Assembly (NCBI GenBank): GCA_947085205.1
Contig: CAMTVO010000039.1
Span: 1 to 28,921, forward strand
Origin: an uncultured Nitrospiraceae bacterium
GTDB taxonomy: Bacteria; Nitrospirota; Thermodesulfovibrionia; Thermodesulfovibrionales; Dissulfurispiraceae
Direction of reading: 5' to 3'
Length of the DNA stretch: 28,921 nucleotides
Shown: one piece after another, positions 1 through 28,921 of the stretch
How the letters are laid out: the number at the start of each line of letters is the position of its first letter
How positions within the stretch are numbered: the stretch's first letter is position 1
Notes under the pieces: model-generated
Seen by the model: only the letters and a program-made list of their open reading frames with translations
Told to the model about the DNA's origin: nothing
The model's database searches: none
Translations under genes and position numbers: made by a program

Positions 1-61
1 CGACCACCGAGATATACACCTGACTCTACACATCTTTCCCTACACGACGCTCTTCCGATCT
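1..61 (+). other. Illumina P5/TruSeq read-1 adapter with 8-nt i5 index (sequencing artefact)
   Basis: CGACCACCGAGATATACAC (P5 tail, 1 mismatch to ...GATCTACAC) + CTGACTCT (index) + ACACATCTTTCCCTACACGACGCTCTTCCGATCT (TruSeq R1 primer site with a 1-nt insertion), at the contig end. Confidence 0.97.
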
Positions 62-62
62 T

Positions 63-1394
63 GTCGGACTCCGTGAACTCATGGACGCTGTGAAGAGCTA
101 TTCCCCTGAATGGGCATCAAAAGAGACAGATATTGATGCAAAACTGATAGTAGAGACAGCAAGGGAGATGGCGCGCAATAAGCCGTCAGTTGTAATACAC
201 CCCGGAAGGCATGCCGTATGGTATGGGGATGATACACAGAGGGAGCGTGCTATGGCAATACTCACAGCGCTCCTGGGCGCTTATGGAAGAAAGGGCGGTT
301 GCTATATTCCTACAGAAGCGGGACTGCCGGGATATAATTATAAAGTTCCGCCTCCAAAGCCTGAAAAACCAAAATTAGTTGGTTATCCTTATGGGGCAGA
401 TGCCACGACAACAGAGATAAGGAAGGCGACTCTCACTGGAAAACCATACGCTGTTAAGGGATGGTTTATTTATAGTTTGAATGTTCTGAAAAGCCTTCCA
501 GCGCCGCAGGAGACAATTGATGCTATTCGCAAACTTGATCTAATGGTAGCATGCGATGTCCTGCCTTTTGAGGTTGTTGAGTGGGCAGATGTAGTTCTGC
601 CTGAGTGCACATATCTTGAGAGATACGATGACTTGAAAGTAGGAAAAGGAAAGGCAATGGCAGTAGGTTTAAGACAACCGGTTGTTCAACCAATGTTTGA
701 GAGCCGTCCTGCATGGCAGATAGTGAGGGACCTTGGAAGCAAGCTTGGACTTCATGAATATTTCCCATGGAAGAATATAGAAGAGTACCTTCAGCACAGA
801 CTTGACAACAGAAATATTCCTCTAAAGGCGCTTAAAGGAAAAGGCACAATAGTCTTTCAGGATACCGCTGCCCCATATATAACGGCAGAAAAAGAACCTG
901 CTTTTAACACAGATTCAGGCAAGATAGAACTCTATTCCCAATCGTTGAAAGAAAATGGTTTTAACCCAGTGCCAAAATATAAAAAGCACGCTACGCCGCC
1001 GGAGGGTCATTTCCGTTTAATTTATGGAAGAAGTCCTTTGCATAGTTTTGGAAGGACTGCAAATAACCAGAGACTCCATGAGCTTGTAAGCGAAAATGAA
1101 CTCTGGATAAACACAAAGAAGGCGGCTGCACTTGGGCTTAAAAATAGAGAGTATGTTGTCCTTGTGAATCAGGATGGGGCAAAGTCTAATAAGATAAAAC
1201 TCAAAGTGACAGAGAGAATAAGAGAGGATTGTGTCTATATGGTTCACGGTTTTGGCCATAATTCAAAAGAAACAAAAAAGGCATATAAAAGAGGCGCTGA
1301 CGATGCATCTTTGATGACACGGTATGCAGTTGACCCTATAATGGGCGGGACAGGGATGAGAGTGAACTTTGTGAAGATTGTAAAGGAGGTGTAG
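63..1394 (+). CDS. psrA: Polysulfide/thiosulfate reductase catalytic molybdopterin subunit (PsrA/PhsA-type), 5'-truncated
   Basis: DMSO-reductase-family C-terminal half: ADVVLPECTYLERYD motif, SGKIELYS, C-terminal dinucleotide-binding domain (HSFGRTANN...VYMVHGFGH). The frame is open back to the adapter (VGLREL), so ATG 81 is internal. Followed by 4Fe-4S and NrfD subunits. Psr versus Phs cannot be resolved. Confidence 0.85.
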   Translation, partial: VGLRELMDAVKSYSPEWASKETDIDAKLIVETAREMARNKPSVVIHPGRHAVWYGDDTQRERAMAILTALLGAYGRKGGCYIPTEAGLPGYNYKVPPPKPEKPKLVGYPYGADATTTEIRKATLTGKPYAVKGWFIYSLNVLKSLPAPQETIDAIRKLDLMVACDVLPFEVVEWADVVLPECTYLERYDDLKVGKGKAMAVGLRQPVVQPMFESRPAWQIVRDLGSKLGLHEYFPWKNIEEYLQHRLDNRNIPLKALKGKGTIVFQDTAAPYITAEKEPAFNTDSGKIELYSQSLKENGFNPVPKYKKHATPPEGHFRLIYGRSPLHSFGRTANNQRLHELVSENELWINTKKAAALGLKNREYVVLVNQDGAKSNKIKLKVTERIREDCVYMVHGFGHNSKETKKAYKRGADDASLMTRYAVDPIMGGTGMRVNFVKIVKEV

Positions 1395-1395
1395 T

Positions 1396-1932
1396 ATGCC
1401 GCGGTATGCAATGGTTATAGATAGAAAAAGATGCATCGGCTGTATGGCATGTGTAACAGCATGTAAAGCTGAGAACAATATAGCAGAAGAACTATACAGA
1501 ACAAGGGTTATTGAGATAGTTGAAGGCGCTTTTCCTAACTTCCGGATGGAACTGAGACCTGAACTCTGCAATCACTGTGAAAATGCGCCATGTGTGAGCA
1601 GTTGTCCAACAGGCGCATCGCATAAGAGAAAAGACGGTATAGTAATGGTGCATAAAAATAGATGTGTAGGTTGCAAGGCGTGCTTAGCAGCGTGTCCCTA
1701 TGATGCAAGGTTTATAGATACAACAAGCGGCGCAGCCGATAAATGCACCTTCTGCGAACACCGGATTAAAGACGGCAAGGAGCCTGCCTGCGTTACTACA
1801 TGTCTTGGCAAATCAAGAATATTTGGAGATCTTGATGACCCAAAGAGCATTGTTAAAAAAATGCTGGCAGAAAATCGGACGGAGGTGCCGATTAAGAAGG
1901 CAAACACAAGACCGAGGGTGTTTTACTTATAA
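1396..1932 (+). CDS. psrB: 4x[4Fe-4S] electron-transfer subunit (PsrB/PhsB/NrfC-type)
   Basis: CIGCMACVTAC, CNHCENAPCVSSCP, CVGCKACLAACP, KCTFC...CVTTC; AAGGAGGT SD; starts 1 nt after the psrA stop. Confidence 0.88.
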   Translation: MPRYAMVIDRKRCIGCMACVTACKAENNIAEELYRTRVIEIVEGAFPNFRMELRPELCNHCENAPCVSSCPTGASHKRKDGIVMVHKNRCVGCKACLAACPYDARFIDTTSGAADKCTFCEHRIKDGKEPACVTTCLGKSRIFGDLDDPKSIVKKMLAENRTEVPIKKANTRPRVFYL

Positions 1933-1956
1933 AAAAGTAAGGTTGGGGGAGAAGAC

Positions 1957-2898
1957 ATGCAAGAGATTACAATAACAGGTATTAATAGTATCACATATCC
2001 ACGCCTTGAAGTGTGGGACTGGCTTATTGCCATGTATCTCTTTCTTGGAGGCATGGCAGCAGGTCTTATGGTCTTGAGCGCTGTTTCCCAGTTTCGCGCA
2101 AAAGGAGCGGAATTGCCGAAAAGCAGCTACATTGGTCCTATAATGGCGCCTTTCATTCTTGCCATAGCCATGGTGTTTGTCTTTTTTGATTTATCAAAAA
2201 AGCTGAGCGCCTTCTGGTTTTATCTGAGTTTTAATGTCACCTCGCCTATGTCATGGGTTGGATGGACGGTTGGAGTATCAATCGTTATGAGCGCACTATG
2301 GGCATTGGCATCGCTTCCTGATAAAACGGGTGCGAAGCTGAAACTAACGATACTCAACAAACTATCTACAATAAGAAAGCCGTTAGCAGGAATAAATCTT
2401 ACATTAGGTGTAATGGTTGGGATAGGAACAGGGGTGTTGTTAAGCTCTTTTGTTGCAAGACCGCTCTGGAATTCACCCGTGCTTCCCATACTCTTTTTAG
2501 TGTCAGGTATTTCAACAGGCGCAGCGCTTCTTATACTCATAGAGAAAGATACAGAGGAAAGCCTGTTCTTTAAAAAGACAGATATAGCTCTAATAGCCGC
2601 GGAGATTGTATTAATTGCCTTATTCTTCTATGGGCACTTCACATCTACTGCGTCGCATGTTGAGGCAATAATGCCGTTCTTCAAAGGGGGTTACTATTTT
2701 CCGTTCTGGATAGCCACTCTTATTCTTGCTATAGCGCTGCCACTAGCTATCATCCTCGAGGCAGCAGAGGTAGCAGGTAGAGTAAGATTAAGAATACATC
2801 TAAGCGCATGGCTTGTTCTTGCGGCTGGTTTGATATTGCGATTATCTATAGTTTATGCCGGTCAGTTAAGCAGCATAAAACCTTTAGCAGGGTTTTAA
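1957..2898 (+). CDS. psrC: NrfD/PsrC-family membrane anchor (quinol-interacting) subunit
   Basis: W-x-W-x-IAMYLFLGG, DL...SPMSW and RPLWNSPVLP motifs; about 8 hydrophobic segments. Confidence 0.88.
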   Translation: MQEITITGINSITYPRLEVWDWLIAMYLFLGGMAAGLMVLSAVSQFRAKGAELPKSSYIGPIMAPFILAIAMVFVFFDLSKKLSAFWFYLSFNVTSPMSWVGWTVGVSIVMSALWALASLPDKTGAKLKLTILNKLSTIRKPLAGINLTLGVMVGIGTGVLLSSFVARPLWNSPVLPILFLVSGISTGAALLILIEKDTEESLFFKKTDIALIAAEIVLIALFFYGHFTSTASHVEAIMPFFKGGYYFPFWIATLILAIALPLAIILEAAEVAGRVRLRIHLSAWLVLAAGLILRLSIVYAGQLSSIKPLAGF

Positions 2899-2922
2899 TA
2901 TTTTAATAACAGGAGGCAGCAT

Positions 2923-3339
2923 ATGATTATGAAAGGAAGTAGTTTAAAAGGGAGTGGTTTGATAGTTATATTTTTGTTAACGTTGTTTTTATTACAGCCT
3001 GTCCTTGTCGATGCCCAATTCGACAAGGAAGGTTTGGAAAGTTTGATAACGAGAACTAACAAGAGGCGTGATACGGCTGAGAAGGTTGCAGTCTTTAAGG
3101 GGATAATGGCAAACCATTACTATATAAGCGCCTCTGTAGTGGATGAGATACTAAAGGATCTTCCCCCCGGCGAAGCGCTTGCGGCGGTATCTATCTCATC
3201 TCTTTCTAAAAAAGATGCACAAGAGATAGCGAAAATGAAAAAGGCAGGAGAAGATTGGCCGCAGATAGCTGAAAAAAACGGTATAACCTTGAAGGATGTA
3301 ATCAGGGATATACGGAAATTTCAGAGAACCTCAGGCTGA
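2923..3339 (+). CDS. Secreted helical hypothetical protein; candidate C-terminal selenoprotein (extends to 3342 if UGA is read as Sec)
   Basis: AGGAGG SD at 2911-2916; signal peptide ending VDA; GEDWPQIAEKNGI motif; ends RTSG-TGA-TAA followed by a SECIS-like hairpin. Confidence 0.8.
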   Translation: MIMKGSSLKGSGLIVIFLLTLFLLQPVLVDAQFDKEGLESLITRTNKRRDTAEKVAVFKGIMANHYYISASVVDEILKDLPPGEALAAVSISSLSKKDAQEIAKMKKAGEDWPQIAEKNGITLKDVIRDIRKFQRTSG

Positions 3340-3346
3340 TAAATCC

Positions 3347-3370
3347 TCTCCTCTGCTGTATGCAGAGAGA
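3347..3370 (+). promoter_or_regulatory. Putative bacterial SECIS element
   Basis: Stem CTCTGC/GCAGAG, loop UGUAU (G at position 2 followed by U), bulged C3350, lower stem TCT/AGA; the loop begins 17 nt after UGA 3337-3339; no U-tract. Confidence 0.55.
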
Positions 3371-3446
3371 CATTGCTGTGAGTTTGAAGATGTTGTGTTC
3401 TAATATTAAGAATATTCTAAACTTTAAAAAACAACAGGAGGAGAAT

Positions 3447-4769
3447 ATGGGAATATTTGTAAGAACCCTTTTTGTTTTAATGGTTTTATTGCTTCCCCTG
3501 CCACTTTTAGCACAGCAGGCAAAGCCAACACTTGCGCCATTATGCGCAGGATGTCATAAGCCCGAGCCAAACATGCTCATGGGACTTCTGGACAACATCT
3601 CCCTGAAAGGAGACATAATCCAGCTTGATTTGACCACCCATAAGGAGATTGTTAAGTTTACCGCTTCCACGAAGCTCAAGGATGTGAACTCCTTTGAGGA
3701 GATGCGGCAATTCAGGGGCAGGGCATTCACCATCTATTACACAGAGAAGAAGGGCGAAAAGACAGCCACATCCATTGCCAGGTTTGACATCCTTCGTACC
3801 TTAAAGCCAGAGGATAAGCTCACAAAAGATGATTTTAAAAAGCTCATGGCAGAAAGGAAAGACCTTGTGATTGTGGACTCAAGACCTGCGCCCAGGTATG
3901 AAGAAGGACACATTCCATGGGCAATAGTTATCCCCGCAGCAGTGTTGGAAAAGCAGACAGACAAACTGCCAAAGGAAAAGGACAGGCTTCTGGTCTTTTA
4001 TTGTGTGGGTGGCTGCTCAAGCCCTATTGCTGCTGTTAAGGCAAAGAGTCTTGGATATACAAATGTGAAGATTTATATTGGTGGAATGCCTGATTGGGTG
4101 CAGACGGAATACACCCATACAACACCGAAGTGGCTGAAAGATGCTATTGAAAAGGATATCCCCCACATTCTTATAGACACCAGTTCAAAAGACATAGCCC
4201 ACAGGGGACACATAAAGGGTGCCATATCCACCACCCCTGATGAACTGGATAAGATGAAGGAACAATTCCCAAAGGACAGGATGGCGCCAATTGTTCTTTA
4301 TGGAGATAAGGGTGTGGAGATGGCACAGAAGATAATCGGCTGGGGATATAGAGGCGTAAGGATACTGCCCATAACCTATGATGCATGGAAGGCAGCAGGC
4401 AACCCTATTGCCACAGGGCATACAAAGACGACAATTGTGTATGTGCCGAAACCAAAGCCAGGCACCATCCCCCATGCTGAATTCAGGAAGATGGCTGCCG
4501 TACTGCCACCTGACACTGTCATCATAGATGTGCGGAATGCTGACGAATATGCCGCAGGACATGTGAAGGGCGCCATGAATATACCACTGGATGAGCTAAA
4601 CGAGAGATACACAGAGATACCAAAAGGCAAGAGGGTTATCCTTTACTGCGACAGGGGATTGCGAGCAGAAATGGGGTATCACATTCTGGCTGAAAAGGGC
4701 TTTAATGTTAGCTGCCTTGATGCCACCGTAAAGGCAGAAAAAGACGGGACCTTCACCATAGTGGAATAA
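3447..4769 (+). CDS. Secreted multi-rhodanese (sulfurtransferase) protein with N-terminal CxxCH heme-c motif
   Basis: Start moved to ATG 3447 (CAGGAGGAG SD); signal peptide ending LLA-QQ; CAGCH at 3543-3557; three rhodanese repeats (VDSRP..YEEGHIPWA..FYCVGGC; DTS..GHIKGA..LYGD; DVRNADEYAAGHVKGA..LYCDRGLRA). Confidence 0.88.
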   Translation: MGIFVRTLFVLMVLLLPLPLLAQQAKPTLAPLCAGCHKPEPNMLMGLLDNISLKGDIIQLDLTTHKEIVKFTASTKLKDVNSFEEMRQFRGRAFTIYYTEKKGEKTATSIARFDILRTLKPEDKLTKDDFKKLMAERKDLVIVDSRPAPRYEEGHIPWAIVIPAAVLEKQTDKLPKEKDRLLVFYCVGGCSSPIAAVKAKSLGYTNVKIYIGGMPDWVQTEYTHTTPKWLKDAIEKDIPHILIDTSSKDIAHRGHIKGAISTTPDELDKMKEQFPKDRMAPIVLYGDKGVEMAQKIIGWGYRGVRILPITYDAWKAAGNPIATGHTKTTIVYVPKPKPGTIPHAEFRKMAAVLPPDTVIIDVRNADEYAAGHVKGAMNIPLDELNERYTEIPKGKRVILYCDRGLRAEMGYHILAEKGFNVSCLDATVKAEKDGTFTIVE

Positions 4770-4772
4770 GAC

Positions 4773-6110
4773 TTACATAGGCGACCAGCTTGAGCTGGTC
4801 GCCTTAAATCCTTTCAGCGTTATTCTTATCTGTCCCTCTCCATTAATCCTCATCAAATATATCCCTTTTGTGCCGTCCCTGTCAGATGTAAAGGCTATAT
4901 ATCTTCCATCAGGGGAAAAGGAAGGTTCTTCGTTATTTCCTTTATCCGTTAATTGGCTTAACCCTGTGCCGTCGGGTTTCATCATGAGAATCTGGTTCTT
5001 TGCGCCGAGCATCCTCACAAATACAATCCTATCTCCTTTTGGAGACCATACAGGCGATGTATTATAAGAGCCTTCAAAGGTGAGCCTCCTTATGCCGTTG
5101 CCTTCTTTATCAGAAATATATATCTGCGGGCTTCCCGACCTATTGGAGACGAACAAAATATAATTTCCGTCAGGAGAAACAGATGGAGATACATCAATCC
5201 ACGGTGAAGATATGAGTTTCCACCCTTTCATGCTCGAAACATCTCCAACATGGATATTCGACTTGCCATCCTTTGAAGATGAAAATACAAACTCCTTATT
5301 ATTCGGGAAAAAATTCCCTGCCATATTCAGTCCGCTCAGTCTGACAATGTTTTTTTCCCTCATGGTATTCATATCCAGCAGATAGATATCCCAGCTTCGG
5401 TTCCTCTCTGCCGAATAAATAATCTTCGTCCCATCAGAAGACCAGCGCGGAGATAGCAATATGCCCCCGGTTACACCAAGCCCTTGCATGCGGTGGCCGT
5501 CCCAATCCATTAAATAAAGTTCTTTTTTGCCCTCCCTTTCTCCCACAAATGCTATCCGCGTCCTGAATATTCCGTTCTGCCCTGTAAGGATTTTATAGAT
5601 GTCATTTGCTATCGAGTGTGAAAGCGGTCTCGATAATTCCGCAGCGCCTGAATATTCCTTGCTCAATACTTCCTTTGAGGCAGAGACATCATAAACAGAA
5701 ACAGTGACACTTAAATCTCTGCCCTTTACAACCCTGCCTTTTACCACAAGCTCTACGCCGAGTCCTTTCCAGTTATTGGGATTAAAAGGCTGCTCCGGCC
5801 TTTCTATATGTGCGGCCTCGTCAATGCAGTCAAAAAGGCCTGTAAACGTCAGATCGTCCTTTACTATGTCCGATATCTCTTTCCCGTCTGTAAAGACCTG
5901 AACGGCAATAGGAAGCCTTTTAACGCCTGGAGATGTTATGTCGATATAAACCTTTTCAGCATGAGAAGTGAAAAGTGAAAAGTGAAAAGTGAGAAGGAAA
6001 AGAATAAAAGATAAAAAAATAAGAAGATGCGAAGCTAATCGGTTATGATTTTTTTTCTCATTTTTCCACCTTCTTGTCTTTTTATCTTCTGACTTCTGAC
6101 TTGCCTTCAT
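4773..6110 (-). CDS. tolB: Tol-Pal beta-propeller protein TolB
   Basis: TolB N-domain (LPIAV...F) plus PD40 repeats (SPRWSSDG, SPSVSPDG, SPVWSPKG, EPSFSPDG); downstream of tolQRA with an ATGA overlap. Confidence 0.93.
   Translation of the reverse strand: MKASQKSEDKKTRRWKNEKKNHNRLASHLLIFLSFILFLLTFHFSLFTSHAEKVYIDITSPGVKRLPIAVQVFTDGKEISDIVKDDLTFTGLFDCIDEAAHIERPEQPFNPNNWKGLGVELVVKGRVVKGRDLSVTVSVYDVSASKEVLSKEYSGAAELSRPLSHSIANDIYKILTGQNGIFRTRIAFVGEREGKKELYLMDWDGHRMQGLGVTGGILLSPRWSSDGTKIIYSAERNRSWDIYLLDMNTMREKNIVRLSGLNMAGNFFPNNKEFVFSSSKDGKSNIHVGDVSSMKGWKLISSPWIDVSPSVSPDGNYILFVSNRSGSPQIYISDKEGNGIRRLTFEGSYNTSPVWSPKGDRIVFVRMLGAKNQILMMKPDGTGLSQLTDKGNNEEPSFSPDGRYIAFTSDRDGTKGIYLMRINGEGQIRITLKGFKATSSSWSPM
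5962..6103. repeat. Heptamer array (TGARAAG)x5 plus an inverted pair of degenerate 8/7-mer arrays inside the tolB 5' end
   Basis: TGAGAAG TGAAAAG TGAAAAG TGAAAAG TGAGAAG at 5962-5996; AAGATAAA-type units at ~6000-6033 face TCTTTTTA/CTTCTGA units at ~6053-6103. Confidence 0.8.
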
Positions 6111-6790
6111 GGTCTGAACCTCACACCCATCTCCATCTCCTGCGGCGGCGGAGGCAACGGGCTCGCCTTGTTTATCGCCCTTAATGCAGAGCGGTCAAAT
6201 AAAGCATTCCCTGAGCTTTTCTCTATCCTGTCTATTGTCACGCTTCCGTCCCTTGCTATTCTAATCGTAATAACTACCAGCAAGTCTTTATCAATACTTT
6301 CAGGAAATACCCACTGCTGCTTTATCTTGTTTACAACCATCGAATAATAGTCTCCGCTGCCTGTCGAAGTTCCTCCTGTTACTGGTCTACTGCCGCCTTG
6401 CGATATCCCTCCTGTTTTGCCTTGAGAAAGACTTTTCTGCCCGCCGATGTCTACCATTTTTCTGAGCGCTGCCATTTTCTCTATTTTTTTCTTGGCCTCC
6501 AAGGCCTCTATTCGCTCTCTTATAATACTATCATCTTGCTTTTTGGGTACATCTTTTACTTTAGATGATATATTTATGCGTTGAGTTTTAGGTTTTGAGT
6601 TATGGGCTTCTGATTCAGGCGTCTGACTGCTGACTGCTGATGTGTCAGAGCTATCCACAATAGTTACGATGTACGGAACAGGATTTTTGTATAGACTCGA
6701 ATGCCTTGCAATGACCAATGTGGCGGCAATTATCAGCGTATGCAAAAAGATGGAAAATGTAAAGGCGCTGTAAATACCGAAAGTCTTCAT
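6107..6790 (-). CDS. tolA: TolA/TonB-family energy transducer
   Basis: N-terminal TM anchor with SxxxH (SIFLH); C-terminal TonB/TolA domain (IKQQW..P, SSGNALFDRSALRAI); located between tolR and tolB. Confidence 0.82.
   Translation of the reverse strand: MKTFGIYSAFTFSIFLHTLIIAATLVIARHSSLYKNPVPYIVTIVDSSDTSAVSSQTPESEAHNSKPKTQRINISSKVKDVPKKQDDSIIRERIEALEAKKKIEKMAALRKMVDIGGQKSLSQGKTGGISQGGSRPVTGGTSTGSGDYYSMVVNKIKQQWVFPESIDKDLLVVITIRIARDGSVTIDRIEKSSGNALFDRSALRAINKASPLPPPPQEMEMGVRFRP
6579..6641. repeat. In-frame degenerate heptamer arrays in the TolA linker
   Basis: Minus strand CAGTCAG CAGTCAG ... AACTCAA AACCTAA AACTCAA, encoding SAVSSQ...HNSKPKTQ. Confidence 0.65.
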
Positions 6791-6798
6791 GGAAAATC

Positions 6799-7206
6799 TT
6801 ATGGCAGGGTTATCTTCGGCTCGGTTATCATGCCTAATTTCTCTATCCCCGCCTCCTTTATTTCTCCCATCACCTCTACAACCAGCCCGTAAGGGACATC
6901 CTTATCAGCCTTAAGAAAGACATTGGGATTCAGCTTGTTGATTGCAGAAAGCTTCTTTACCATATCATTCATCGAAACAGGATTGTCATTCATATAAATA
7001 ACGCCTCCCTTTTTAATCACAATCGTAATCCTTTCCTCCGGCGGCAGGTCTTTGCCCTTTGCCTTTGGCAGGTCTACATCGATACCCTGCTGGAGTAACG
7101 GAGCGGTAACCATAAAAATAATTAAGAGCACCAGCATTATATCTACAAGGGGAACAACATTTATCTCTGACAGGGCGGTTCTGCGTCTGGAGGTTTTAAA
7201 TGTCAT
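6799..7206 (-). CDS. tolR: TolR (ExbD family)
   Basis: EINVVPLVDIMLVLLIIFMVTAP signature; KADKDVPYG motif. Confidence 0.93.
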   Translation of the reverse strand: MTFKTSRRRTALSEINVVPLVDIMLVLLIIFMVTAPLLQQGIDVDLPKAKGKDLPPEERITIVIKKGGVIYMNDNPVSMNDMVKKLSAINKLNPNVFLKADKDVPYGLVVEVMGEIKEAGIEKLGMITEPKITLP

Positions 7207-7210
7207 GGCA

Positions 7211-7831
7211 TCACTTCAATATATAATCAACGAGTTCTTCTGAGAAGTCTTCCATCTCTATAATCATGCGGTTTGCCCTGCTTAGATAATAGTTGTATGC
7301 GATTACCGCAGGTATTGCAGCAGCAAGCCCCATTGCAGTTGCTATCAATGCCTCGGCTATGCCTGGAGCCACTACAGCGAGGGATGCCGCGCCCGTCGCA
7401 CCGATACCCATAAATGAATTCATTATTCCCCATACGGTTCCGAAGAGTCCGATAAAGGGTGTTGAAGAGCCTGTTGTGGCAAGGAAGTTCAGATACCTTT
7501 CAAGCTTTGCAGCCTCAAGGGCTGTGTAACGTTTCAGCATCCTTTTAAGCTCATCCCGCTCTGTGTAAGTCTTCTCAGAATAAACCTGCCTAAACAGATT
7601 TGATAAGGGGCTCACTGCGAATTTTTTTGATGAAGAAAAGAGGTCTTTGGGACCCTGCATTGCCTCGTATATTCTCAGGAAATTGTATGTCTCCTTATCG
7701 GCATTTTTAAAATGTCGCCGCTTCTGAAATATTATTGTCCATGAAACAACAGAGAAAAAAAGCAGTATAATGAGGACTGCCTTTACAACATATCCTGCCT
7801 GAAGTATTAATTGAATAGCTGAATGCTCCAT
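7211..7831 (-). CDS. tolQ: TolQ (MotA/TolQ/ExbB family)
   Basis: LATTGSSTPFIGLFGTVWGIM and VAPGIAEALIATAMGLAAAIPAV signatures; GGAGG SD. Confidence 0.94.
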   Translation of the reverse strand: MEHSAIQLILQAGYVVKAVLIILLFFSVVSWTIIFQKRRHFKNADKETYNFLRIYEAMQGPKDLFSSSKKFAVSPLSNLFRQVYSEKTYTERDELKRMLKRYTALEAAKLERYLNFLATTGSSTPFIGLFGTVWGIMNSFMGIGATGAASLAVVAPGIAEALIATAMGLAAAIPAVIAYNYYLSRANRMIIEMEDFSEELVDYILK

Positions 7832-7852
7832 ACGCCTCCCAAATTTCTAAAC

Positions 7853-7880
7853 TTTATATAATATCCATATAAAATGTCAA
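7853..7880 (-). promoter_or_regulatory. Putative sigma70 promoter of tolQRAB
   Basis: TTGACA (7880-7875), 16 nt, TATAAA (7858-7853) on the minus strand. Confidence 0.5.
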
Positions 7881-7921
7881 ATCTGATTTGATTTTTTGGG
7901 CTTTTGTAAGTTATTTTTAAA

Positions 7922-8902
7922 ATGATGCGCTTTACCAAAATCATCAATTCCTTTAAAAACAAAAAAATACTAATCATCGGCGACCTGATCCTCGACCGTT
8001 TCATCTACGGGAAGGTGAGCAGGATATCGCCTGAGGCGCCTGTGCCTGTTGTCGATGTCATGAGCGAGTCTTTCCTGCTCGGAGGAGCCTCAAATGTAGC
8101 GAACAACATCATTGCCCTCGGAGGAAATGTCTCCATCGCGGGAATTGTCGGAAAAGACACTGCAGGAGGGATTCTGAAGGAGCTCTTTGAAGACAGGAAT
8201 ATCAATACCGAAGGCATGATAGAGGACAAAAGGCCTACAACCGTTAAAACAAGGGTCATAGCCCACAGCCAGCAGGTGGTCAGATTCGACAGGGAAGACA
8301 GAAAAAGGCTTGAGGGGAAAAATCTCGAAAGTCTCACAGGCTATATCAAAAGGGCAATAAAAGAGCATGATGCAGTAATTATTTCGGATTACAAAAAAGG
8401 TGTTGTATCTGCGTCTCTCGTAAAAAGTATCGTCAGATACGCAAGACCGCACAATACCTTTGTTGCAGTAGACCCGAAGGTAGGCCATTTCCATTTTTAC
8501 AAAAATGTCTCTTTAATCACCCCAAACATCATAGAGGCATCTCAAGGCTCCGGCGTAGAAATTAAAGATGAACAGAGCCTTCTCAAGGCAGGAAAGACCC
8601 TGCTGAACAGATTGTCATGCAAATTAGTTCTTATTACCCGCAGCGAAGAAGGCATGAGCCTATTTGAAAAAGATGGCTCAAAAGGGATTAAAGTGACACA
8701 TATTCCGACTGTCGCTAAAAAGGTATTCGATGTTACCGGAGCCGGCGACACCGTGATTGCAGCGTTTACACTTGCTCACGCTGCCGGTGCATCCCTTGAA
8801 GATGCAGCCGCCATCGCCAATCACGCTGCGGGGATAGTTGTGGGAGAAGTTGGCACGGCAGTAGCCACTCCCGAAACGCTTCTTAAATCGTTAAGTTGCT
8901 GA
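7922..8902 (+). CDS. rfaE1: D-glycero-beta-D-manno-heptose-7-phosphate kinase (stand-alone HldA/RfaE1)
   Basis: RISPEAPVPVV, GGASNVA, SDYKKG, DVTGAGDT PfkB signature; no adenylyltransferase domain. Confidence 0.92.
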   Translation: MMRFTKIINSFKNKKILIIGDLILDRFIYGKVSRISPEAPVPVVDVMSESFLLGGASNVANNIIALGGNVSIAGIVGKDTAGGILKELFEDRNINTEGMIEDKRPTTVKTRVIAHSQQVVRFDREDRKRLEGKNLESLTGYIKRAIKEHDAVIISDYKKGVVSASLVKSIVRYARPHNTFVAVDPKVGHFHFYKNVSLITPNIIEASQGSGVEIKDEQSLLKAGKTLLNRLSCKLVLITRSEEGMSLFEKDGSKGIKVTHIPTVAKKVFDVTGAGDTVIAAFTLAHAAGASLEDAAAIANHAAGIVVGEVGTAVATPETLLKSLSC

Positions 8903-8906
8903 AAGA

Positions 8907-9028
8907 TTGTCATACGGCAGGCAGGTGAATGACTTTAAAAGATTTACATTAAATTAGATAAAGGCAGGACAGATAAATAATAAGACTTTGTCGATTATAA
9001 AGGCATGAACCTGTCTGTCATATGACAA
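8907..9028. repeat. 122-bp imperfect inverted-repeat element (MITE-like or structured RNA)
   Basis: TTGTCATACGGCAGGCAGGT (8907-8926) matches the reverse complement of 9009-9028 (TTGTCATATGACAGACAGGT) at 17/20; pairing continues inward (ATG-A-CTTTA / TAAAG-G-CAT). Confidence 0.7.
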
Positions 9029-9044
9029 AGAATTAAGAGGAAGT

Positions 9045-10070
9045 ATGCCTAAAGCAATTGCATTATACTCAGGAGGTCTTGACAGCACCCTTGCCATATT
9101 GGTTGCCATGAGGCAGGGGATAGAGGTTACTGCAATCACATTCCTCACACATTTCGGATGCGACATTTCAGACAAGTCGTCATGCTCTAAAAATCCATTC
9201 GCCGCTTCTGAAAAATTCGGGTTTGAGGTCAAACTCTGCCATTTAGCTGATAAATTCATAGAGATAGTGAAAAATCCGAAATTCGGTCACGGCAAAAACA
9301 TGAACCCTTGTATTGATTGCAGAATCCTCATGCTGAAAGAAGCAAAAGAGCTAATGGCAATGCGCGGAGCCGATTTTATCATCACAGGAGAAGTCCTTGG
9401 ACAGCGACCCATGAGCCAGAGGAGGGATACATTTCCGAGGATAGACAGAGAGGCAGGACTGGGGGGCTATGTATTAAGGCCTCTCAGCGCAAGGCTTTTA
9501 AAACCAACCATTCCGGAACAGTCAGGAATCGTGGACAGGGAAAGGCTCTGCAATTTTCACGGCAGGTCGAGAAAGCCGCAGATGGCTCTTGCAAAAGAAT
9601 TGGGACTGACGGAATATCCTGCTCCTGCAGGCGGTTGCCTGTTGACAGACCCTCTCTATTCTTACCGTCTAAAAGAATTTCTGAAATATAACCCGTCGCC
9701 TTCTGTGAAAGACATAAATCTCCTGCGTGTCGGCCGCCATTTCAGAATCTCCGATAACTGCAAGATAATCGTAGGAAGGGATGAGAATGAAAATAATACG
9801 ATTGAGGCATTGGCTGAAAATAGCGACTACCTTTTAAGGGTGGATGGTTTTGGAAGCCCTTTAACGATTATCTCCGGGAATATCTCTGATAAAGCCATAG
9901 AACCGGCTGCATCGATATGCGCACGATATTCAGATGCGAAACGGCTGCCGGAAGTTGATGTAACCGTGTCAGGCAATGGATTGAATTATGCAATTAAAGC
10001 AAGCCCTGCAACGGATGTTGTCTTAAACACATTCAGGATTCAGCAAGCCGAACCCCTAAAACAGAGATAG
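9045..10070 (+). CDS. PP-loop ATPase, ThiI/MnmA-like putative tRNA thiolation enzyme
   Basis: SGGLDS PP-loop, NPCIDC, TGEVLGQRPMSQ, PAGGCLLT, C-terminal GRHFR...IVGRDENEN domain. Confidence 0.8.
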   Translation: MPKAIALYSGGLDSTLAILVAMRQGIEVTAITFLTHFGCDISDKSSCSKNPFAASEKFGFEVKLCHLADKFIEIVKNPKFGHGKNMNPCIDCRILMLKEAKELMAMRGADFIITGEVLGQRPMSQRRDTFPRIDREAGLGGYVLRPLSARLLKPTIPEQSGIVDRERLCNFHGRSRKPQMALAKELGLTEYPAPAGGCLLTDPLYSYRLKEFLKYNPSPSVKDINLLRVGRHFRISDNCKIIVGRDENENNTIEALAENSDYLLRVDGFGSPLTIISGNISDKAIEPAASICARYSDAKRLPEVDVTVSGNGLNYAIKASPATDVVLNTFRIQQAEPLKQR

Positions 10071-10102
10071 AAATTGTACAGGAAATAAAAATAAAGAAAA
10101 AT

Positions 10103-10187
10103 AAAGGGGACGGTTCTAATTAAAGAAAGGTAATAAATCTGAGAGGACTAATGGTGAATTATATAGAAAAATAGAACCGTCCCCTTT
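10103..10187. repeat. REP/REPIN-like perfect 16-bp inverted repeat with 53-nt spacer
   Basis: AAAGGGGACGGTTCTA (10103-10118) ... TAGAACCGTCCCCTTT (10172-10187), between convergent genes. Confidence 0.85.
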
Positions 10188-10235
10188 CCCCCCTTTTCCC
10201 ACTTTTACATAGACTTAACCAATCGTTTCCCACAT

Positions 10236-11099
10236 CTACAGCCTTACCGCTACACCCTTTGCCTTAAGATATTCTTTAGCCTCTCTGATTGTGTATTCCC
10301 TGTAGTGAAAAATTGATGCTGCAAGGACTGCGTCTGCCTTTCCGTGAACAACGCCTTCATAGAGATGCTCAAGATTTCCCACGCCGCCCGATGCAATGAC
10401 AGGAATGGAAACGGCTTCAGCAATATAGCGCGTAAGCTCTAAATCATATCCGTCCTTTGTCCCGTCCCTGTCCATGCTTGTAAGAAGGATTTCCCCAGCA
10501 CCAAGTTCTTCCATGTATTTTGCCCACTCTACTGCATTAATGCCTTTGGGGTTTCTGCCTCCGTGGGTATAGACCTCCCATAAACTCGTAGGACCTGATG
10601 CGTGAGGCGTAATGAGTAATCTCTCACTGAGTTCTTCTGACGATCTCAGCCACTCGGGGACTTCATCAGGATTCCTGATCTCAAACCTTGAGTCATGAAC
10701 CCTCTTTGCGTCAATAGCCACCACTATGCACTGACTGCCAAACCTCTCTGCAGCGCGGCTTATGAAATAGGGGTCTTTTACAGCAGCGGTGTTTATGGAA
10801 ACCTTATCGCATCCTGCATTGAGAAGATCCCTGATGTCTTCAAGGTTTTTAATTCCGCCACCCACTGTTAAGGGCATAAAGACATCAGTCGCAGTCTTTT
10901 CAACAACATCAAGGATTATCTTTCTCTTTTCATGAGATGCAGTAATATCAAGGAACACAAGCTCATCAGCGCCCTGCTCGTCATAAAATATGGCGTTCTC
11001 AACAGGATCGCCTGCGTCCCTCAGATTAACAAAGCTTACACCCTTTACAACTCTGCCGTCTTTAACATCAAGGCATGGTATAATTCTCTTAGCCAACAT
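10236..11099 (-). CDS. hisF: Imidazole glycerol phosphate synthase cyclase subunit HisF (with an expanded, 40-aa loop)
   Basis: [54 protein letters not shown]. Confidence 0.96.
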
Positions 11100-11100
11100 T

Positions 11101-11826
11101 TTACAAACCGCCCTCTGTCATCTTTATTGCGTCTTTCAAATCAATCGCCCCTGAATATATTGCCTTTCCTGTAATCGCACCCCAAAGTCCTTTTATCTCT
11201 GACAACCTATTTATGTCGTCAATTGATGATATTCCTCCTGATGCTATGACGGGAATTTTCAAGTTATTAACCATCTCCCTTGTGGCTTCTATATTAGGCC
11301 CTGTCATCATTCCATCTTTAGAGATGTCGGTATAGATAATTCCTGCAGCGCCGTAGTCCTGCATCTTTAGTGCAAGCTCCTTTGCCTTAACACGAGTAAC
11401 CTCTACCCACCCCTTGACTGCAACAAGCCCATCCTTTGCATCAATGCCGACCAAAATCTGTCCCGGATATTTTTTGCAAGCCTCTTTTACAAGCTCAGGT
11501 TTTTCAATTGCAACCGTGCCGAGTATAATCCTGTTGATTCCGATGTAAATTAGAAGGTCTATTCTTTCCATATCCCTTATGCCGCCGCCGACCTCTATCT
11601 CCATCTTTACTGATTCCCTGATCTTGCGTATGCCCTCGATATTTTTCTGATTTCCTGTGAATGCGCCGTCAAGATCGACTATATGGAGAAGCTTTGCACC
11701 GCATGATTCCCAGTTCTGTGCTGTTGATGCAGGGTCGTCTGAATAAACAGTTGAGTCTTCCTTTCTTCCCTGAAGAAGCCTTACGCAGAGCCCGTCCTTT
11801 AAATCTATTGCAGGAATAATAATCAT
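11101..11826 (-). CDS. hisA: ProFAR isomerase HisA
   Basis: Start moved to MIIIPAIDL (ATG 11826); [31 protein letters not shown]. Confidence 0.96.
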
Positions 11827-11831
11827 AGGGT

Positions 11832-11840
11832 AATATAACA
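11832..11840 (-). promoter_or_regulatory. Extended -10 element, probable leaderless hisA promoter
   Basis: TG-T-TATATT, then 5 nt (ACCCT), then ATG; no SD. Confidence 0.5.
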
Positions 11841-11871
11841 GAAAGCGTTTCAGATTTTCAGGACATGACAT

Positions 11872-12597
11872 ATGAAATTTAGATTTTTGCTTTTTGCTTT
11901 TTTTCTATACATCTGCGCTGATGCCTCTGCCTTCGATATCCCTGAGAAGCTCCAGTATGACCTCACATGGGCCGGAATAAAAGCAGGAGAATCTGTGCTT
12001 GAGGCAAAAGATAATGGTTCGTATATACAACTAATATCAAAGGCAAACTCGGCAAAATGGGTATCCATCTTTTATACCGTGGAAGATACCGTAGTCAGCA
12101 CCCTGAAAAAAGAGCGCTTCAGAAATTTTGTAGGGATTCCCCAAAACTATAGAATAAAACTAAGGGAAGGAAAGCACAGAAGGGATAAAGAGGTCATATT
12201 CGACTATGCAGCAAAAAAAGCCATCTATATAAATCATCTGCACAACGAAAAAACAAGCTTCACCATAAATAATTCGACTCTTGATCCGCTATCCTGTTTT
12301 TATTATGTCAGAAAACTTCCGCTTGAAGTGGGTAAGTCGGTTTTTATTGATGTTTTCGATGATAAAAAGCTCTACAAGGCAGAAATACGGGTTCTCAGGA
12401 AAGAGACCATAGAAACGCCACTCGGCACATTCAAGACCATCCTCATAAAGCCAATCATGAAATCTGAGGGCATCTTTTACAGAAAAGGCGATATCCTCAT
12501 CTGGCTCACCGATGACGAAAAAAAGATTCCGGTTATGCTGAAGACCAAAGTTCCGGTAGGGTCGGTAAAGGCAGTGCTCGCGAGCGGGAACCATTGA
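11872..12597 (+). CDS. Secreted DUF3108-type protein
   Basis: Signal peptide ending ASA; PEKLQYDLTWAGIKAG, TLDPLS, ETIETPLGTF and IWLTDDEKKIPV motifs that I recognise as typical of DUF3108. Confidence 0.75.
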   Translation: MKFRFLLFAFFLYICADASAFDIPEKLQYDLTWAGIKAGESVLEAKDNGSYIQLISKANSAKWVSIFYTVEDTVVSTLKKERFRNFVGIPQNYRIKLREGKHRRDKEVIFDYAAKKAIYINHLHNEKTSFTINNSTLDPLSCFYYVRKLPLEVGKSVFIDVFDDKKLYKAEIRVLRKETIETPLGTFKTILIKPIMKSEGIFYRKGDILIWLTDDEKKIPVMLKTKVPVGSVKAVLASGNH

Positions 12598-12628
12598 TTC
12601 TCGCATCAGTCGGGGCAATGTTGTGTGA

Positions 12629-12657
12629 TTGACACTGATATAAGGTTCTGATATATT
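12629..12657 (+). promoter_or_regulatory. Distal sigma70 promoter (P1) upstream of dnaJ
   Basis: TTGACA (12629-12634), 17 nt, TATATT (12652-12657) with extended -10 TG. Confidence 0.6.
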
Positions 12658-12694
12658 TTGCACATGGAACCGGGGTGAATATAGGTAAAGACAA

Positions 12695-12772
12695 TTCAGG
12701 GCAAAGTGGGGAATGATAGAGCATATCAATTTATTGAAAGAACAAGGACTCCCAATTTCCAAAAATACTTGA
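12695..12772 (+). pseudogene. Possible fragment of a HicB-like antitoxin gene
   Basis: Translates as FRAKWGMIEHINLLKEQGLPISKNT*, resembling the C-terminal helix and 'G.P[IV]P' end of the HicB core; the upstream part of the gene is missing. Recognised from memory, not searched. Confidence 0.45.
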
Positions 12773-12797
12773 CAAACTATGACTAAAGTTTTATTAT
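12768..12797 (+). promoter_or_regulatory. HAIR-like HspR operator overlapping the proximal sigma70 promoter (P2) of dnaJ-hspR-clpB-hsp20
   Basis: CTTGACA-N7-ACTAAAG (12768-12788) versus HAIR consensus CTTGAGT-N7-ACTCAAG; TTGACA (12769-12774), 17 nt, TATTAT (12792-12797). Confidence 0.72.
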
Positions 12798-12818
12798 ATG
12801 AGCAAATAGAGGTGGGCG

Positions 12819-13901
12819 ATGACTACGGCAGTAAAGGACTATTATCAGATACTCGGCATCAGCAAAGACACATCTCAGGATGACATTAAGAAGGCTTACA
12901 GAAAGCTTGCGAGAAGGTATCATCCAGACTTGAATCCAGGGGATAAGACTGCCGAGGAGAAATTCAAAGATATAAACGAGGCCTACGCAGTGCTTGGCGA
13001 CCCGCAGAAGCGTGCAGAATATGACAGGGCAGGAACGACCTTTGAGCAATTTGGCGGATTTGAAGGATTCAAGGGCTTTGATTTTGGCGAGACCTTTGAC
13101 TTCGGAGATGTCTTCGGAGACATATTCGGCACAAGATTCAGGGCAGAGCCTCATTATGCAAGGGGCGAGGATATATTCATGGGAGTCGAACTCACCCTCG
13201 AAGAGGCATTTACAAACATAACCAGACCAATAAACATTACACGGACAATCAATTGCGATAAATGCAATGGCAGCGGAGCAGAGTCTTTCCAGACATGCAC
13301 TACATGCAGAGGAGCAGGAAAAATCCAGACATCGAAGGGCTTTTTCAAGATTGCCCAGACATGCCCCGAGTGCCGCGGGACAGGAAGAAAAATTACATCC
13401 GTATGCAAAAAATGCGGCGGGAGAGGGAAGACGGTTTACACAGAGGTATTAAAAGTAAAGATTCCGGCAGGCGTTGATAACGGCTCTATAGTGAAACTTA
13501 AAGGAATGGGCAATGCAGGCATAGGCGGAGGGCATGCAGGAGATTTATTGCTGGAAGTCAGCATTAAGCCGCATCCGATATTCAAAAGAAAGGGCGATGA
13601 TATATACGTGCAGCTTCCTGTAACCTTCGGCGAGGCAGCGCTCGGCGCAAAAATAGAAGTGCCTACCATTGACGGCGCTGCTGTGATGAAACTTCCTCCC
13701 GGAACTCAGGGAGGGCAAAGGTTCAAGCTTTCGGGAAAGGGTTTCGTTTCTCCCAAATCTAAACACAGGGGAGACGAATATGTGGACATAAAGATAGTCG
13801 TTCCCACAGACATCCCTGAAAAGGCAAACGAGGCAGTTAAGGTTATAGAATCCCTTTACAAGGAGAGCCCAAGAAAAGGGATGCCAGGGAGGAGGCAATA
13901 A
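12819..13901 (+). CDS. dnaJ: Chaperone DnaJ (class A, Zn-finger)
   Basis: J-domain with HPD, G/F region, four CxxCxGxG repeats, C-terminal domain. Confidence 0.93.
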   Translation: MTTAVKDYYQILGISKDTSQDDIKKAYRKLARRYHPDLNPGDKTAEEKFKDINEAYAVLGDPQKRAEYDRAGTTFEQFGGFEGFKGFDFGETFDFGDVFGDIFGTRFRAEPHYARGEDIFMGVELTLEEAFTNITRPINITRTINCDKCNGSGAESFQTCTTCRGAGKIQTSKGFFKIAQTCPECRGTGRKITSVCKKCGGRGKTVYTEVLKVKIPAGVDNGSIVKLKGMGNAGIGGGHAGDLLLEVSIKPHPIFKRKGDDIYVQLPVTFGEAALGAKIEVPTIDGAAVMKLPPGTQGGQRFKLSGKGFVSPKSKHRGDEYVDIKIVVPTDIPEKANEAVKVIESLYKESPRKGMPGRRQ

Positions 13902-13906
13902 AAACA

Positions 13907-14257
13907 ATGGTCAAAAAAAGAGAAGACAAAAGCAGGCCTATGTATATGATAAGTGTCGTCTCAAGAATACTTGAGGTGCATCCCCAGACATTGAGGATGT
14001 ACGAGCGTGAGGGATTTGTCTCTCCGCAGAGGATAAACCAGCAGAGGCTCTATTCTGATGAGGATATAGACCGTTTGAATTTGGTTATTAATCTCACAAA
14101 AGATCTCGGCGTAAACAAGGCAGGCGTAGATATAATACTGCGAATGAGAAATAGGATGGAGTCCATGCAGCGAGAGATGCGCGAAATGATGCGGTTCATG
14201 GAAGAAGAGATGCGGCGCGACTTTGAAGATAGATTAAGAAGAATATTTGAAGAATAG
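13907..14257 (+). CDS. hspR: MerR-family heat-shock repressor HspR
   Basis: YMISVVSRILEVHPQTLRMYEREG, RLYS, LGVNKAGV; located between dnaJ and clpB. Confidence 0.88.
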   Translation: MVKKREDKSRPMYMISVVSRILEVHPQTLRMYEREGFVSPQRINQQRLYSDEDIDRLNLVINLTKDLGVNKAGVDIILRMRNRMESMQREMREMMRFMEEEMRRDFEDRLRRIFEE

Positions 14258-14334
14258 GCAAGAGGCAATAGGCGATAGGCAATGAATAGAATTAATTTTT
14301 CCCCTGTAGCCTATTGCCCATTGCCTATTGCCTT
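14254..14334. repeat. Inverted pair of heptamer arrays (ATAGGCA)x4 / (TTGCCTA)x4
   Basis: ATAGGCA AGAGGCA ATAGGCG ATAGGCA (14254-14281) ... TAGCCTA TTGCCCA TTGCCTA TTGCCTT (14307-14334); the first unit contains the hspR stop. Confidence 0.9.
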
Positions 14335-14351
14335 AAATGATTGGAGGAAAC

Positions 14352-17000
14352 ATGAGATTGGATAAATTAACGGTAAAAAGTCAGGAGGCATTGCAGGAAG
14401 CTCAGGGGATTGCCGAGAAAAAGGGCAATCAGCAGCTTGATGTGGAGCATCTCCTGTATGCGCTCCTTGAGGATGAAGAAGGCATAGCATACCAGATACT
14501 CAGGCGGCTCGGAGTGGACATAAATGCATTAAAGGCGGACATCGATAAAGAGATAGAAAAGTTCCCAAAGGTTTCAGGTGCGACTCCGCTCGGACAGGTT
14601 TATATAGCGCCGATGTTGAAAACCGTCTTGGAAAAAGCCTTTGAAGAGGCAACGCATCTGACGGATGAGTTCATCAGCGTGGAGCATCTGCTGCTTGCGG
14701 TAGTGAACAGCTACGGCACTGCATCGGAGATTCTTAAGAGGAACGGCGCAACGTCCGAGAATGTTTTATCCGCAATGAGGGAGATAAGAGGAGTGCACCG
14801 CGTAACAGACCCTAATCCCGAAGAAAAGTATCAGGCAATCGCCCGTTATGCAAAAGACCTCACAGAACTCGCAAGAAAGGGCAAGCTCGACCCTGTAATC
14901 GGCAGGGATGAAGAAATTAGAAGGGTAATGCATGTGCTCTCAAGGAGGACAAAAAACAACCCTGTGCTCATAGGAGATCCCGGAGTCGGCAAAACAGCCA
15001 TTGCAGAGGGCCTTGCCCAGAGGATAGTTGCAGGCGATGTGCCTGAAACATTGAGGGACAAGCGTTTGATAGCCATTGACATCGGTAGCCTCGTTGCCGG
15101 TTCTAAATACAGAGGAGAATTCGAAGAGAGATTAAAGGCGGTATTAAAAGAGATAGAGCAGTCAGAAGGGAAGATAATAACCTTCATCGACGAGCTTCAT
15201 ACCCTCGTCGGAGCCGGCGCCGCAGAGGGCGCTGTTGATGCAGCTAATATGCTTAAACCCGCCCTTGCAAGGGGAGAATTAAGATGCATCGGAGCGACAA
15301 CGGTCAATGAATACAGAAAACATATAGAAAAAGACCCTGCCCTCGAAAGAAGGTTTCAGCCTGTTCTTATAAAAGAGCCTTCTGTTGAGGATACAATTTC
15401 CATTCTAAGAGGGCTTAAGGAAAGATACGAAGTGCATCACGGAGTGAAGATTAAGGACTCTGCATTGATAGCTGCCGCCGTTCTTTCACACAGGTATATT
15501 ACAGATAGGTTTTTGCCTGACAAGGCAATAGACCTTATTGACGAGTCTGCTGCAAGGCTCAGGATGGAGATAGACAGCATGCCTGTAGAGCTTGACGAGA
15601 TAGAGAGGAGATTGAGGCAGCTTGAGATAGAAAAGCAGGCATTGATGAGGGATGACGGCTCTATTGATGCTCAGGAAAAGCTCGGCAAATTATCCAAAGA
15701 GACGGCGGAGCTTCAGGCAAAGAGAGATGTATTAAGGGCGCAGTGGCTGAGCGAAAAAGAGGTAATCCAGAAAATCAGGGATATAAAAGAGCAGATAGAA
15801 AAAACAAAGATAGATTCCGAAAGGGCTGAAAGAGAAGGAGACCTCACAAAAGCTGCTGAGCTCAGATACGGACGCTTGCTCGAATTCCAAAAAGCTCTCG
15901 AAGAAGAGAATGCAAAATTGCAGGAGACACAGGCAAAAAGGAAAATGCTGAAAGAAGAGGCTGACGAAGAAGACATTGCAGAGGTCGTATCAAAATGGAC
16001 AGGAGTACCTGTCTCAAAGATGCTCGAAACAGAAGTCCAGAAACTCATTCACATGGAAGACAGGCTGAAACACAGGGTGGTCGGTCAGGATGAGGCGATT
16101 ATTGCTGTCTCCAATGCTGTCAGGAGGGCAAGGGCAGGGCTCCAGGACCCGAACAGACCCATCGGCTCATTCATCTTCCTCGGCCCTACAGGCGTAGGAA
16201 AGACAGAGCTTGCAAAGGCCCTCGCAGAATTTCTCTTTGATGATGAGGCTTCAATGATAAGGATTGACATGTCCGAGTATCAGGAGCGGCATACGGTATC
16301 ACGTCTTATCGGAGCGCCTCCGGGATATGTGGGATATGAAGAAGGCGGACAGCTTACAGAGGCAGTAAGGAGAAGGCATTATTCAGTAATACTCTTTGAC
16401 GAGGTTGAAAAAGCGCATCCAGAGGTATTCAACATACTTCTCCAGTTGCTTGACGACGGGCGCTTAACGGACGGGCATGGCCGTACAGTGGATTTCAGGA
16501 ATACGGTAGTCATCATGACATCGAACATCGGGAGCGCTCATATTCAGGAACTCCTTGAGGAAAGAGCAAAAAGGACTGCTGTTCACTGGAGCGGCGATAA
16601 TGAGAGGGAATTAAAGGAGATGGTAATGGAAGACCTGAAGACATTCTTCAGGCCGGAATTCCTCAACAGGGTTGATGAAATAATAATATTCAATCCGTTG
16701 AGCGAGGAGCTGCTTAAGCAGATTGTCGAGATTCAGGTGGCAAGGATGAAGAAATACCTCCACAAAAGGAAGCTTGATATTGTCCTTACCGAAAATGCAA
16801 AAGAGTTCATTGCAAGGGCTGGATATGACCCTGTCTATGGAGCAAGGCCGCTCAAACGGGCTATCCAGAAGGAGATACTCAACCCCCTTGCGCTGAAGCT
16901 CCTTGACGGCACATTCAGGGAAGGAGATATTGTGGAGGTGGATTATACGACTAACAGGATGGTATTCAGTAAAATGGCAGTTGCTGAGGCTGTATCATAG
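14352..17000 (+). CDS. clpB: ATP-dependent disaggregase ClpB
   Basis: Start at MRLDKLT (GGAGGA SD); Clp N-repeats, two AAA+ modules ([16 protein letters not shown]), long coiled-coil M-domain, GAPPGYVGY. Confidence 0.97.
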
Positions 17001-17024
17001 CGGGTCTTTGACCCCTTAAAAATT

Positions 17025-17108
17025 GCGTTATAGAGTTATAGCGTTATTGAGTTTTGGAGTTAGTAGTTTCGCATGACGCTCAACGCTTAACGCTTAACGC
17101 TATAACGC
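17025..17108. repeat. Inverted pair of octamer/heptamer arrays
   Basis: GCGTTATA GAGTTATA GCGTTATT GAGTTTTG GAGTTAGT (17025-17064) ... TCAACGC TTAACGC TTAACGC TATAACGC (17080-17108). Confidence 0.88.
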
Positions 17109-17125
17109 TAAAGCAGGAGGACAAC

Positions 17126-17584
17126 ATGTCGATCGTAAAATGGAGTCCGCTTAAGGAACTCGAAGATATGAGAAAGGATATGGATAGGCTCTTCGAGGAA
17201 TTTTTCTCCCCTATTACACGGAGGAGAAGAGGCTGGCTGAAGCCGGAAATGGGCATCATAGTGCCGAACATCGAGATGTACGACAGAAAGGATGAGATTG
17301 TGGTAAAGGCAGAGCTTCCAGGCGTTGCCAAGGAAGATATAGACCTCACAATAACCAAGGACTCGCTCACATTAAAAGGTGAGGTAAAAAGAGAAGAAGA
17401 GATAAAAGAAGAAGACTATTACGCCTGCGAAAGAAGCTACGGCAGCTTCACAAGGACAATTGCACTGCCGGCAGAAGTCGACAGCGAAAAGGCAAAGGCA
17501 TCCTTTAAAAGCGGGGTTCTCGAGATAGTCCTTCCCAAGAAAGAAGAGGCAAAGCCAAAGGAGATTAAGATAGAAGTATCTTAA
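17126..17584 (+). CDS. Hsp20/alpha-crystallin small heat-shock protein
   Basis: Start moved to ATG 17126 (CAGGAGG SD); AELPGV, ERSYGSFTRTIALP, ASFKSGVLEIVLPK. Confidence 0.93.
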   Translation: MSIVKWSPLKELEDMRKDMDRLFEEFFSPITRRRRGWLKPEMGIIVPNIEMYDRKDEIVVKAELPGVAKEDIDLTITKDSLTLKGEVKREEEIKEEDYYACERSYGSFTRTIALPAEVDSEKAKASFKSGVLEIVLPKKEEAKPKEIKIEVS

Positions 17585-17591
17585 TCGCAAT

Positions 17592-17624
17592 AAAAAAGGC
17601 GGGATTTTCCTCCCGCCTTTTTTT
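17592..17624. terminator. Bidirectional rho-independent terminator
   Basis: AAAAAA-GGCGGGA-ttttcc-TCCCGCC-TTTTTTT between the convergent hsp20 and tRNA genes. Confidence 0.9.
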
Positions 17625-17635
17625 GTCTCTGTAAG

Positions 17636-17708
17636 CTCCTGGGGAGGGATTCGAACCCCCGACCAAGTGGTTAACAGCCACCCGCTCTGCCGGCTGAGCT
17701 ACCCAGGA
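17636..17708 (-). tRNA. tRNA-Asn(GTT), CCA not encoded
   Basis: Acceptor TCCTGGG/CCCAGGA, discriminator G, D-arm GCTC/GAGC, anticodon arm GGTGG-CTGTTAA-CCACT, T-arm GGGGG-TTCGAAT-CCCTC. Confidence 0.96.
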
Positions 17709-17725
17709 ATTTTAAGCGAAATTTA

Positions 17726-17755
17726 TTTATATCAAAAAATTTGTTTTGTTGTCAA
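17726..17755 (-). promoter_or_regulatory. Putative tRNA promoter
   Basis: TTGACA (17755-17750), 18 nt, TATAAA (17731-17726) with extended TG. Confidence 0.55.
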
Positions 17756-17756
17756 A

Positions 17757-18245
17757 CTAACCGGCATCCTCTTTATCTTTATCCTTTTCCTGTTCCTCTA
17801 TAAATCTGAAGAGCTTTTCCATTGCATCTATCTGCTGGAGCTTCTTGTTTCTGCCCGAAAATCTTATAACATCCTCTATAAAATCCGGCGATTCGGGCAT
17901 CTCCGCATTATAAACCCCGCGCTTTGTAACCTTGTAACTCTCAAGTTCGGTCCCTACGGAGTTCTTTAGCGCTATGACCTTCCTTACCAGTAGGTATCCG
18001 CTTTTTACATTCAAAAGAGAGGTTATTGCCCTCAGATACTTTACAGCATCGTTCCAGTTTGCCAGACTGAACTCAATATCGGAGTGTATCAGCACTTCGT
18101 TGTTCTTGTTTATATCTATGGCGTTTATAGAAAGCTCTTTTGACATGCCCCATAGGCTGTCCACAGTCTCCTGTGTAATCTCTCTGTAAAAATACGGCAG
18201 CGGCAGCTTTATATAAAAAGCCCTTATCTCTCTCTGAAGTTCCAT
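17757..18245 (-). CDS. Hypothetical protein (probably leaderless; start uncertain)
   Basis: Long ORF with globular composition and charged tail; no motif recognised; TGGTATAAT lies 7 nt before ATG 18245 (alternative start 18254). Confidence 0.7.
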   Translation of the reverse strand: MELQREIRAFYIKLPLPYFYREITQETVDSLWGMSKELSINAIDINKNNEVLIHSDIEFSLANWNDAVKYLRAITSLLNVKSGYLLVRKVIALKNSVGTELESYKVTKRGVYNAEMPESPDFIEDVIRFSGRNKKLQQIDAMEKLFRFIEEQEKDKDKEDAG

Positions 18246-18252
18246 CGAGGTC

Positions 18253-18261
18253 ATTATACCA
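18253..18261 (-). promoter_or_regulatory. Perfect extended -10 element (TGnTATAAT)
   Basis: TG-G-TATAAT at 18261-18253, 7 nt upstream of ATG 18245; no SD. Confidence 0.55.
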
Positions 18262-18343
18262 TTATTTTGTAAGAATACAGAAATCAGGAGTTGGAACAGG
18301 ATACCGCATTTAGAGTTTCGAAATCTTTTAGTAAAAAAACTCC

Positions 18344-18372
18344 TTGACTTATTTATCAATTGATGTTATAAC
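18344..18372 (+). promoter_or_regulatory. Sigma70 promoter of the beta-barrel gene with a palindrome in the spacer
   Basis: TTGACT (18344-18349), 17 nt, TATAAC (18367-18372), extended TG; ATCAATTGAT at 18355-18364. Confidence 0.6.
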
Positions 18373-18403
18373 TTTTTAACAAAAATTTTACAGGGGGTGT
18401 TTT

Positions 18404-19927
18404 ATGAGGAAGTTTATCGCAGTTCTCCTTTCACTCTCTCTTCTTCTCCCTCTCCCCGCATTTGCCGCTGAGCAGGCAGATATTCTCCAGAAGATGGAGT
18501 CGCTTTCAAAGGAACTCGATCGCCTGAAACAGCAGATGCAGGAGATGCAGCAGAAAGAGACCGCAAAGGAGGAAAGAATCACGGTTGTTGAGAAAAAGGC
18601 TGAACAAGCCGCAGGGCCTTCATGGCTGGAAATCGGCGGAGACTTCAGGGCAAGGATTGACAGTTTGAGCGGTAAAACACACGACGCACGGGTCTTCAAT
18701 GCAGACGGTTCGGCAGTTAATGCAACTCCTGGAAGAGATATAAAAAACGATTCTCTATTCACCAACCGCTTTGGACTTAACCTGAATGCAAAGGCAACAG
18801 AAGACATCACTGTTAAGGCAAGGCTGTTAATGTACAAGGTATGGGGAATGGGTAATACCAACCCTGTAACAACCAATGCCTTCTTTGGTGACAGGACCGT
18901 GTTTGATGGAACTACTGGTCATATACCACAGGACAATACCCTCAGGGTTGACCAGGCATACGCTACATGGAGCAATATCGGTGGCGCACCTGTCTGGTTC
19001 TCCATTGGTAGAAGGCCATCAACAGGCGGCATTCCACAGAACCTGAGAATGAACACCGAAAAAACAGGAACAGCAGGCGTGCCTTCTTTATTGGTTGATT
19101 ATGCCTTTGACGGTTTAACATTAGGCTATGCCCCTGATATCGATGCCCTTCCCGGCGCCTATGCAAAGTTCTGTTATGGAAAGGGATTGGACAGCGGGTT
19201 CAGACCGCAGAATAACAATCTCAAAGATACCTCTATGTTTGGCATCAGTGTTGTTCCCTATGATACCGACAACTTACATGTCGAACTCAACTGGAACAGG
19301 GGAGCGAATATATTCTTCAAGCCAGATACCATAGCAAATAACACAAACCTTGGAGAAATAGACTGGTTTGGAGCAACAATCACGGGCAAGCTTGATAAGG
19401 TTGGTCCTGGTGACCTTAATCTTTTCGTATCAGGCGCCCTTAGCAAAACACATCCTAATAATAACTCTATGGGGCCATTTGCAGATGGTAACTCTTTCGG
19501 ATTAATGTGGGACTCTGTCGAAGGCAGGAAATCGCGCACGGGTAATGCCGTCTATCTTGGCGGCCGTTATGACATTAAGTCCACCGGTACAAAGATCGGT
19601 GCAGAATATAACCACGGCTCAAAGAACTGGATAACATTTGTTCCTGCCAATGATGATATGTGGACCGGCAAACTCGGGACCAGGGGCGATGTCTATGAGG
19701 TTTATATTATTCAGGAACTCAACAAGAAGCCGATTGCAAAAAGAGGAAAGGCCTTCTTCAGGCTCGGCTACCAGCAATATGACTTTAAATATACAGGAAG
19801 CAACAACTGGGTCGGCGCTCCACAGAAAATTTCCGATTTAAAACAAACAGGGACGGGCGCGGGTGTATTCCATGAAGTAGTTGACAAAGCAAAAGATATC
19901 TACTTCACCTTTAACGTATTGTTCTAA
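18404..19927 (+). CDS. Outer-membrane beta-barrel/porin-like protein, DUF3373-type
   Basis: Signal peptide ending AFA; periplasmic coiled coil; GGDFRARID, LRVDQAYATW, SIGRRPSTGG, KLGTRG motifs; C-terminal YFTFNVLF beta-signal. Confidence 0.8.
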   Translation: MRKFIAVLLSLSLLLPLPAFAAEQADILQKMESLSKELDRLKQQMQEMQQKETAKEERITVVEKKAEQAAGPSWLEIGGDFRARIDSLSGKTHDARVFNADGSAVNATPGRDIKNDSLFTNRFGLNLNAKATEDITVKARLLMYKVWGMGNTNPVTTNAFFGDRTVFDGTTGHIPQDNTLRVDQAYATWSNIGGAPVWFSIGRRPSTGGIPQNLRMNTEKTGTAGVPSLLVDYAFDGLTLGYAPDIDALPGAYAKFCYGKGLDSGFRPQNNNLKDTSMFGISVVPYDTDNLHVELNWNRGANIFFKPDTIANNTNLGEIDWFGATITGKLDKVGPGDLNLFVSGALSKTHPNNNSMGPFADGNSFGLMWDSVEGRKSRTGNAVYLGGRYDIKSTGTKIGAEYNHGSKNWITFVPANDDMWTGKLGTRGDVYEVYIIQELNKKPIAKRGKAFFRLGYQQYDFKYTGSNNWVGAPQKISDLKQTGTGAGVFHEVVDKAKDIYFTFNVLF

Positions 19928-19938
19928 AAACATCACAC

Positions 19939-19971
19939 AAAAAAGGAGGGGCTCAAGCCCCTCCTTTTTTT
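19939..19971 (+). terminator. Rho-independent terminator (bidirectional-type)
   Basis: AAAAAA-GGAGGGGC-tcaa-GCCCCTCC-TTTTTTT. Confidence 0.9.
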
Positions 19972-20042
19972 ATTTTAGCCTGTTCAAAAACTCACAGGCC
20001 CTTGAACATCAAGATATCGTAAGGATGTTAAGCTTGCTTATT

Positions 20043-20163
20043 CCCTGTAGTCTTGCTGCAGGGTTACATTATGTCATTCTCCGGCTTGACCGGAGAATCC
20101 AGACGCTGTCCCTGCGAAAGCAGGGAACTATACAGAGGAGGTAGATTCCCGTTTTCACGGGAA
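20043..20163. repeat. Cluster of four REP-like palindromes (dRS3/RPE-like)
   Basis: CCCTGTAG-tcttg-CTGCAGGG; ATTCTCCGG-cttga-CCGGAGAAT; TCCCTGC-gaaa-GCAGGGA; TTCCCGT-tttc-ACGGGAA. Confidence 0.82.
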
Positions 20164-20305
20164 ACCATGTTTCTTCACAAATCCGGGGCTATACTGTTCA
20201 TAAGTCAATAAACGAATATCAGGCATACCACGCAATTGGATTGTTACAAATTTTTCTCCAAATGGTTTATAATATTCCAATTTTTACTGAGAAAGGAAAG
20301 AGTTG

Positions 20306-21148
20306 ATGGCTGCTTTAATACAATCCCGCGACAGCGCTTTTCTGAAAGAACAAACACGAATAGTCAGAATAGAGATATTGAAAATGCTCGCTCAGGCAGG
20401 GTCGGGACACACAGGAGGCTCCCTGTCCGCTGCAGATATCGTAACCGCGCTTTATTTTTACAAGATGAGACACAGACCTGATAATCCAAAATGGCCGGAA
20501 AGAGACAGATTCATTCTCTCAAAAGGTCATGCAGCGCCTTTGCTTTATGCATCGCTCGCACTCTCAGGCTATTTCGACAAATCACTTCTCAGCACTCTCA
20601 GAAAAGCAGGCAGCCCTTTGCAGGGACATCCTTCATCAAAAATGCTTCAGGGAGTGGAGGTATCAACAGGCTCTCTCGGACAGGGGTTGTCCATTGCAAA
20701 CGGCATGGCATTAGGATTGCGATTAGATAAAAGTCTTGCAAGAGTCTATTGTCTTTTGGGCGACGGCGAGATTCAGGAAGGTCAGGTATGGGAGGCTGCA
20801 ATGACTGCCGGACATTATATCCTCGACAATCTTTGTGCCATTGTGGATTTAAACGAACTCCAGATAGATGGCAGGTGCGAGGATGTAATGAAGATAGCGC
20901 CTGTTGCCGCAAAATGGAAGGCATTTAACTGGCATGTGTTCGAGATAGACGGTCACAATATGGAAGAAATACTAAACACCCTCGATGAGGCGGAAAAGAT
21001 AAAAGGCAAGCCTTCTGTAATCCTTGCAAATACAATAAAAGGCAAGGGAGTATCTATCTTTGAAGGCAAGGTTGAGTATCACGGGCTTGCGCCTACAAAA
21101 GAAGAGCTTGAGATAGCGCTAAAGGAGCTTGGCGAAAATGGGAAGTAG
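20306..21148 (+). CDS. Transketolase N-terminal (TPP-binding) subunit
   Basis: SGHTGGSLS, DRFILSKGH, LQGHP, TGSLGQG, GDGEIQEG...N TPP motif. Confidence 0.93.
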   Translation: MAALIQSRDSAFLKEQTRIVRIEILKMLAQAGSGHTGGSLSAADIVTALYFYKMRHRPDNPKWPERDRFILSKGHAAPLLYASLALSGYFDKSLLSTLRKAGSPLQGHPSSKMLQGVEVSTGSLGQGLSIANGMALGLRLDKSLARVYCLLGDGEIQEGQVWEAAMTAGHYILDNLCAIVDLNELQIDGRCEDVMKIAPVAAKWKAFNWHVFEIDGHNMEEILNTLDEAEKIKGKPSVILANTIKGKGVSIFEGKVEYHGLAPTKEELEIALKELGENGK

Positions 21149-22118
21149 GGAACAGGTCACGGTTCACGAATCACGGATCACGGACTTTTACGGTCAAGCA
21201 GTTGCCACAAGGGATGCCTATGGCGCAGCCCTGGCTGAATTAGGCAAAAGAAACGAAAAAATAGTAGTCCTTGACGCCGACCTTTCAGGCTCTACAAAGA
21301 CCATAAAATTCGCAAAGGCATTTCCCGAAAGGTTTTTTAATATGGGCGTCTCTGAGCAAGACATGATTGGAACAGCAGGAGGGCTTTCACTTACAGGAAA
21401 GATTCCATTTGCATCGACATTCGCCATATTCGAGACAGGAAGGGCATGGGAGCAGATAAGACAGACCATTTGCTACTCCCATCTCAATGTGAAGCTTGTC
21501 GCAACCCATAGCGGTATTACAGTCGGGGAAGACGGCGCATCCCATCAGGCGCTGGAAGATGTGGCATTGATGCGTGTCCTGCCTCAAATGGTCGTAATAG
21601 TCCCTTCCGACGGATTTGAGACAAAGCAGGTCATAGATACTATCGCTGAATACGAAGGCCCTGTTTATGTAAGGCTCGGCAGGGCGAAAGTGCCTGCTGT
21701 CATGCCGCCTGATTATAAGTTTCAGATAGGAAAGGCTTACAAATTCCACATCGGGCGTGATGTCAATATAATTGTCAATGGCATAATGGTCTCTGCTGCT
21801 TTGCAAGCGAGGGATATTCTGTCAAAAGAGGGAATAGATGCGGGTGTAATAAACATGACGACGGTAAAGCCCCTTGATACAGAAGCAGTACTTGAGGCAG
21901 CCAAAGCATCAAAGCTGATAGTGACCGCAGAAGAACACTCCATCATCGGCGGACTCGGCAGCGCAGTCTCTGAATTCTTGTCAGAAAACTGTCCAACTAC
22001 AGTAAAAAGAATAGGCACAAAAGACACCTTCGGCGGCTCAGGCAAGCCCGATGAGCTTTTGAAGCTCTATGGCCTTACAGTAGAGGATATAGCAAAGACC
22101 GTAATGAGTAATGTGTAA
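21138..22118 (+). CDS. Transketolase C-terminal subunit
   Basis: ATRDAYG, LDADLSGST, MGVSEQ, GEDGASHQ, EEHSIIGGLG; AAGGAG SD before ATG 21138. Confidence 0.93.
   Translation: MGSREQVTVHESRITDFYGQAVATRDAYGAALAELGKRNEKIVVLDADLSGSTKTIKFAKAFPERFFNMGVSEQDMIGTAGGLSLTGKIPFASTFAIFETGRAWEQIRQTICYSHLNVKLVATHSGITVGEDGASHQALEDVALMRVLPQMVVIVPSDGFETKQVIDTIAEYEGPVYVRLGRAKVPAVMPPDYKFQIGKAYKFHIGRDVNIIVNGIMVSAALQARDILSKEGIDAGVINMTTVKPLDTEAVLEAAKASKLIVTAEEHSIIGGLGSAVSEFLSENCPTTVKRIGTKDTFGGSGKPDELLKLYGLTVEDIAKTVMSNV
21153..21187. repeat. In-frame heptamer array at the transketolase-C N-terminus
   Basis: CAGGTCA CGGTTCA CGAATCA CGGATCA CGGACTT, encoding QVTVHESRITDF. Confidence 0.8.
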
Positions 22119-22167
22119 TGAGTAAACTATCACATCTCATCACGCATCACTTATCACGCATTACGAA
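22101..22167. repeat. Inverted pair of heptamer arrays (GTAATGA)n / (TCACGCA)n
   Basis: GTAATGA GTAATGT GTAATGA (22101-22121, contains the tkt stop) ... TCACGCA TCACTTA TCACGCA TTACGAA (22140-22167). Confidence 0.85.
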
Positions 22168-22170
22168 TAT

Positions 22171-22830
22171 ATGATAGCATTTCATAATGTCTCGAAATAC
22201 TACGACCAGAGCGTTCTCAAAAGCATAACCTTCACCGTCCGGAAAGGTGAGATGGCCTTTTTAACAGGGCCGAGCGGAGCAGGGAAATCCACTCTTTTGA
22301 AACTTATGTATCTGGCTGAATGGCCTGACGAGGGAGACATTGTCATAGGAGATTTTCATCTGCAGTCCCTTGCCGAATCGCAAATACCTTTTCTGAGGCG
22401 GAATATCGGTGTTGTTTTTCAGGATTTTAAGCTTATAAACAACCTTAGTGTATTCGACAATGTAGCATTAGCCTTAAGAATTCGCGGAGTCGGCGAAAAA
22501 GACATTAAAAACCTCGTATCCGAGGCATTGAAAAAGGTTCACCTGCGCCATTTATCGGACAGCAATCCCCGCAGCCTGTCAGGAGGAGAACAGCAGAGGG
22601 CTGTGATTGCACGCGCAATAGTGGCGGAACCGCTTGTTATACTCGCCGACGAGCCTACAGGAAACCTCGACCCGAACACATCGATAGACATCATAAAGCT
22701 TTTTGGAGAGATTAATTTTCAGGGCACGACAATCCTCATTGCAACCCATAATAGGGAGCTTTTCAGAAATAGAGGGAAAAGGATATTGAAGCTTGACGGC
22801 GGAAACCTCGTGGGCGAGGAGGTGGGCTGA
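22171..22830 (+). CDS. ftsE: Cell-division ABC ATPase FtsE
   Basis: GPSGAGKS, IPFLRRNIGVVFQDFKL, LSGGEQQR, ADEPTGNLD; followed by ftsX. Confidence 0.94.
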   Translation: MIAFHNVSKYYDQSVLKSITFTVRKGEMAFLTGPSGAGKSTLLKLMYLAEWPDEGDIVIGDFHLQSLAESQIPFLRRNIGVVFQDFKLINNLSVFDNVALALRIRGVGEKDIKNLVSEALKKVHLRHLSDSNPRSLSGGEQQRAVIARAIVAEPLVILADEPTGNLDPNTSIDIIKLFGEINFQGTTILIATHNRELFRNRGKRILKLDGGNLVGEEVG

Positions 22831-23705
22831 TGACCATCGCTTATTCCTTTAAATCAGCATTCCAGAGCCTCTGCAGGGAGAAATGGATCAACATCCTCTC
22901 CATATTCACAGTCGCGTCGAGCCTCCTGATAATAACCCTGACAGCCTTTTTCCTCTACAACGTCGGGCTTATTGCAAACCATCTTCCGGAGCGCTTTTCA
23001 ATGGTTGCTTACCTAAAGGACAATCTGTCAAAGGAAGAGACGCAGAATATTATCGATACCCTCAAAAGGAGGGGAGAAGTCGTAAGCCTGAAATACATCT
23101 CAAAAGAAGACGCCTTAAAAGAGTTGAAGCAGACGCTAAAGGACACAGGCTACATCCTTGAAGGGCTGAATGAAAACCCCCTCTCGTCGTCCATCGAAAT
23201 AAAATTACAAAAAGATTTCGTGTCGTCTTCAAACGTGAAGAAGATTTCCGAAGAGATTAAAAAAACATCCGGGATCGACGATGTATATTACGGTGAAAAA
23301 GTGGCAGAGGCAATACACCTCTTGAAAAAATCCCTTCAGAACATGAGCATCATAATCTTCTTAACGATATCTACAGGCGTTATCTTCGTCGCCTACAGCA
23401 CGGTGAAAATCCTCTTTTACAGGAAAAGGGAAGAAATAGAGATAATAAAGCTCTTAGGAGCAACAAAGGGCTTCATAAGAATGCCTTTTCTTGTCGAAGG
23501 CGGCGCTATAGGTTTTTTAGGCGGCGTCTTAGGAACAATCGGCGCTCTGCTCTTTTACTTTGCCGTAACATACAGGCTGAGCGTTGTCATTCCTATGCTT
23601 AAGACGCTCGTCTTTCCCTTCGAAATGTTAATCATGCTTCCAATAGCAGGAATTGTCATGGGAATCATAGGCTCTGTTATAGCCATCGGGAGGCTGAGAC
23701 TTTGA
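22830..23705 (+). CDS. ftsX: Cell-division permease FtsX
   Basis: One TM, periplasmic loop (YISKEDAL, ENPL), three TMs; REEIEIIKLLGAT..FIRMPF. Confidence 0.92.
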   Translation: MTIAYSFKSAFQSLCREKWINILSIFTVASSLLIITLTAFFLYNVGLIANHLPERFSMVAYLKDNLSKEETQNIIDTLKRRGEVVSLKYISKEDALKELKQTLKDTGYILEGLNENPLSSSIEIKLQKDFVSSSNVKKISEEIKKTSGIDDVYYGEKVAEAIHLLKKSLQNMSIIIFLTISTGVIFVAYSTVKILFYRKREEIEIIKLLGATKGFIRMPFLVEGGAIGFLGGVLGTIGALLFYFAVTYRLSVVIPMLKTLVFPFEMLIMLPIAGIVMGIIGSVIAIGRLRL

Positions 23706-23709
23706 AGAT

Positions 23710-24921
23710 ATGAAAAAGAGAAGCGGAGTATTGGAGTATTGGAGTATTGCTTTTTGCTTTTTCCTGTTCACTGTTCACTGTTTACTGTTCACTGTTGTTT
23801 TCGCTGAAAACTCTCGCGATGAGTACAAACAAATACAGAGGGACATCAGTACCCATAAGAAAAAACTCGAATCTGCCAAGCGCGTAGAAAAATCCGTCCT
23901 CGAAGAGCTCAGAAAAACAAATGCAGAGCTTAATGAGATAGAAGACCAGTTGACAGCCCAGCGAGCTAAAATAAAGAAGATACAAGGCAACATATCCGCC
24001 CTTCAGGTCGATATAAACAACAACAAAGAGAGTCTCCAAAAGCAGGGCAATCTCCTCAAAAAAAGGCTACGGGTATTGCAGAGGATAAGCAGGGAGAACG
24101 ACGCGCTTCTGATAATGATAGGCGGTGAGGACATTTCCCAGACATTGAGGACATTGCGGTACATAAGCGATATTTCTACATATGATTACAAACTTATAAA
24201 CAAATACAAGGAGGCTGTCAGGGTTTTGAGCGCAAAGCAGACCGGGCTCAAAAAACTGTCTGCAGAGCTAAAGTCAGAAGAAGAAAAGCTGACAAAACTG
24301 GAGTGGTCGTTAAAAGAAAAAAGGAAAGAGAGGGAATCTCTTTTAGTCAGCGTCAGAAAAGAGAAGAAGTCTTACGAAAAAATGATAAAGGAGCTGCAGG
24401 AGGCTTCAAGCAGGCTGCTCCGGATAATACAGAAATCCGAACGACAGGAGAGAGAGTTGAGAAAAAAGAGACAGGCAAAACCCGGAATAAAAGAAGAGGA
24501 ACCGGCAGAGGACAGCGGGTTTGCAAGGCTTAAGGGAAGACTTCCATGGCCTGTAAATGGCACTGTTGCAATCCAATACGGAACACAAATAGACCCTCTT
24601 TTTAACCTGCCTGTGTTCAGAAGCGGCATCCATATAAAAACATCGCCCAGCTCCAATGTAAAGACGGTTCACGATGGCAAGGTCGTTTTTGCCGATGATT
24701 TCAAGGGCTACGGACAGCTTGTCATAATAAGCCATGGAGCCGGCTATCACACGCTCTATGGAAACCTGTCCAAGATTTTTTTGAAAAATGGAGTTATAAT
24801 AAAAGAGCATACGGCCATCGGAGAGGTCGGGGAGTCGAACACCCTCGGGACAAGCGGTCTCTATTTCGAGCTCAGGTACAGAGGGAAACCCCTCGACCCC
24901 CAGCAATGGCTGAAAAGATAG
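23710..24921 (+). CDS. envC: Murein hydrolase activator EnvC (coiled coil plus degenerate M23/LytM)
   Basis: Long coiled coil; KGRLPWPV; LytM Zn ligands lost (RSGIHI, YGNL); LYFELR..GKPLDP; downstream of ftsEX. Confidence 0.87.
   Translation: MKKRSGVLEYWSIAFCFFLFTVHCLLFTVVFAENSRDEYKQIQRDISTHKKKLESAKRVEKSVLEELRKTNAELNEIEDQLTAQRAKIKKIQGNISALQVDINNNKESLQKQGNLLKKRLRVLQRISRENDALLIMIGGEDISQTLRTLRYISDISTYDYKLINKYKEAVRVLSAKQTGLKKLSAELKSEEEKLTKLEWSLKEKRKERESLLVSVRKEKKSYEKMIKELQEASSRLLRIIQKSERQERELRKKRQAKPGIKEEEPAEDSGFARLKGRLPWPVNGTVAIQYGTQIDPLFNLPVFRSGIHIKTSPSSNVKTVHDGKVVFADDFKGYGQLVIISHGAGYHTLYGNLSKIFLKNGVIIKEHTAIGEVGESNTLGTSGLYFELRYRGKPLDPQQWLKR
23725..23798. repeat. Octamer and heptamer arrays forming the EnvC signal-peptide coding region
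   Basis: (GGAGTATT)x3, (GCTTTTT)x2, then CTGTTCA CTGTTCA CTGTTTA CTGTTCA CTGTTGT. Confidence 0.88.
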
Positions 24922-24935
24922 ACGGAGGATAAAGG

Positions 24936-26231
24936 ATGTTTAGAAGAAAAAAGTGGCTGCTTATAACAATAATATTTTCCATCGCCTTAGTCGGCATAGT
25001 AGCAGGCAAATGGACAGTAGAAACCGTAAGCGCGCAGAACGGGTATGAAGAGCTCAGGACATTCACAGAGGTTCTTACCCTTATAAAGAAAAACTACGTC
25101 GACGAGGTAAAGACAAAAGACCTCGTAATCGGAGCCATAAAGGGGATGATTAACTCATTAGACCCCCACTCAAGCTATCTGACGCCTGAGGCATTAAAGG
25201 AGCTTCAGGTCGAGACAAAGGGCGAATTCGGCGGTCTCGGAATCCAGATAGGAATCAAAGACAATGTAATTACAGTCATAGCGCCTATAGATGATACGCC
25301 CGCATTTAAGGCAGGCATTAAGGCAGGCGACAAAATCCTCAAGATTTCCGGAGAATCAACAAAGAACATGGGACTTACGGATGCTGTCTCTAAGATGCGC
25401 GGACAGAAAGGCACATCCATTACATTGATGATTTTCAGGGAGGGATGGAAAGAAACAAAAGATTTCACCCTTGTCCGGGACATCATAAAGATAAAGAGCA
25501 TAAAGGCACAAATGCTTCCTGACAATATCGGATACATTAAACTCACTCAGTTTCAGGAGGCAACAGGGCATGACCTTGCTGCTGCTCTGGGCAGGTTAAA
25601 AAAAGAAGGTATGGAGTTATTAATCCTTGACATGAGGAATAACCCGGGCGGATTGCTGAACAGCGCTGTGGAAGTTGCAGAACAGTTTCTCCCGCCCAAA
25701 AAGCTTGTAGTGTATATAAAAAGCAGGTCGGAGGAAAAGACAGAGTATTATACAGAGGGAGAAACGGCTTATACGGACATCCCGATGGTTGTACTCGTTA
25801 ATCAGGGCAGCGCCAGCGCCTCCGAAATAGTTGCAGGCGCCTTGAAAGATTGGAACAGGGCCATAATCATCGGAGTGCAGACCTTTGGAAAAGGCTCTGT
25901 GCAGAGTCTTATTCCCTTAAGCGCCGGCTCCGGTTTGCGACTTACCACCGCAAAATACTATACACCGAAAGGCACAAGTATTCAGGGAGTCGGGATTACT
26001 CCTGATATAGTGGTAAAACTGGAGGCAAAAAACGGAAAGGAGCAGCATGTAGTTGTAAGGGAAAAAGACCTTGAGAGACACCTCAAAAACGAACAACAAA
26101 AAGAGGGTCCCGAAGAAAAGGAGAAAGCCCCTTTAGATGTGGAAGAAAAAGACGACATACAATTACAGAGGGCCATTGATACCCTTAAGACATGGAAGGT
26201 CTTTGAAAAGATGCTGAAAAAGGCAGCGTGA
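24936..26231 (+). CDS. ctpA: C-terminal processing peptidase, S41 family (CtpA)
   Basis: LDPHSSY, PDZ (GGLGIQI), DMRNNPGG, GSASASEI catalytic Ser, TFGKGSVQ catalytic Lys. Confidence 0.93.
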   Translation: MFRRKKWLLITIIFSIALVGIVAGKWTVETVSAQNGYEELRTFTEVLTLIKKNYVDEVKTKDLVIGAIKGMINSLDPHSSYLTPEALKELQVETKGEFGGLGIQIGIKDNVITVIAPIDDTPAFKAGIKAGDKILKISGESTKNMGLTDAVSKMRGQKGTSITLMIFREGWKETKDFTLVRDIIKIKSIKAQMLPDNIGYIKLTQFQEATGHDLAAALGRLKKEGMELLILDMRNNPGGLLNSAVEVAEQFLPPKKLVVYIKSRSEEKTEYYTEGETAYTDIPMVVLVNQGSASASEIVAGALKDWNRAIIIGVQTFGKGSVQSLIPLSAGSGLRLTTAKYYTPKGTSIQGVGITPDIVVKLEAKNGKEQHVVVREKDLERHLKNEQQKEGPEEKEKAPLDVEEKDDIQLQRAIDTLKTWKVFEKMLKKAA

Positions 26232-26950
26232 GCAGAATAATATTTGACATAGAAACTGTTGGTATGGATTTTGACTCCCTCGACCCTTCCACACAAGAAT
26301 ACCTGCTCAAATGGGCAGGGACAGAAGAGGAAGAGGAAAAGGTCAAGGAGAGTCTCTCCTTTTATCCCCTTACAGGCGAAATCGTCGCCATCGGGATGTT
26401 AAATCCCGACACAAATAAGGGCTTTGTCTATTTTCAGACACCGGGAGATATGCTCCTGCCATTCGAGGAAGACGATATCAGATACGAGTGCGGCACAGAG
26501 GCAGAGATTCTCCGGAAGTTTTGGAATACAATAAAGTCCTACGACCGATTCATCACCTTCAACGGCAGGGGATTTGATTGTCCTTTTATCATGATCCGTT
26601 CGGCAATAAACAAGATAAAGCCCGCAAAGGATTTAATGCCCAACAGATACAACGGCACACATATTGATTTGCTCGACCAATTGACATTCTACGGCGCTTC
26701 AAAAAGGAGGTTCAGCCTCGATATGTGGTGCAAGACCTTCAATATCAAAAGCCCGAAGTCCGCTAATGAATCAGGGGAAATAATAACCGGATACGAAATC
26801 AAAAACCTCTTTAAATCAGGCAGGTATGTGGATATTGCAAGATATTGCGCAGGAGACCTTAAGGCAACTAAGGAGTTATTCTCCATCTGGGAGAATTATA
26901 TAAAAGTAGGCGCAAACAATCCTAAATCTAACCAGCTATATACTGGTTAA
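26228..26950 (+). CDS. Stand-alone DEDDy 3'-5' exonuclease (PolB exonuclease-like, RNase H fold)
   Basis: ExoI FDIET, ExoII TFNGRGFD, ExoIII YCAGD; GTG start overlaps the ctpA stop (GTGA). Confidence 0.85.
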   Translation: MSRIIFDIETVGMDFDSLDPSTQEYLLKWAGTEEEEEKVKESLSFYPLTGEIVAIGMLNPDTNKGFVYFQTPGDMLLPFEEDDIRYECGTEAEILRKFWNTIKSYDRFITFNGRGFDCPFIMIRSAINKIKPAKDLMPNRYNGTHIDLLDQLTFYGASKRRFSLDMWCKTFNIKSPKSANESGEIITGYEIKNLFKSGRYVDIARYCAGDLKATKELFSIWENYIKVGANNPKSNQLYTG

Positions 26951-28049
26951 TTTTGCTTAATTCAAACCTCTCTGATACGAGGACCCTTCTAACAAACCTG
27001 AAGATTTTATTTCGGCCGTCCTCGCTCAAATCTGGATAAAAAACAGGATTGGCAACAACCGCTCCCCTGAAGGCAAAAAATGGCGCAAGGACTTCGAATA
27101 ATTCATCATCCTTTGTTGCTCTTACATACTCTTCAAAAAAGAGATTACTGCCCTCAAGGTATGCGCCTTTTACTTCTCCGTGATACATAATTGAGAAAAA
27201 GATGTAATTGATGCAAAGGGCTGTGACATCATCAGCAGGCTCGCCGTAAGGCCCTCGGCTCCGGTCGAGAAGCACAAAGTCAAGTTTGGAGTTTGGAGTT
27301 TGGAGTTCGAAGTTTTTTGAACTACTTCCCTGACTGCTGACCGCTGACTGCTGACCGCTGACTGCTTTAAACCATATATTTCCAGGATGAAAGTCTCCGT
27401 GAATCTGCGAGAGCCGGTGGGTTTTGGGTTTAAGCCTTGCCCTCCAGTCAACGCACAGCTTTTCTATTTCTGCTATTTCTTCATAGCTCAACACACCGTC
27501 AGGATATGTATCGAACACACCCATGAGACATTCTCCGTGTCCTACAATGTCCCTTATCTTTCTCCAGTATAATGAGCGGGAATCTTTTTTATTCGAATGA
27601 ATCTCTGAAAGATACGATGTCATTGCCTTTATCTTTTCTATGTCTTCGGAATCAAGTTTTTCTTTTTTGGAGAATTCTCTTAAATCATTAAAATAATCCC
27701 TTCCCTCAACCCGTTCCATTAATAGATAATATTCTTTGCCGCCGCCGATGGACTTTATAGAGCCGTCCTCCATCTCTGCCAGCACATCAACAGCCTTTGC
27801 ATGTTTTGGTAAATTGTTGTATTCCTCGAGGTCGAGGAGAAATACCTGCGCCCTGTCTGATGGATAATCATGCCCCAAACCTTCAGGGAAAAGTCCTTTT
27901 ATGACATAGGTGCTTAAGCCCTCTGGAGTTTGGATTTCTATCAGAAAACCTGCGCCGTGGACGCCTTCGCCGAGCTTGCGGATGTCAATAGCGGTGGCGT
28001 CTTTGAACCTGGTCCTCAGATAGAATTTTATCGCTTCTTCGTTAATCAT
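26928..28049 (-). CDS. APH/choline-kinase-like phosphotransferase
   Basis: LGEGVHG Gly-loop, VIK, LLMERVEG, Brenner motif HGDFHPGN, LLDRS; start at ATG 28049 (GGATGTG SD-like) or TTG 28061. Confidence 0.83.
   Translation of the reverse strand: MINEEAIKFYLRTRFKDATAIDIRKLGEGVHGAGFLIEIQTPEGLSTYVIKGLFPEGLGHDYPSDRAQVFLLDLEEYNNLPKHAKAVDVLAEMEDGSIKSIGGGKEYYLLMERVEGRDYFNDLREFSKKEKLDSEDIEKIKAMTSYLSEIHSNKKDSRSLYWRKIRDIVGHGECLMGVFDTYPDGVLSYEEIAEIEKLCVDWRARLKPKTHRLSQIHGDFHPGNIWFKAVSGQQSAVSSQGSSSKNFELQTPNSKLDFVLLDRSRGPYGEPADDVTALCINYIFFSIMYHGEVKGAYLEGSNLFFEEYVRATKDDELFEVLAPFFAFRGAVVANPVFYPDLSEDGRNKIFRFVRRVLVSERFELSKINQYIAG
27283..27364. repeat. Two in-frame heptamer arrays inside the phosphotransferase
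   Basis: AGTTTGG x3, AGTTCGA, AGTTTTT (27283-27317); CTGACTG CTGACCG CTGACTG CTGACCG CTGACTG (27330-27364). Confidence 0.92.
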
Positions 28050-28062
28050 AATCACATCCAAA

Positions 28063-28126
28063 CAGCGGATAGCATATAGCCATGTGGCTCATAGTTCTTA
28101 GTATTCTGTTATCTGCCATCTGCTGT
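28063..28126. repeat. Degenerate inverted heptamer arrays
   Basis: CAGCGGA TAGCATA TAGCCATG TGGCTCA TAGTTCT ... CTGTTAT CTGCCAT CTGCTGT. Confidence 0.7.
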
Positions 28127-28159
28127 CATATATCATAGAATCGCTTAGGTTAGGCCTGG

Positions 28160-28921
28160 TTATATCGCTTCCCCGAAATTATTTTCGTATCTTTTGACAA
28201 AATCATCATAACTGAAATAATGCTCCTGGGTTCCGTATTTCTCGACAGCGTATGCCGCTGCAACTGCCCCCATTTTGGCCGCAGTCTCCATATCCTTACC
28301 CATCGCAAGCCCCTTTAGCAATCCCGCCCTGTATGCATCGCCGGCGCCTGTCGGGTCTACGATATCAGAAATCTTAGCTATGGGTATCTGTGCATCTCCC
28401 TCAGAATTGCTGATAAGAGAGCCTTTCTCTCCGAGTGTTGTAATAATAGTCTTTGTGAGACATAGAAGTCCTTTTTTATCCATTCCTGTCATTTTCATAA
28501 CCAGCTCCAGTTCGTAATCGTTAGTGATTAGCATCATAGCGCCGTTAATCCAATCCCTGAGAGAATCTCCATCCCATTGGGTAAGCGATTGTCCGGGATC
28601 ACAGATATAATTGATGCCCTTGCTTTTGCATTCCTTTGCATACTCTTTCATATCCTGCAGATTTCCGGGGCCTATCAGGACTACAGAATTTGGGGATTCT
28701 GGATTTTTAAATTCATATCCCGAAGGATATTTCATTGCTCCTGGATTGAATCCCGTTATCTGGTTGTCTGCCTTATCTGTTGTTATGTAAGCTCCTGCCG
28801 TGAATTCTTCGTTAATTGTCTTGATTCCCTCAACAGAAATATTGTTCTTCTTCAGCCATTCAAAATACCTGTCATAGTCCTTGCCTATGGTTGCAATGAT
28901 TATGGGCTTTTCTCCAAGAAG
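28160..28921 (-). CDS. PfkB-family carbohydrate/nucleoside (adenosine-kinase-like) kinase, 5'-truncated by the window end
   Basis: Frame open to 28921 (LLGEKPIIIATIGKD...TTDKADNQITGFNPGAM); DPGQ, NDYE, TLGEKG, DPTGAGDAYRAG. Confidence 0.9.
   Translation of the reverse strand, partial: LLGEKPIIIATIGKDYDRYFEWLKKNNISVEGIKTINEEFTAGAYITTDKADNQITGFNPGAMKYPSGYEFKNPESPNSVVLIGPGNLQDMKEYAKECKSKGINYICDPGQSLTQWDGDSLRDWINGAMMLITNDYELELVMKMTGMDKKGLLCLTKTIITTLGEKGSLISNSEGDAQIPIAKISDIVDPTGAGDAYRAGLLKGLAMGKDMETAAKMGAVAAAYAVEKYGTQEHYFSYDDFVKRYENNFGEAI

Follow-up and report, generated by a model that had tools for sequence, protein, structure and literature searches.

A likely new selenoprotein family with selenocysteine at or next to its C terminus, encoded among sulfur-transfer genes in Nitrospirota

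Among described selenoproteins, SaoC (NF040734), a Cys-Cys-COOH (seleno)protein (bioRxiv 10.1101/2022.07.06.499078), resembles the protein encoded in the 28,921-nucleotide stretch analyzed here (the window) in being small, in having a signal peptide, a last-residue selenocysteine (Sec), a UGA followed by a second stop, and a G-loop SECIS element in the untranslated region, and in lying near transporters. The SaoC traits found in the window protein include the signal peptide, judged by hydropathy only, and the terminal Sec with a double stop. However, SaoC ends in CC or CU, with Sec in 3 of 52, whereas the family of the window protein has a single Cys or Sec after Gly, with Sec in 22 of 41, usually adds one more residue, and lies in Nitrospirota sulfur-transfer clusters; the SaoC model matched neither the window protein at E 0.1 nor 15 homologues at E 0.05. 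KCU-star/DUF466 proteins (NF033934) likewise have a C-terminal Sec and are encoded beside a transporter (PMC13188914 Table 1). They end in Lys-Cys-Sec, however, and have no sequence match to the window family.

SoxY is a beta-sandwich protein with a long Gly-rich Cys arm, and DsrC is a cytoplasmic protein with two Cys. Both appear to resemble the window family in placing a reactive Cys or Sec at the C terminus after Gly, and SoxY is also periplasmic (the role of SoxYZ is treated in a section of PMC11582611 as well). Unlike them, the window family is all-helical in predicted models, with a tail of 2 to 3 residues and no sox neighbors; no SoxY or DsrC Pfam match was obtained for the window protein or 37 aligned members, and the DsrC fold is not among the fold-search matches listed, where the best Z of 6.3 belongs to an unrelated protein. 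On the side of whole systems, Sud of Wolinella succinogenes is presented in the relevant passage of PMC2628731 as a periplasmic polysulfide-binding helper of PsrABC, and passages of PMC13047784, PMC13490349, and PMC11582611 describe the YTD cluster and SoxT/YeeE modules, in which YeeE occurs with DsrE-like and sulfur transfer proteins in anaerobic sulfur metabolizers. The cluster in which our family usually occurs differs from these in adding an exported rhodanese, the selenoprotein, an MMPL transporter, a LolA-like protein, and an outer-membrane-type protein, and TusA was not seen in it.

The source genome (G000, 89.7% complete, dsrA present) carries the selenoprotein gene on contig C39, where we assign the following features.

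62..1394, plus strand: PsrA/PhsA-like molybdoenzyme gene, 3' part only, cut by the contig start (neighboring gene)
1396..1932, plus strand: PsrB-like 4Fe-4S subunit (neighboring gene)
1957..2898, plus strand: NrfD/PsrC membrane anchor (neighboring gene)
2911..2916, plus strand: Shine-Dalgarno-like AGGAGG of the selenoprotein gene (from sequence)
2923..3342, plus strand: selenoprotein gene CDS read through UGA, 139 aa, ending FQRTSG-U, stop TAA (from homologues)
2923..3015, plus strand: predicted signal peptide, residues 1 to 31, cleavage presumably after VDA (hydrophobic stretch)
3016..3336, plus strand: mature domain, all-helical with seven predicted helices; no match to a known family or fold (models and searches)
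3337..3339, plus strand: UGA codon, in all likelihood Sec; its position is Cys in P0003, P0007, and 15 of 19 Cys-type copies
3340..3342, plus strand: true stop TAA (from sequence)
3347..3370, plus strand: bacterial SECIS-type hairpin in the 3' untranslated region, with a 6-bp upper stem, a UGUAU loop, and a context-dependent lower stem
3447..4769, plus strand: predicted exported three-domain rhodanese with one CxxCH motif, Cys-type, the likely partner (neighboring gene)

Re-examination confirmed what the first-pass annotation had observed, namely, an open reading frame (ORF) at 2923-3339 of 138 aa without Cys that ends FQRTSG-TGA-TAA and has a hairpin whose loop begins 17 nt after the UGA; the gene lies 24 nt downstream of the NrfD/PsrC-type gene in the same direction. 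The sequence 3240-3393 was matched without differing letters by one short contig, assembled from sequencing done in another study (depth 2.6), and no RNA run is among the sequencing runs listed as holding the locus sequence. Positions 1-61 of the window have the appearance of an indexed sequencing adapter, and the psrA-like gene begins abruptly behind them; contig C31 opens with 40 bases near-identical to the window start. This adapter-like start is an assembly artefact, and the 5' half of psrA is missing. Another psrA-like gene, at C46:2-2177 on the minus strand, is 87% identical in DNA to window positions 62-1380, and the two are either recent paralogues or derived from two strains in one bin. 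Further downstream, the rhodanese ORF at its longest would begin with the ATG at 3360, inside the SECIS loop, and a gene call of that excess length would conceal the hairpin; the true start is probably 3447, which was picked for its Shine-Dalgarno sequence and is followed by a signal peptide.

The hairpin has an upper stem of CTCTGC (3351-3356) and GCAGAG (3362-3367) closing the loop TGTAT (3357-3361), a lower stem (3347-3349/3368-3370), and one of two Cs (3350 or 3351) bulged, with an energy of -11.8 kcal/mol as a whole. Across three sequence contexts, the five inner pairs had probabilities of 0.98 to 1.0, and lower-stem pairing varied with context from 0.06 to 0.95. No terminator-like site was found on the plus strand within 1800-5000, and an Rfam search of 2800-3600 gave five matches, all at chance level. 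The energy of the 60-nt hairpin region is unremarkable (z -0.76; 40 of 200 shuffles fold equally well), so the hairpin gains significance only from its position, its loop, and its homologues. The published bSECIS model (PMC13188914, section 5) requires a loop of 3 to 9 nt located 16 to 37 nt after the UGA with G in its first two positions, and a stem of 4 to 16 bp at -7.5 kcal/mol or below. Under these criteria, applied by a purpose-written script rather than bSECISearch, the window hairpin passes (17 nt, UGUAU, 6 bp, -8.5). Among 373 TGA-ending ORFs of at least 200 aa in the genome, 12 pass as background, two of them at Sec-type motifs, and the passes include what we take, from their motifs, to be Sec-type sites in formate dehydrogenase and YeeE. 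Under tighter limits, chosen post hoc with the family already known, 3 of 232 TGA-ending ORFs pass; a tandem stop follows 41 of these 232, among which the selenoprotein gene alone passes. As a separate matter, a changed code with UGA read as Trp or Gly was ruled out, as TGA terminates 232 of the 818 ORFs scored and the sole UCA-anticodon tRNA found is tRNA-Sec.

A profile search was positive in 34 of 390 class genomes, the source genome included, and further members came from one more genome of the phylum, one Desulfobulbaceae MAG, and one metagenome contig, the single locus obtained from a metagenome scan that covered 19 of 64 parts. This gave 41 gene copies with DNA, at 39 loci, and the named relatives are Nitrospirota and Thermodesulfovibrionales MAGs; among 401 sampled genomes of the phylum of G656, the family was found in G656 alone. 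These counts exclude P0006 and P0015, in which homology breaks off mid-protein, and weak matches without the C-terminal motif (L037-L056, P0019-P0022, P0024, P0026, and P0027). No longer or fused forms appeared among 7995 candidates scored, which is weak evidence.

Every one of the 41 copies has a single C-terminal Cys or Sec. The 22 that lack a C-terminal Cys all end in Gly-TGA at one aligned position, with the Gly five and the TGA six residues after a conserved Phe. In the 19 Cys-type copies, the Cys falls exactly at the TGA position in 15 and one residue earlier in 4, and the stop codons are mixed (TAA 7, TAG 6, TGA 6). Of 36 protein-only records, which partly overlap the DNA loci, 25 end at Gly, and in the rest the Cys is at the TGA position (7) or one residue earlier (4). 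P0003, 78 to 82% identical to the window protein, ends SG-C, and together with P0007 and the 15 Cys-type copies it supplies the Cys variants that the first-pass annotation had proposed to look for at the UGA position. The public records P0001 and P0029 end at G, which bears out the expectation that annotation would stop at the UGA; a passage in the SaoC report states that PGAP cannot predict C-terminal Sec (bioRxiv 10.1101/2022.07.06.499078).

The codon after the UGA provides a further line of evidence. In the 21 other Sec-type copies it is GAG (9), GAA (3), GAC (7), CAG (1), or CAA (1), that is, always E, D, or Q with synonymous changes, and it is followed in all 21 by a variable stop (TAA 14, TGA 5, TAG 2), as expected if the UGA is translated. 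Homology past the UGA can extend over no more than one residue in these 21 copies, and the window copy has none. Since the other 21 add E, D, or Q before the stop, Sec is usually penultimate and is terminal only in the window copy; the first-pass description of Sec as the last residue therefore holds for the window copy but not as a trait of the family. In L062 and L070, a Sec-type and a Cys-type copy occur in the same operon, flanking YeeE on either side.

The hairpin follows the Sec-type copies. The bSECIS model passes 18 of 22 Sec-type versus 0 of 19 Cys-type copies, and relaxing the energy to -5 kcal/mol gives 21 of 22 versus 1 of 19. Loops begin 16 to 20 nt after the UGA and the four loop-proximal pairs are intact in 22 of 22, by a script that demanded a pyrimidine-G loop start, although unconstrained folding gives the same hairpins in most rows. 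A stem alignment was built from the 18 rows whose loop is 5 nt long; the other four, with a 4-nt loop, entered only the loop-position analysis. In this alignment, 97.2% of cells are paired and five of six pairs vary on both sides; 0 of 500 shuffles reach this level of pairing, and slid controls come to 63% at most. The rows were anchored on the predicted loop because a free MAFFT alignment misplaced the window's hairpin; such anchoring leans toward structure, and part of the signal consists of changes in G-run length. In L093, which among homologues with DNA is the closest, the loop is UGGAC and a pair that is U-A in the window is C-G. Thus, the covarying hairpin that the first-pass annotation had called for was found, with stem pairs that change on both sides and a hairpin lost from the 19 Cys-type copies, and its placement of a SECIS element in the 3' untranslated region is upheld by the bSECIS test and the homologue hairpins.

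It could be argued that there is no Sec at all and that a tandem stop and an mRNA-stability hairpin follow a protein ending at Gly, as the ordinary hairpin energy and the frequency of tandem stops (41 of 232) would allow. However, this fails to explain the TGA in 22 of 22 copies, the aligned Cys, and the conserved E/D/Q codon after the UGA, and the hairpin is missing from 19 of 19 Cys-type copies although their operons are the same; we regard it as the most improbable of the readings considered here. The comparative evidence is strong, and the UGA is almost certainly read as Sec in a SelB-dependent manner.

A quick tree with long branches, calculated without the tail, places the Cys forms P0003 and P0007 within the starred clade of the window protein. 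At least three Sec/Cys changes are required, and a single Sec clade is rejected (p-AU 0.001). Nineteen of the 22 Sec copies form one clade, and on starred branches there is only one independent pair; Fisher p values overstate the association because the copies are kin. The check for sel genes was positive, as the source genome has selA, selB, tRNA-Sec, and a selD with an in-frame TGA (Sec-type). Among host genomes, selA is present in 32 of 35 and selB in 33 of 35, and the four with a gap have tRNA-Sec and a Sec-type selD; G656 gave no selA or selB match although tRNA-Sec and a Sec-type selD are present. Since selA is common in the class (191 of 201 genomes), the Sec machinery of the hosts is permissive rather than discriminating. 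Cys variants, a conserved hairpin, and sel genes, the absence of which the first-pass annotation had listed as grounds against Sec, were therefore all found. Two other loci in the source genome may be recorded here: C52:4307-4425 on the minus strand is another match (119 nt) that exceeds the gathering score of the tRNA-Sec model, uncalled by ARAGORN, and C38:33912-34910 on the plus strand is a YeeE/YedE gene with an in-frame TGA (GG-U-TVG) and a hairpin, a type of selenoprotein already known.

An N-terminal hydrophobic stretch (11-residue hydropathy of at least 2.0) is present in 39 of 40 members scored, and with the signal peptide assigned by hydropathy and by eye, not SignalP, the protein is predicted to be exported to the periplasm; the Desulfobulbaceae-type members look like lipoproteins by the same kind of prediction. 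AlphaFold2 gave confident all-helical models (pLDDT 89.6 and 93.8). For a Cys-type member of 115 residues, the model ends its last helix at residue 112, which leaves G-C-A free; overall, the last helix is predicted to run to within 1 to 3 residues of the end, with Sec on a tail of 2 to 3 residues, and no Cys occurs within the last 105 residues of any of the 22 Sec-type copies. The long flexible arm of the SoxY/DsrC type proposed in the first-pass annotation is at odds with these models.

Searches with the window protein and family members gave no match in Pfam, in NCBIfam (June 2026 release, including selenoprotein models such as TsoB and SQR_III_seleno), in PDB sequences (best E 0.027), or in PDB folds, where Foldseek with two models returned nothing at E 0.001 and the best Z scores, 5.7 and 6.3, are not meaningful for helical bundles; named Atlas clusters gave no usable match. 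A set of uncharacterized exported proteins, helical and sharing a W-G-x-I-A-K motif (Atlas clusters, L037-L056, and P0020), match the family with a profile probability of 94%, and TM scores between predicted models are 0.75 to 0.84, so one scaffold is probably shared. Unlike the family, these proteins have long Gly/Lys-rich tails and no Cys or Sec at the C terminus. Because such distant relatives without a terminal Cys are widespread, the family looks like a common scaffold plus one gained reactive residue. Of the 119 families tabulated in PMC13188914, a 2026 review, none has an NCBIfam or Pfam model, where one exists, that the family matches. It was not recognizable in that table, nor among the nine new families of deep-Sep as given in passages of PMC12013277. 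BSepDB, by the account in part of PMC13326102, compiles reported families only. We did not find the family described in the literature searched, although supplements (e.g., the BSepDB family table) or BSepDB itself could hold it; it is likely a new selenoprotein family, with a function that must be deduced from its surroundings.

Those surroundings differ from the window. None of the 38 other loci, viewed over roughly 8 kb of flanking sequence per side at most and where contigs allowed, contains PsrA or PsrC, and the most frequent genes are instead MMPL (32, often directly upstream), YeeE (32), a single-domain exported rhodanese with a conserved Cys (29), LolA-like (29), a 420-residue protein without Pfam match (25), SQR-like flavoprotein (18), DsrH (16), DsrE-like (15 to 16), and TauE (11); TusA family and sox genes are not among the recurring neighbors. 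The usual setting in Nitrospirota is thus an MMPL-selenoprotein-rhodanese-YeeE-LolA-like cluster with DsrE/DsrH/SQR-like genes. A rhodanese or YeeE gene is immediately adjacent in 34 of 39 copies scored, and L093 abuts a rhodanese domain. Of the other five, L067 and L072 keep MMPL and lack rhodanese and YeeE, L087 and L089 have the copy following a DUF3373 gene, and L073 has a rhodanese two genes away.

In its most extended form, seen at L057-L092, the cluster comprises ArsR, DsrE, DsrH, SQR-like, MMPL, the selenoprotein gene, rhodanese, a double-length YeeE (463 aa), LolA-like, a methyltransferase, the 420-aa protein, a binding protein, a sensor kinase, and a sigma-54 regulator, and we did not find it described in the literature searched. 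At ten loci (L058, L060, L061, L063, L066, L067, L079, L081, L082, and L092), the DsrE-like gene is split at a TGA within L-U-G-G-C, in 10 of 10; this is a selenoprotein of the known UxxC type. The source genome has the downstream end of the usual cluster at a contig edge (C16:119-5069), and its DsrE/DsrH genes lie at C62:10785-11785.

The first-pass annotation had assigned the protein to Psr/Phs as a dedicated subunit, with its Sec on a flexible arm that would bring sulfur or selenium to the Mo site. The close spacing behind psrC in the same direction would suit this, as would L073:3269-13934, a DMSO-reductase type II operon that contains a Cys-type copy along with a tandem-domain rhodanese (the alpha subunit ORF there ends at 508 aa, short of family length). 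However, the usual partners are rhodanese, YeeE, and MMPL, without PsrA or PsrC at any of the 38 other loci, and a tail of 2 to 3 residues is short for reaching a buried Mo center. Moreover, the second psrA-like gene has its own rhodanese upstream, and no second selenoprotein copy was found in the genome, although one could be missing from the assembly because the cluster end meets a contig edge and DsrE/DsrH lie elsewhere. We consider a dedicated Psr/Phs role highly unlikely.

The thread common to the Psr and the usual settings is a periplasmic rhodanese. Sud is itself a rhodanese, and its role suits the rhodanese at 3447-4769 better than the selenoprotein, which has no rhodanese fold. At 29 other loci of the three-domain rhodanese, neither the selenoprotein gene nor psrC lies within about 1.5 kb. 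A paralogous three-domain rhodanese at C46:2185-3550 on the minus strand, directly preceding the second psrA-like gene, has an in-frame TGA in its first active site (FYCGGPT-U) and a G-loop hairpin; the same is true of most of its homologues in the class (L115 and L118-L140), and the window rhodanese and its closest orthologues have CVGGC in place of the Sec site, some without the first Cys. Selenoproteins of the rhodanese type are already known.

With a probability of about 0.5, we read the protein, predicted to be exported and very likely ending Ser-Gly-Sec, as a one-site periplasmic sulfane carrier working with rhodanese, the sulfur-carrier role in itself being a reasonable inference from the gene neighborhood. 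SelB acting on the hairpin 17 nt downstream would insert Sec at the UGA, with TAA terminating, and the predicted signal peptide would direct the protein to the periplasm, where the predicted seven-helix scaffold would expose its only conserved reactive group, Sec or Cys, past the last helix. The adjacent periplasmic rhodanese may load or unload sulfane sulfur there as a persulfide or selenosulfide. In most genomes, the sulfur might then pass to the YeeE transporter and on to cytoplasmic DsrE/DsrH-type proteins, modeled on the periplasmic sulfane delivery to YeeE-like SoxT outlined in a section of PMC11582611. In the window, the gene would have joined a polysulfide/thiosulfate reductase operon and, with the three-domain rhodanese, might feed PsrABC in a Sud-like manner, for which the account of Sud with PsrABC in Wolinella in part of PMC2628731 is the model. 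This onward transfer, by either path, is the weakest step of the scheme. A complex prediction for the Cys-type member of L077 with its cognate rhodanese (alignments A7 and A8) scored 0.14 against a mark of 0.32 and counts neither way.

Other functions were weighed against the sulfane carrier. The constancy of MMPL, equal to that of YeeE (32 of 38 each) and often directly upstream, raises the possibility that the protein serves the MMPL transporter, the LolA-like protein, and outer-membrane proteins, e.g., as a periplasmic chaperone or acceptor for hydrophobic sulfur, instead of a rhodanese relay; the MMPL-selenoprotein-LolA-like arrangement of L067 without rhodanese or YeeE, and the position behind DUF3373 in L087 and L089, would fit such a role. 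We nevertheless find it unlikely, as the window copy and L093 lie beside rhodaneses with no MMPL nearby on their contigs; six loci lack MMPL, and several of these are short contigs.

A redox or thiol-exchange function, in which Sec would attack periplasmic S-S bonds and free HS- or short polysulfide, or form a diselenide dimer, is distinctly unlikely, since the thioredoxin fold was not matched and all 22 Sec-type copies lack a second (resolving) Cys. On its side, selenoproteins are mostly regarded as redox enzymes (PMC13188914, section 7), the Cys-type copy in L062 precedes CcdA-like and thioredoxin-like genes, and sulfane release by thiol oxidoreductases (SoxS, DsbA) near YeeE-like genes is proposed in a passage of PMC11582611. 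Very unlikely, in our judgment, is the binding of selenium or a metal(loid) for uptake or detoxification, as proposed for SaoC, which is likewise exported, with a terminal Sec, and near transporters. Three clusters do contain selD, at least 10 contain a Sec-type DsrE-like gene, and 13 of 38 loci have a phosphonate/selenate-type binding protein in the vicinity, but the family has no CC/CU pair, on which the SaoC metal proposal is based, and its neighbors are mostly sulfur transfer proteins.

Whatever its function, the family has practical consequences. Gene callers cut its proteins one or two residues short and thereby lose the sole conserved reactive residue. With Sec as the majority form and a SECIS element wholly outside the CDS, the family is a natural system in which SECIS rules, and UGA read-through beside a stop, can be tested cleanly; the gene is also a marker for a conserved sulfur-trafficking cluster among Nitrospirota that are mostly uncultured. 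The crossing of the outer membrane and periplasm by sulfur in such anaerobes is described as unresolved in a passage of PMC13490349, and envelope sulfur transport becomes testable in vitro with a soluble protein of 107 residues that occurs naturally in Cys and Sec forms. Tentatively, and with considerable doubt, we suggest that zero-valent sulfur may cross the envelope of Thermodesulfovibrio-class Nitrospirota by an undescribed route in which this family is the periplasmic carrier, holding sulfur as a selenosulfide on the terminal Sec; the parts of the route would be an outer-membrane protein, the LolA-like shuttle, MMPL, rhodanese, the Sec carrier, YeeE, and DsrE/DsrH. If this is true, the protein would amount to a SoxY counterpart that uses selenium and a new helical scaffold, redeployed in the source genome to feed polysulfide reductase.
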